A DNA stretch of 64,000 nt from Chiloscyllium plagiosum. Its lineage: Eukaryota. The DNA is taken from NCBI RefSeq assembly GCF_004010195.1, contig NC_057741.1, positions 17,835,899-17,899,898 on the forward strand, given 5' to 3'. Made by a program: the position numbers and the translations under genes. Below are positions 1-64,000 of the stretch, one piece after another. How positions within the stretch are numbered: position 1 is the stretch's first letter; each line of letters starts with the position of its first letter. The notes beneath the pieces are model-generated. The model saw only the letters and a list, made by a program, of their open reading frames with translations, did no database searches and was not told the DNA's origin.

Positions 1-664
1 TTAGATACCCTTCAAAGCAGAACTAAAATCAAGAGAACCAGGAACAAAACCAAAAATAAATTGTGAAAACATTCAACATATCAAGCAGCGACAGAAGTGA
101 TGAGGCAGGTTAGCGAGAAGGGCATTTAATTGGCAGGTTGATAGCATAATTTAACCCTGCCACCTTCCAGCCTCGAAAAGAATTAAAGTCTGGACGGGAA
201 GGTTCTATGGTCAACATCCCCAACTTGCTGCCAGTGGAGGCCCCAGCCTTAAAGAACACTGTGAATAAAACAGGTGCAAGCTCACCTGCAGATATATGGC
301 CTTATGCTGGCTCCTGTTTACTTAAAGGATCAGGAGTTGGCAGAAGGACCCTTGATACCTGATCAAGGTGTGGATACAGGCCAGGGCTGTTGCAATCCTC
401 ATGTCTGGAACTCCGTAGCAATTCCAGGCTGCAGTTCCAGCTGAAGCTATGATTTCCTGTGAGGTACTGCAGAGGTTGAAGCTGACAGCCTCTGATTAAT
501 CAGAAGCTCCTGGGAAGCAGAATCTCTGCCCCTAGGGCTTAATTCCAGGGTACAACCCGCTGGTGCCCAAAAACTATTCAAGTGGCAAAAGATCTGATAA
601 GATTACTTCAGGAGATGCAACACAGGTCTCTTGTTGGCTTTAATTTCTCAGGTTGATGACCTTT

Positions 665-943
665 CATCACCCAACCACCTCGTAGCCCAACACTTTAACT
701 CCCCCTCCCACTCCACCAAGGACATGCAGGTCCTTGGACTCCTCCATCGCCAGACCATGGCAACACGACGGTTGGAGGAAGAGCGCCTCATCTTCTGCCT
801 GGGAACCCTCCAACCACAAGTCCTGAAGAAGGACTTATGACCGAAACGTCGATTCTCCTGTTCCTTGGATGCTGCCTGACTTGCTGCGCTTTTCCAGCAA
901 CACATTTTCAGCTCTGATCTCCAGCATCTGCAGCCCTCACTTT
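665..943 (+). mobile_element. Penelope-like element 3' fragment (family A: GIY-YIG C-terminus plus tail with degraded hammerhead motif)
   Basis: VAQHFNSPSH...RRLEEERLIFCLGTLQP matches the endonuclease end of the copies at 51.7 kb and 30.3 kb. The tail CTGAAGAAGGACTTATGACCGAAACGTC...CAGCATCTGCAG is shared with them. Confidence 0.85.
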
Positions 944-1667
944 ATTTCAAAGACCTTTCATCAGAATCATTCTTCTTTTTTACCCTCATTGGACATTTTG
1001 GAGACTTTTCCTGACAAGGAAATCTATACAAACATGTGCTTAATATTTATCTCATTACTGAAACAAGAAGACAGCATTGTTCTGCATATCTTAAAGGTAA
1101 CTCATGCAATCATGGGCCAAAATTCTGGGCGTGTTACTCTATAGAGATGAGGAACCTTCTTAATGAGTAAAAAGACTGCATCATTTATAGAATCCTTTTG
1201 CCATTTTTTTTTCTATCTTGTGACCCAACATTGAAATGTTATTCTTGGTTTAGTTGTGATTTCTGCTTTGGAAAAGGAGCAGGGGCCAAACTAAACCACT
1301 AGGGCAATAGAAAATGTTTGGGTCTATTTTTTCTACCTATTTTTCCTTCACAGTTTGCATTTATTTTACACTTCTCGTTGTCCTGCCAGATTATCACCTA
1401 CATGGAATTGAGAAAAATCTATGTAATACATCTTTTTTTTTTGGAAGGAGGGGGCTATTTTGCAGATAAGTGCAGGTCACCTGCATTTAAGCAAAGCTGT
1501 ATGCACAAGATTCTGAGTAATATTTGTCCATCTTGATACTTAGATATTTAATAGCAATATCACTTTGGTGCATTATATAGCCAATCAATCCCTTTGAATA
1601 GCAGGGTGAAGTTTTCTACTGTGGGAATATGTAACAAAATAGTAAATACACATTTGCAATTTTTAAA

Positions 1668-2955
1668 AATTCATTTGTGTGACATGGGGCATCACTGGCT
1701 GGCCAGCATTTATTGGCCATTACTATTTGCTGCCTCCTTGAACCGCTGCAGTCCATATACTGTAGACTGACCCACAATGGCATGAGAGAGGAAATATAGG
1801 ATTTTGACCCAGTGACAATGAAGAAATGGCGATATATTTCCAAATCAGGATGGTGAGTGTCTTGATGGGGAACTTACAGGTGGTGGTGTTCTCATTTATT
1901 TGCTGCCTTTCTCCTTCTAAACGGAAGTGATTGTGGGTTTGGAAGGCACTATCTAATGATCTTTGGTGAAGTTCTATAGTGCATCTTGTAGATAGTGCAC
2001 AGTGCTGCTACTGAACATCAGTGGTGTGTTATGGACCATGCTAGACCCCCTCAGGAAAGTAGCCCGGTCCCTAGCTTTGCTAGTTGTTTTAAGCAGGTGT
2101 AAGGTGGATAGTCCAGGAGTGACGCAGCTGGCCTGACCACTTAGTTTTAAACAAAACAGAGTTTTTTGCAAGATTACTGAATAAATCACAAACAAAAGAG
2201 AACAGAATACAGAATAACTTAACTTATCCAAAAACACAGCCGATTATCCCAACTTAATGATGCTGTTCCAAATACTTGCCACAATCCCCAGCAACACTGC
2301 TTGGCAAAAAAGATAAAATCAAACACAGGGTCTTACAGGAGAAAGAAAGAGAGAGAGAGAGAGAGAGTTGGCAGAGGCATTCAGTATACAACACCTTCTT
2401 CTATGTCACTGTTTCTTGGACCAGCAGCCTCAAACTGACTGCTTTCAATGAACAGCCAGATTGCTATATAAAAAAAACCAAACCAAAGAAAAGCTGAGCT
2501 GGGAGAACTAGCCACACCCCTTTCATTGTACCAATGTTTTTTTAAACTTGAAAGCCTTTTGCCTGAGGCAGTGTCTGTTAGCTGTGATCAAATTGGTCTA
2601 AGACCTTTCAAACCTAAGCTTTTCAGAATCGCTGCTGTTACGACCTCTCTGAAAAAAAATGCCAAGGACAACATAATCTTGTTAAAGGAGCAGCATCATC
2701 ACAGTGTGGAAGGAGTGAATATTTGCAGACATGGTGCCAATCAAGCGGGCTGCTTTGTTCTGAATGGTGTCAAGCTTTTGTGTTTGGATCTGCATCTATC
2801 CAGACAAGTGGGAGTTTTCTATCAATCCTGACTTGTGCCTTATAGATGGTGGATAGGCTCTGGGAAGTCTGGAGGTGAGTTACTCGCCACAGTATTCCTA
2901 ACCTCTGACCTACACTTGTGGCCATTGTGTTTATGTGGCAAGACAAGTTGAGTTT
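1668..2955 (-). mobile_element. Old LINE (CR1/L2-like) 3' region interrupted by a solo LTR
   Basis: Recurrent GCCAGCATTTATTG...CTTGAACCGCTGCAGTCC end, with related copies near 30.2 kb and 62.87 kb. The sequence resumes after 2703. Confidence 0.55.
2027..2703 (-). mobile_element. Solo LTR
   Basis: TG...CA termini (TGTTATGG...CATCATCACA). Both ends are reverse-complement homologous to 34139-34765. Confidence 0.75.
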
Positions 2956-3384
2956 TAAATTTTGCAGAATGTAGTGATTCTAAATTTTACTTCATTTTAA
3001 TGTATTGGCAGACTGCCAATCCAGGCAAATGTAGCCTTTATCTGTACAATCAGCAGCTCAATGCAGTACTGTGCTCTCCAATGCACCTCCAAAACCACTA
3101 TTACAAGTAAAGGGTATTTTCTCAATACTCTCCAAAGTACCGCAGTGTAGGAAAATGAATTGTGCTTTATGTTTTTGACAGTACTCCAAATGACCACTAT
3201 TTAACTATAGAGCAATGTACTCAGTACATTTGACACTATTATCACAGTATGATGTGAACTTAATTTTAATTATTTACTTCTTCAGGCTTTTCAATGGTAT
3301 ACTGAAATGAAGTATGATGTGGTCTTTCTTGAGCTGCTTTGCTTCAAAGTAATCAATCACATAAGAATATTTATAATTTGGCTG

Positions 3385-4862
3385 AGACACAGTGACTGCT
3401 GGAGAAACTCAGCAGAACTGGCAGCATCTGTGGAGATGCTGTTTCAAGTCCAGTATGACTCGTCATCAGAGCTGAAATGGGATAGAAAGTATTTTGGTCA
3501 ATGTTTTTGACAGAGGCAGAGGAGGAGCAAAGGGAGCAGGTGGTGTGGGGACCCAAAACAATGGGTTGCTGATGTTGGCTTCAGAGCTGTAAAATGGGTG
3601 TAAATTAAGGCACAAAAAGAGAGGCCGTGTATCGACTCTACTAAGAATGAAGCAAACAAGACATAAATAAGATAAAGCTGGGGGAGAGGGGATTGTTACA
3701 TCTTGGTCCATTTCTTACACTTCCTCATTCCCCAACAGCATCCTCACATGCCATTGCAGAAGACGTAACACTCATCCACTTGCCTCCTCATTGCTCAAAC
3801 GTACCTTACAGTTAAAGCAGCATTTCATATGTACTTCTTTAATCTAGTCACCTTTATTTACTATTCACATTATGGTCTCCTTTACATTGGCAAGACCAAA
3901 TGCAGACTGAGTAACTGTTTTGTAGAATGTCTCTTCTCTGTCCATAAGAGTGACCCTGGTCTAACAGTTGTTAGCCAGTTCAATGAACCTCCTTGCTCTG
4001 ATGCTAACATTTTATCTTGGGCCAGCATGGTGGCTCAGTCTTGCACACTGCTACCTCACAATACAAGGGACCTGGGTTTGATTCTAGCCTTGGGTGACTG
4101 TGCAAACTCCACACAGACATTCTCCCCATCTCTGCATGGGTTTCTGCTGGGTTTCTTCCCACAGTCCAAAGATGTGCAGGTTAGGTGGATTGGCCATACT
4201 AAGTTATCCCATTGTGTCGAGGGTTGTGTAGGCTAGGTGGATTAGCCATTTGAAATCCAGGTTACAGGGATAGGTGGGAGCCTGGGTCTGGGTGGAATGG
4301 TCTCCGGAGGGTCAATGCAGACTTGATGGGCCAAATGGCTTCTTCTGCACTGTTAAGTAGAATGCAAGCTGGAAGACCAAATACCCCATTTTCTGATGAA
4401 ATACTTTACAGCCTCAAGGATTTGATATTGAATTGTGTAACCTCAGAGACTGATGAAATGCTGTCTGTTGTCCATCTTTCTTCTCCATTATTCTCTCCCC
4501 CATCCCACCACAAGATCTTGTTTACTTTGTTGTCAGTAGAGTGGACACATTCTCTCCCTTACAAACCTCAACTGACAAACCATTTTATGTATCACTTCTT
4601 GTTTTTCACCAACATTAACAATCCTTTGTGTTTGTACTGGGCCTCCACATCAGCCATTCCCTTTTCCCTTCCTGTGGTTCTGTCAAAGGTAATTAAAGAA
4701 AAACACTTTTCCAACTCTTTCAGTTCTGAAGAAGAGGTATACTGATCTTGAAATGTTAACTTTGATTTTCTCTCTCTCCACAGATCCTGTCAGACCTGTT
4801 GAGTTTCACCAACATTTTCTGTGCTTTTTTCAGATTTTCAGCATCTGCAATATTTTGCTTTA
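3385..4862. mobile_element. Old Penelope-like element with an inverted tail copy at its left end; HE1 SINE nested inside
   Basis: GIY-YIG relic GLLYIGKTKCRL in ORF 3829-4236. Tail CTGAAGAAGAGG...GAAATGTT...CAGCATCTGCA at about 4725-4860, with its reverse complement at about 3385-3475. Confidence 0.65.
4020..4352 (+). mobile_element. HE1-type (V-SINE) tRNA-derived SINE
   Basis: GGTGGCTCAGT head, CCACAGTCCAAAGATGTGCAGGTTAGG core, and GGGCCAAATGGC...CACTGT tail. Confidence 0.85.
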
Positions 4863-4959
4863 ATATACTACTGGGCTCAGAGTTAAATGATTATAACTTA
4901 CTTTACATAATACAAAAATAGCAAGCATACTTTTCTCTAGATCAATAAGAGGCCATTCA

Positions 4960-7900
4960 AGCATAGTGAGCAAAAAAAGTTAGGAGATTCTATAATTAGG
5001 GGTACTGTAGGCAAACTAAAATAGGATGTGCAGGGAATTTAGGAAGGAAGAGGTTCAACCAAGCCAGAAAAAAGAAGGGGACTCTTTGTACTCTTTGTAA
5101 GAGGACCAAGTCTCCCACATGGTGCGTTGCCTGCTTGGTGCCAAGGTAAGGGACATCTCAAATAGGATATTGGAATGAAAGGGAGAACAATTCAATTATT
5201 GTGGTCCATTTTGGGGTGAACAACAGAGGCAAGAGATCCTGTTTGGGGAATATCAGGAATTAGGAACAAAATTAAAAAGCAGAACCTCAAATGTTATAAT
5301 CGCTGGACTACTACAAGAGCCACTTGCAAATTGGCATACAGATTTTAAAAATTGGTAAGTAAACACAACGCTAAAGGAAAGATGTGGGAAAAAGAGGTTC
5401 TATTTCATGGGACACTGGTATCAATAATGGGACAGGAATGCATTGTGTCATTGGGACAGGCTTCACCTGAACCGATCTGGAACCAATGTCTTTGTAGAAA
5501 GGCTAAGTAGGGTGGTCACAAGGACTTTTACCTAGGCAGGGAGGGCTCTGGAAAAGCGATGGGGGTGCAATTAATAATTAAATAATATGACAGAGTGTAA
5601 AGAAACAGTCAGGAATCATACTTCAGGTACAGCAGGTAATGGGAAAACTATAAGAAGTGCATTGATTAAATTGGAAAAAAGAAATAATAAATAGGCAAAC
5701 AAAGCATGAGTGCTGAGGAACGGTTGCAGTTTACGGCCCAAATAAGAATGCTGCACACAAAGAAGGGGAGTTACTTTGGTAGTGGGTAAGGTGTTGGAAA
5801 AGCTTATAAGAGATAGGATTTATAATCTTCTGGAAAGGAATAATTTGATTAGGGATAGTCAACACGGCTTTGTGAAGGGTAGGTCATGCCTCACTAACCT
5901 TATTGAGTTCTTCGCGAAGGTGACGAAACAGGTGGATGAAGGTAAGGCGGTTGATGTGGTGTACGTGGACTTCAGTAAGGCATTTGATAAGGTTCCACAT
6001 GGTAGGCTACTGCACAAAATAAGGAGTTTACGGATTGAAGATGATTTAGCAGTTTGGATCAGAAAATGGCTAGCTGAAAGAAGACAAAGGGTGGTGATTG
6101 AGGGGAAATGTTCATCCTGGAGCTCAGTTATGAGTGGTGTGCCACAATGATCTGTTTTGAGGCCACTGCTGTTTGTCATTTTTATAAATGATCTGGATGT
6201 GGGTGTAGAAGGATGGTTTAGTAAATTTGCAGATGACACTAAGACAGGCAGAGTTGTAGACAGTGCCGAAGGATGTTGTGGGTTACAAAGGGACATAGAT
6301 AAGATGCAGAACTAGGCTAAGTAACAGCAAATGGAGTTTAATGCAGAAAGGTGTGAGGTAGTTTACTTTGGAAGAAGTAACAGGAATGCAGAGTACTGGG
6401 TTAATGGTAAACTTATTGGCAGTGTAGATGAACAGAGAGATTTCTGTGTCCAGGTACATAAATCCCTAAAAGTTGCCACCCAGGTTGATAGGGTTGTTAA
6501 GAAGGTTGTTAAGAATGTGTTAGCATTTATTGGTAGGGGGATTGAATTTCGGAGCCGTGAGGTCATATTTGAGCTGTACAAGACACTGGTAAGGCCACAC
6601 CAGGAATATTGCGTGCAGTTCTGGTCACCGCATTATAGGAAGGATGTAAAGTTCTATGTTCTATATTCTAAATACACAGAGTGTAAGGAATAAGTGAAAT
6701 GAGCCATTGGCACAATTTCAAACTGGAGATTACAGATATAATAGCCATTACTGAAACATGGCTGCAGGATGGCTGGGACTGGGAAATGAACATACAGGCT
6801 TATAAGGTTTAAAGGATGGACAGAGAAAATTGCAGAGAACGTGAAGTAGTCTTACTGATTAGAAAGAAAACTTCAATGGTGAGGGAGGATATTATATGGG
6901 TAAAGCATTTAGTGAAAAAAAAGAGGAACTGAGGAATGGGAAAGATCTAAAACCATAACATGTGTTGTGTACAGAACCCCTGGTAGCGGCTCTGAAGTGC
7001 TAGGTTGTATGACTGCAGAAATTAAGGCATGTGTATAGCAAAGCAAAAGTACAATTAATGGAAGATTTTAACTTTAACATTGTTGCTTGTCCGCCTCTTC
7101 CAGTCTATCAGAAAGGTAGTAAATTTCTGGAGTGTGTCAGAGATAGTTTCCTTTTGCAATATGGCCAAATTGCAAGGGACAAGCAATATTGGATTTAGTA
7201 ATGAGTAATAATCCAGATTTAATTAGTGACCTAATCGTGCATAAATATTTGTTAAATAGCGATCATAACGTGATTGAGTTCAATGTAGCATTTGAAAGTG
7301 AAAAGCACGAACCAGCTACTAAAGTTTAGGCAAGGCCTATTTTAATGAGATGAGAGTAACTGTCCACAATAAACTGTGAATATCTGCTAATGGGTAAAAC
7401 AACTGAAAAGCAATGGAGCATGTTGAAAGAAAATTTAATGCAATAAAAATTGAGTTTATACCCATGAGGAAGAAAAGCTCAGCTTCACAAAAAAAGCATG
7501 GACTTGGATAACTAAAGAGATAAAGGGACAGCATAAAAAAACAACTAAAAAAGTTTACAAAATGAAAAAAAAAGCACAGTTCCAGCTGAATGGGAAAGAT
7601 ACAAAGAACAGCAAAGGGCCACAAAGCAGTTTATAAGAGCTACTAAAAGGGATTATGTGAGGAAACTTGCAAAGGACATCAAAATCAATAACAAGAAATT
7701 TTACAGCTACATAAATGGAAAGCAGGTGGTCGGGAGCAATGTTGGTCCACTAAAGATTGAATGTGGGAACTGAAAGTATCAAAGACTATGGGGAAATGGC
7801 AGAAATGTTGAATAATTATTTCACCTCAAAATTTACAGTAAGAAAGGAAGATACCTTGCTGAAAGTCACAAGGAAATTAATAGTGGATCAAAGAAAGGAA

Positions 7901-8746
7901 TTGAATAAAATTAATAGAAGTTAAATATTGGTAATGAGGAAATTAATGGAATTAAAGAGTGACAGATCTGTAGGACCTGACAGTTTTCATCTGAGGGTAT
8001 TAAAGGAAGAGCACATTGTAAATGCCCTAACTATAATCTTTCAGAGGTCCCTAGACATAGGGGTTGTCCCACTGGATTGGAAAATTTCACATTACTTCGC
8101 TTTTTAAGGAGGACAAAAAAAGGAGGAAAACCAGGAAATCATAGACCAGTTTGTCTCATATCTGTGGTGGGTAATTTTTGGAATCAATAATCATCGATGA
8201 GGTAACTGAACATCTTGAAACTTTTGAGTTAATCAGGAAGAGCTAGCATGGAATCATGGAAGATTTCAACTCTAACATAGATTGGGGGAAGTCTTCAAGA
8301 TATTAACAGGAAAAGGCGGAGTAGAAAAAGATAAACAATTTACAGACAGGGAGTAGAAGGAGATCGTTCATGTGCAGGCAGATGGAATTAATTTGGAATG
8401 ACACCATGGTCAGCATAGGCATGGGGGCCGAAGGGTCTATTATTATAGTGTCCTATTTTATTCCCACTAGTTGGGCATTGTAGAACTAAGCAGAGCCTAA
8501 GAATTAGGACCAGACAATTCAGGAGAGAATTCTACTCATTTGGTAGTAGACGATTGAAATTCTCTTTCACAAATGGCAGTGAATGCTAGATCAGTTGTTA
8601 ATTTAAAATCTGAGATAGATCAATATTTGTTAAGCAATGGTATTAAGGGATATGTGCTGAAGGCAAGTAAATGGAATTAGGCCACGGATTAGCCTTGATC
8701 TCATTGAATGGTGAAGAGCCTTGAGGGGTTGTTCCCATGTTCCTAT
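4960..8746 (+). mobile_element. Old, long degenerate CR1 LINE (ORF1 esterase, endonuclease, RT, 3' end)
   Basis: ORF1 SGNH-esterase relics MVRCLLGAKVRDI, VVHFGVNN and DRLHLN (5120-5475). APE relics (DIIAITETWL near 6735, SDHNVIEF near 7258). 3' end with TTCCCATGTTCCTATG at about 8740. Many stops. Confidence 0.75.
5770..6665 (+). mobile_element. Younger CR1 RT fragment nested in the older CR1
   Basis: SQHGFVKGRSCLTNLIEFF...DFSKAFDKVPH...SGVPQ, FADDTK, EYCVQFWSP, ending in TTCTATGTTCTAT. Confidence 0.9.
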
Positions 8747-10286
8747 GTACTCTCTTACATTCTGCCTTTGGACTTAGCTATGACTTTGCAGCTTCTTTCA
8801 CCTTCTGTTAAAAATCTGACTAATCTTGCTGAACCTGATTTGTCTACTCTTGTTTCACTTTGTGTAATTTTAACAAACTGCCAAATCATCCTGACCAAAC
8901 TATCAGTGCCTAGCAAAAAGACATTTATTGAGCACAAAAACTGTCACTTTTCATTACATGCTTTGGAAGAATAGAAATGCCATTTGCATTATACTGCTTT
9001 CACTTTTCTAACATAAATGTTTGTGAATACACATTGTTTTAATTATCAACATGTTAAAATTAACCCATTTTGCATTCTTTGAAAATATGGTCCCAAAAAT
9101 CCTGACCCATTACAAATTCCAAACAAAATCTTACATAGACACAGCAATAGATCACTAAGACCCTCAGGTCTGTTCATATTCAATAAGACCATGATTGATC
9201 TTTGAGTTAAACATGAATCTGCATTTGGCTCTATGTCACTGAACAGAAGTTTATCAATCTCAGGTTTAAAGTGAACAATTGACAAAGTATCAGTTATTAC
9301 TTGTGGAATAGATTTCAAACTTCTGGCATTCCATCTATGTAGAAGTATTTGGTCATTTATTCATTGGACTTCAATCAGATGGCTATACAGTATTAATCTC
9401 CAATGCAAAGCAGTTTTTGCATGAAAAAGTGTAACTCTTACTCAAATTATTGAAATCATTAACTATATCCCTGAGGATAGGCAATTCACAAGTTTTAAAA
9501 AAAGGCAAATGGTTAGTGGAAAACATGAGCAGTACACCTAGAGGGAAAGAAACAATAACACTTAGGACCTACATTCAATCTGGTCTAACGAAATTGTTGA
9601 TGGCTTGATTTCATGCTGATGTAATTCACTCAAGTGAACACAACAGTAGCACAATCATGACTTTGAAGAGACCTAAGACATTTGGGGCCAATTTTCAAAA
9701 CAAGTTTGAATTTTCAAAGCAGGCAATATAAATCCAACCTAATAATAAGGTCACTGCCTGAGGTGTTCCCACCATTGTATATCAAGGGACTGGAAACTTT
9801 GGTCTGTATGCCTGACAAGGAATGAAAGTTGCCAATATCAAGAGTTATATAGCATGTTCCACTCAATATAAGTGTACATGAAAAGTTTTGTTTTATTGCA
9901 CTTTCCATAATATTCAAGTTCGATGTATTGTAATGGCCTTTTTAGTTTAAACATTTTATAAAGTTTTTGGTCGGAAAAAAACGTCAAACTCTTTCCCTGA
10001 GAAGTGTAATTCCAACGATGTTTATTTAAATTTAGCATTTTTTTTATCTGGACTCTTCGCTTATCACTATCTGAATCAATGAATATTGGCGGGTTTGTGA
10101 TTCCAGTATAAACGTACAGAAACACGTAAAATAAATATGCAGGATAGAAGAGTTGTTCCTCACTCCAAAACAAAGAGTACCGACTACAGTCAAGTAGCGT
10201 CCCGATTCTATTGGGGAGCAACTTCAACCTGCTACCGGCTAGTCACTGTAGAGTACAATGTGTCCAGACAGAAATGCCACACGTAC

Positions 10287-10377
10287 CTTGCATATTCAGC
10301 CGGGCAACGAACCAGGACATAGAAAGAAATGTACCCAGGACGAGCACTGTTAAAATACTTTCATTCCTGAACTTCAT
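10287..10377 (-). CDS. MGAT4D: First coding exon of an MGAT4-family alpha-1,3-mannosyl-glycoprotein 4-beta-N-acetylglucosaminyltransferase (cytoplasmic tail and signal anchor); probably MGAT4D
   Basis: Reads MKFRNESILTVLVLGTFLSMSWFVARLNMQ plus 1 nt, then a GTACGT donor (91 nt, phase 1). It resembles the MRLRNGT...FLSLSW N-terminus and phase-1 first intron of MGAT4A/B. Divergent orientation to ELMOD2 matches the mammalian MGAT4D-ELMOD2 order. No later exon was found in 1-10286. Confidence 0.75.
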
Positions 10378-11125
10378 CTCATGTCAGAAAGAGATGACAA
10401 AGCGGACAGGTGTTTGCTGGTGCTGGGTATCGTGTCGTTTGAGGTCTGGGAGCGGGCTTTGAGATTAATCCAGGTCAGCACTGTCTCTCACTCTCTCCAA
10501 TAGTCCTGCTTTTGATTTGCGCCTCTCACTCAATCTTCAGCTATTGTCCACAGAATCTAATGTGAGCACTGTTCCACCTTGGAAATGTATTCTCTCTCTT
10601 CCTTCATGCCGTGCAGTTCTTAGCTTGTTCAAAAGTTCCCTTTCCCGGATTTACGTTTTTAATTAATCTCCACTCTTTTCTCTTCCGGGATTTCCCCAAT
10701 CATTGTTTTCTATCTCTTTCTTCTCCGGCAGCTCCCCTCTTTGAGTTGCTGCTGAGTTCAGTGACACGCTCAGAGATCCCTGGCTTAGTCCCGACCGAAT
10801 GTCTCTTTCAGCTCAGACGATTGTCATGGTTTCACGAGTCTCTGTTATTAACCCCGTGGGTCTCCGCCCTGACCGCCGCTAGCCTTCCTTCCTCTTGAGT
10901 CGTCGCTGAAGCAGCTGGTCTCCCCTCTCTCACACACAACAAACACACGCATCCAGTTCCTTTATTTTCTTTCACTTCTCTCTCAGACATCAACAGGGGC
11001 TGCACTCTGTGTTACTTAGGTGTTGCTTCCCGTGTGTTTCTATCTCGGATATCGTTCTTCCTAGGTGTCTTCCGCGTGTTGCCCCTGAGCGGATCTCAGG
11101 CATTGCTCTATGAAGACGTCGGGTT
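10378..11125 (-). promoter_or_regulatory. Probable 5' UTR and promoter of the MGAT4-family gene
   Basis: Non-repetitive and locally CpG-enriched (10400-10460, 10780-10950, 11030-11125), directly upstream of the ATG. TSS not determinable. Confidence 0.5.
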
Positions 11126-11328
11126 TGTCCCCTGATTGTGTTTGCAGGGTTTACTCCGTGTGTGTGTAGATGTGAGGTTTGTTGCCTGTGTGTATTTTGG
11201 GGTTTACTGCCTGTGCTTATATTAGGGTTTGCTCCCTTTGTGTGACTGTGAGGTTTGTTCCCTGTGTGTATACACTGGTGAGGTTTGGTCCTTGTATGTG
11301 TATTTTGAGCTTTACTCCCTGTGTATTG
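11121..11328. repeat. Degenerate minisatellite, about 8 units of 24-30 bp
   Basis: Repeated GGTTT(G/A)(C/T)TCCCTGTGTGTA-like units. Confidence 0.75.
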
Positions 11329-12214
11329 TTGTGGTGCAGCTGCTTACAGCTTTTTCAGATATTGTTCCTTCGCTCTACCCTAGATCTGTTTTCTATTTTT
11401 ACTTTCTGCCCCTCATTTTCCAACAATGCCAATCACAAAATAAAGCATAGACTATAAGTGGTCTGCTGCCTATAACTGCACGAATTTTATTCGGCCCATT
11501 CATTTACACTATCTTTCAATTCCTGTTGCATAACTAATGTGTGCATTGGTCATTTTTGTATTTCTAATTATGATGTGCTTGCGATTATAACGACGATAAA
11601 AATAACTCACGGGATTTGTGAAAGTGATGATTTTATATTACATTTAAATACTTAAATTATTTAGGAAAGATGTTTTCTTGGGTATCTCTATTCTTATGCT
11701 AACTGTGGCAGTTACAGGGGTTAGTTTTTTGATCGAATGAGGAGCTGAGCCAAATACTGTCAGTAGATGTTTCTTAACGTGAAAACATCTATTTATGAGT
11801 AGGGATGAAATTAATTTCAACCCCATCTAGTGGCATCCTTCTGTAGTGCAACGTTTGTCGCAGCTGATGAGAAGGTAGACTTCTACAGAAATTTATGGTT
11901 AATTCCCACGATGTTTCTGTGGACGTTTTTTTCCAACCAATCTGTTCAGAAATATTATGATACAGCTCCGGAGTAGGGGGCTCAGAGGTCGGGTCAGCAC
12001 CCCTTATATAGAGTTTGTGGGCACTTTAGGTACACAGTTAATTTTACACCTGTTAATGATTTTTTTTAAAGGACGTAACAAAATTATCCGATCAGTTGTG
12101 GGCCTCGCTGCCTCTATTGCTGAATGAACGTGTTCGCTGGCAGCAGAAATAACACGATGAGGAATTCGGATTTGCCAACGCAACATAATTCAGTTTATGT
12201 CAAATGCAGAGGAG

Positions 12215-12860
12215 GGGGACCTGGTAGCAGTGGTAATGTCACTAAAGCTAGCCAAGCATAGAATCATAGCATCCGTAAAATGCGGCAAGAGGCCATTCGG
12301 CCCATCCAGTCCGCACCGACCTCCGAATAGTACCCCACCCTATCCCCGGAACCCCAATCCACCTAGTCTGCACATCTTGGACACGACAGCATTCCCAACC
12401 CACCTAACCTGCACATCTTTGGACTGTGGGAGGAAATCCACACAGACATGGGAATGACAAACAAACTCTACATAGACAGCTACCCAAGGCTAGTAACAAA
12501 CCCGGGTCCCTAGCACTGTGAGGCAGCAGTGCTCACCACTGAGCCACCGTTGTATCCAAGCCCAGCATAATGTTCTCGGGGCATGAGTTCAAACCCCATA
12601 CAATGGTGAAACCTGAATTTACCCAAACAGTAAGAAAGACAGGAATGTAGAGCTAGCTTCATGGTGGCCATGTAACCACTGTCAATTGTTCTTAGAAAAA
12701 ACAAAAGTCTGATTTTCTAAAATCCTTCAGAGTAGGATATCTGCTGGTTTACTTGTGACTCCAAATCCTTTGCAATGTACTCAATTCTTAACTGCCCTTG
12801 GGCAATTATGGGTGGACAATCAATACCAATTTAGACAATGGTGACTGCACTGCATCAAAA
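12215..12860 (+). mobile_element. Old tRNA-derived SINE interrupted by an antisense HE1 SINE (about 12258-12550)
   Basis: GTAGCAGTGGTAATGTCACT head, GAGTTCAAACCC B-box and GGGCAATTATGGGTGGACAATCAATA tail surround a reverse HE1 core (ACCTAACCTGCACATCTTTGGACTGTGG). Confidence 0.65.
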
Positions 12861-12899
12861 GGTTTTTTAAAAATGCTGCCCAACCAGTTCACATTTATA

Positions 12900-13070
12900 A
12901 AACAAACACAGAGAATGCTGCAGAAACTCAGCAGCTCTGTTAGCATCAGTGGAAAGAAAAACAGAGTTGTTTTGTTCTGAAAAACAAGTCATACCAGACT
13001 TAAAATGTTGACTGTTTCTCTCTTCACAAAATGCTGCCAGATCTACTGAGTTTCTGTTTGTTTCAAATTT
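12900..13070. mobile_element. Old fold-back (imperfect inverted repeat) of a PLE-type tail
   Basis: GAAACTCAGCAGCTCTGTTAGCATCAGTGGAAAGAAAAACAG pairs with CTGTTTCTCTCTTCACAAAATGCTGCCAGATCTACTGAGTTTC. A decayed CTGA...AAATGTT motif lies in the middle. Confidence 0.55.
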
Positions 13071-13534
13071 GTAACATTGAGTGTTTTGTCTATATATCAT
13101 TTTTAAATTGACATCTCCCAGGTTCATTTGGTGTTTGAATGTTTTCCCTACCTTCCTACTGAGATGTGTTAGATGTGTTTTGGTATCAGAAAGATTGATT
13201 TGCATTTTCTTTCTGACCCCACAGTAGTTCTAAAGAACTTACAGGGATATTGTGGTTTTAAAAAAATAAATACAATGCTGAAGGTATTATTAATTAAAAT
13301 GTGGAGGAAATAATCAACAAGTTAGAAGAGAAAGTTATTGCTTGGAGTTGGATAGAGGTGAAGTAGCCTAATCTTATCAGACCATTAGACTTGAGGGTCA
13401 GAAAAGGAGAATTTCATGACAACCGCAAGTGGTAATAGGAATTAAACCAGCCATCCAGCCAACTGAGCGAAATCAACCCTCTACTGAGTCAAATATATCA
13501 CTTCTGAATTTATACAAGCCTCAGATTATCTCCA

Positions 13535-13915
13535 AGCACCTTACATCCAAATACTTTTGAACTATTGTAAAGTAAACTGTACAGCCCATTGGTACATGGG
13601 AGACTCCGAGGCAGCAATCTCATGGTGATCAGATAATCTTGTGCTACTGACTGCTGGATAAATATTAGCTACCACACTGGGGAGAACTCCTTTAGTCTTT
13701 GCAACAGTGCCATGGAAACGTTTAAGACTAGCAGAGCCAGCTGACAATTTATCCTCCAGTACAAAAACAGCATCTCCAACAGATGCAACACTACATAGGC
13801 AGTGAGTACATCCCCTGCAGTTACAGTGACAATCAGAGCAGTGTACAAAATTGCTCACTGAGTACTGTCCTGTCGTGTCAAGCTCAGATTGTGTTAAATC
13901 CCTGGGGTGAAACCT
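13535..13915 (-). mobile_element. Deu-domain SINE (SacSINE1/AmnSINE1-related)
   Basis: The reverse strand shows CCATGGCACTGTTGCAAAG...GGAGTTCTCCCCAGTGTG...AATATTTATCCAG...ATTATCTGATCACC, matching the Deu core from memory. Confidence 0.65.
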
Positions 13916-14497
13916 TTTAACAATTTATTTAGGTTACTTGTAGCAAATTTATATTTAAAACGTATACCTTGGAAATGTGTTATGTTACATTAAAAAGTGT
14001 TGGAATTAATGCATTAATGTTTATTAAAATGACAAAAGGTATTTTATATTTACAAAGAAAATCAAAGGTGACACTACAAGGGAAAGTAAACAATTCCTTC
14101 CAGTAATAGTTAACAAAATTATGGTTTCACAGCAACAGCAATTACGTTGACAATATGGACAGGTAGTCTTTGTGAGAAGTCAGTGGTGTGATATATACAA
14201 TTGTGAGTACCACTATGGTTGAACAGTAAAGGAGGAATAAGCCATTCAGCCTCTTCTGCCTACTCCACCATTCAAAATCATGGCTGATCATTTACTATCC
14301 CTTAGATTTCTTTGATACCTAGAAATCAAGCAGATTCTGCATTGAACAAATGCAATGGCTAAGGTTCAAAAACGATCCAGGGTAGAAAATTCCAAAGATC
14401 AGTACCCTCTGAGTGAAGAGGCTCCTCTTCCTCTCAGTCCTAAATAACTTGCCCCTGACTCTGAAATTGTGTTCCTTGATCCTCAACTCCACAAGGC

Positions 14498-14775
14498 GGG
14501 CGGCACAGTGGTTAGCACCACTGCCTCACAACGCCAGGGACCCGGGTTCAATTCCCGCCTCGGGCAACTATCTGTGAGGAGTTTGCACATTCTCCCCGTG
14601 TCTGCGTGGGTTTTCTCCCACAGTCCAAAGATGTGCAGGTTAGGTGAATTGCCATACTAAATTGTCCATAGTGTTAGGTGTAGGGGAATGGGTCTGGATG
14701 GGTTGCTCTTCGGAGAGTTAGTGCGGACTTGTTGGGCCAAAGGGCCTGTTTCCACACTGTAGGGAATCTAAACTA
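14498..14775 (+). mobile_element. HE1 SINE
   Basis: GGGCGGCACAGTGGTTAGCAC head, GGTTCAATTCCC B-box, V core, CCACACTGTAGGGAATCTAA tail. Confidence 0.92.
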
Positions 14776-14778
14776 ATT

Positions 14779-15070
14779 GGGTGGTATGGTGGCTCAGTGG
14801 CTAGCACTGCTGCCTCACAGCACCAGGGTCCCAGGTTTGATTGCAGCCTTGGGCGACTGTCTCTGAGAAGTTTGCACATTCTTCCCGTGTCTGCATAGGT
14901 TTCCTCCCACAGTCCAAAGATGTGCAGGTTAGATGAATTGGCCATGCTAAATTGCCCATAGTGTTAGGTGCATCAATCAAACAGAATAGGTCTGGATGGG
15001 TTACTCTTCAGAGGGTTGGTGTGGACGTGTTGGGCCGAAGTGCCTGTTTCCACACTGTAGGGAATCTAAT
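14779..15070 (+). mobile_element. HE1 SINE (second of a tandem pair)
   Basis: Same head, core and tail immediately following the first copy. Confidence 0.92.
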
Positions 15071-17226
15071 CCAAGGAGGGGAACCATAAGTTTTAGTTGC
15101 ATCACCTTTTATTCTTCTAAACTCTCATGAATATAGGCTCAATCTCCTCAATCTCACAGAGCAGTCTTGCCATCTGAGGAATTAATCTGGTGTACTGCCA
15201 TTACACCGCTCTATGACACATATATCCTTTATAAGGTAAGGGGATCAAAACTGTATACAGTACTGCAGATAGAAACTTACTAAGGTTCTATCAAGGTAGT
15301 GCAAGACATCTTTACAGCTATACTCACCCAATACAGCTATACTCACCCAATGACAACCACACATGCACATTCCCTTGTTCTGACTGCTATTATCTCTCAA
15401 GCTCATGAGCAGTGAAGCCAATTGTCACACTCCAACACCTTTCCATGCTGCTTGTAGCAATTCCCGTAGGTGGTTGATCACCTTCTCTCATGCTGAAAAA
15501 CAGGAGATTAGGAGATTTAATAACAGAGAACATTTGAATCTCAATCTGTGGTTTTGCCTTTGCATTCTATGAAGAGGCACCTGGGTTCTTCTTGCAAACA
15601 TCCCATAGTGGTAGATGGGCTCAGGTCTCCACTTCATAGGAGGTTGGTGTTGATGCTTTGCCAGGCCTAAAATTACCATTGTTTTATTTGTACATTTTTA
15701 TACATTTTATCAGCATACTAACTGACCTAAAAGTTATTTGTTTAATAATTAACAAGGCCATTAAATGAACTTAAGTTAAATTGAAACAATAAATGGGCAG
15801 GTAAGAGGGGATGGAAGTAAACAGCACCTGAACATCCACATGTGCACATTTCCCTTGTTCTGACTACTGTTATCTCTCAAGATAATGATCCAAATCTGTT
15901 TTGAAATAAAATGAACATGCCATTAGAGTCAAAGACAATTTTGTTTATTGTTTTAGGAAGAGATCATTTCAAAAAAGCAAGATATTTACTGAACATACTT
16001 CATTTTTTAGAGAGCATATCCAGTGACAATAAGCAAAGCCTTGTTGCTAAATGCTGAGAAGGAAATTAGAATCAATTATGGTGGACCTGGAATTTGCCTT
16101 TGTAATTAGGGAAAAATAGTCAATGATCAAGTCAATAGTCAAGATTATGTACTGTCGATAACAACTTCTGGTCTCTGCATGTGTGTAGCTAAATACAGAA
16201 ACAGTAAAGTTTCTGTTGGAGACGCTTGTCCTGTCTCCACACGGTAAGGCTGTTGCAGGTGCAGTTAGCACAGGACTAGTAATTTTGCTTTAACTTTGAT
16301 ATTTTAAGCTCTATTCTCATTTAAGTCAAAAAAAATGTTAAAGCTAGGGCTTGTTGAACAAAGTACAACTCTTAAGCGTTCTAAGCCACCATGGTTGATT
16401 TTCATCTGAATTTTGAGTTTTCATTTGTGTATGATATTATTTATTATTATCTGCCATGCCCACTGCCTTTCCTTTAGCAATACATTCCATTATCTTGGGA
16501 GCCAATGAAATACTTTATTTTGAAATGTGGTTTTAGTATTGTCACCTCGGAGAACTCAGTTATTCTTTACAAGTGCCGGTTTAAACTGACAAATCCAAGC
16601 CAGCTGTTCTTAATTAACCCCCATTGTTCTGGGTGACCTGTGAATCTATGTGGTCAGAAGCTTATTCAGGATCAGTGTTTTGACCAATTATTCTGTAGTT
16701 CCCTGTTTTATTGCTTTATTTCCTTTTTTTTGCATTCACGGCATTATGTCAACCCTGACCAATCCTCTGACATCACTACCAAATCAACATTAACATTTGG
16801 AAGATTATAGTCCAAGCCTTTGCTCTTTTTTTGAATGCACTTCATTGTAACCATTGGAGCCCAAGCATTTTCGACTTTGTGTTCCACCACTTATTTTAAT
16901 TTTCCTTCCTTATCCATGTTTCTCTTTCGTAAACTGCTCTACCATCTCCTGTTGGTCTTCATTTTCAGCACTACAGTCTGTATATAACATCACAACTCTG
17001 TTGTGACACAAAAGTCTACTACTGGATTATAGAAAATAATTAAATACATAATTAATTAAAACACGTTAAGAATAGCAGAATAGGTGATGTGTCACACCTG
17101 CAATCTGCGGGAACTCCTAGAGGCCAGTGTGATTCAGGACAAATGAATCTAAGTAAGGTAAATAAAGCTCGAGCTGCTTCACCTTCGAATTTGAGCTGGA
17201 TGCTGAATTACAATCACTGCAACCAA

Positions 17227-17526
17227 TAAGAATCCCTACAGTGTGGAAGCAGGCCATTTGACCCATCAATACTCACCGACTTTCGAAAGAGCATCCCACT
17301 CAGACCTACTCTATCCTTGTAACCCTGCATTTCCCATGGCTAATCCACCTAACCTACAAATCCCTGGACACTATAAGCAATTTAGAATGGACAAATCACC
17401 TAAACTGCACATCTTTGGACTGTAAGAGGAAACTAGAGCACGCAGACATGGGGAGAATGTGCAAACTCCACACAGACAATCACCCAAGGGTAAAATCGAA
17501 CTTAGGTCCTTGGCGCTGTGAGGCAT
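17227..17526 (-). mobile_element. HE1 SINE
   Basis: Reverse complement of the HE1 tail, core (CTGCACATCTTTGGACTGT) and head. Confidence 0.85.
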
Positions 17527-18233
17527 ATAAGGGAAGAAGGGATAGATTGTCCTAGAATGTGGTCACATTCATAAAGTGGGGTATTCTGATGTGGTCAAAG
17601 TTAAGGGTAACTAAGAGTATGGCAGGAAGGGGGACTCAGGGTAAGAGTGCTGGAGCCTCAGTTTTTTGCAATTATCCAACAGGTTTGAGGTTATTTCTGT
17701 TTGTTTGGATGAGATTGATGGCTGCAGGATCGCCTAACTAACTGACTGTGACACTTTGGAACAGGAAGCTATGTGATCAAAGAAGAAAAGCAAAAGAAAC
17801 ATTTACTGCCTTGTGCCAGGGTTGACATTCGTTCAAGCTTGGACAGGAACTTGGGAGTAGGAGGTGGAAGATCATATTGGTACCAAAGACTGAGGAAAGG
17901 AAATGACTAGCAAAGAAACACCAAATTGAAGAACAGGGCATCTAGGGTAATAATCTCTGGATTATTATATGTTATGATCCTAGCCGATGGTACTGCTTGA
18001 CAAGTCAGATCCCAGAACAAAATCTTGATTAATAAGTTTTTTTGTTTTAGTTAATTTGGTGACCATTAACTGAAACGTAATTACATGAGGCAGAAATCTA
18101 CTGTGCACAAATACAAAAACAATAAAAAGCTATCTAAATGTAGATTTGAATTTGAAAGATCCCAAAACACACGCATGTATTATTCCGTTTCCTGACTATT
18201 ATATAAACTGAAATTCAGAGATGTTACATCTTT

Positions 18234-18830
18234 ATAGAGTCACAGAGATGTACAGTACAGAATCAAGCCCTTCAATCCAACTCATCCTTGCCAACCAAAT
18301 AATCTAAATTAATCCAGTCCCATTTACTCATCCAGATGCCTTTTTAATAGTTGTAATTGTACCAGCCTCCACCACTTCCTCGAGCAGGTCACCCAATACA
18401 TGCATCACTCTTTCCCGTGAAAAAGTTGCCCCTTAAATCTCTTTTAAATCTTGCCCCTCTCACCCTAACCTTATGGTTTCTTGTTCTGGACTCCCCCAAC
18501 CCAGTGAAAAGACCATGTCTATCCATGCCCCTCATGTTTTTATCAACCTGTATAATGTCACCCCCTCAGTCTCCGGCACTCCAGGAGAGAGAGCCCCAGC
18601 CTGTTCAGCCTTTCCCTATAGCTCAAACCCTCCAACATAGGCAACATCCTTGTAAATCTTTCCTAAACCCTTTCAAGTTTCACAACATTCTTCTGAAAGC
18701 AGGCAAACCAGAATTGCACATAGCATTCCAAAAGCAGTCTAACCAATATCCTGTACAGCCGCAACATGACCTCCCAATTCCTATACTCCATGTTCTGGCC
18801 AATAAAGGAAAGCATACTAACCACAAATTC
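18234..18830 (-). mobile_element. CR1 LINE 3' fragment
   Basis: EVMLRLYRILVRLLLECYVQFW...VVKLERV, with an ATAGAGTCACAGAG 3' end. Confidence 0.88.
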
Positions 18831-20499
18831 TAAAAAAAAATTTGACTTCACTGATATATCCCAGTTCTTTGCACTGAATTGAGAAGTTTACACAAATACT
18901 TACAAAACTGAGAGCTAGACTTTCTTGGCTTTTACTAACTTGCAAGTAAGTAAAAACAAAACCGAAGGTTCTGTATCTATATGCACAGCATTCAATACAA
19001 GTAAGCTCATTGCATATTGAAATAAATAATTATGATCTGATAGGCATTTCATAGATATGGCAGCATAAAGACAAGGACTGGATCCTGAAGATTTAGGGAT
19101 ATCATATATTTGAGAAGAATAGGAAACAAGGTCAAGGTTTTGTGGTAGTACTGTTAAACCAAGATTAAATTGGTGCAGTCCTTGGTTCAGGAGATCAGGT
19201 TGTAGAATTTGTTTGGGCAAAGGTGAGGAATAGTAGAAGAATAAAATCACTAATAAGTGGCAACAAACCCCCACCTCCCACCAAATAGTAGCAGAAAGTA
19301 TACAAAATTGGGTACTTTTATTTAAAAAATGGCAATCATCATGAAATGACTCCTGAGCTGGGAATATCAGACCAACAATGGATAACAAGTCCAGAGAATG
19401 TTTTCAAGAGTTGTTTTTTAGAGGAACACATTCTGGGACCAACTGGAGGGCAGATTATATTGGACTTTATATTGTGTAATGTAACAGAATTAATTAGTGA
19501 CCTCCAAATGAAGGCACATCAAGGCAAAGAGTTAAAGATTAGTATTCTAAACTTAAATAAGGCCAACCATGTGGGCATGAAAGCTAATCAAGCTGCACTG
19601 AACTGGAATAGAGAATAGCCAGGGAATAGAGAAGGAGTGACATTTGGAGTAAGTATATCCCTAAAATAAAGAAAAAAATCTAAGGGGAGTACCCATCATG
19701 GTGGATAAAGAGCTTCGTTGCAACGTTAAATTTAAGGAAATAGGATACAATTGCACAGAAATGAATGACAGGTCAGATGATTGGTTGGAATACTGAGAAT
19801 GTCTGACAATGATGAAAGCATTAATCAGAAGAAAGCTATTCTAGCATCTATGCTGTATGACTGTATGATGCTGAAAGGAAACTAGGGAGAAATTTGAAAA
19901 CATGAGAGTTTAGATAAGTCTACACAGATTTAAAAGTAAGAATAAATAGAGTTTGATCCTCTGGTGAGTGAAAATAAGGAGTTATTAGTAAATAAGAATG
20001 AAATGGTGGATGAATTGAGCAAATAATTTGTTTCTGTTGTCATGATAGAGGTGACAAAGAACATTCTGGTAATTGCTATAAGTCAGGTAGTAGAAGGGAG
20101 AAAGGAAATTTGATGAAATTGCAATCGCTAGGGAAATAAGACTCAGTGAACTGATGGAGCTGTAGGCTGACCAGTCTGCATTTTCTGATCTTTATCTTGA
20201 AGTTTTAAAAGGACAGGATGGATGAGGGAATGGTTGTATTCAGGAAAGGTTCAATCAGACTGGTATGTAGCAAATATAAATCCTCGACTTAAAAAGGCAA
20301 AAAACAGGAAACTAAAGGCCATTTAGCTTGACATCTGTTTTGGGCAACACTTGTTAATTCAAACATATAAAGAGCTGACTTCTTAGAAAAACATAAGTTT
20401 TAGGGAAGAGTCACCACTACTGCGTGAAAGGGAATTGTTTTTAAGCAATTTATTCAAGTCCTTTGAAAGAGTAATGTGCACTGTGGATCAATGAAACAT

Positions 20500-20592
20500 A
20501 GTAGAGCCCCTGTTTCTGAGCCAGGAGGCCTGGGTTCGAGTCCCACCTGCTCCAGGGGTGTGACATAACCTCTCTGAAGAGGTTAGAAATAT
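20500..20592 (+). mobile_element. Short tRNA-derived SINE fragment
   Basis: CTGAGCCAGGAGGCCTGGGTTCGAGTCCCACC B-box region; no complete cloverleaf. Confidence 0.6.
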
Positions 20593-20804
20593 CTAGATAT
20601 CTGAAGAGAGAGAAGACATGGTAACTAAGGTTTCTGATGAGCCAATGAGTGACAAAGTTACTAAGCATTTACAGCAAGTAATGAGGGAGGCTAATGGAAT
20701 ACCATAGCACATTGCAACAGTAATTGCATGTAAAAATAAGGATATTCTACTTCATTAGACAGAGCTTTGATGAGACTGCAGTTTTGTTGTCTTTATGAAG
20801 CCGT

Positions 20805-22620
20805 AGAGTCATATAGCATGGAAACAGAGCCTTTGGTCTAATCAGTCCATGCTGAACATAATCCTACACTAGTCCCACCTTGCCTACTCCTGGCCCATAT
20901 TCCTCCAAACATTTTCCATTCATGTATTTATCCAAATGTATTTTAAACATTGTAATTGTACCCACATCTTCAGGAAGTTCATTCCACACATGAACCACCC
21001 TATGTTTTAAAAAAGACATTGCCCCCGTGTCCTTTTTAAATCTGTCTCCTCTCATCTTAAAATGTGTCTCTCTTGTCTTGAAATCCCACATCCTAGGGAA
21101 AAAAAAATACCATTAATTCTATCTATATCCTTCATTATTTTATAAACTCCTATAAGGTTGCCTCTTAACCTCCTACCCTCCAGTGAAAAAGGTCAAAGCC
21201 TATCCAGCCTTTCTTTATAACTCAGACCTTCCATACCTGGCAACATTCTGGTGAATCTTTTCTGAAGCGTCTCCCAATATCTTTTGTTTAACTGGGCGGC
21301 CAGAACTGTTCTTTGAGGATGTGACTAGACAAGGTGATGAGGGTCGAGCGGTGGATGTGGTGTATCTGGACTTCACCAAGGCATTTCATAAGGTTCCCCA
21401 TGGTAGGCTCGTTCAGAAGGTCAGGAGGAATGGGATACAGGGAAATTTAGCTGTCTGGATACAGAATTGGCTGGTTGACAGAAGACAGCGAGTGGTAGTG
21501 GAAGGAAAATATTCTGCCTGGAAGTCAGTGGTGAGTGGTGTTCCACAGGGCTCTGTTCTTGGGCCTCTACACTTTGTAATTTTTATTAATGACTTAGATG
21601 AGGAGATTGAAGGATGGGTTAGCAAGTTTGCAGACGACACAAAGGTTGGAAGGTGTTGTTGACAATATAGAGGGCTGTTGGAGGCTGCAGCGTGACATTG
21701 ACAGGATGCAGAGATGGGCTGAGAGGTGGCAGATGGAGTTCAACCTGGATAAATGCGAAGTGATGCATTTTGGAAGGTCGAACTTGAAAGTTGAGTACAG
21801 GATTAAAGACAGGATTCTTGGCACTGTGGAGGAACAGCGGGATCTTGGTGTGCAGGTACANNNNNNNNNNNNNNNNNNNNNNNNNNNNNNNNNNNNNNNN
21901 NNNNNNNNNNNNNNNNNNNNNNNNNNNNNNNNNNNNNNNNNNNNNNNNNNNNNNNNNNNNNNNNNNNNNNGATAATGAGAGGCATAGATAGAGTTGATAG
22001 CCAGAGACTTTTTCCCAGGACAGAAATTGTTAACACGAGGGGTCATAGTTTTAAGCTGTTTGGCGGAAAGTATAGAGGGGATGTCAGAGGCGGGTTCTTT
22101 ACGCAGAGAGTTGAGAGAGCTTGGAATGCATTGCCAGCAGCAGTTGTGGAAGCAAGGTCATTGGGGATATTTAAGAGACTGCTGGACATGCATATGGTCA
22201 CAGAAATTTGAGGTTTCATACACTAGGTTTACCTTACATGAGAATCAATGGTTGGCACAACATCGTGGGCTGAAGCGCCTGTTCTATGTTCTAACTGGAC
22301 ACAGTATTCCAGAAAAGTCCTCACCAATGACCTGTACAACCTCAACATGATTTTCCAGCTCCTGTACTCAAAAGACTGAGCAATGAAGGCAAGTTTGCCA
22401 AACAACTTTTTAACCAGCCTGTCTATATGTGACACAAACTTCAAAGACTTTTGTATCTAAGCCTCTAGGTCCCTCTGTTCTACAACACTACCCAAGGTCT
22501 TACCGTTAATTACATAAATCCTACCTTTGTTAGTTGTACCAAAATGCAATACCTCGCATTTATCCAAATTGAACTCCATCTGCAATTTTTCAGCCCATTG
22601 ATCCATTTGATCAAGATACT
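20805..22620 (-). mobile_element. CR1 3' fragment, split by a plus-strand CR1
   Basis: VVHVWNELPE (20864-21091), MLRLYRSLVRTFLEYCVQ and MEFNLDKCEVLHFG (22229-22645) are collinear on the minus strand. Confidence 0.85.
21309..22292 (+). mobile_element. Young CR1 RT and 3' end (contains an N gap)
   Basis: [33 protein letters not shown]...WNALP; flanked by AACTG on both sides. Confidence 0.92.
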
Positions 22621-22987
22621 TGAGGAAGAAAGAATGTAAAAGCATTGGAGGTGAATCGGAGGAGGTTTACGAGATTGATATCTGGAATGAATGGTTTGTC
22701 ATAGAGTCCTACAGCACGTAGACAGGCCCTTCAGCCCAAAACTGGTCCATGCCAATAAAATGTCCATCCGCGGTTAACCCCATTTCCTTGCACTCGGGCC
22801 CGTATCCTTCTAAACCTTTCTTACCCATGTATTTGTTCAAATGCCTTCCTCATTCCACAATACGACCTATTTTAGTGTCATCTGAGGATTGTTTTTTGAG
22901 GATAGGTTGATTAGGCTGAACTTGTTTTCTCTGGAGTGAAGGGTAGCTTGATGTATGTAAGATTGAGTAATCTTGACAAGGTAACCA

Positions 22988-23332
22988 GAGTGTTAGATAG
23001 ACTAGACAGTGAGAGTCTTTTTCCTTTGATGGCTATGGCTAGCATGAGGGGACATAGCTTTAAATTGAGGGATGATAGATATAAGGCAGATGACAAAGGT
23101 AGTTTCTTTACTCAGCGAGTACATAGAACATAGAGTAATAGGGGTGTGGAACACACTGCCTGCAACAGTAGTAGACTCACCAACTTTAAGGGCATTTATA
23201 TGGTCATTGGATAGGCATATGGATGAAAATGGAATAGTGTAGGATAGATGGGCTTCAGATTGGTTCCACAGGTCAGTGCAACAGTGAGGGCTAAAGAGCC
23301 TGTACTGTGCTGTAATGTTCTATGTTCTATTT
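22988..23332 (+). mobile_element. CR1 3' end
   Basis: MRGHSFKLR...FFTQRV, ending in TGTTCTATGTTCTAT. Confidence 0.85.
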
Positions 23333-23677
23333 ATAAACAACCTCACCGACCCTGAAAATCCAACCTTAGAAATATGGAATACCATTCCTTATATTTCATT
23401 ATAAAAACTCCATATTTAAAAAATAACCTTAAAACAAATAAATGCTAATGATATTTTAATATCTAACCTAACCTGTGCTTGACCTAGTTGTTCTCATACA
23501 CTCTGTAAATTGATTAAAAAGCAAGAACTTCCAGATTTTCTGCAAAAAATTCCTCAATTTGTTTGGCTGCTTTGTCTTTGTTGTTGTTGGATGTCAAATG
23601 TTCTCCATGGACAGTGCCAGCATGGCATTGACATAGTAATAGGGGAAATCAATATCACAGAGTCTGCTAACTCCTTT

Positions 23678-24746
23678 TGGGTTTTTTTAAAATTTCAAAA
23701 ATATACTTTATCCGTAAAAATATTCTTATATTTTTGTCACTAAAGTAGTTCAATTCTGTATAGCAGCATATGAAGAAAAAAACATTGGAGTTTAGCTCTA
23801 TCCGACAGTCATTTCTTAATTGTACAAGGATATTTTTACATATATTTGAGGCATCAGGAGGATGCAATAACTAAAAGAACCCCCATTGTACTCTGGCAGA
23901 AAGGCCTTAGATGGTGGTCTTTCCCCACTGCACCTTGGTGGCAGCTGCCCCAACTTTTCGTGCATCCCTCAACACAGCCCTCCACTTGGAATGTGCCAGT
24001 CAGCAATACTCGGTTGAGGTCAACCCCTTGCTTTTGTTTTTTTTAAATTTCAACAATATACTTTATTCATGAAAGTATATATACACATACAAAGTCACTA
24101 AAGCAGCTTGGTTCTGTACAGTAGTACATGAAGAAAACAAACAAACATTGGAGTTTGATTCTATCCAATAAACAAACCTAAGGCATCTTTATTTGAATAA
24201 TATTATATCTATGTATAACTGAGGCACCTGATAACTGAACAGAGCCCCATTTGACTTTGGCAGAAAGGCCTCAGATAATGGTATTTCCTCAGACATTGGT
24301 TTTTCCCCTCTTTGCCTTGGCAGCCCCAAGCTTTACTGCATCCCTCAGCACATAGTCCTGGACCCTGGAACTGCAACATTTAGTCAGGGTCAACTCCTTG
24401 TTCTGGAAGACCAACAAGTTTTGGGTAGACCAAAGAGCGTCTTTCACCAAGTTGATGGTCCTCCAGGCACAGTTGATCTTTGTCTCGGTGCTTCTCGGGT
24501 AACAGCCCATAGAGCACAGAGTCCTGTGTCACGGAGGCTGCTCAAGACGAAGCTCGACCGAAGCCATTGCATCTTTCTCCAGACTTCCTTTGCAAAGGCA
24601 CATTCCAGCAGGACATGGATGATAGTCTGTATCCCCCATCCCCACTTTAAGGGCAGCGTGCAGTAGCACAGACAGACCAGGCATACAAAACATATCTCAC
24701 AGGTAATACCTTTCTCACCATCAGCCAAGTTTCCAAAAAGCACCAA
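23678..24746 (-). mobile_element. Two tandem L1/Tx1-type LINE 3' ends
   Basis: C-terminal IHVLLECAFAKEVW...TINLVKDALWS relic. Two poly(T)/AATATACTTTAT ends at about 23680 and 24035. Confidence 0.75.
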
Positions 24747-25190
24747 GTGATGTCATTTCCTTTCTTTTGGGTAGCTTTCTTCGAGGTTACTGACTGCTCA
24801 CAATTTAAGGGTCTTTGGCAAAGGCACTTACAGCTTCCTCCATGCTCCTTACATTAATGTAGATGATGTATTTTTTTGAAGTCACCCACAGTCAAAAATT
24901 CATCATCTTGGTGGCACAGGTGGCCTTACTACAAACAGGCCACCTTTTACTTGGGATTGATTGCACACAGTGTTTGCACTTCTCCAATGGCATCACTCCA
25001 GTGCTGGGCATGTTGGAATATCAAATTGTCGAAGAGGCTTGATTATTCTACAAGCCCGCCTTGATTTTCCATTGTGTGCAAATGTAAACATCTAGTAGTT
25101 CTGCTATGCTAATCTTACTCGCAAAACATAATTACAACTTCAGTGCTGAGCATTAATGATGTGGAAGAAGAACCTGACTTCCAGGAATTA

Positions 25191-25947
25191 TTTAAGCTGT
25201 GTCCTCTGGTTCGGCACTCACCCATCAGTGGAAATATGTTTCCTACTGCCAGTATGATGAGGATGTTAGGAGATTACAGGGTGACCTGGACAAGTTAGGT
25301 GAGTGGGCAGATGCATGGCAGATGCAGTTTAATGTGGATAAATGTATGGTTATCCACTTTGGTAGCAAGAACAGGAAGGCAGACTACTACCTCAATGGAA
25401 TCAATTTATGTAAAGGGCAGTACAGAGAGATCTGGGTGTTCTTGTACACCAATCAATGAAGGCAAGCATGCAGGTACAGCAGGTAGTGAAGAAGGATAAT
25501 AGCATGCTGGCCTTGAAAGACTGAAGCGTGAAGCGACTGGGCTTGTATACCCTTGAAGATTGAGAGGGGATCTGATTGAGACGTATAAGATTATGAAAGG
25601 ATTGGACACACTGGCAGTAGGAAACCTATTTCCACTGATGGGTGAGTGCCGAACCAGAGGACACAGCTTAAAAATACGAGGTAGAGCATTTAGGACAGAG
25701 CTCAGGAGAAACTTCTTCACCCAGAGAGTGGTGACTGTGTGGAATGCTCTGCCCCAGAGGGCAGCGGAGGCCCACTCTCTGGATTCATTTAAGGAGTTGG
25801 ATAGAGCTCTCAAAGATAGTGGAATCAAGGGTTATGGAGATAAGGCAGGAACAGGATACTGATTAGGAATGATCAGCCATGATTATATTGAATGGCGGTG
25901 CAGGCTCGAAGGGCTGAATGGCCTACTCCTGCACCTATTGTCTATTG
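25191..25947 (+). mobile_element. CR1 3' fragment with an inverted 63-bp duplication at its 5' end
   Basis: WQMQFNVDKC, RGDLIETYKI, FFTQRVVTVWNALP, CCTATTGTCTATTG tail. 25191-25253 is the reverse complement of 25610-25672. Confidence 0.9.
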
Positions 25948-28389
25948 ATCCCAGTAGCATGAGCCAACTGAAAGATACAGCAAAAACTCTGGACTGATGA
26001 TGTAGGTATAACTTCTGTGTTTCATATCTTTACATTCACTAAGATATCTAGCAAATAGAAGGATACAGTTCCAGAATATTTGTATATGGGTTGGGTGTTT
26101 AATCGAAAAAGAGTAAAAATCCATAGGATTATTAAACACCTTATAGTTCAGTTTGTGTGGTATGTCAATTTTGCTTGAGCTGTGAGGAATTATTGCATAG
26201 CAATGTTCCTCATTTTTGGCAAAAGATTTTAAGAGTCCGTATTTGGAGATTGGGTGAGGCCAAGCATGGACTCGGCCCTTAGGTCTACCTGATCAACATA
26301 TAGAGAGACACGATTTGGCTTTGGACTCAAAGCAACACATGCATTTCCAGCAAGCATTACAGAACAACAAATCAGGCAATTGAATTACTATTGATTCTTC
26401 CCTCAGATGCCAGTACTAAGGCCGACTACAGCATTCACGTGTGCACGCTACCTCTGATTAGTTAGGTCTATACAGACCGGGTAACCAATTTAGGAAAGTC
26501 TGGGCTATAGCGAAGCGGACACTTCAGCAGTATTAGGAGAGAACGTAATTCAATTACCTTTTAACCAAGAATGATGCATAATGCATGCCAATAAAAAGGA
26601 CAGGTAGAGCATACATCAGACCACAGAGGCACTCTTAAGTACTTGCATGTGTGACATAGGGCATTTATCTGCTTTAATGAGCATGATCCATTCCTATGAT
26701 CATCATTTACTTAAATCTGCACGGTTTTTCTTACTGGTATTGTCTGTTTTATATGTGTCTCATGCTTTTAACTGGAAAATTTCAGGCTTAATACGTGTCT
26801 GATTTGGAGATCTTTGCCCCATATACAGCAAAGCTAGAGGCCTGCTTTTTTCAAAGAAAATAATGGTGTATGGAATAATTTGGACAGAAACTTCCAATCC
26901 ATTCACAAATGCGGTTGCACATAGAAATTAAGCAGTTTTGATCCACCTTGTTCTGGTCCTCCACAGAGTCTACCTTACTGGAGACTGCACTGAAATCTAC
27001 ATAAAGTCATTAAGTTGGGATACTTGCCTTTTAATTACATGCTCAACACATCATCTTGACTTCTCAATTTCTTTTTCACTTTCTGAACATGATTTCAGCC
27101 TAACTCACATCTGACTGAGGGAATTTTCCTGTTCTTTTGAAAGTGTGCAGAGAATTAGTGACCAACAAAAATCTGAAGAGAATTCGTCAATCTCCTTTGC
27201 AAATGTGGTCTTGCCTTTGATTGCTTTCCATGGAAATGGACTGACTGCAATGTCAGGAACCTATCCAGCAATGGAGAGAATGCAACTGAAGCCTTATCAC
27301 CAGATAATCTAGTGTTTTCAAAGACAAACAGGACCCTTGAAGCTTCCATCTACCAGCAGCTTACAATAGGTAAGAGTACAGTGGAATTTCCCAGTGCTCT
27401 GACAGTTACAGCTGATCCAATCTTTACATGGTGAAAACAAGACTTGGATCATTGTGGGCACTGGCCTGACATTGTAATATTCTCTCATTGTGTCTACTGT
27501 CCAGGAGAGAACTTAGGTTAAACAGAAGTCTTCAGATGGCATCAGTTCCATATTTCTTTTATCATTGAATTAATCATTAAAATTAATGGTCATGGTCTAC
27601 TTGCTCCCTATTCAGCAACACTCACCACTGCCACAATGAACATTGCCAGCCACCTTAACTTTTAGCTGGTGATTCCTGCCTCTTCAGCCAGATTAGAATA
27701 GTGATCCTGGAGGCAGGTTGTTAATTAGGTGTTTCTTATCAGGTCATGCCTAGAGACCCTCTGCTGCTACAAATGGGATTGATGCCTAAACGTTTAGCAA
27801 ATCTTCTCTACTTTTAAAAAAGTGAGGATTCTTTAATCAATTTGAAGTTTTGCTGTTACCAACCATGTATAGGTCATTGAATCAGACACTGAACAACAGG
27901 TCTCTTCTCAAAAGCCTGAAAACATCTGTGGGCAGCTTTCAGTGAAGTCTGTACCATAAATTCGTTAACACAGCTGTTGGTCCCTTTCTTAAGCTTTGTT
28001 TAAAATTAAGATGTTAATAAACCATAAAATTATGAATCACAATTTGAACAAATTAAGTTAAATCTTCATGATATTCATGGATTCCCATCACAATGTTTAG
28101 AAAAGATGCATGTAGATTTCCAAATATGCACTTTATCCATTTTTATTATTTGTTAATGAGTTACAGACACAACTTATTGGACCTACATTCATCGCACCTC
28201 TAAATATCCAGAGTGTTAAAATTCAACCACGTAGCCGTAGCTCTGGAGTCACATGTAAGCGAGACCTGATAAGAGTGGCAGATTTCCCATCCATTGTCTA
28301 AGATCTTTCTGCCAAAGTACAATGATGATCTGTTCAGTTATCAGAACCTCACTTGGCCTCAAAATGTATGTAAAAAGTGTCTAGATTGA

Positions 28390-28536
28390 GTAGGAAATGC
28401 CTTTGGTTTTGCAATTGCAGAGAATGTCAAATTCCATTTTGTTTTTTCTTATATGCAAAGACTGTAACAGAACTGCTATGGTACCTGTGTATATACATAA
28501 TTTTTATGAATAAAGTATATTTCTGCAATAAAAAAG
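28390..28536 (+). mobile_element. L1/Tx1 3' tip
   Basis: TTTATGAATAAAGTATATTT...AAAAAA, the reverse complement of the ends at 23.7 and 24.0 kb. Confidence 0.65.
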
Positions 28537-28919
28537 GACATAAGTGAACTAGATGGGTTTTTAATAGCAATCAACAGTAGCTACAAGTTTGCTATTAGCC
28601 TAGCTTTTATTGAAATTTCACCACCTGTCTTGTAGGATTCAACCCCACGTCCTCAGGACATTAGACCAGAGTTCTTGATTACTAGTCCTGTGAAATTACC
28701 ATTTACTCCATGACCTTCCTTTATGCAAACATTTTTTGGGGGATCTGAGAATATGCCTCCTCAAAAACAAAAAACATTGATCTCTTTACATGGCGCAGTC
28801 TGATTTATTTTAAATACTTTCTTTTTCTTATTTTGTTTTAATTCAACAACGTAATGGAAGTGAAACAACACTCGTATCCTTTTTCTTAAGCAGACCCTCC
28901 ATTTGAACGTGACTATCTT

Positions 28920-29361
28920 ACGCTGAAAGATTGGAGCGACTGGGCTCATATACGCTTGAGTTTAGAAGGCTGAGAGGGGATCTGATTGAGACGTATACAA
29001 TTATTAAAGGATTGGACACTCTGGAGGCAGGAAGCATGTTTCCGCTGATGGATGAGTCCCAAACCAGAGGACACAGTTTAAAAATAAGGGGTAGGCCACT
29101 TAGAACAGAGTTGAGGAGAAACTTCTTCACCCAGAGAGTGGTGGGTGTATGGAATGCTCTTCCCCAGAAGGCTGTGGAGGCCAAGTCTCCGGATACTTTC
29201 AAGAAAGAGTTGGATAGAGCTCTTAAGGATAGTGGAATCAAGGGTTATGGGGATAAGGCAGGAACAGGATACTGATTGAGGATGATCAGCCATGATCATA
29301 ATGAATGGTGATGCTGGCTCGAAGGGCAGAACGGCCTATTCCTGCACCTATTGTCTATTGT
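28920..29361 (+). mobile_element. Young CR1 3' end
   Basis: Open LEFRRLRGDLIETY...WNALPQKAVEA; same subfamily as the 25.5 kb copy. Confidence 0.92.
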
Positions 29362-30300
29362 TACAACCAGTTCAGTGAGTTCTAAGTTGGCTGACAAATC
29401 TGCTATGTGAACTGCACACTCTTTCACGTGAGGTAGGTGGTACTTTAAGGATCAAGTAGTTAAATTGTTTGGAGGTTTGCGTGTTCTCTCCAATGCCTAC
29501 AGTCCATCTCTGCATGAAATCCTGCAATGTTTGCTGCTTTCTTAAATGAACTACTCTTTCAGTCAGTTACAAGTCAGAGACTCACATGTTTGACTTCTTC
29601 AGAGATGGTTTGTGACATTGCTAAAGCATTTCCCCCATCCTCCTGTGAATCTCCTGCCACGATTGAACTCTTGGGTAAAGGAGTTGTTTTTGGAGTCTTG
29701 TGTCAGGAGTATGTAGATGTTCTGCTGTTGGACCTTTTTTTTGTCACCACATTTGGAGAATCCTATTAAGGCACCACTGGTAATGTTTTTCCTGCGGTTT
29801 GAGATATACGCATATGAAAAAACACCAAATGCATCAACAATTACCCTATAGTTTTCTAAACCTCACTCTCCCCTCTTTATACCCTCTTGGTAGTTGTCTG
29901 CATGACTCATCTCATGCTTGTGGCCTCACAATACAACTTTCTTTATTCTCCCTCCACCATTACACCAACAGTATTGTACTTTTCAGGGTCCACTAGGTGG
30001 CATCACAGACTGCAATGAACATGGAGTGAATCCTGTGTGAAGTTGACAAGAGCCTGAATCTCCAATTCAGCACCACCATCACAGTTGCTTTTTTTTTGCC
30101 AAGTCCAAAATTGGGCATTAAGAATAGCATTTAGTACATAATTAACTCAAATCTATTTTGTCTAATTTTCTCAGATTCTGAAAGTCCTTTCCTGACAGAA
30201 CTGTGCATGTACTTACATCCCAAGGACTGCAGTGGTTCAAGAAAAAGGCTCACCACCATCTTCTCGAGGATAATTTGGAATGGGCAATAAATGCTGGCTA

Positions 30301-31029
30301 GGAGAAAGTGAGGACTGCAGATCAGAGTTGAGAGTGTGGTACTGGAAAAGCACAGCAGGTCAGGCATCATCCAAGAAGCTGGAGAATCGACATTTCAGGC
30401 AAGAGCCCCTCCTCAGGAATGAGGCTCGTNNNNNGAGGGCAATGCTGAGTTGGAAGGTTAGAACTGGGATAAGGTGGGGGGAAGAGAAATGAGGAAACTG
30501 GTGGTCCACATTGATGCCCTGGGGTTGGAGGGTCCCAAGACGAAAGTTTAGACATTCCTCCTCCAGGCATCAGGTGGTTAGGGTGTGACAATGGAGGAGG
30601 CCCAGGACCTGCATATACTTGGCAGAGTGGGAGGGGGAGTTGAAATGTTCAGCCATGGGGTTGGTTGGTGTGGGTGTCCCAGAGACGCTCTCTGAAGTGC
30701 TCTGCAAGCAGGCATCCTGTCTCCCCAATGTACAGAAGACTATGTAGGGAGCAACAGATACGGTAAATGATGTGTGGAGGTGCAGATAAAACTCTGATGG
30801 ATGTGGAAGGCTCCTTTGGGGCTTGTATGGTGGTGGGGTGAGGAGATGTAGGCACAGGTTTTGCAATTCCTGCAATGGCAGAGGAAGGTGGGTTGGTGGG
30901 GCACATGGACATGACAAAAGTTGCGGAGGGAATGATCTTTATGGAAAGCAGATGGGGGGAGAAGGGAAATATATCTCTGGTGGTGGGGTCTGTTTGTAGT
31001 GGCGGAAATGGCGGAGGATGATGCGCTGT
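30301..31029 (-). mobile_element. Penelope-like element 3' fragment, family A
   Basis: IIYRICCSLHSLLYIGETG GIY-YIG motif and CHCRNCKTC linker. Tail with CTGAGGAGGGGCTCTTGCCTGAAATGTC. Confidence 0.88.
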
Positions 31030-31590
31030 CCCTTAGGTACCTTTTATATTTTTCCCCTCTCATCCTAACCTATGCCCTCGAGTTCTGGACTCTCCAATTC
31101 CAGGGAAAAAAACCTTGTCTAATACTCCTATCCATGCCCCTCATGATTTTATAAACCTCTATAAGGTCATCTCTCAGCCTCCAAAACTCCAGGGAAACAT
31201 CCCAGCCTATTCAGCCTCTCCCTCTAGCTCAACTTCTCCAACCCTGGCAACATCCTTGTAAATCTTTTCTGAACTATTTCAAGTTTCACAACATTCTTCT
31301 GATAGGAAGGAGACCAGAATTGCACGTGATATTCCAAAAGTGGCCTAACCATCGCCCTGTACAGCAGCAACATGACCTCTCAACTCCTGTATTCAATGCT
31401 CTGACCATTAAAGGAAAAACTTCCAAACGCCTTCTTCACTACCTGCGACTCTACTTTGAAGGAGCTATGAACCTACACTCCAAGGTCTCTTCGTTCAGCA
31501 CCACTCCCTAGGACCTTACCATTCAGTGTATAAGTCCTGCTAAGATTTGCTTTCCCAAAATGCAACATCTCACATTTATCTAAATTAATG
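31030..31590 (-). mobile_element. CR1 RT C-terminal fragment
   Basis: Reverse complement of the CR1 segment seen at 56.8-57.2 kb. Confidence 0.85.
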
Positions 31591-34138
31591 TCGTCTTAAC
31601 TTAAAAGTTGCCACTTTTCTACCAAAGATAGATGCACATTATTAAGTCAGTCACTATAGATTCCTAAAATCATCTGCCTAAAAGTCATCAGGTATATTCC
31701 AAACTTTCATAACCGCAAAATAACCACCCAGGATAAAACATAGTCAGGAAAACTACTAAAGATAGGAGAGATCAGCATCAAATATATGCATGCCCATACA
31801 TTATAAATACATACATAAATGCTGATATATATTTGGCTACAAGCCCAGATTTTGTGGTCAGAACGGATGGCGTAGGCAGCAAATTACACTTTTCACATTC
31901 TCATGCCACGATATTTGCAGTAATTAGAGAACATTGCAATCCCTTCACTTGCAATGTAACATTCAAATAAGGATGCAATTGTAAGGTAGAAATGCCAAAC
32001 AGACTGAAGATTCCCTACTGAGTCTAAACCAGGAAGAGTATAATAGATTATTCAAAGTACTGTAGGGAAAGAAAAATAGCATTAATAGAGAGTGATAAGA
32101 CACAAAGAAAAACTAAAATAAAACTTCAATGACGAAAATCTGAAAATGGGTGAGATGCTCTGGTCCACAAGGGTCCTGACCTTCAAGATTCTAAAATTAA
32201 TTTGCGTGGATTTATGGTGAGCATGCAGAGACGGGTTGGGATAGAAGATACCTGCACATAGATTCTTTTAACATGGGGTGATCATTGTACACCATGGCAG
32301 AGTGAGGTTTGGATCCAATGACAAGGTAAGTCCAAGATGACTTGTTCTGTTGTAGGATGGCGGGGAGGACTAGTAAACACTCATCTTCCAGTAATTACCA
32401 ATTGTTACCATGATTGAGTAGGAGGTGAAGTTTGTGGTGGTGACAACCAACAGTGTATGGATGTTGGAGGCATATCCTGGGCCAGAGGCTGAGCCTGGTC
32501 CTGGGTTGCTCGCCAGCCCAACCTCCTGAAGCGACAGGTTAAGGATGAAGTCAAGATGGCACAGAGAGCTGGGAGAGGCCAGCCAGTGGAAATCCTTGCA
32601 GCTATATCCTGAAGATTTGCCTCAAGCCAACCTTCCCTTACCTGACCTGACTGTGCAGTGTCCTGGCAGTATGACCCGACCCTAACACATCCTGAAACAA
32701 TTGGATTGCGATGGGGGCCATTAACCTGGACCTGTTCCTGAGAAAAGCCCATATAGTTGTAAACATGGAACCTTCAGGTTTTTAATTCGGTCTTTTCTGC
32801 CTACACTAGGTATTAAACTCTACCCGCTCTCCTGTCGGTTTCTCTATACTCCACACAACCATCATTTACATGAATGTGAATTGCAAGTCTGTCACTGAGA
32901 TAACAATGTATAGCAGCTTGCAAAGGTGCAGCAAAAATTGGACAGCAAATTCTGGGCAATGATATTTGGTCAGCAGTGAAGAAAGGATGATCACCACTGT
33001 CCTTGAAAACTGCCTGCAAAGATCCAACAAGCGCTTGATAACGTGTATTGCCCCTTTCTAGATGGAAGTTAAAATATGGTGCAAACTCTGGTGTTTCAAG
33101 CAGAGCAAGCAGCCTATCACATTGAAGCAAATGAGGGATGTTGGAAACACTAATTACCATTCTCCATAAATTCAAACTTAAAGTATTAAAATAAATTTAT
33201 CTTAAAAGTAAGATGAAACTAAAATATCAAACTTTCAAACAAATGGGAACGTTCTTAGTGAGGGAGAAATTTTACAAAATTAAAATTCACTTTGTGGCAG
33301 GGGTGCTGTTTAATTAGGAATGTTATACACCATTAAAACCCAGTTATGTCTTATTTAATAAAGTGTAACCTTTTCCAAACAGGTTTCATTGAAACTAATA
33401 ATGTTAAAGTTTCTGTTAATGCATTGATTTCCCATTGACTGTGATTCAACAATGTACCTTCATGTGTACAGGAAGATCCTCTGTACCTGCTGTTCTGATC
33501 AGGAGGTGTTCCCTTGACATCACCTGTGCTTTTTCTCCCCCTAAATGGTTGCTCAATGGAGCTTTGTTGCCCTAATGGATAGTCTGTCAGATTGCAGTGA
33601 TCAACTAATTAGGAATTTCATGCATGCACCAACATGAAGACAGTTTGTACGTGCTTTGGCATGTAAGTCGTGTAAGAATTACTGTTTGGATAAAAAAGAT
33701 ATGGTCTCTTACTAATCTGTAGGAAAATTGTTCTGTTGGAGGGGAAAAGAATCTATGAAATATGCAAATTTGTTTTGGGAAGAAATTTCTGAAGTGACTC
33801 TGAATCTGAACTGTTGGTGAAATATTCAGGAAGGGGTCATGTTATTAGTGGTGATTTTTGTAGGCATTGGACTTAAAGTTTTGGGTTGTGCAGGGGCAAC
33901 TTATATGAGATACTGAGGTCAATTTAATCCAAAATATATGAAATAGTTAGAGTAATGACATCTGTAATAGTTTAGTAGAGATGCTGGGATTTGCAAATTC
34001 CTGGAAGGCATGGTAACTTAAAAGGCCTCATCTGCAGATACCAACAGGAATGTACTTTAAGATGTACATATGCTGTTGTACATCTGAATCTGATGGTAGC
34101 CCTAAGGTGGCATATGCACTAACCACCTGAGAAGATTG

Positions 34139-34765
34139 TGTGACGATGTTGCTCCTTTAACAAGGTTCTGTTGTCCTTGTTTTTTTTCAGAGAGTTAATA
34201 AAAGCAGTGATTCCGAAAAGTCTGGCTTGGATGAGTTTTAGGGCCAATTTGATTACAGCTAACAGATACTCCCTCAGGCAAAAGGCTTTCATGATTTAAA
34301 AAAAAACACTTGTACAATGAAAGGGGACTGGCCAGTTCTCTCTGCTCAGCTATTCTCAGGTTTGATTTGTTTTTGGCAGTCAGTCAGTTGTGAAGCTGCT
34401 GGACCCAAGAGAAGCAGGTCCATGCTGACCCACCTTCTCCCTGACTTCTCTCCTTGAAACCCTGCATTTGATTTTGCCTTTTGTGCCAAGAGGTGTTTAT
34501 GTGCATTGTTGCAAGTATTGGGAACAGCGTCACTAAGTTGGGATAGTCTGTTGCGTTTCGGATAATTTAAGATATTTTGTATTCTGTTCTATTTTATTTG
34601 TGTTTCATCTGGTAATCCTATAAATAAATCCTGTTTTGTTTAAAACTAAATGGTTTGACCAGCTGCATCCTTCCTCACATTACACCTGCTTAAAACAACT
34701 AACAAAGTTAGGTTCTGGGCTACTTTCTCGAAATGTTTTGAGGGGATCTGTTCTGGTTCATAACA
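34139..34765 (+). mobile_element. Solo LTR (same family as 2027-2703)
   Basis: TGTGACGATG...CATAACA termini; AATAAA at about 34623. Confidence 0.75.
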
Positions 34766-37322
34766 AATAAACATAGCTTTATGGTCCCAATGAAAATTTC
34801 CCCAATATTTAATTTGTACTGGATGTTTTGGTTCTGTTAAGTACTACCAACATGAATATTTACTCAAATAATTCACTGGAAAGTCCTGGCATAGATTGGT
34901 CATTAATAACAGAGCTCACACCACTTCCATTTATCAAATGTCCCCATCCCTAATTACCATTCCAACCTGACTACCCACTCTTGCCTCCCCCACCCCAAAC
35001 TTACACACTTGCATCCTTAAATTTCTCACTTGTTTTTGTGGCATATATCATTGAATAGTACACACAGTTGCTGTGGGAAAGGGAAAAGGGATGTGACCTC
35101 ACCTCTTCTGCACTCCACATTCTTCTGTCCTGGCACCTAAATTCTGTGATCCCTGCTGCACCCAGGATGGATTACAACTGCAGTTACCAAAAAAAGTTTG
35201 TAATTCATAATTGTCTTTTCTTGCTGTCAGCAAGAATCACATAAGCATGGTTGCTGACTGGAAGATTTGCTCCATTAAATTTCAATTTTAAATTTTTGGA
35301 ATGTTTTTCAAACTTATTGTAATTTTTCAATGTTGTAAAATTAGAATTTTTAAATTGACTTTTACTATATTATTCAAAAATGCTTCATGCATACATGCGC
35401 ATAACTAATACTAATGGGAACTTTGGTGAGCATGAAGTATTATAGTATCCATAGTGTTATATAACAAAGATACTTTGCACAACTAAGAATTATTCATAGA
35501 AAACTTGAACGTAACTTTGTGAAATATCTTTGATATCATAAAATCACTTACATTCTGCATCATGATCTTTCTGCTCCAACATGCATTACATTTCTGTAAT
35601 TTTTTTCATTCTAATTTGAGCAATTTATTTTTGACAAACTTCTACTTCACACCTAACAGCATTTTTCCAGTAGGATGAATGATGTTTCCCCAAATTCTCT
35701 TTGACTGACACACATTGACTCAAGTTATGTGAAGCTTTTGTTGGGCACTTCTTTGGAAGCAAGTTCATATGTGCATTTTCTTTTTATCTGACATGGTTCC
35801 ACAGCTCTTCCTCAGTACCTTCCTTCTTGTTTGGAGGTAGCATCTCCAAATTTACCTGTTCCCTTGTTCACTGACATTGGTTGGTCCTTGATTTGTGTAC
35901 TTTTTTTATAATTATAACAATCTATGCATGCTTCTGAAACCTAAGGAAGCAGCAGCCATTATACTTCTTAACTGTTATCAGTACAGGCAATTACAGAATC
36001 AATAGTTAGTTTCTGACTTCACAATATGAATACTTGAATTGATAGCGTGAGTTCTTTCATTCATTCAAGACAGTATCACTTCTGTTATATCTGCTTCGAT
36101 ATGAAAGTTTCATTCTGTACACAGTCACAACATGTCATTATTTCAATTTTCATAGTTTCCTCCATATATAGTGCATGCACATATAACTCGACAGGTATTT
36201 CTTTGCCATATTGTGCTTTACTGGAACTTGCAGGCAGGAGGAAAAACAAATCTTCCAGTCCATTTTTTTATTTTCAGTAGCCAGTGGAGAAGATTTAGAG
36301 ACATTCTCTCAACACTGATAGGCAGAAAATTGAAACAGCAAATGTTATGCTTCATTAATTCAAAGTAATGCTTATAAAACTGAGCTGCTGAACCAAACAT
36401 AACCCGCACATTTCAAGTTTCATGTCCACTTGATACTACTTGTCAGCAGCAATATGGTTTTTACCTCAATTAAGCCAGAGTCCAATAGTGTCAAAATCTC
36501 TGCAATTATCCCACATGCTCCAGAAGTTATTTCCACGACATGGTTACTTCTGTTGTCCCTTTGACAAAATTTACGATCCTTCTTTCATAGCCCCCCATCT
36601 TCCTCATCAGACCCAGTCCCTAAGATTACATTGCAGCCTCAGCACATCTGTTTCTGTTACTTCCATGCAATGGCAAGTCTTGCCTGTAACAGACAGCTCA
36701 GAGTTGTCTCCCATCGAAAAACCATACCATGTATTTGAGGTAGCTGGAACAATCTTTGGTTGTGGATCCCTTGTCAATTATATTTCCACTGAAGATCCTC
36801 ACTACTGAGCATACACCAAATCTTTGATCAAACCTAACAATGACAGTGATAGAACAATACAGCACAGAACAGGCCCTTCGGCCCACGATGTTGTGCCGAA
36901 CATTTGTCCTAGCTTAGATGTTTCACAAATATTGCTCTTTCCTCCAAACAGCATGAAGTAAGAACTTTGTGTTGAGAAAAAGAATTACTCCAATGGTAAA
37001 AGTAGATCCATAAAATTTTCAAAGCATAATTCCTTCAGAAAATAAACAGAATCTTCTCCCTTCCAGCACTGAATAGGAACTGAGTTCACAATGTGAGGGA
37101 GAAGAGCCAATTGAAGATTTGCGAAACGTCAATTAACTGATTTTGTTTAACATAACAAAAAAGACCATGCACAAACAGTCAAACATTACAAATTTTGGTA
37201 TGCATTAACCACAGTTATATTTAACTTAATATTTAATTTATAAGGGTTATTGAGAAACTCTTATTAAAACAGTCCTGGATGTGATTAGCAGCAGCAGTAA
37301 CAGTGGAGTTCATGTCCTGCAA

Positions 37323-38081
37323 TTACTTGTGAAGTCTCTGATGTTTCTGCAGGTGTGATGACTGAATGAATCCCTTCCCACAGGCTAAACAAGTGAATGG
37401 CCTCTCCCCACTGTGAACTCGCTGATGTATCAGTAGGTGGGATGAAGTAATGCATCCCTTTCCACACTCAGAGCAGATAAATGTCTTCTCCCCAGTGTGA
37501 ACCTGCTGGTGTGTCAGCAAGGTGGATGAACGAGTGAATCCCTTCCCACAGACTGAGCAAGTGAATGGCCTCTCCCCAGTGTGAGTGCGCTGATGGGCCA
37601 GAAGTTGCTTTATACTTTTAAAGCACTTCTGACATTCAGAGCAATGAAAAGGTCTCTCCTCTGTGTGAACTTGCTGGTGTGTCAGAAGCTCAGATGACTG
37701 AATGAAGCCTTTGCCACATGCTGAGCAGGTGAAAGGCTTCTCTCCAGTGTGAATTCGCCGGTGTCTCTGAAAGTTGGCTGACTGGGTGAATCCCTTTCCA
37801 CATACAGAACAGGTATATGGAGTTTTACCAGTATGAACTCGCTGGTGTCTCCGAAGGCTGGCTGATTGAGTAAAACCTTTCCCACAGTCGCAACAGGTAA
37901 ATGGTCTCTCTCCAGTGTGAATTCGTTGGTGTGTCAAAAGGCTGGATCTCTGTGTAAATTCTTCCCCACAAGCCAAGCAGCTGAATGGTCTCTCCCCAGT
38001 GTGACTGCGTCGATGATTTTCTATCTGGGATGGGTAACTGAATCTCTTCCCACAATATTCACATTTCCATGGTTTCTCCAT
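37323..38081 (-). CDS. C2H2 zinc-finger protein with 9 tandem Kruppel-type fingers and no effector domain visible (252 aa)
   Basis: Open frame [14 protein letters not shown]...HQRLHK with nine CxxC-12-HxxxH units and TGE(K/R)P-type linkers. The track's upstream start is a GTG; the first in-frame ATG is 38081. Splice acceptor CTCCTTTTACAG at 38277-38266. Confidence 0.92.
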
Positions 38082-39005
38082 ATTGGGGTTGCGTTGTCCT
38101 TCTCCAAGACTTATAATCAGTTGAAGACTGACCCACACATATTACACATGTATTCCTTTCTGCTATGATTGGCATGATGCTTTTTCAGATTGCATGGTTA
38201 GTTGAAATACTTCTTTCACATTCAAAGGCTGATGGCATTCAGGTTCTGAAGAATCGCGTAACGCCCTGTAAAAGGAGTTTACAAAAACTATCATTTTCAG
38301 TCTAAGGACCGAAATTTATGAGATTCTCTTCTCCTGCTTCCTGGTACATGATGGCTGTGCAATTGCCCTGTGGCGCACTGCCGACAGATGTTACAATGTG
38401 CTTTGCTGCATACTGATCTCTGTAAAAATGACAACCACTCTATTTTTGTTCCTTTTTACATTTTGATTCCTGGCATTTGTATAACTCAACTTTCCCTTAT
38501 TATGTTTCTGAAAGACATACTAAGTAAGTTTAAATGCCCAAAATATGAAGAAGCAATGTAAAAAAAGATAGACTTTATCACATTTCCATTTTTAAAAACA
38601 AAAGAAGTGTAAAATGGTTAATGCCAATATTTGTGGTAAAACATCCGGTACTTGATATTGTATTTATTTTAAAAATAAGTTTCAATGGGAGACCTTTTCA
38701 GTGCAATGATTGGGTTGTTATTTCAAGTCACTTCCTGTAAATAATAAACATTTGCTGATTGGCTGTTGTGGCATGGAATGTTTTTAATATAACATAAAAT
38801 CGAGGAGTGGCATCAAGCACAAAGGGGATCATGAGAGAAATTCTACCTTTGCAGGCAATGTATAAATTAACTTCATCGATGTTTAATATTATAAGTGTTC
38901 TGTTTAAAGTTTCTATTAAAATTATATGAATTATTGTATATCTACACATGTATGTGCAAAGGATCCTTGTTCAGTGATTGAGCAGATGTTGGCCCACAGG
39001 GAAGA

Positions 39006-39196
39006 CAGAGTTGAAAAATGTGGTGCTGGAAAAACACAGCAGGCCAGGCAGCATCCGAGGAGCAGGAGAATCGACGTTTCGGGCACAGCCCAAAATGTCG
39101 ATTCTCCTGCTCCTCGGATGCTGCCTGGCCTGCTGTGTTTTTCCAGCACCACATTTTTCAACTCTGGTACTCCAGCATCAGCAGTCCTCACTTTCT
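39006..39196. mobile_element. Fold-back PLE family A tail insertion (79-bp arms) with a 15-bp TSD
   Basis: 39006-39084 pairs with 39088-39166 with 2 mismatches. CCACAGGGAAGACAG occurs at 38994-39008 and 39197-39211. Confidence 0.92.
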
Positions 39197-40587
39197 CCAC
39201 AGGGAAGACAGTCATAGCAGCAGCATGGACTGGATTTGCCCTGAAGGACCATATGGAATTTCCAATACATCTAACTCCTCAGGTACTGCACCAAAATTTG
39301 AAATTTCTGACAGGCAATTGCCTACTGTTTGGAAACCTCTGAAAAGTCCCATCTCAATCCAAACCGTTTGGAGGGTTTCTACCTTAATTACCCAGAATAA
39401 GTTAGAGGAACTAAAATCTGTTCCAATTGCTGGATTGCTATTAAATTGAAACCCATAAATCACTAATGAATCCCCTATTTCTATGCCCCATGGACACCAA
39501 GCCTTCCCCACTTCAAGATAAATTAGACCCGAGCCCCAACTGCACCCCTTACATCTCACTCCACCTATCTAATCTTGCCAGTAATTGGAACTGAAGAAGT
39601 AGGGTTTTCAATCTAACCAGAAGATCTGGGCTGTTATAGTCAAAGATCTTATTGGTATTGATGGTGCACATTTATGTACAAAGCAACTTCTATCTTACTG
39701 AACAAATATTTTTCCTAAGTTCCTATTCCTATTCGTATTAACTCTACACATATAATAAATCATCTATTGAGTAGTAACAGTTATGTTCACAGATTCTATT
39801 AACACTATGTGAATTAGTTGAATTTTATCAAGTTTTTGAAACATCCTAACAATCTTAAAAAAAACAATTCTAGGCTGAAATTTAAAATTGGATAAGATGT
39901 TATGATCAGCACCAATTCTGTCGCGAATGTCATTTCCAGATGCAGCAGGGATTCTAGGCTGTAGCCATCACGACAGAGTGTGAAGCACAGGAGGGTTGAA
40001 GGTACCCCTGTACTTCTGTTATCATGGCATGCCAGACTCGTCTGTCTTGTACCATCCTCACACTTGCATTGCAGCTCATCTACAAAATTCATCATCACCT
40101 AGATCAATCCCTCTTTTTGCTGACCTCCACTTTGTTATTAGAATGGATCCATCTTTGCAGTTATAAGCAATTGAATAAAATAATGAATTTTGTTTTGAAT
40201 ATCACTTTAAAATAAAATTTATCCCTTTCTTGCAATTTCAAATACGTCTTAATTTGTCTTATGGGCTAGCTATGGATGTACATTTTTAGAGACAAAAAAC
40301 TGTTTTAGTGTTCAGATTTCATAGGTGCCAATCTTCTTCCACAAGTCTTAATTTTATGTTCAGATATCTGAGGCATACAGGAAAGTGGATAAAATACAGC
40401 ATAAGTTTTTTTTTCCTTGCTACAAGCTTGAGTTTCTTTGTGACATATTGTTCTTCTTCATAAAATTACTTCTAGCCATCTCTATATTAACTTGGACAAC
40501 TCTTAAGACCACAAGAAAAAGGAACAGAATGTTCTTAATAGAAATCGGAATATAAATTTTGGCTCCTTCACCATTCAATAGGAAATG

Positions 40588-40682
40588 GCCACAACCACCT
40601 GATGAAGGAGCAGCACTCGAAAAGCTAGTGCTTCCAAATAAACCTGTTGGACTATAACCTGGTGTTGTGTGATTTTTAACTG
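40588..40682 (+). mobile_element. Family C tail (probably PLE-derived) with a mutated hammerhead motif
   Basis: CACCTGATGAAGGAGCAGCACTCGAAAAGCTAGTG...CCTGTTGGACTATAACCTGGTGTTGTG; homologous to 45856-45952. Confidence 0.75.
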
Positions 40683-41136
40683 ACATACCTCGTCCACTTT
40701 TATGCTGTTTCCCTGTAACTCTGGATTCCCTTACTGATCAAGGATCTATTTTATCTATTAAATATGTACAAAGACTCTATCCCCACAGCTCTATGTAGCA
40801 AGGAGCTCAAAAGACTCTTTAAAGGAAGAAATTCCTCCTTGTCTGAGTCTCAAACTGGTGCCACTTTATTCTGAGACTATGCCCTCTAACCCTAGACTGT
40901 CCCAAGAAGGGAAACATTCTCTCTGCATTTACCCTGTCACACCCTGAATATTCTGTTCTTTTGTTCTCCCTTCCAAACTAAATAACTTTTTACTGTTAGT
41001 GTTCATGCTCAATCTACTTTCAAAATATATAGCAACGATGTGGAGGTGCTGGTGTTGGACTGGGGTAGCCTGCGCCTGATGAAGCGGCTGTGCTCTGAAA
41101 GCTTGTGTGATTTCAAACATACCTATTGGAATATAA

Positions 41137-41950
41137 GGCAAAAGTGAGTACTGCAGATGCTGAAGATTTGAGTCAAGAGTGTGGTGATGGAAAAACTCAG
41201 CAGGTTAGGCAGCATCCGAGCAGCAGGAAAAATCGAGATTTCAGGCAAAGCCCTTCATCAGGAATTAGGCTGAGAGCCTCAGGAGTGGAGAGATAAATGG
41301 GACAGGGATGGGGCTGGGGGGAAGGTAGCTGAGAGTGCAATAGATGGATGGAGATGTGGTAAAGGTGATAGGTTGGAGGGGAGGGTGGAGCGGATAGGTG
41401 TGAAGGAAGATGGACAGATGGGGCGGGTCATGAGGAAAGTTCTGAGCTGGAAGCTTGGAACTGGGGTAAGGTGGAGGGAGGGGAAATGAGGAAACTGGTG
41501 AAATCCACATTGATGCCATGGGGTGGAGGGTCCAGTGGTAAGGGAGTGGTGGTGGAAGAGGCCCAGGACCTGCATGTCCTTGGCAGAGTGGGAGGGGAGT
41601 TGAAGTTTTCGGCCATGGGCGGTGTGGTTGAATGGTGCGGGTGTCCCAATGTTTTCTGAAGCGTTCTGTACGTAGGCGTCCTGTCTCCCCAATGTAGAGA
41701 CCGCATCTGGAGCAATGGATACAGTAAATGACGTGTGGAAGTGCAGGTGAAACTTTGATGGATGTGGACAGTTCCTTTGTGGCCTAGGATGGGGGGGGAG
41801 GGAGAAGGTTGGGAGGCTTGGGCACAGGTTTTGCAATTCCTGTAGTGGCAGCAGGAGGTGCCAGGACAAGAAGGGGAGGATGGGTTGTTGGGGGTGGACC
41901 CGACGAGGTACTTGCGGAGGGAACAGTCTTTATGGGAAGTGGAGGGTAGG
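41137..41950 (-). mobile_element. Penelope-like element 3' fragment, family A, inserted into a family C tail
   Basis: Frameshifted GIY-YIG region and family A tail. TSD T(A/G)TTGGAATATAA at 41124-41136 and 41951-41963. Confidence 0.88.
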
Positions 41951-42399
41951 TGTTGGAATATAACCTGATGTTGCGTGACCTGACAAAATCTATAGAGTTT
42001 AGTTAACCTACATTTTGTGGGGCCTCTTCTGATTCTGCAAGTGATGTTTTGTTGAGTTTTCCACCTCCTGATGCTGCCTGGCTCTGTGTTCTTCCAGCCT
42101 CCAGGTTATCTACTTTGGATTCCAGCATCTGAAGGTTTTTCTTGTCTGTTAAGTACTGCTTTTGTTGCATGTATCTAATATTTCACAATCCAATTTTAAA
42201 AATGTTTGTTTAGTGTACAGATTGAACAATGTTATGACCAAAGGGCCACCCATGTATTTAACCCGAGCACACCCGCAAAATACCCCCGTTTCACGAACAA
42301 TTATCATTCAAATCTGCTTCAAAGGCTCTTTTCCTCCAAGCATGGCTCGCTGCTTTCGTTCTTCCAATCCCTACAACTCAAGCAAAACGATTATCATTG

Positions 42400-43170
42400 A
42401 GTTCAGTAAAAGACGGTTTATTTTTACCCAAGCGACCTCTCCACTCGCCGACCCCCAATTAGGCAGCTCCTCAAGCGCGATGGCGTCACCACGTCACGCG
42501 AGCGCGTTCATGGTAGTTAGCCAATCGCAGTTTGCACTCCGCCTCCGTGTGACCCCACCCACACGTACCTGTGCCCTGCCCCTCGACCGCACGTACTTGT
42601 GCCCCGCCCACACATAGATTTCCCCGCCCCTTACCACACGGCCCCGCCCCCTTGTCACACGGCTCCACCTTCGCAGCACGCCCCGTAGTTGACAGCGCCG
42701 CAGCCGGCTGCATACCTTTGATGCCCCGCCTCGTGGAGCACGGTGGGCGGTGACGCATTTCCTGTGGCCGTTGGCCTGGTGACGGTGAATCATCGCGCGG
42801 GGGCGGGGGGCAAAGCATTCCTTTTGAGCGGTGACGGTGTGAGTAAAGTTCCTCGGTACAGCTGAGGGATGTGGAGGCTTGGAGTCTTCTGCCTTAAGGC
42901 GGGAGGGCTGAGTGGCTCTCGGTTCACCTCTCCGGAGAGTGTCCAGCAGCGGAACCTGGGCCGGCCACTTGTTGCTGCCTCTCTGCCTGGTTAATTCCCG
43001 CTCTGTTTGCACCATTATGGGGGCTCTTATTGAGAACCACTCGGCCTTCAGTCAAGTGGCTGCATCCTTTACTTCCTTTCCCACTTGTTATGCCCCACAG
43101 AAGTGGGATGGAGGTGCCGTGTTTATTGGTAACCTCAGACTCGCGCACTTGCTCGTGGCTTTACGTTATT
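42400..43170. promoter_or_regulatory. CpG island, probable bidirectional promoter of ELMOD2 (+) and the ZNF gene (-)
   Basis: The strongest non-repeat CpG-dense, GC-rich stretch in the window. CCAAT at 42521, GC boxes at about 42623, 42642 and 42800, CRE-like TGACG sites, YY1-like GATGGCG at 42479. Candidate donors: GTGAGT at 42839 (+) and GTAAAA at 42427 (-). Confidence 0.8.
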
Positions 43171-44929
43171 TTGTTTTTCGAAGTATATTTTCCATCTCAA
43201 AGTTTTTTCCTTGATTTATTTTCACTTTCAACCTATTTCCGAGTTTTGTTTATTAAGTTGGGTGCAAAAAGCAGATATGGTTTACTTCCATTAAGGCCTT
43301 ATATTACAGAAGAAGTGTAGGTTGATCGAGAAGCTAACTTGACGTTCAACATAATTTATGACTCACGCTCAATTAGTAAACACCTCTGTTAGGTTTACAG
43401 CAGAACGCTAGGGAATGCATTGCAGAGCTTTTAAGAGTTTATTTTAAAACCCAGAGTAGTTCAATATAATTTGAATGCTGCATGGGGTGGACGCTACCTT
43501 GTCTATTTTGCTGTATTACAATGGTGTATAGCGCTGAGTCAGCTATAGTGAATGTGCTGCTTCAACAGCACATGGTTCTTTAGTTTTTACTTTTGCACAC
43601 TCTGCTTTCTCTCAATATTGTGCATTGTAAATCGCTGTCTGAAAAAAAAGTAGCTCATCAAATCAAACATGAATAAAGGAATGAAGGATCAATATAACCC
43701 AAACTTTGTTCTTTCATTCCATGCTAATATCGAAGAATCCCTCCAGTGTAAAAATAGGCCATTTGGCCTATCAAGTCCACAGTGATTCTCTGAAGAGGTG
43801 TGACCATGGAACATAGGAGCAGATTTTTTTTATCTGAGAGTTTTGGAGGATGATAAGTAAACAGGGCTTAGTGTCAGCAAGGACAAAGTTGATGATGAAA
43901 ATGTTGAGAAACCATATTTGCGCAAGTATCAGTTCGTCTGATGTAAACTCAATGCTTCACATCTGTTTAAAATATTCATCTGTTTTTCTCACATGTTCTG
44001 TATAGGTCAACCCCTATCCTTTAGCCAAAGAGTCCCATCTGCTTATATTTACCATAGTGCACACTGTTGAAATCAGAATTGCCCTGGTACAAATCTACTT
44101 GTACTACAAATAGAATAGTATGTTCTTGAAGTCAGCTATTTAGCTCCTAGGCTGATAGGCTAGCCCATTATCAAATTAGACATTGGTGATATGCTCAGTC
44201 TAAGACAGGATTGTAATAACAAAATAGAGTTTCTGCTAGAAGCAAAATAAAAACTGGTTTGATTTTCCTAATATCTTATTGGGATGCAAGACTTAACAAT
44301 GTAGGTGCAGGAGGAAAAACAATTGCAGGAGTTTATCAGACTCCAGGTAGATTGGCAACAATAAAACCAAGTGAGGACAGTCCCATTAAACTGGACATTA
44401 GAGAGGAAACTGAAGAATATGACATTGCTGTTCGAGTCAAAGACTACTGATTGGTTAAGGAGGCATGGTGTACTGTGGTCATTCTCACAATGTCATTTCT
44501 GGTTGCTTTAGCATTTTTTACTGCTGTATTAATATCGGAGGTTTGAATGTGAAGTTGTGGGAAAGGTGGGCACAGATTTGATGTGATAATTGTCTGAAGA
44601 AAAGTCTTATCAAACTCAAAAAGTTAACTTCGTTTCTCACCACAGATGCTGTCAGATCTGCTAAGTTTGTCCAGAACATTTTTTATTTCAGATTTCCAGC
44701 ATCTGCAGTACTTTTTTTATGTGAATGTGAGATTGAACAGTTCAGTAGTTGCAGAAGTACATAGTGTGTGAATGTCTAGGTTATGGTTCATGGAATCTTT
44801 AATTTTGGGAACTAAAGCATTTCAGTAGAAAATGTGTGAAATGCAATTGAGGAGCATTAAAGTGTAGTATGTTTGAACAGTTGAGGTAATTTCACTTTGA
44901 GGTTGCCTTTTTTGTTTCATGGAATCACA

Positions 44930-45150
44930 GGGGTCGGTTAGTTCAGTTGGTAGGACATCTGGTTTGCGATGCAGTGTTGCCAGTAATGGTTCAATTACAG
45001 CACCAGCTGAGGTTACCTGGAAAGGCTCTCCTTCTCAACTTCTCTCCTAACCTGAAGTATGGTGATCCTCAGATTAAAACCACTACGAGTCGTCTCTCTC
45101 TAATGAAAGAGCAGCCCTATGATCCAATTGGACTATCGCAACTTTACCTT
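44930..45150 (+). mobile_element. tRNA-derived SINE (non-HE1)
   Basis: GGTTAGTTCAGTTGG A-box-like and GGTTCAATT B-box-like head. Confidence 0.55.
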
Positions 45151-45174
45151 AGCAAAGGAATCAGAATCTAAGAT

Positions 45175-46205
45175 TGTTTTTAGAGGTAAAGTTAAATTAA
45201 TTCAGATACATTCAGGAAACTCCTCAGGCTGAAACACCTATTAGCTCAGAACAAGCTATGTTGTCATGGAGATGGATGGACTTGGCATATTTTAGATTTC
45301 AGGTTAACTAGGTGTGCTTTTCCTGGGAGAGTGCTGAGGTAATGAAATGGCTTAAGGCAGCATGGGTGTTGCTGTTAGACTCCAAGCAGTTATGGCAGGA
45401 GAAGTCTATGGAAGTTAATATGAGACTGGGGTCAAGAAGCCACAAGCACTATTTGATTCATGCAGTTGAGAGAGACCACAGAGGTTTTGTTAGCTTAATG
45501 AAGCAAACTGTCTTGGAAAAAGCTAGAATTGATGCTGTAGTGCAATTCTGGGCATCCAGTAGAAGAGATTAAACCACCTAGGTGTGAGTGGTCGTTGATG
45601 GACTCTGATGGAATGACTTTTAAGGAAGATTTAAAGCCAGAGCATTGAAAGTGATGAATTGGAATCCTTTGTAAAGGCGAAAATGTTTTTAATGAAATTT
45701 GGTGACTGTGTCACTGGTTGCTAAGAAATATGTGGAATCTGTCTTGACCACATTTGCAATTTGATGTGCTTCATAGAGTGCTTTGACAACTGTCTGTCTC
45801 CCCTCATTTATTTCAGGTTAGGTCTGGTTGTTAAGAGTATATATCAAATACATTGTGTTAAAAATCTCACAACACCAGGTTATAGTCCAACAGGTTTAAT
45901 TGGAAGCACACTAGCTTTCGGAGTGCTGCTCCTTCATCAGGTGATTGTGGCTTAAGCCGGCAGTTAGTGGTGTCGATAGTAGTCATGATTTGGCGAGGCA
46001 TCTCCAAATCATATATATTGTGTGTTGTGCAACTATTCTAACTTTATATCATCAAGTTTATTTAATTTGTTCAAAAACAGTGGATCATTGTGGCTTTATT
46101 CTGTTACTAAGTGTCTGAGATCTGAAATTTTTTCTACTTTTTAGAAAAGTTATTGGTTTTTTTGCAGATCATAACATAAATTTGGTCTCATCCAGGATCA
46201 TAACA
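45175..46205 (+). mobile_element. Possible old solo LTR with a family C tail nested at 45856-45952
   Basis: Ends in GGATCATAACA like the other LTRs; the 5' boundary is uncertain. Confidence 0.4.
45909..45943 (-). ncRNA. Minimal type I hammerhead ribozyme motif (family C)
   Basis: CAC-CUGAUGA-A-GGAG-cagca-CUCC-GAAAG-CUA/GUG: intact core, stems I and II, palindromic AGCU stem III. Confidence 0.75.
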
Positions 46206-47036
46206 GCAATTAATGGAAACTGGCCAGTTAGGCATTTAAATTGCGGTTATAAGTGACTTGGGGTGAATTATTTTCAAAGACATAAATAGTAGATGAGAGG
46301 ATGTTGAGTGACAAACGACAAAGGTGACCAGAAATGACCTTGTCTAACAAATGTATGTTACAGTGCCATTTGAGCATTTTGAAGTAGGAATGCAATTTGA
46401 CTTTTACTACTTGAGTAGTAAAACTAATTTTTGAGAATAGATAATTTGGAACAAAAAAGGCATTATCAAATCTATTTTGTGTACCAACCAATTTTCTGGA
46501 CCATCTTTCAGCTCCCACTATTACCTTGCTGTTACAGTACCAGCAGCAAGCAGGTACTGAGATTTGAATGGCTTCATTAGTTTTGTTTCCATTAAGATTT
46601 TTGCTTTAAATTTTAGTACAGTGTATTGTCGAAAACCAGCATAGATCATGTTCAAATTAGGAACTTTTATTTTGCTATATGATTGTGATGGTGAGTTTCA
46701 GTTACTTGATCCCTTGTTATAAATGCATTTTTTTGCAATAGGGTTTGTTATTTTGCCATAAAGCAAAACAAAATGGAAGTATTAAATGTGAAAATTATAG
46801 GATGATTGGTTGATATTCCAAGCACTGTGTCCTTTTACATCTATGATTTGAGTTTGTAATCATTCCCACTACCTGTGCTCCATTTGATTGAGGGGGAGTA
46901 ACTGCGTGGTAGCTTTTATTAATATGCAGAATTGATTTTGGATAGTTTTGACTTGGAAGGGTCTTAAACTCAAAGCAGGTTAGCTCTTAATTTGAATCAC
47001 ATTTATTGAGATCATCTTTCTTTTTCTCACCAGAAT

Positions 47037-47181
47037 ATGATTAGTTTGATTTGGAATTACCTGTACAGCACTCTTCTGAGGTCTTGGATGAAGTGGATTT
47101 TAAGAAAGCTTACTGGAAGATGTGAACTGCAACGTATTTGTGCCAGTACTGTTCAAGGAGCAGAGCGAACAATGAAAATTG
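47037..47181 (+). CDS. ELMOD2: ELMO domain-containing protein 2, first coding exon
   Basis: MISLIWNYLYSTLLRSWMKWILRKLTGRCELQRICASTVQGAERTMKI matches the WMKWLLR..TGKCELQRI motif of ELMOD2. Acceptor TTTTTCTCACCAG ends at 47033; donor GTGAGC at 47182; phase 1. Confidence 0.93.
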
Positions 47182-50100
47182 GTGAGCAGTGAGGAAAGCT
47201 ATTTCTGAATTATAAGTAGGGCATCCAATAATACACTTTGCGCACTTTTTTATTGTTATGGTATCAATGTTCTAGGCTTATGATTGGCGTCTAGGACCAT
47301 TAGTCTGCCTGATCCCTTTATTATCCAAACCTATTTGTTTTGGACAAACCCTATAATACTTCCCCTCGATTTTATTGAGTCATTGTCATACAGCGTGGAA
47401 ACAGACCCTTTAATCCAACGCACCAAGCTGACCAAGGTTCCCAAACTAAACTAGTCCCATTTGCCTGCATTTGGGCCATATCCCTCTAAATCTTTTCTGT
47501 TAATAGAACAAAAAACATCACGCGCAGTACAGGCCCTTCGGTCCTCGATAGTTCCACGGGTCGGTGCAACAATCTGAAGCCTATCTATCCTACACTATTC
47601 CATTTTCATCCATATGTTTATCCAGTGACCATTTAAATGCCCTGAAAGTTAGCAAGTCTACTACTGTTGCAGGCTGTGCGTTCCATGCCCCTACTACTAT
47701 GAATAAAGAAACTACCTCTGACATCTGTCCTATATCTATCACCCCTCAATTTAAAGTTATGTCCCTTCATGCTGGCCATCACCATCCGAGGAACAAGGCT
47801 CTCGCTGTCAACCCTGTCTAACCCTCTGATTATCTTACACTTCTCAACCTTCTTTAATAAAAACAACCTCCAGTCCCTCAGCCTTTCCTCATAAGATCTT
47901 TCCTCCATACCAGGCAACATCCTAGTAAATCTCCTCTGAGCCCTTTCCAAAGCCTCTACATCCTTCCTATAATGCAGTGACTAGAACTGTACGCAATACT
48001 CAAGTGTGGCCAAGCCAGAGTTTTGTACAGCTGCAGCATGACCTTGTCGCTCTGAAACTCAATCCCTCTACCAGTAAAAGCTAACACACTGTATGCCTTT
48101 TTAATAACTCTGTCAACCTGGGTGGCAGCTTTCAGGGATCTATGTACATGGACACAGAGATATCTCTGCTCATCCACACTACCACGAATCTTACCATTAG
48201 CCTCGTACTCTTTATTCCTGAAACTCCTTCCAAAGTGAATCAGCTCTCACTTTTTCACATTAAACTCCATTTGCCACCTCTCAGCCCCGTTCTGCTGCTT
48301 ATCTATGTCCCTCTGTAACCTACAACATCCTTCTACACTATCCACAACTCGACCGACCTTAGCATTATCCGTAAACTTACTAACTCATTCTTCTATGCCC
48401 TCACCCAGGTCATTTATGAAAATGGCAAACAGTAGTGGACCCAAAACAGTAGTACACTGCTAGAAACTGAACTCCAGGATGAACATTTCCCATCAACCAC
48501 CACCCTCTGTCTTCTTACAGCTAGCCAATTTCTAAATCCTAACCACTAAATCACCCTCAATCCTACGCCTCCATATTTTCTGCAATAGCCAACGTGGGGA
48601 ACCTTATCAAACACCTTACTGAAATCCATATACACCACATTGACCATCCACCTGTTTGATCACCATCTCAAAGAACTCAATAAAGTTTGTGAGGCATGAC
48701 CTACACTTCACAAAACCGTGTTGACTATCCCTCTAGATGATTATAAAGCTTATCTCTTATAACCTTTTCCAACACATTACCCACAACCAGAGTAAGGTTC
48801 ACTGGTCTGTAACTACCAGGTTTGTCTCTACTCCCTTTCTTGAACAAGGGACAACATTTGCTATCCTCCAGTCTTCAGGCGCTATTCCTATAGACAATGA
48901 CCGCATAAAGATCAAAGCCAAAGGCTCTGCAATCTCTTCCCTGGCTTCCCAGAGAATCCTAGGATAAATCCCATCCAGCCTGGGGACTTATCTGTTTTGA
49001 TACTTTCCAGAAATGCTAACACCTCCTCATTGTGAACCTCGATCCTGTCTAGTCTAATAGCCTGTATCTCAGTACTCTCCTTGACAACATTGTTTTTTAC
49101 ATGTGTGAATACTGATGAAAAATATTGATTTAGCGCTTCCCCTCTCTCCTTGGACTCCACGCATAATTTCTCACTGCTGTCCTTGTTGGCCCTAATCTTT
49201 CTGCAGTCATTCTTTTATTCCTGATATACCTGTAGGAAGCTTTAGGGTTTTCCTTCATCCTATCTGCCAACGACTTCTCATGTCCCCTCCTGGTACTTCT
49301 CAGCTCTCTCTTTAGGTCTTTTCTGGCTAACTTGTAACTCTCAAGTACCCTAATTAAGCCTTCACATCTCATCCTAACATAAGCCTCCTTCTTCCTCTTG
49401 ACAAGAGATTCAACTTCTTTAGTAAACCATGACTCCCTTGCTTGACCACCTTCTCCCTGCCTGACAGTTAAATACTTATCAACAACACGTAGTAGCTGTT
49501 CCTTGAATAAGCTCCACATTTCATTGTGTCCAACCCCATCAGTTTCCTTCCCCATCGTATGCATCCTAAATCTTGCCTAATCGCATCATAATTGCCTTTC
49601 CCCCAGCTACAACTCTTGCCCTGCGGTATTTACCTATCCTTTTCCTTTGCTAAAGAAAACATGACCGAATTGGGGTCACTATCACCAAAGTACTCACCTA
49701 CCTCCAAATTTAACACCTGGCCAGGTTCATTACCCAGTACCAAATCCAATGTGGCCTTGTCCCTTATTGGCTTGTCTACATCCTGTGTCAGGAAACCACC
49801 CTGCACACGTTGGACAAAAATTGACCCATCTAAAGTACTCAAACTATTAACTTTCCAAATATTGACTGGAAATACTAAAGCCCCTCATAACAACTACCCT
49901 GTTACTCAGAATTTTATCCAGAATTATCTTTGCTATCCTTTTCTCTACATTTCTGGAAGTATATGGAGGCCTATAGAAAACTCCCAACGGGGTGACCTCT
50001 CTTTTACTGTTTCTAACCTCAGCCCATACTACCTCAGTCGACAAGTCCTCAAACATCCTTTCTGCCACTAATACAGTCTTTGACTAACAATGCCACACCC

Positions 50101-50301
50101 CCATCCCCCTTTTACCGTCTTCTCTGTTCTTACTGTAACACCTAAATCCCGGAACCTGTAACAACCATTCCTGTCCCTGCTCTATCCATGTCTCTGAAAT
50201 GGCCACAACATCAAAGTCCCAGATGCTGCAAGTTCACCCACATTTTTGCGGATGCTCCTGGCATTGAAGTAGACACTCTTCAAATCACCTTCCTGCTTGC
50301 T

Positions 50302-50553
50302 GGTGGTTAGCACTGCTGCCTCACAGCGCCAGAGACCCGGGTTCAATTCCCGCGTGGGTTTCCTCCGGGTGCTCCGGTTTCCTCCCACAATCCAAAGATG
50401 TGCAGGTCAGGTGAATTGGCCATGCTAAATTGCCCGTAGTGTTAGGTAAGGGGTAAATGTAGGGGTATGGGTGGGTTGCGCTTCGGCGGGGCGGTGTGGA
50501 CTTGTTGGGCTGAAGGGCCTGTTTCCACACTGTAAGTAATCTAATCTAATCTA
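50302..50553 (+). mobile_element. HE1 SINE, internally deleted
   Basis: Nearly identical to 56046-56360; (AATCT)n tail. Confidence 0.9.
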
Positions 50554-51707
50554 ACTCTTGCGACGTTGAAACCTTATTTATGACCTCACTACTCTCAACG
50601 TCCTGGACACTGGGACTAAAATTTAAGTTGACATTCCCCTGCGAATTAGTTTAAACCCTCCCAAACAGCATTAGCAAATTCCATTCCCCCCCCCCCCCCG
50701 GATATTGGTATTCCTCTGGTTCAGGTCTAGACTACCCTATTTGGAGAGGTCCCACCTACCCCAAAATGAGCCCCAGTTATCCAGCTATCCAAAACCCTCC
50801 CTCCTGCACCATCCCTGGAGCCATGTGTTAAACTCCTGTCACTCCCTATTCCTCACCTCGCGAGCACATGGCACCAGCAACAAACTAGAGATAACAACTT
50901 TTTTTTCTAGCTCCCTGAATTTCTGCCTTAAATCCCCATCCCTTTTCCTACCTATGTTGTTAGTACCTACGTGGGCCACAACTTGGGGCTATTTCCATTC
51001 CCCCTCCCCGTCAAGGATCCCAAAAACACAATCTGAGACATCACGAGCCCTGGCATCTGGGAGGCAGTACACCAACCATGAGTTTCTCTCGTTCACACAG
51101 AGCCTCCTATGTGTCCCCCTAACTATGGAGTCCCCAGTGACTCATGCTCTGCTCACTCCCCCTTTCCCTTTTGAGCAACAGGGACAGTCTCTGTGCCGGA
51201 GACCTGTACTCCATGGCTTACTCCTGGAAATTCACCTTGCCCCCCCCTCCTCCCAAACAGTATCCAAAATGGTATACTTGTCACTAAGGGAAATGGCCAC
51301 AGGAGTTCCCTGCACTGCCTGCTGGTTCCCTTTCCGTCTCGTGACTGTAACCCATCTGCCTTTTTCTTGCACCAGAGGTGTGACTACCTCCCTGTAACAC
51401 CTCTCAATAACCTCCCTCTGCCTCCTGAATGATCTGAAGTTGCTCCAGCTCCAGTTCCCTAACAATGTTTTCAAGGAGCTGGAGTTGGGTTTACTTCTTG
51501 CAGATGAAGTCAGCAGGGACACTAGTGTTGACCCTTACCTTCCACATTCTGCAGGTGGAACCTTCAACTGCTCTAACCGCCATTCCCTCTATTCTTAATT
51601 CCCAAAGAGACTGTAGAAAAGTAAAGCATAAATAAAAGACTGCTTACCTTATCAATCCAGTGCACAGAACCTTTTTTTCGATTAAAGGAGGATGATGGAT
51701 GGGAGAG

Positions 51708-52390
51708 GGGAAAATGAGGTCTGCAGATGCTGGAGGTCAAAGTTGAAACTGTATTGCTGGAACAGCACAGCAGGTCAGGCAGCATCCAGGGAACAGGAGA
51801 TTCGACGTTTCGGGCACAGGCCCTTCTTCAGGAATGAGCAGAGAGTGTTCAGCAGGAGAAGATAAAAGGTAGGGAGGAGGGACATGGAGGACCTCCTCCG
51901 ACCGTCGGGTTGTTGTGGTTTGGCGGTGGATGAGTCCAATGACCTGCATATCCTCGGTGGAGTGGGAGGGGGAGTTGAAATGCTGTGCCACAGGTTGGTT
52001 GGGTTGGTTCGTCCGGGTGGCCCAGAGGTGCTCTCTGAATCGCTCCGCAAGTAGGCGGCCTGTCTCCCCAATATAGAGGAGGCCACACCGGCTGCAGCGG
52101 ATGCAGTAGATGATGTGGGTGGAGGTGCAGGTGAATCTGTGGCGGATATGGAAGTTTCCTTTGGGGCCTTGGAGAGAAGTGAGGGGGGAGGTGTGGGCGC
52201 AAGTGTTGCACCTCCTGCGGTTGCAAGGGAAGGTGCCGGGAGTGGTGGTTGGGTCGGTGGGGGGTGTGGATCTGACAAGGGAGTCGCGGAGGGAGTGGTC
52301 TCTACGGAAAGCTGATAGGGGAGGGGAGGGAAATATATCCTTGGTGCTGGGGTCTGTTTGGAGGTGGCGGAAGTGACGGCGGATGATGCG
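51708..52390 (-). mobile_element. Young Penelope-like element 3' fragment, family A (Neptune-like Cys linker plus GIY-YIG)
   Basis: PCNRRRCNTC...IIYCIRCSRCGLLYIGETGRLLAERFREH; CpGs retained; flanked by TGGGAGA on both sides. Confidence 0.92.
51800..51835 (-). ncRNA. Minimal type I hammerhead ribozyme motif (family A)
   Basis: AUUC-CUGAAGA-A-GGGC-cugu-GCCC-GAAAC-GUC/GAAU: intact core, perfect 4-bp stems I and II, palindromic ACGU stem III. Confidence 0.78.
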
Positions 52391-53329
52391 CTGGGAGATA
52401 CTACCTAAGTCGTGTTTTGGGTAATTCAACCACGCAAATATATTACTTCACTTAGTCAGCTGTCCCGTGTCTGCTCCTGCTCAGTGTGCGCTCCGCCTAT
52501 TCACGAGGTAAGTTTTTAAGTCAGTGATTCAACTTCCTGTCAGCCCTGGTCGATGCTCCCACTCTTCCTGCTGCTGAAGCAAAAAAAAACTGTCATGTCT
52601 TTTAAATGTTTTAACTGTACCTGCATCTGCCACTTTCTGTGGCAGTTCATTCCACATATGAAGCACCCTCTGTGTGAAAAAGAGTTGCCCCTCCGGTCCC
52701 TTTTAAATCTTTCTCCTCTTAGTTAAAAAATATGCCTGCTAGTTTTGAGTTCCCCTACACTAGGGAAAAGTCCCAGATCATTCCCTAACCTTTTAATCTC
52801 TGGGTTTTTTTTGTATCATTTTCAATTGTGGATTACAGGGACAGCAAGCAATGTGCTAAGTTGGATTTGACTTGAACTCTATGTATGATAAGATTATTTT
52901 TTGTTCTTCACTTTATTTTTATCCACTTTGTGCAACTGAATATTTCCATAAATTCTTTGACTAAAACCATACGTTAATTTATATCTCATTTACTCCACAA
53001 TTTTGTTATTGATAATTGTAGAATTTTATCTGGTATGAATTCAAGACTGGTCCATGTTATCTAGATTTTCATCCAGTCTCTCTTCATATAATGCATAGAA
53101 CTTTATTTATAGTTAATATTGTTAACGCAATAACTTGCAGATAAAAAATATTTTCATATTTTAATGCAATTATGATTATAAAGTTATAACAATTAAAACA
53201 ATTGTTAATCTGTACAAGTTTTATATCTGTCTTAATATACTTGTTTTGCATTCATACTTTAAACATATTTCCTGAAAATCTGATAAAATATTTAACCTAA
53301 AAGCTAAGTTTATCATTTCTTTCAAATAG

Positions 53330-53358
53330 AATATTCTTTGAAATCATCCAAAAATGAA
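53330..53358 (+). CDS. ELMOD2: ELMOD2 second coding exon (29 nt)
   Basis: (E)YSLKSSKNE versus mammalian ENSLTYSKNK. TTTCAAATAG acceptor, GTAAGT donor; phase 1 to 0 fits the neighbouring exons. Confidence 0.88.
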
Positions 53359-53829
53359 GTAAGTAAGATTCACTTTATTGTTTGTCTTTTTTACTGCTTG
53401 ATAAAATCAATCAGTATTATTCTTAATTACTAATGTACTTGGCCTGAGTCACAAGAATACTGATTTTTCTTCATAGTTATCTGATCTACTCTCAAGAATT
53501 TTTTTTCCTGTGTTCTAGCTCTCCTGTTCTATTCCCCCATATGTCTGTTTAATTTGAAAAGCCAAACTTTGTGAAATTTGTCTTCACACTGGAATGTGGT
53601 AGCCGAAACACTGCTGGTAAAGTATGGTCTTTGCTTCAGCTGCTGTGTGAGAGGTGCAGACTTCAGCATGAAGGCAACTCTGCTTTGAAGGAATATACCT
53701 AAAGATTTACATGACTGGTTACCTCAATATAGTACAATCTCAAAGTTATTCAGCCAGAAGTAGCTGGTGATCGAAATGAAGTAGCGCTCGAAGTAATCCA
53801 GTACGTTAAAATGCTACAGATACTACTTT

Positions 53830-55540
53830 AAGCGCAGTGTAGGCATTTTGTAAGTATATTAAGAGCAATAGGATTACCAGGGAAAGAGTGGTGTCTATTA
53901 ACGACCAAAAGTGCAATCTGTGTGTGAAGCCAGAGGATGTAGGTGAGATCTTAGATGAATATTTCTCATCTGTATTCACCAAGGAGGAAAAATACTGTAT
54001 CTGAAAATTTCAGTTGGGATGGTGAGGTTCTACAGCATGATAAAATTGATTTGTAAGAACTATTAGTTACTTTAGCAGGCATACAAGTGCATAAATCCCT
54101 AGGGCATGATGAGATGGTTCCCAGCCTGCAATAGGAGGCAAGGCAGGACATTCTCAGAACCCTAGTGAAAATATTTAATACTTTGCTGATCACGAGTGAA
54201 GTGCCAGATGACTGGAAAATGGCTAATATGGTTCCTTGCTGCCCTTCTTGAATAAAGGATAGGCCAGGTAATTACAGACGAGTTAGTCTGACATAAATGG
54301 TAGGGAAATTATTGAAAAAAATCTGAAAGTCAGGATTAATCAATCCTTGGAAAGGCAGGATTTGATCTGGGATAGTGGTGTGGGAGATCCTGTCTGTCTA
54401 AATTGAGTTTTTTGAAAAGGTGTTTGAATATGAGTATAGTGCAGTTGATTTGGTTTACATGGGCTTCAGTAAGGCCTTTGACAAGATCCACAAAAGAAGG
54501 CTGGTTCAAAGGATAAGAGCCCATGGGATCCAAGGCAAGTTGGCAAACAGGATGCAAAGGGTGATAGAGGGTTGTTTTTATAATAGGAAGCTTGTGACCT
54601 GTGGTCTACCACAGGCATTGATGCTGGGACCCTTGCTATTTGTTATGTACATTAATGACTTGGATGTGAATATTGAAGGTATAATTAATATGTTCGCAGA
54701 TGATACAAAAATTGGTGAGGAAGATGGTCTGAGACTACCGTCTGATATTAATCATCTGATAAATTTGGCAGAGCAATAGTAAATGTTACTCAATCCTGAT
54801 GAGGTGAGAGGTGATGAATTTTAGGAGGTATAAATAGGGTCAGATATACACCATGAATGGTAGGGTCCTAGGGAGTACTGAGGAACAAAGAGACTGTGGT
54901 GTATAAGTCCATAGATCCCTGAAGGTGTCAGCACAGGTAGACAATATAGTGAAGAAGGCAAACAGGATGTTAACCTTCACTCGCTGGGGTATAGAATGTG
55001 AGAGCAGGGAAGCTTGTTACAACTTTATAAAACAGTGGGTAGCCCAGATGGAATTCTATTTGCAGTTTTGGTCACCACACTATCAAGATGTGATTGCACT
55101 GGAGAGGGTACAAGGGAAATGTTGTCTATGATGGAAAGTCTTGGTTATATGGAGGGAATGAATAGACTGAGTTTTTCTTTCCCTGGAGCAGAGGAGGCTG
55201 ACGGGGAATCTGATTGAGATAAATTAAATTATGAGGAGCAGAGACAGAGTAAATCATGAGAATCTCTTCTCCGAGGTAGACATGTTTAAGGTGAGGAGCA
55301 GGTGGTTTTGAGGAGATCTGAGGAAACATGTTTTCACTTAGGGTGGTAGAAATATGGAAAGCACTGCCTGAGAGGTGTGATGCAAGTACTGTTGCAACAT
55401 TGCATCTGGGTGAGTACTTAAAATGCCAAGACAAAAGTAAGCTATGGGCCAAGGTGCAGGGGAAGTGCGATGAGTGTAGTTTGGTGCTGTTGGATGGCAT
55501 AGACATGCTGGACTGAAGGGCCTGTTTCTATTCTGTATGC
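53830..55540 (+). mobile_element. Degenerate CR1 RT and 3' end
   Basis: GFSKAFDKIH, GPLLFVMYINDLD, FADDTK, QFWSPHY. Confidence 0.85.
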
Positions 55541-56045
55541 CTTTAGTAGGAGGGATGGGGAGAAGAAAATTGGCAATAGCTTCATCATCTGAGTATTGTG
55601 ATCCCATTTGTTATATTATCATTTGAAAGTTTGGGTTTTAAAGTTGAAGTATGTGGATATTTTGATTTTTAGTTTTGTGAAGGTTATTAGTTTTAAGAGG
55701 TCAAAGTTAGTTTTGAGTAGTTAAATTACCTGGCAAGTTAATTAATGATTTTTTTTTTGCAAAGTTGAACTGTAATGATATACAGAAAAGCAGACCAGGA
55801 CCACAATCAGATTTCAATTGAGAAGAACCAATTCAGAGCTGCAGGGAGGCATTTTAGTTAGTGGCCGTCCAGACATTCAGAGTTGGAAACAAGTCTTCAA
55901 CCTGTTTAGCAGATTAAATAGTTTTTCACTTAAATTTCAATTTGGAAAAGTCAGTGAAATAGCCACTATCTGTGTCTCTTCAGAAGAGACGATATGGAGA
56001 GAATCACATCTGATAAATGTGTAGAAAGTCACCAAAAGGAAATGA

Positions 56046-56360
56046 TTTAGATTTAGATTAGATTACAGTGTGGAAACAGGCCCTTCGGCCCAACAAGTCC
56101 ACACCGACCCGCCGAAGCGCAACCCACCCATACCCCTACATTTACCCCTTACCTAACACTACGGGCAATTTAGCATGGCCAATTCACCTGACCTGCACAT
56201 CTTTGGATTGTGGGAGGAAACCGGAGCACCCGGAGGAAACCCACGCAGACACGGGGAGAATGTGCAAACTCCACACAGTCAGTCGCCTTAGGCGGGAATT
56301 GAACCCGGGTCTCCGGCGCTGTGAGGCAGCAATGCTAACCACTGTGCCACCGTGCCGCCC
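56046..56360 (-). mobile_element. Young full-length HE1 SINE
   Basis: Complete head, B-box, V core and (AATCT)n tail; CpGs intact. Confidence 0.93.
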
Positions 56361-56777
56361 ACAAATGCTTGCAATTTAGTTAAGAAATCATAACTGAGTT
56401 AACTGTGAGATTTCACAGCAAGTGTGTCTGTCAAGAATATTGCTGGGAAAAGGGTTGAATCTTTTTGCTGTTTATGTTAAGATCTTCCAAAATGGTCATA
56501 AGCTTATTTGCTTGCATTATTTTACTTTGCGCAATATACTTATGTTCTTTACTGGATCAGTATGTTCAATGACTGACCGCCACTGCTACAAAATTGTAAA
56601 ATTAAAACTTGCACTTGTCAAGTCATGTTTTACTCTATGATCTGACTTTTCCAGTATTACCATCGTTTAGGATTACAACAGTAATGTTCAATAAGTTATG
56701 CAATAGATAACAATATTTCAGGAAAGAAAAGTTGTTGTTTTCTCAACACTATGTAATCATAATTCCTTAGTAACATT

Positions 56778-57875
56778 TAGGTAAAGTGCAGGTTCATAGC
56801 TCCTTGAAAGTGGAGTTGCAGGTAGATAGAATAGTGAAGAAGGCGTTTGGTATGCTTTTCTTTATTGGTCAGAGTATTGAGTACAGGCGTTGGGAGGTCA
56901 TGTTGCGGCTGTACAGGACATTGGTTAGGCCACTGTTGGAATATTGCGTGCAATTCTGGTCTCCTTCCTATCGGAAAGATGTTGTGAAACTTGAAAGGGT
57001 TCAGAAAAGATTTACAAGGATGTTGCCAGGGTTGGAGGATCTGAGCTACAGGGGGAGGCTGAACAGGCTGGGGTGGTTTTCCCTGGCACGTTGGAGGCTG
57101 AGGGGTGACCTTACAGAGGTTTACAAAATTGAGGGGCATGGATAGGATAAATAGACAAAGTCTCTTCCCTGGGGTCGGGGAGTCCAGAACTCGAGGGCAT
57201 AGGTTTAGGGTGAGAGGGGAAAGATATCAAAGAGACCTAAGGGGCAACGTTTTCACTCAGAGGTTGGTACGTGTATGGACTGAGCTGCCAGAGGAAGTGG
57301 TGGAGGCTGGTACAATTGCAACATTTAAGAGGCATTTGGATGGGTATATGAATAGGAAGGGTTTGGAGGGATATGGGCCGGGTGCTGGCAGATGGGACTA
57401 GATTGGGTTGGGATATCTGGTCGGCATGGACGGGTTGGATCGAAGAGTCTGTTTCCATGCTGTACATCTCTATGACTCTATGTACACTGGAGTTTAGAAA
57501 AATGAGGGTGGGAATCTTAGAAATCTATACATTCTAACAGGATGAGCAAGGGTAAACGTGGAAGGTTGTTTCAGATGACTGGGGTGTCCAGCTTCAAGGG
57601 TCACTGTCCAAGGATACAGGGTAGGTCATTTAGGACTAAGATGAGAACTTTTTCACACAGAGGGTGGTATGTGTATGGAACGAGCTGCCAGGGGAAGTGG
57701 TGGAGACTGGTACAAATGCAACATTTGAGAGGCATTTGGATGGGTATATGAATAGGAAGGGATTGGAGGGATATGGGATGGGTCCTGGCAGGTGGGACTA
57801 GATTGGGTTGGGATATCTGGTCAGCATGGACGGATTGGACCGAAGGGTCTGTTTCCATTCTGTACATCTGATTCT
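56778..57875 (+). mobile_element. Two tandem CR1 3' fragments
   Basis: LYRTLVRPLLEYCVQFWSP...GYGPGAGRWD ends at about 57481. A second 3' end spans about 57482-57875. Confidence 0.9.
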
Positions 57876-57993
57876 CGTCCTATCAGTAGGCCACTATATT
57901 TAATCAAAGGTAAGATGAAGCAGGGAGCAACATATTTGAGTAAATTTTATTTTGCAGTTTACACTGGTACTCTTGCCGTCCATGGGAATATCT

Positions 57994-59497
57994 GTTGTGG
58001 TTCTGTTCGCCAAGCTGGAAGTTTTTGTTGCAAACGTTTCGTCCCCTGGCTAGGCGACATCATCAGTGCTTGGGAGCCTCCTGCGAAGCGCTTCTTTGAT
58101 GTTTCCTCTGGTGTTTATAGTGGCCTGTCCCTGCCGCTTCCGGTTGTCAGTTTCAGCTGTCCGCTGTAGCGGTTGGTATATTGGGTCCAGGTCGATGTGT
58201 TTGTTGATGGAGTTTGTGCATGAATGCCATGCCTCTAGGAATTCCCTGGCTGTTTTCTGTCTGGCTTGCCCTATGATAGTAGTGTTGTCCCAGTCGAATT
58301 CATGTTGCATGAATTCGACTGGAACAACNNNNNNNNNNNNNNNNNNNNNNNNNNNNNNNNNNNNNNNNNNNNNNNNNNNNNNNNNNNNNNNNNNNNNNNN
58401 NNNNNNNNNNNNNNNNNNNNNNNNNNNNNNNNNNNNNNNNNNNNNNNNNNNNNNNNNNNNNNNNNNNNNNNNNNNNNNNNNNNNNNNNNNNNNNNNNNNN
58501 NNNNNNNNNNNNNNNNNNNNNNNNNNNNNNNNNNNNNNNNNNNNNNNNNNNNNNNNNNNNNNNNNNNNNNNNNNNNNNNNNNNNNNNNNNNNNNNNNNNN
58601 NNNNNNNNNNNNNNNNNNNNNNNNNNNNNNNNNNNNNNNNNNNNNNNNNNNNNNNNNNNNNNNNNNNNNNNNNNNNNNNNNNNNNNNNNNNNNNNNNNNN
58701 NNNNNNNNNNNNNNNNNNNNNNNNNNNNNNNNNNNNNNNNNNNNNNNNNNNNNNNNNNNNNNNNNNNNNNNNNNNNNNNNNNNGACATATCTGATCCAGA
58801 GTTTGGGTTGAATTTGTGGTAGGACTGTTTGTTCTCACCTTTGCATAACTGCCTCTGCTATTAGTCCCGAGATTGGTGATCCCATGGGTGTTCCGTTGAT
58901 TTGTTCGTATATCTGGTTGTTGAATGTGAAGTGTGTTGTGAGGCACAAGTCCAGTAGTTTAAGTATGCCATCTTTGTTGATAGGTTCAACGTCCTGTTGT
59001 CTGTTCTGTATGTCCAGTAGGTTGGCTATTGTTTCTCTGGCTAGGGTTTTGTCAATCGAAGTGAACAGTGCCGTCACGTCGAATGATATCATGGTTTCTT
59101 CTTTGTCTATGTGTATATTTCTGATGCACGCACGCAGACAACAAGCAACATGAATTCGACTGGGACAACACTACTGTCAAAGGGCAAGCCAGACAGAGAA
59201 CAGCCAGGGAATTCCTAGAGGCATGGCATTCATCCACAAACTCCATCAACAAACACATCGACCTGGATCCAATATACCAACCACTACAGCAGACAGCTGA
59301 AACTGACAACCGGAAGCGACAGGGACAGACCACTATAAACACCGGAGGAAACATCAAAGAAGCGCTTCGCAGGAGGCTCCCAAGCACTGATGATGTCGCC
59401 TAGCCAGGGAACGAAACGTTTGCAACAAAACTTCCAGCTCGGCGAACAGAACCACAACAACGAGCACCCGAGCTACAAATCTTCGCACAAACTTTGA
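57994..59497. mobile_element. Penelope-like element, family B (Penelope/Poseidon-like), with inverted ends and a 12-bp TSD
   Basis: RT motifs SFDVTALFTSI and GTPMGSPISG on the minus strand. EN end REFLEAWHS in both orientations. ATGGGAATATCT at 57982-57993 and 59498-59509. Confidence 0.9.
58030..58069 (-). ncRNA. Minimal type I hammerhead ribozyme motif (family B)
   Basis: GCA-CUGAUGA-U-GUCgCCU-agcc-AGGgGAC-GAAAC-GUU/UGC. Other copies at 59384-59423 (+) and 63492-63531 (-). Confidence 0.72.
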
Positions 59498-59705
59498 ATG
59501 GGAATATCTTTCTACTGAGTTAAATAATTGTTGTTTTCTCAGAAATGAGTAACTGAATAGAGGAACAGGTGTAGTAGCGCATTTTAATTTGCACCAACGT
59601 TGACATTTAAATTCTGAATGCTTATTTCCCAAAGACATTAACAATATTTACTCTAATAGTTTAGTCCTGACTAATATTTGTTTCCATTAATTGTTTCTTG
59701 TTTAG

Positions 59706-59803
59706 GTTTTGAAGACATCAGTGGATCATAGTGTGCAAAATATGGAGAACAACGTTCAGGACATTATGGAAATAAAAAAGATTTCCATTCAGAAAGATCC
59801 AGA
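59706..59803 (+). CDS. ELMOD2: ELMOD2 third coding exon (98 nt)
   Basis: VLKTSVDHSVQNMENNVQDIMEIKKISIQKDP versus mammalian VLQKATHV...VDDIMKEKNINPEKD. TTGTTTAG acceptor and GTAAGT donor. The gene continues beyond the window. Confidence 0.9.
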
Positions 59804-59909
59804 GTAAGTGTGTGTTAAATTCTTGAAATATTGTGGTCGTTTAGTTTTACTACCCATTTAAACTCTTTACTGTTCTGGTGGATCTTTGTACATGTAAAGG
59901 CTCAGAAGT

Positions 59910-60100
59910 TGCTAGGCAGATGCTAGAAATCTGAAATATAAACGGAAGTTTATATGTTAGAAGTACTCAATAAGTCAGGCAGCATTTGTGGAGAGAGAAT
60001 GTTAATGTTTCAGGATAGTGACCTTTTGAGCAAAACATTAACTCTGTTTCTGTCTCACAGACACTCCCTCACCTAATGACATTTCCAACAACTTCTTTAT
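59910..60100. mobile_element. Old fold-back PLE-type tail
   Basis: TGTGGAGAGAGAATGTTAATGTTT pairs imperfectly with AAACATTAACTCTGTTTCTGTCTCACA. Confidence 0.45.
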
Positions 60101-61071
60101 ATGTGAGTCTAAACAGTATCCACATGCATATTTTCAGCAGTAGTCACCAGCTAAGACTGAGGAGTGGGGATTTTGTTTCTCTTTTAGTTCTTCTTAATTG
60201 CTGCATTGTAATGCCCTCCCTAAAGATGAGTAACTTCTCACAAAGCAAGGATGGAGCATATAGCTTAGGAATATGCCGCATGTGCATTTACTCAGCTTTA
60301 TTGCATTCATTTATCTATTTACCACCCCTTCTTGTAAAGTTGATTATTTGAGGTACGATTGCTTGGATGCTGATTATTGTCCACACATTACCCAAGTGGC
60401 TGTTCATTATGTGAATCTAGGTGGTGACTGAAAGTAGATAATTTGGCCGTGAGAACATTACAAAACTGCTTATCTGACATCCTAATGCTGCACATGTTAC
60501 TGGATAGCAATGAAAATTTATCCAATCTGCTCTCTCTCATACAGGCACCTGCCATTTCCCCAGACCTAAAATTTTGCTATTTCAACGCACAGCCCGAATT
60601 AGAATAAAATAAACATTAATACTCCAGATGTTTCCAATTCTGAAGTAAACCTTATTCTGAATGAACCCTGGCATATGTAAGTCAGAAATAACAATGGACC
60701 TGATTCTCTTAAAGTTTGTGAAACCTGAATTGGGTTGCTTTCTGAAGAGTTTCATTGCCATTTCAACTTCAGATATTTTAATATCAGTGCTTGTCCAAGC
60801 CACCTTATTTAAGTATGAAGTTAAGGTTAATGCAATAACAATCTTTGTTGCAGTTAATGAACTCCAGTATATTCAACCAAACTTTTAATTTATTCTTGAT
60901 TTTAAATAATGTGCTGAACATGATGGTTACTGTGCCACCTGGGAACAGTATTCATTGACAGACGGTTGGATACCAAAGAGTGCTAGCTCTTGGGCATCAT
61001 CCCTGCTGTGGTATTTGATGGGGAGGAGAAAGAGTCAAAGTATGTGGCTCCTTGGAGTATATGTTAACTAT

Positions 61072-62378
61072 TTCCAATCCTCCCACTTCCTCCAAACCAA
61101 AGGAGTAGCCATGGGCACCCGCATGGGCCCCAGCTATGCCTGCCTCTTCGTAGGATATGTGGAACAGTCCATCTTCCGCAGCTACACTGGCATCACCCGC
61201 CACCTTTTCCTCCGCTACATCGATGACAGTATCGGCGCTGCCTCGTACTCCCACGAGGAGGTTGAACAGTTCACCCACTTTACCAACACCTTCCACCCCG
61301 ACCTCAAATTCACCTGGACCGTCTCAGACTCCTCCCTCCCTTTCCTAGACCTTTCCATTTCTATCTCGGGTGACCGAATCGACATGGACATCTACTGTAA
61401 ACCGACCGACTCCCACAGCTACCTAGACTACACCTCCTCCCACCCTGCCCCCTGTAAAAACGCCATCCCATATTCCCAATTCCTTCGTCTCCGCCGCATC
61501 TGCTCCCAGGAGGACCAGTTCCAAAACCATACAACCCAGATGGCCTCCTTCTTCAAGGACCGCAATTTCCCGCCAGACGTAGTCGACGATGCCCTCCACT
61601 GCAAGTCTTCCACTTCCCTCTCCTCTGCCCTTGAGCCCCACCCCTCCAACAGCCACCAGGACAGAACCCCACTGGTCCTCACCTAGCACCCCACCAACCT
61701 CCATGTACAATGTATCATCCGCCGTCATTTCCGCCACCTCCAAACGGACCCCACCACCAGTGATATATTTCCCTCCCCTCCCCTATCAACGTTCCGAAAA
61801 GACCACTCCCTCCNNNNNNNNNNNNNNNNNNNNNNNNNNNNNNNNNNNNNNNNNNNNNNNNNNNNNNNNNNNNNNNNNNNNNNNNNNNNNNNNNNNNNNN
61901 NNNNNNNNNNNNNNNNNNNNNNNNNNNNNNNNNNNNNNNNNNNNNNNNNNNNNNNNNNNNNNNNNNNNNNNNNNNNNNNNNNNNNNNNNNNNNNNNNNNN
62001 NNNNNNNNNNNNNNNNNNNNNNNNNNNNNNNNNNNNNNNNNNNNNNNNNNNNNNNNNNNNNNNNNNNNNNNNNNNNNNNNNNNNNNNNNNNNNNNNNNNN
62101 NNNNNNNNNNNNNNNNNNNNNNNNNNNNNNNNNNNNNNNNNNNNNNNNNNNNNNNNNNNNNNNNNNNNNNNNNNNGGCCTATCACCCTCACCTTGACCTC
62201 CTTCCACCTATCGCATTTCCAACGCCCCTCCCCCAAGTCCCTCCTCCCTACCTTTTATCTTAGCCTGCTGGACACACTTTCCTCATTCCTGAAGAAGGGC
62301 TTATGCCCGAAACGTCGATTCTCCTGTTCCTTGGATGCTGCCTGACCTGCTGCGCTTTTCCAGCAACACATTTTCAGC
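61072..62378 (+). mobile_element. Penelope-like element family A with partial RT and tail, 14-bp TSD (contains an N gap)
   Basis: GVAMGTRMGPSYA...FLRYIDD...LPFLD...KPTD...SQFLRLRRICS. TATATGTTAACTAT at 61058-61071 and 62379-62392. Hammerhead motif at 62285-62320. Confidence 0.92.
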
Positions 62379-62965
62379 TATATGTTAACTATGCTGAGTT
62401 TTTGACCTATCTAGTTTTTGCAAGAGATTCACAATTTCTCTACATAGCAATACAGTTGTGGGATGAGTCGCGAGGAAACTCAGCCTATTAGTTTAATGTG
62501 TTGTGGGAAAGTAAAGAGAACCTGTAATTAGGGATAGTGACCTAGCAATTAGGCAAGTATGGCTCTGTGATTAGTACAATGTGGGCTCAAAGGGAAAGTC
62601 CTGACCAACAAAATTAGTTGCATTTTATTTCTTTGAGAAGAAAACATGGCAAATGAGGGAAAATCTATGGATATTATTTGTGTGAATTTTCAGAATTCAT
62701 TTGGAAAATTTTCATAACAAACTCTTAACAGAATTAAGAATGCATGTTGTAAGAGTTAACCATTTGACATGAGTAAGGCATCATTGATAAAGTAACATGC
62801 AGAGGATGAAACGAGTAGGTTTGTATTCATATTGGCAAGCTATTTTTATGCATTGTGCATGTGGGCTTTGCTTGCTTGGGCAGGATTTATTGTCCATCTC
62901 TAATTGAGAAAGTGGTGATGAGCCTGTCTACTTGAATCATTATGATCCATTTTGGTTAGGTATGC

Positions 62966-64000
62966 TGTAATGTACTAGGCCAGACCACTCAAAACATTCT
63001 TAAGCAGGCAGTTGAGGCCATAACGTTGCAATTTGTTTCGGTAAATTTACAGTGAAAATCACCCAGAGTAAGTTAGCGAGGTTGACTACTAGGTTAAAAA
63101 CAGACAAAACTTTATGCACAAAATTACACATTGAAATACAAAGAATAGAATAAAGAACCCCTACAGAACTCAGTCCATCCAAACTAGACTTAATTATACT
63201 ATTCCGAATGCACACAACAGTCCCTATAAGCAAACTCCCTTAGAAACCAGTATAAATGAATGGAACAGATGCTTATAGGTTGAAGGTAGAAGGGAGAGAG
63301 AGAGAGAGAGAGATTGGTTCCACACAGCTCATTGTTGAACTCCCAACTAGTTCTGGACAAAACTGAACTGCTCAGCTAGAGAGCTGACCATTCCCCTTTC
63401 ATTATACGACTCACATCCAAAGTTTGTGAGAAGATTTGTAGCTCGGGTGCTCGTTGTTGTGGTTCTGTTCGCCGAGCTGGAAGTTCTTGTTGCAAACGTT
63501 TCGTCCCCTGGCTAGGTGACATCCTCAGTGCTTGGGAGCTTCCTGTGAAGCGCTTCTGTGGTGTTTCCTCCGGCATTTATAGTGGCCTGTCCCTGCCGCT
63601 TCCGGTTGTCAGTTTCAGCTGTCCGCTGTAGTGGCCGGTATATTCGACTGGGACAACACTACCATTATAAGGCAAGCCAAACAAAGAACAGCCAGGGAAA
63701 TCCTAGAAGCATGGCACTCATCCACAAACACATCGACCTGGACCCAATATACCAGCCACTACAGGCCAGGGGACGAAACGTTTGCAACAAAAACTTCCAG
63801 CTCGGCGAACAGAACCACAACAACTCACATCTAAAACATGACCACTTTGGCCTGAAGTCTGATCTGCTTACATATAAACAAAAAGGCCTCTCAATACCCT
63901 TTAATCTCTGTGCCAAACCAGACTAATCGGCACCGAGAACTGTTTATTACTCCTCTGAAACAAACCAAGGATGTAGTATCCTTGAGAAAACTTACAGCTT
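62966..64000 (-). mobile_element. LTR, truncated by the window end, hosting a PLE insertion
   Basis: TGTAATGTACTAGGCCAGACC start and an internal (GA)n run, organised like 2027-2703. Confidence 0.6.
63418..63822. mobile_element. Short family B PLE insertion with inverted ends and a 9-bp TSD
   Basis: Tail on the minus strand (63418-63644) joined to a plus-strand copy (63645-63822). ACTCACATC at 63409-63417 and 63823-63831. Confidence 0.88.

Follow-up and report, generated by a model that had tools for sequence, protein, structure and literature searches.

The window, by which we mean the whole 64,000-nt stretch analysed here, contains a mirror-image insertion of 218 bases (38994-39211) and, among its other features, the C2H2 zinc-finger exon of a neighbouring host gene (Table 1). 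Re-examination of the sequence confirmed that the palindrome is real. An inverted-repeat search of the window located two 79-nt arms with 3 nt between them, differing at two positions, as the initial annotation had described. Both mismatches are in the right arm and lie in the contexts CGA and ACG, and are for this reason ascribed to CpG decay. The palindrome has a fold z-score of -22, and none of 200 shuffles matched its fold.

The apex, GGGC-ACA-GCCC, is stem II of a hammerhead ribozyme. In ordinary copies of the family this hairpin follows CTGAAGAA or CTGATGAA and precedes GAAACGTC, and it is the upstream half of the hammerhead, on the CTGAAGAA or CTGATGAA side, that is missing from the insertion. 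Sequence inspection thus upheld the earlier placing of the apex at stem II, with the CUGANGA half lost. CUGANGA occurs on neither strand of the insertion, which cannot form a hammerhead core and does not combine CUGANGA, stem II and GAAA on one strand as a functional hammerhead or retrozyme does. Rfam reported no hammerhead in the window at E values up to 1. Its miRNA-type matches (mir-2756, 51.7 against a gathering score of 61 bits) are below threshold and are expected of any long hairpin, and they were set aside.

The right arm continues for a further 32 nt, up to the 3' end of the family. The left arm stops about 30 nt short of that end, and the whole is enclosed by an exact 15-bp TSD, which shares CAG with the left arm, as had been noted correctly from the sequence. 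The TSD also shares CC with the tail. The 3-nt apex loop ACA differs from the loop of the subfamily, which is TTAT (ATAA in antisense) in 15 of 18 parsed copies (30 were fetched, of which 12 were unparsed). ACA is nearest to the antisense loop ATAA, and the loop is therefore continuous with the left, tail-less arm. A 3-nt gap was found in none of the 50 stem II loci described below, unlike the insertion studied here. Its apex may be a full hairpin that has since decayed or a blunt joint made once three bases of the loop had been copied, and the two cannot be told apart.

Table 1. Features of the insertion and of related repeats in the window. PLE, Penelope-like element; pLTR, pseudo-LTR.
Feature	Position	Strand	Remarks
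Older head-to-head repeat, other hammerhead-bearing family	12921..13056		One arm with whole decayed core; junction off stem II
C2H2 zinc-finger exon of neighbouring host gene	37323..38141	-	Profile match
Left TSD copy, 15 bp	38994..39008	+	Last 3 nt (CAG) also in left arm
Inverted pLTR arm, tail-less, 79 nt	39006..39084	-	Minus strand carries stem II 3' strand, GAAAC and GTC cleavage triplet (39073-39080)
Stem II junction GGGC-ACA-GCCC	39081..39091		Loop antisense, continuous with tail-less arm
Sense pLTR arm, 79 nt	39088..39166	+	Two CpG-decay changes within GAAACG part
PLE tail, 32 nt, on this arm only	39167..39198	+	Last 2 nt overlap TSD; tail as described in parts of PMC3846280, PMC8557442 and PMC11167929
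Right TSD copy, 15 bp	39197..39211	+	Exact match to left copy
Family copy directly downstream of GIY-YIG endonuclease frame	51710..52447	-	PF01541, E 9.5e-05, 23.1 bits (cut-off 22.6)
Older head-to-head repeat, other hammerhead-bearing family	59924..60111 (approx.)		Junction past stem II by about 6 nt, judged by eye from a relative in locus L158
Reverse-transcriptase fragment, N gap, then family pLTR copy (62305-62374)	60910..62374	+	PF00078, E 0.0036, below curated cut-off

The repeat is the pLTR of a GIY-YIG endonuclease-bearing (EN+) PLE, because copies of the family adjoin a GIY-YIG frame and a reverse-transcriptase (RT) fragment in the window. The features of such elements are all present: a hammerhead motif, an inverted 5'-truncated copy with a one-sided tail, a TSD around the whole unit, and GIY-YIG and PLE-type RT frames before the repeat, although the RT match (PF00078) is weak. 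The short left arm is the published PLE 'tail' signature and no chance truncation. No full-length PLE ORF was recovered, and the ORF lists of two loci (L181 and L055) contain no full PLE frame. Elsewhere in the window the right arm has six matches, and in five of these the hairpin is preceded by a hammerhead-type core. Exact copies of core, stem II and GAAAC number 61,825 in the 3.56-Gb assembly, and the marker of the window's subfamily occurs 2,136 times genome-wide. In the pLTR region of locus L059 stem II forms, but does not stand out (fold z -0.27). The insertion is an ordinary locus, and a real instance of an insertion type that has already been described. Two other inverted pairs were seen in the window: 25191-25672, with 66-nt arms 350 nt apart, and 63453-63824, with 60-nt arms 252 nt apart, the latter overlapping a frame that resembles the RT-bearing fragments at 58050-59399.

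Two older look-alikes had also been pointed out in the window. They are genuine head-to-head repeats, with self-alignment scores of 72 and 88 compared with shuffle maxima of 58 and 52, but they belong to other families and do not turn exactly at stem II. Contigs assembled from RNA cover the zinc-finger exon and 42837-43600. No splice joint across the insertion, which the initial annotation had placed in a presumed intron of the zinc-finger gene, was present among the listed joints from RNA reads on 36800-43600 (408 further joints were unlisted), which were swamped by repeat copies. RNA transcribed through the insertion would form a duplex of 79 bp. A>G differences in the RNA reads were unusable as a sign of editing, because reads of other family copies swamp the arms. 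In one RNA run, a contig of 576 letters aligns to 38289-38693. The depth is the same at 39273 as at 39280, which suggests that the alignment resumes near 39177. Judging from the depth tables, most of the palindrome, together with 300 bp of the left flank (38694-39176), may be missing in the organism from which this contig came.

The initial annotation had proposed that a single cDNA stopped in the stem II hairpin, snapped back, primed its own synthesis and joined the target, so that the ribozyme would seed MITE-like palindromes. Apex positions were therefore mapped. Head-to-head junctions were counted genome-wide using the same two exact 13-nt anchors, facing outwards with gaps of up to 60. 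The anchors are exact and rich in CpG, so that the counts favour young copies; the sampled loci were the first-listed places rather than random draws, and for gaps of 31-60 they comprised 15 of the 50 listed places. The genome contains 14,196 such junctions: two at gaps of 0-1, 130 at 2-6 (the stem II class), 7,151 at 7-30 and 6,913 at 31-60. The stem II share is 0.9% (130/14,196), and this is an upper bound, as gaps above 60 and junctions further 3' are left out; a different anchor gave 296 places with junctions 3' of stem II, outside the 14,196. Gap 4 accounts for 43 of the 50 sampled stem II loci (about 112 when scaled to 130), and gaps 2, 3, 5 and 6 together for seven.

Stem II is a small but real local junction peak, owing to its 4-bp microhomology (GGGC/GCCC). 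This much is what snap-back of a single cDNA would produce. The peak is however not dominant, since gaps of 7-30 average 298 junctions per gap length, and the suggestion that stem II is the preferred turning point did not survive the count. Within the 7,151 junctions at gaps 7-30, gap 30 made up 10 and gap 27 made up seven of 50 sampled. In most junctions one arm ends at the 5' edge of the ribozyme; among 65 palindromes that turn elsewhere than at stem II, 55 have a longer arm whose end falls 16-22 nt upstream of the stem 3' strand, which is the hammerhead 5' edge. The hairpin of the ribozyme is carried along and supplies bases for pairing; it does not signal a turn. Eight loci (L026, L040, L045, L046, L084, L088, L092 and L094) have complex junctions in which short stretches of the hammerhead region recur, as if the template had been switched several times before the ends were joined.

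MITEs are short, non-coding elements with long inverted repeats and a TSD, and insertions of the type found at 38994-39211 are like them in all these respects. They are unlike MITEs in that their ends and TSDs vary and each reflects the PLE subfamily from which it came. Among the 50 stem II loci there are 22 different apex sequences, following the parent subfamilies, and the short-arm ends span 13 to 79 nt in 46 of them. TSDs of 10-20 bp were found, with a different sequence at each of the 40 loci inspected; the length was 11-17 bp in 90 of 115 loci, with a mode of 15. There are thus no fixed terminal inverted repeats and no short fixed TSD, and no sign of amplification as a unit. The varied loops, short-arm ends and locus-specific TSDs support the independent origin of the palindromes, as had been anticipated. 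The same variation tells against snap-back of a single cDNA as a source of MITEs, and removes the idea of a ribozyme hairpin seeding MITE-like elements for this PLE family.

Of 115 palindromes, 107 carry the tail on one arm and not on the other; one locus scored two tails and seven scored none. In 91 of the 107 the short arm ends at position 67-82. Among the stem II loci, 46 are asymmetric; setting aside 13 ambiguous ones, the loop is owned by the tail-less arm in 25 of 33 and by the tailed arm in eight. In the other loci, the tail-less arm reaches further 5' in 35 of 61 and the tailed arm in 26. A fold-back would give a second arm containing nothing that is missing from the loop-owning arm. 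At 38994-39211, and in 25 of the 33 stem II loci, the second arm has a tail that its supposed template lacks. Simple snap-back is excluded at 38994-39211: a strand running through the loop there would have begun on the tail-less arm, leaving no template from which the other arm could acquire its tail. The loop there is, moreover, not the family loop. The eight loci in which the tailed arm owns the loop are of the kind that snap-back of a single cDNA predicts, and PMC3846280, in the part available, reads junction palindromes as self-priming. The single-cDNA account given in the initial annotation is very improbable.

A tail-less arm that owns the loop or reaches further 5' is not obtainable by self-copying, and this counts in favour of twin priming, in which two primers at the target each start a cDNA. 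A second class of insertion points the same way. In 536 insertions genome-wide, an inverted piece of the tail is fused to the 5' edge of the ribozyme. We fetched 20 of these (L216-L235), two of which were masked by N; the pLTR body is tail-less in all 18 that could be read, and most of the 20 lie within a TSD of 11-15 bp. Non-overlapping inversions of this sort are what twin priming should produce, and they count for it. As read from the sequence, these tail-only inversions appear to be its cleanest footprint seen. The TSD length, 11-17 bp with its mode at 15, also favours twin priming.

Self-priming has also been proposed for the PLEs of Adineta (Discussion of PMC3846280, as available), in a form where the 3' end of an antisense transcript folds back and primes tailed sense DNA, the RNA arm being later replaced and trimmed. 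This would yield a tail-less arm that owns the loop, which is the commoner orientation at stem II (25/33). Loci whose loop belongs to the tailed arm are not accounted for in this way, and neither are the 536 tail-only inversions. In vitro, the PLE protein of Anolis starts inside the supplied template RNA, at the bounds of the tail, after target cleavage (PMC11167929). We regard it as quite improbable for the insertions described here. The least probable explanation of all is that the assembly is at fault, or that a solo copy was rearranged at the DNA level after it had inserted. Inverted repeats do trouble assemblers (PMC8557442, in part); against this, a perfect 15-bp TSD encloses the whole unit, the CpG decay is arm-specific, and the same geometry recurs in 107 of 115 loci.

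The arms of a palindrome share a subfamily haplotype in 72 of 88 pairs, compared with about 11% for random pairing. In 42 of the 88 the arms are identical over 62 nt, and seven private variants are common to both arms. Therefore either both arms come from one source, or one arm was partly copied from the other. The concordance and the shared private variants are counted in favour of twin priming, but the second possibility fits the concordance equally well, and in this respect it counts against twin priming. In four loci the arms differ, at two subfamily-diagnostic sites (L025, L091 and L126) or at one site and the loop (L113), which suggests occasional use of two templates or later conversion.

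The junctions themselves bear on how the arms were joined. The 65 non-stem II junctions comprise 33 with 2-4 nt of microhomology, 10 with 1 nt, four with none (blunt) and 18 with filler. Of the 33, 13 would need a hairpin loop of 2 nt, and 20 have loops of at least 5 nt. The 2-nt-loop junctions, together with the six of 50 stem II loci that join symmetrically within the loop (ATAT or AT), fit annealing between two ends, and the 20 junctions with longer loops could be intramolecular. Fold-back would likewise allow the loci in which the tailed arm owns the loop (8/33) or reaches further (26/61).

Another explanation is a hybrid scheme, in which an internally primed cDNA snaps back at a short inverted match and copies itself, while a second cDNA gives only the tail and anneals to the copied strand. 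Such a scheme accounts for the near-identical arms with their shared private variants, for the local peak at the 4-bp stem II, and for the 20 foldable loops. It sits poorly with the 13 junctions that need 2-nt loops, with filler in 18 and blunt joints in four of the 65, and with the few pairs (L025, L126 and L091) that differ at two diagnostic sites, and the tail-only inversions require no fold-back at all. We consider the hybrid scheme unlikely.

Our preferred reading is that the insertion is a dead head-to-head pair of EN+ PLE pLTR ends, probably made by twin priming with annealing of the cDNA ends. Two nicks in the target, about 15 bp apart, would both serve as primers at the two PLE start sites, one for a cDNA that begins at the end of the tail and the other for a cDNA that begins about 32 nt further in. 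Pairing of a few complementary bases would then unite the ends of the two cDNAs. Both are likely to derive from the same source RNA, and most would stop near the hammerhead 5' edge, the presumed start of the RNA. At 38994-39211 both would have stopped earlier, at stem II, where GGGC/GCCC would provide the 4-bp microhomology. That two primers are needed, whichever way the apex forms, is very likely. Of the two modes, end-to-end annealing is the likelier and is a reasonably probable account of the apex, and snap-back of one of the two cDNAs is a minor possibility. The geometry, the counts, the asymmetry of the tail, the TSD lengths and the concordance of the arms are observed directly. We infer the order of priming, the single RNA template and the RNA start; all the evidence is read from final insertions, with no intermediate observed, and this counts against twin priming. 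Of 69 loci, 54 have a short arm that shares 1-5 nt with the TSD, a raw figure that the method of fixing the TSD may inflate.

The 5' edge of the hammerhead lies about 30 nt upstream of the predicted cleavage triplet, and in the TTAT subfamily 6,146, 5,724 and 2,917 copies end at three adjacent positions of it; 7,094 copies, with the commonest upstream variant, run at least 5 bases past it. The sequence at the edge, TCATTCC, fits an initiator consensus. Counted by eye, G stands before ATTCC in 65 of the first 100 cases in which that base is other than C, compared with 13 of 100 before TTCC and 19 of 100 before CATTCC; these neighbouring positions have a C bias of their own (54 and 62 of 100), and several of the edge Gs are templated by the partner arm or the TSD. 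The excess of G as a trace of cap copying is a lead and not a result. An apparently untemplated G at the ATTCC edge was seen by eye in palindromes L189, L203, L208 and L212 (of the set L186-L215). RNA reads on locus L059 listed no pile-up of molecule ends at the presumed RNA start, a result that counts against the preferred reading, and the fall in read depth at the ribozyme 5' edge of this locus only mirrors where genomic copies end. A run of pyrimidines that closes with AG is present on the minus strand of L059 (1540-1575), some 26 nt upstream of the edge, and resembles a splice acceptor.

A stronger form of the twin-priming reading can be put forward tentatively, with somewhat less than even confidence. 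EN+ PLEs may insert by obligatory twin priming on one RNA, with each nick passed to one of the two start sites at the bounds of the tail. The trailing cDNA would displace the leading one, and both would run off the RNA where its capped 5' end coincides with the first base of hammerhead stem I. If so, solo stubs, tail-only inversions and all the palindromes would be outcomes of one reaction, and the long-unexplained inverted pLTR with its tail would be the footprint of that reaction. Irrespective of this, more than 14,000 junctions place hard constraints on models of insertion: each insertion has a single tail, the stagger is 15 bp, the loop may belong to either arm, and some inversions involve the tail only. 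The locus is ordinary, and the population to which it belongs is of modest importance, but it offers good sequence evidence for insertion from two primers.

The published accounts were available in part, and the comparisons below apply to those parts. Inverted pLTRs, a one-sided tail of 30-40 bp, a TSD and junction palindromes have already been described (PMC3846280, PMC8557442), and the origin of inverted pLTRs with a one-sided tail is stated to be unresolved in PMC8557442. The insertion resembles those of EN+ PLEs such as Pen2a_Av of Adineta vaga, with head-to-head inverted pLTRs, a 30-40 bp tail at one end, a TSD around the unit and palindromes at the junction (PMC3846280; scheme in PMC8557442). 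Unlike in Adineta, there are only two pLTR stubs of 79-111 nt and no ORF, and the mode of the TSD is 15 bp compared with 8-10 bp in the Adineta examples (PMC3846280). The Adineta authors invoke self-priming on an antisense template (PMC3846280).

The family hammerhead is like the minimal hammerheads of metazoan PLE pLTRs, which have a type I core without a real helix III, and the insertion at 38994-39211 is unlike them in lacking CUGANGA on both strands (PMC4209133). Pairs of hammerhead motifs 100-700 bp apart on opposite strands are noted in the same paper, whose main text, in the part available, does not mention sharks. In Drosophila Penelope the start site is in the pLTR, 46 bp upstream of the intron (PMC2377424). 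The available parts of PMC2377424 and of the 2026 retrozyme preprint contain no junction model. No paper applying twin priming to PLEs was found in the literature searched, whose scope excluded most subscription papers and supplements, and none on shark PLE junctions, judged by titles and the openings of abstracts.

Twin priming itself is known from the 5' inversions of L1 (Ostertag and Kazazian 2001, cited in PMC9148063), where both target overhangs prime on one RNA and the inverted segment lies inside the TSD. The 536 tail-only inversions have this form. Unlike in L1, the two cDNAs here usually cover some of the same sequence and so yield a palindrome, and the site of the second start is fixed.

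The closest parallel in vitro is the PLE protein of Anolis carolinensis (PAc, or Poseidon), which cleaves each strand of the target, extends both, and has two start sites, one at either bound of the tail (PMC11167929). These two-strand cuts and two start sites match the twin-priming reading. The elements are alike in having a hammerhead in the pLTR, two RT starts bounding the tail, and both target strands cut and extended; ribozyme cleavage is unnecessary for insertion in the Anolis system (PMC11167929). They differ in that inverted insertions are not modelled for Anolis in the part available, and that starts there occur without target homology, compared with the 1-5 nt overlap of short arm and TSD found here (PMC11167929). 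Fig. S2 of that paper may bear on the structure of the junction. The two-primer model for the shark insertions is directly testable in this existing Anolis in vitro system.

Follow-up and report, generated by a model that had tools for sequence, protein, structure and literature searches.

What are the hammerhead-like repeats scattered over this window, the 64,000 nucleotides of DNA analysed here, which elements carry them, and do they still cut? An initial annotation had described three repeat families, A, B and C, as sharing one minimal hammerhead design. Here, we find that the motifs very probably represent the minimal type I hammerhead already published for Penelope-like elements (PLEs), located here in PLE terminal repeats within a shark-type genome, and that most copies are decayed, solitary, and likely no longer cut. 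The evidence comprises the anatomy of the motifs, covariation across families, RT and GIY-YIG remnants beside families A and B, TSDs, inverted two-ended copies, and damage to cores and stems.

Anatomy and enrichment of the hammerhead motifs

The best copy, a family A motif on the minus strand (51835-51800), reads AUUC, CUGAAGA, an extra A, stem II (GGGC-CUGU-GCCC), GAAA, CGUC, and GAAU, with a predicted cleavage site after C51804. The coordinates first reported for it and for eight other named copies are correct, and all nine are present. CUGANGA, a single extra base, GAAA, and an NUH site are kept in 9/9, but the claim that all copies keep every feature holds in only four (51831, 45940, 58066, and 63528). 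The 4-nt palindrome is perfect in seven of the nine, the exceptions being two family A copies, 30416 (AUGU) and 41261 (AUCU). Stem I has at least three contiguous pairs in six (62289, 30416, and 41261 have 2 bp and then U.U), and stem II has at least three in seven (all but 823 of family A and 59387 of family B). Under the published loop limit, complete copies drop to 2/9, since the fourth stem II pair of family B is a purine mismatch. The best copy does carry all features, but its stem I 3' arm, GAAU, is a minority variant; GAUU occupies this arm in six of seven family A copies or halves within the window, so that the majority stem I is merely 2 bp plus U.U.

The initial annotation did not list the C-like copies 41076 and 40599 (the latter broken), nor a fourth family, E, nor the half copies at 39009-39196 and 63765 that lack a core. 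Across the 13 core-bearing copies, NUH is in register in 11. Excluding 40599, which is out of register, pair 10.1-11.1 is G-C in seven of 12 copies and G.U in the remaining five, while the 15.2-16.2 pair, which lacks a loop III, is Watson-Crick in eight, U.G in two, and broken in two.

To set these motifs against expectation, we scanned for cores with 0 or 1 extra base and a loop III of 0-4 nt, using block-wise dinucleotide shuffles as the control. The window holds five loop-less cores with stem II of at least 3 bp, compared with a shuffle mean of 0.06 (max 2; n=200), and all five require the extra base between 9 and 10.1. The 2014 published descriptor (PMC4209133), re-coded for this analysis with a loop II limit of 10 or 12, gave three matches (loop II ≤10) and five (loop II ≤12) against 0.003 per shuffle (max 1; n=300). 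With helices I and II of 3-7 bp and loop II ≤10, the matches are 51831 (A), 45940 (C), and 4726 (E); family B passes only with loop II up to 12. A covariance-model scan, also proposed at the outset, did not recover the motifs: Rfam models gave no hammerhead match in the window at E up to 10. An Rfam mir-2756 match, under its gathering score, is the 39009-39196 palindrome and was rejected.

Covariation of the stems

We anchored 12 copies on the core boxes, leaving out 40599 (out of register). In these, 84 of 96 pair cells pair. When arms are swapped, pairing is kept in 201/240 cells within families and in 364/816 (45%) across families. Pair 2.1-1.1 is C-G, A-U, C-G, and U-A in families A, B, C, and E, respectively, and pair 10.2-11.2 is G-C, U-A, G-C, and A-U. 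The stems thus covary across families, as the initial annotation had expected, although this is partly circular because families A-C were picked for their stems. Family E, found via its core and homology, is the cleaner case: since A and E are homologous downstream of the ribozyme, the differences between their stems are compensatory.

Family A lies in Neptune/Nematis-type elements

51800..51835, minus strand: family A minimal type I hammerhead with all features, predicted cut after 51804
51711..52390, minus strand: 5'-truncated Neptune-type PLE copy with linker, GIY-YIG remnant, pseudo-LTR (pLTR) with hammerhead, and long tail end
62285..62320, plus strand: family A hammerhead of the majority type, stem I of 2 bp, U.U, and 1 bp
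61072..62378, plus strand: 5'-truncated family A copy with RT remnant; pLTR stops at the short end; 14-bp TSD at 61058 and 62379
670..951, plus strand: family A copy, endonuclease-end fragment and pLTR stub from 821; hammerhead 819-854 with A.A mismatch in stem II
30385..30420, minus strand: decayed family A hammerhead, G.U at 10.1-11.1 and AUGU for ACGU
41137..41952, minus strand: family A copy with decayed hammerhead 41231-41265, palindrome lost; 11-bp TSD at 41126 and 41953, inside a C-like stub
39009..39196, no single strand: palindromic insertion of two family A pLTR halves placed back to back, both lacking the CUGANGA core; 15-bp TSD

The ends of copy 51711..52390 are approximate, and it has no convincing TSD; copy 61072..62378 contains an assembly gap (61814-62175). 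The hammerhead at 30385..30420 sits at the end of an endonuclease remnant that extends to about 31028. Copy 670..951 is flanked by a 12-bp TSD (658 and 952) within an opposite-strand family E hammerhead. Its endonuclease-end fragment abuts a stub that starts at stem I (821), with the usual spacer missing; this junction is either a deletion or a template switch at the RNA 5' end.

In the family A window copy, a C-x4-C-x2-C zinc-finger linker precedes the GIY-YIG endonuclease, and the frame scores 23.1 bits against Pfam GIY-YIG (cut-off 22.6). The endonuclease has 25 homologues, the closest named relatives being shark/ray proteins (56-75% identical), and the linker occurs in 19 of the 23 endonuclease-bearing homologues among these 25 hits. 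The RT remnant of copy 61072-62378 is 40% identical to a 902-aa RT+GIY-YIG protein; a PDB search with it returned no match, and metagenome scans for A-type and C-type patterns returned none each. A CX2-5CxxC linker ahead of the endonuclease is given for Neptune and Nematis (PMC8557442). Together, the linker and the C-terminal GIY-YIG domain support placing family A in the pLTR of a Neptune/Nematis-type PLE. Family A shares with these EN+ PLEs a C-terminal GIY-YIG with CCHH residues, the linker, and 5'-truncated, inverted copies tailed at one end (PMC8557442). Unlike the reference elements, it is known here from window copies of which none is full-length, and the assignment covers Neptune and Nematis jointly.

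An AUG 18 nt past the family A cut (62335 and equivalents) opens a frame, MLPDLL..., that is conserved in family E and is possibly the family A ORF start; a search for proteins beginning with this frame found none.

Family B carries a putative start codon inside the core

57994..59497, no single strand: family B insertion with inverted copies; RT remnant 58784-59140 (minus), endonuclease C-terminus; 12-bp TSD
58030..58069, minus strand: family B hammerhead, matching the descriptor when loop II may reach 12
59384..59423, plus strand: family B hammerhead with two adjacent stem II mismatches
63418..63822, no single strand: another inverted family B insertion, flanked by a 9-bp TSD; half copy lacking the core from 63765
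63492..63531, minus strand: family B hammerhead, matching the descriptor when loop II may reach 12

Insertion 57994..59497 has its short end on the left (+67 from the AUG described below) and its long end on the right (+105), with a gap at 58329-58783. Five Chiloscyllium punctatum proteins match its RT remnant at 88-95% identity, pointing to a host akin to bamboo sharks, and the endonuclease C-terminus is 83% identical to protein P0027; it has no match in P0028, which is without that part. The linker is found in none of 22 endonuclease-bearing family B homologues (among 120 listed of 173 hits). This absence, along with likeness in layout to PAc, the Poseidon element of Anolis carolinensis (PMC11167929), supports labelling family B a Penelope/Poseidon-type PLE.

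In all three family B copies, an AUG is formed by A9, the extra U, and G10.1, and its reading frame is that of the P0028 N-terminus. The predicted cut falls 28 nt after this AUG, and a TATAAA lies 59 nt before it. The frame upstream of the core AUG terminates in loop II; a further-upstream in-frame AUG exists in one of the three copies and in P0028. Cutting of family B RNA would part the putative start AUG from its ORF. According to PMC11167929, the PAc ORF starts at the beginning of stem II, as the putative family B ORF would; the cut lies about 25-28 nt downstream of this start in both elements, and both have two ends that differ by a 30-40 nt tail within an AC-rich stretch. The ends of family B are at +67 and +105, compared with a main start 111-118 nt into the ORF for PAc. 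PAc cleavage was assayed in vitro and is protein-assisted (PMC11167929), whereas family B is known from sequence and compared by layout only.

Families C and E and the signatures of insertion

45857..45951, minus strand: family C stub of ~95 bp; hammerhead 45909-45943, AGCU palindrome, CUA site, all features
40588..40680, plus strand: family C stub sharing 93% identity with 45857-45951; break where stem II meets GAAA
41071..41136, plus strand: diverged C-like stub (77% to C); hammerhead 41071-41109, AGCU, CUU site
4722..4761, plus strand: family E hammerhead matching the descriptor, with AUGU as its decayed palindrome; the pLTR that follows shares homology with A
3434..3473, minus strand: decayed family E hammerhead, palindrome and cut site lost

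No adjoining ORF or TSD was found in the window for the stub at 45857..45951. The C-like stub 41071..41136 is split by a family A insertion and resumes at about 41953-41978. Family E is further represented by a split copy at 964 and by decayed remnants, and its homology to A downstream of the ribozyme assigns it to a PLE pLTR. The initial proposal that these are PLE minimal hammerheads in terminal repeats is therefore supported for A and B, and by analogy a PLE origin is likely for C.

TSDs of 9-15 bp flank six of the ten elements tested, with none found for the other four. Inverted pairs with one short and one long end were seen in both B insertions (tail ~38 nt) and in the A palindrome 39009-39196, where the short end is on the left and the long end, on the right, has about 32 nt more. 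Inverted copies with short and long tailed ends are a PLE signature (PMC8557442, PMC11167929).

Two family A insertions (658-963 and 41126-41963), each with a TSD, sit inside other hammerhead-bearing repeats: the one hit the core/stem II of an E-type motif, the other the C-like stub, in its tail. According to a review, existing copies and their immediate surroundings are favoured sites of PLE insertion. Decayed E-like pLTR remnants lie at 59900-60075, 12880-13080, 44560-44740, and 42070-42134, and the first two resemble inverted pairs.

A published design in several shark families

The initial annotation left open whether these families had been described. The design itself is not new; the window holds several shark PLE families with a known design. 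PMC4209133 reports a base between 9 and 10.1, G10.1-C11.1, and a palindromic 15.2-16.2 as recurrent features, and its supplement gives the consensus NNN CUGANGAH GNNNNN..NNNNNC GAAAN palindrome NUH NNN. The minimal hammerheads of that study share with ours CUGANGA plus one base, the G-C start of stem II, GAAA, the loop-less palindrome, and NUH. ACGU is common there, AGCU with a CUA site occurs in a shrimp element and a schistosome family, and stem I is 2-5 bp, with 2-bp helix I cases also shown. The extra base, for which that paper cites De la Pena and Flores 2001, belongs to the published PLE consensus, so the analogy first drawn with the CChMVd viroid is not needed. Such motifs occur in Neptune and Poseidon elements of fishes at thousands per genome, in many families of mostly solitary copies (4,000 in coelacanth, 9,000 in Xenopus), and showed no monomer cleavage and poor dimer cleavage (PMC4209133). 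Our families differ in that the family A majority has U.U in stem I and the family B purine mismatch in stem II fails the strict descriptor; the copy load here may also be larger than those published.

No description of a shark hammerhead was found in the literature searched, although Lunse et al. 2017 or Repbase may list shark families. This covers the PMC4209133 supplement, whose file 2 has no shark term, and the available parts of PMC8557442, PMC7229834, PMC6155905, and bioRxiv 10.64898/2026.07.22.740005; the last, as far as its text was available, sampled one chondrichthyan genome, and its supplements may bear on the point.

Family A in sequencing reads

Four runs were aligned to positions 62180-62420 (241 bases) at 82% likeness, so that the following concerns family A only; one of them, X24, gave no matching reads and has no bearing on what follows. 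Matches numbered 103,710 contig records (X5, judged DNA), 16,552 (X18), and 3,089 reads (X23, RNA, both strands), where records are not copy numbers. These counts support a very large family A motif load in the genome, as the initial annotation had inferred from the window. That load, however, is one of motif-like DNA rather than of demonstrated working ribozymes, because the majority of copies carry damage and stand alone; the number of motifs is thus no measure of how many ribozymes work.

Contig depth is not copy number either, and the variants and loose ends below are those in the rows listed, beyond which lie 58 variant and 592 loose-end rows. Position 62319 is mostly U; the A that completes a 4-bp stem I, as in the best copy, accounts for 3.6% (X5 depth), 11% (X23 reads), and 18% (X18 depth). 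Under the same species label, RNA reads thus show this A more often than DNA contigs do (11% compared with 3.6%), but the other listed variants behave likewise, and the two measures are not comparable. CpG-type changes at C11.1, G12, G16.2, and C17 reach 6.5-9.2% of X5 depth and 16-19% of X23 reads, which fits decay of the copies once inserted; a comparison of window copies with one another shows only a weak CpG excess (0/8, 1/8, and 3/8 CpG sites, compared with 3, 8, and 13 of 85 others). The free position N7 is the most variable of the listed core positions (12% X5, 42% X23).

Depth rises sharply across the front edge of the ribozyme, 4.8-fold in X5, 7.1-fold in X18, and 7.7-fold in X23, compared with only 1.02-1.04-fold across the cut site (X5). 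Among the rows listed, loose ends accumulate at 62283-62286 with near-random flanks (agreement 0.31-0.39), and fold-back joints likewise cluster at 62280-62285. The X23 RNA reads show no pile-up of starts or ends; this is a single-cell poly(A) library, sampled at 2% and unsuited to cleavage ends. A head-to-tail joint (62378 -> 62286, a 93-nt stub) occurs in four X5 contigs and one X18 contig. Such a joint would place two hammerheads in tandem elsewhere in the genome, but may be an assembly-graph effect.

Folding and pairing

The loop-less stem III cannot close within one molecule, and its palindrome can instead pair with a second copy. The modelled duplex is weak (ACGU -1.7 kcal/mol; AGCU -2.5 kcal/mol), and designed dimers are predicted to lie 5-12 kcal/mol above the minimum-energy fold in 5/5 cases. 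In context, the predicted probability of pair 2.1-1.1 is 0.01 for 62289 and 0.27 for 51831 (both family A), and the family C copy is predicted to misfold (P(10.1-11.1) 0.07). The passing copies have no same-strand core within 3.9 kb, and we therefore read the window copies as relics; the nearest same-strand cores among the 13 core-bearing copies are 477 bp apart, and both are damaged. An apparent strand bias of intact copies (minus strand in 4/5 passing compared with 3/8 others) was rejected (p=0.18).

What the ribozyme may do, and alternative explanations

Published work suggests that in an active parent element, two motifs would pair via the 4-nt palindrome and, helped by protein, cut after NUH. 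The element's own RT would copy its RNA from the pLTR end towards the 5' end. Since the majority of family A copies end where stem I begins, at its first base and thus upstream of the cut, the template RNA would have been uncut. It likely begins at that base, though the front-edge pile-up could instead be an RT stop. In PAc, cutting occurs only with the element protein, and the RNA used for insertion in vitro is mainly uncut (PMC11167929). Cutting would strip the RNA front (about 31 nt in A, and in B also the AUG within the core), and so would act on translation or RNA fate rather than on template making. Taken further, this leads to a reading that we hold only tentatively and consider doubtful, in which the shark PLE ribozyme serves as a switch for self-decapping: transcripts begin with the first hammerhead base, pairing between RNAs through the palindrome cuts off the capped leader or the B start codon and so ends translation, and only uncut RNA is copied into the genome. 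Pairing might possibly take place on a dimeric RT, and possibly across families that share ACGU. If this were true, the many genomic stubs would be a fossil map of the RNA start.

It is improbable, in our estimate, that the motif persists because of some function other than catalysis (as promoter, start codon, RT binding site, or RT stop), with the hammerhead fold a mere remnant or parasitic on the element. In its favour, mutating the PAc ribozyme leaves insertion in vitro normal, with no reads ending at the PAc cut (PMC11167929), and Naiad PLEs thrive without canonical hammerheads (PMC8557442); moreover, the B core overlaps an AUG below a frame that stops in loop II, and the majority family A stem I is weak. 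However, four families with different stems retain the catalytic boxes and compensate their pairs, the free N7 varies most among the listed core positions in family A reads, and PAc does cut when helped by protein (PMC11167929). Less probable again is that the short stubs (C, E, and short A) are non-autonomous retrozyme- or SINE-like families spreading via ribozyme-cut, possibly circular RNA. Animal non-LTR retrozymes carry type I hammerheads and are related to or derived from pLTRs, as here, with dimer-type cleavage in amphibians (PMC7229834; bioRxiv 10.64898/2026.07.22.740005), and the preprint counts them in one chondrichthyan genome. The C copies, at about 95 bp with matching ends and no ORF, would fit, as would the head-to-tail joint in contigs. 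Yet retrozymes form tandem arrays of canonical motifs (PMC7229834), whereas the window copies are dispersed and minimal, with none of the 13 core-bearing copies in tandem; the stubs also still carry the stretch preceding the cut, which would be missing from a cut monomer, and the A and B stubs grade into ORF-bearing copies.

We regard it as very unlikely that intact copies cut host pre-mRNA in cis, including as cross-family pairs via the ACGU of A, B, and E, so that the load affects host expression. ACGU is indeed common to A and B, family A sequence does appear in X23 RNA reads of both strands, and B 59387 and A 62289 lie on the same strand 2.9 kb apart, but both of these are damaged, and the ACGU duplex is worth only the modelled -1.7 kcal/mol. 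Published minimal motifs cut poorly even as dimers, and eight of nine frog retrozyme dimers stayed uncut; the strand bias of passing copies is not significant (p=0.18), and no host gene is established. A search for host exons gave 29 candidates, mostly inside repeats by eye. Chance matching has a negligible probability: the window does contain 28 loose CUGANGA...GAAA matches, many without stems, but none of 300 shuffles equals the observed descriptor count, and the matches fall at the same place in repeat families.

PLE-borne minimal hammerheads that have mostly decayed thus remain our preferred explanation. The hammerhead is near-universal in PLEs yet dispensable for insertion in vitro. With several very abundant families in one genome, the positions of copy starts with respect to the cut can be read statistically from nature, and the natural variants (GAAU or GAUU in stem I, AUG in the core) are material for bench tests.

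Other repeats in the window

A stretch bounded by AG...GTAAGT on the plus strand (59707-59804) may be a host exon. At 37328-38108, seven overlapping matches with 84-nt spacing lie inside a 272-aa minus-strand frame (37323-38141); its 28-codon period suggests a putative C2H2 zinc-finger array. Copies of a SINE-like repeat that resembles the shark HE1 SINE were found at 14499-15075, 50303-50550, 56063-56361, and 12372-12559, two of them 99% complementary over 184 nt.
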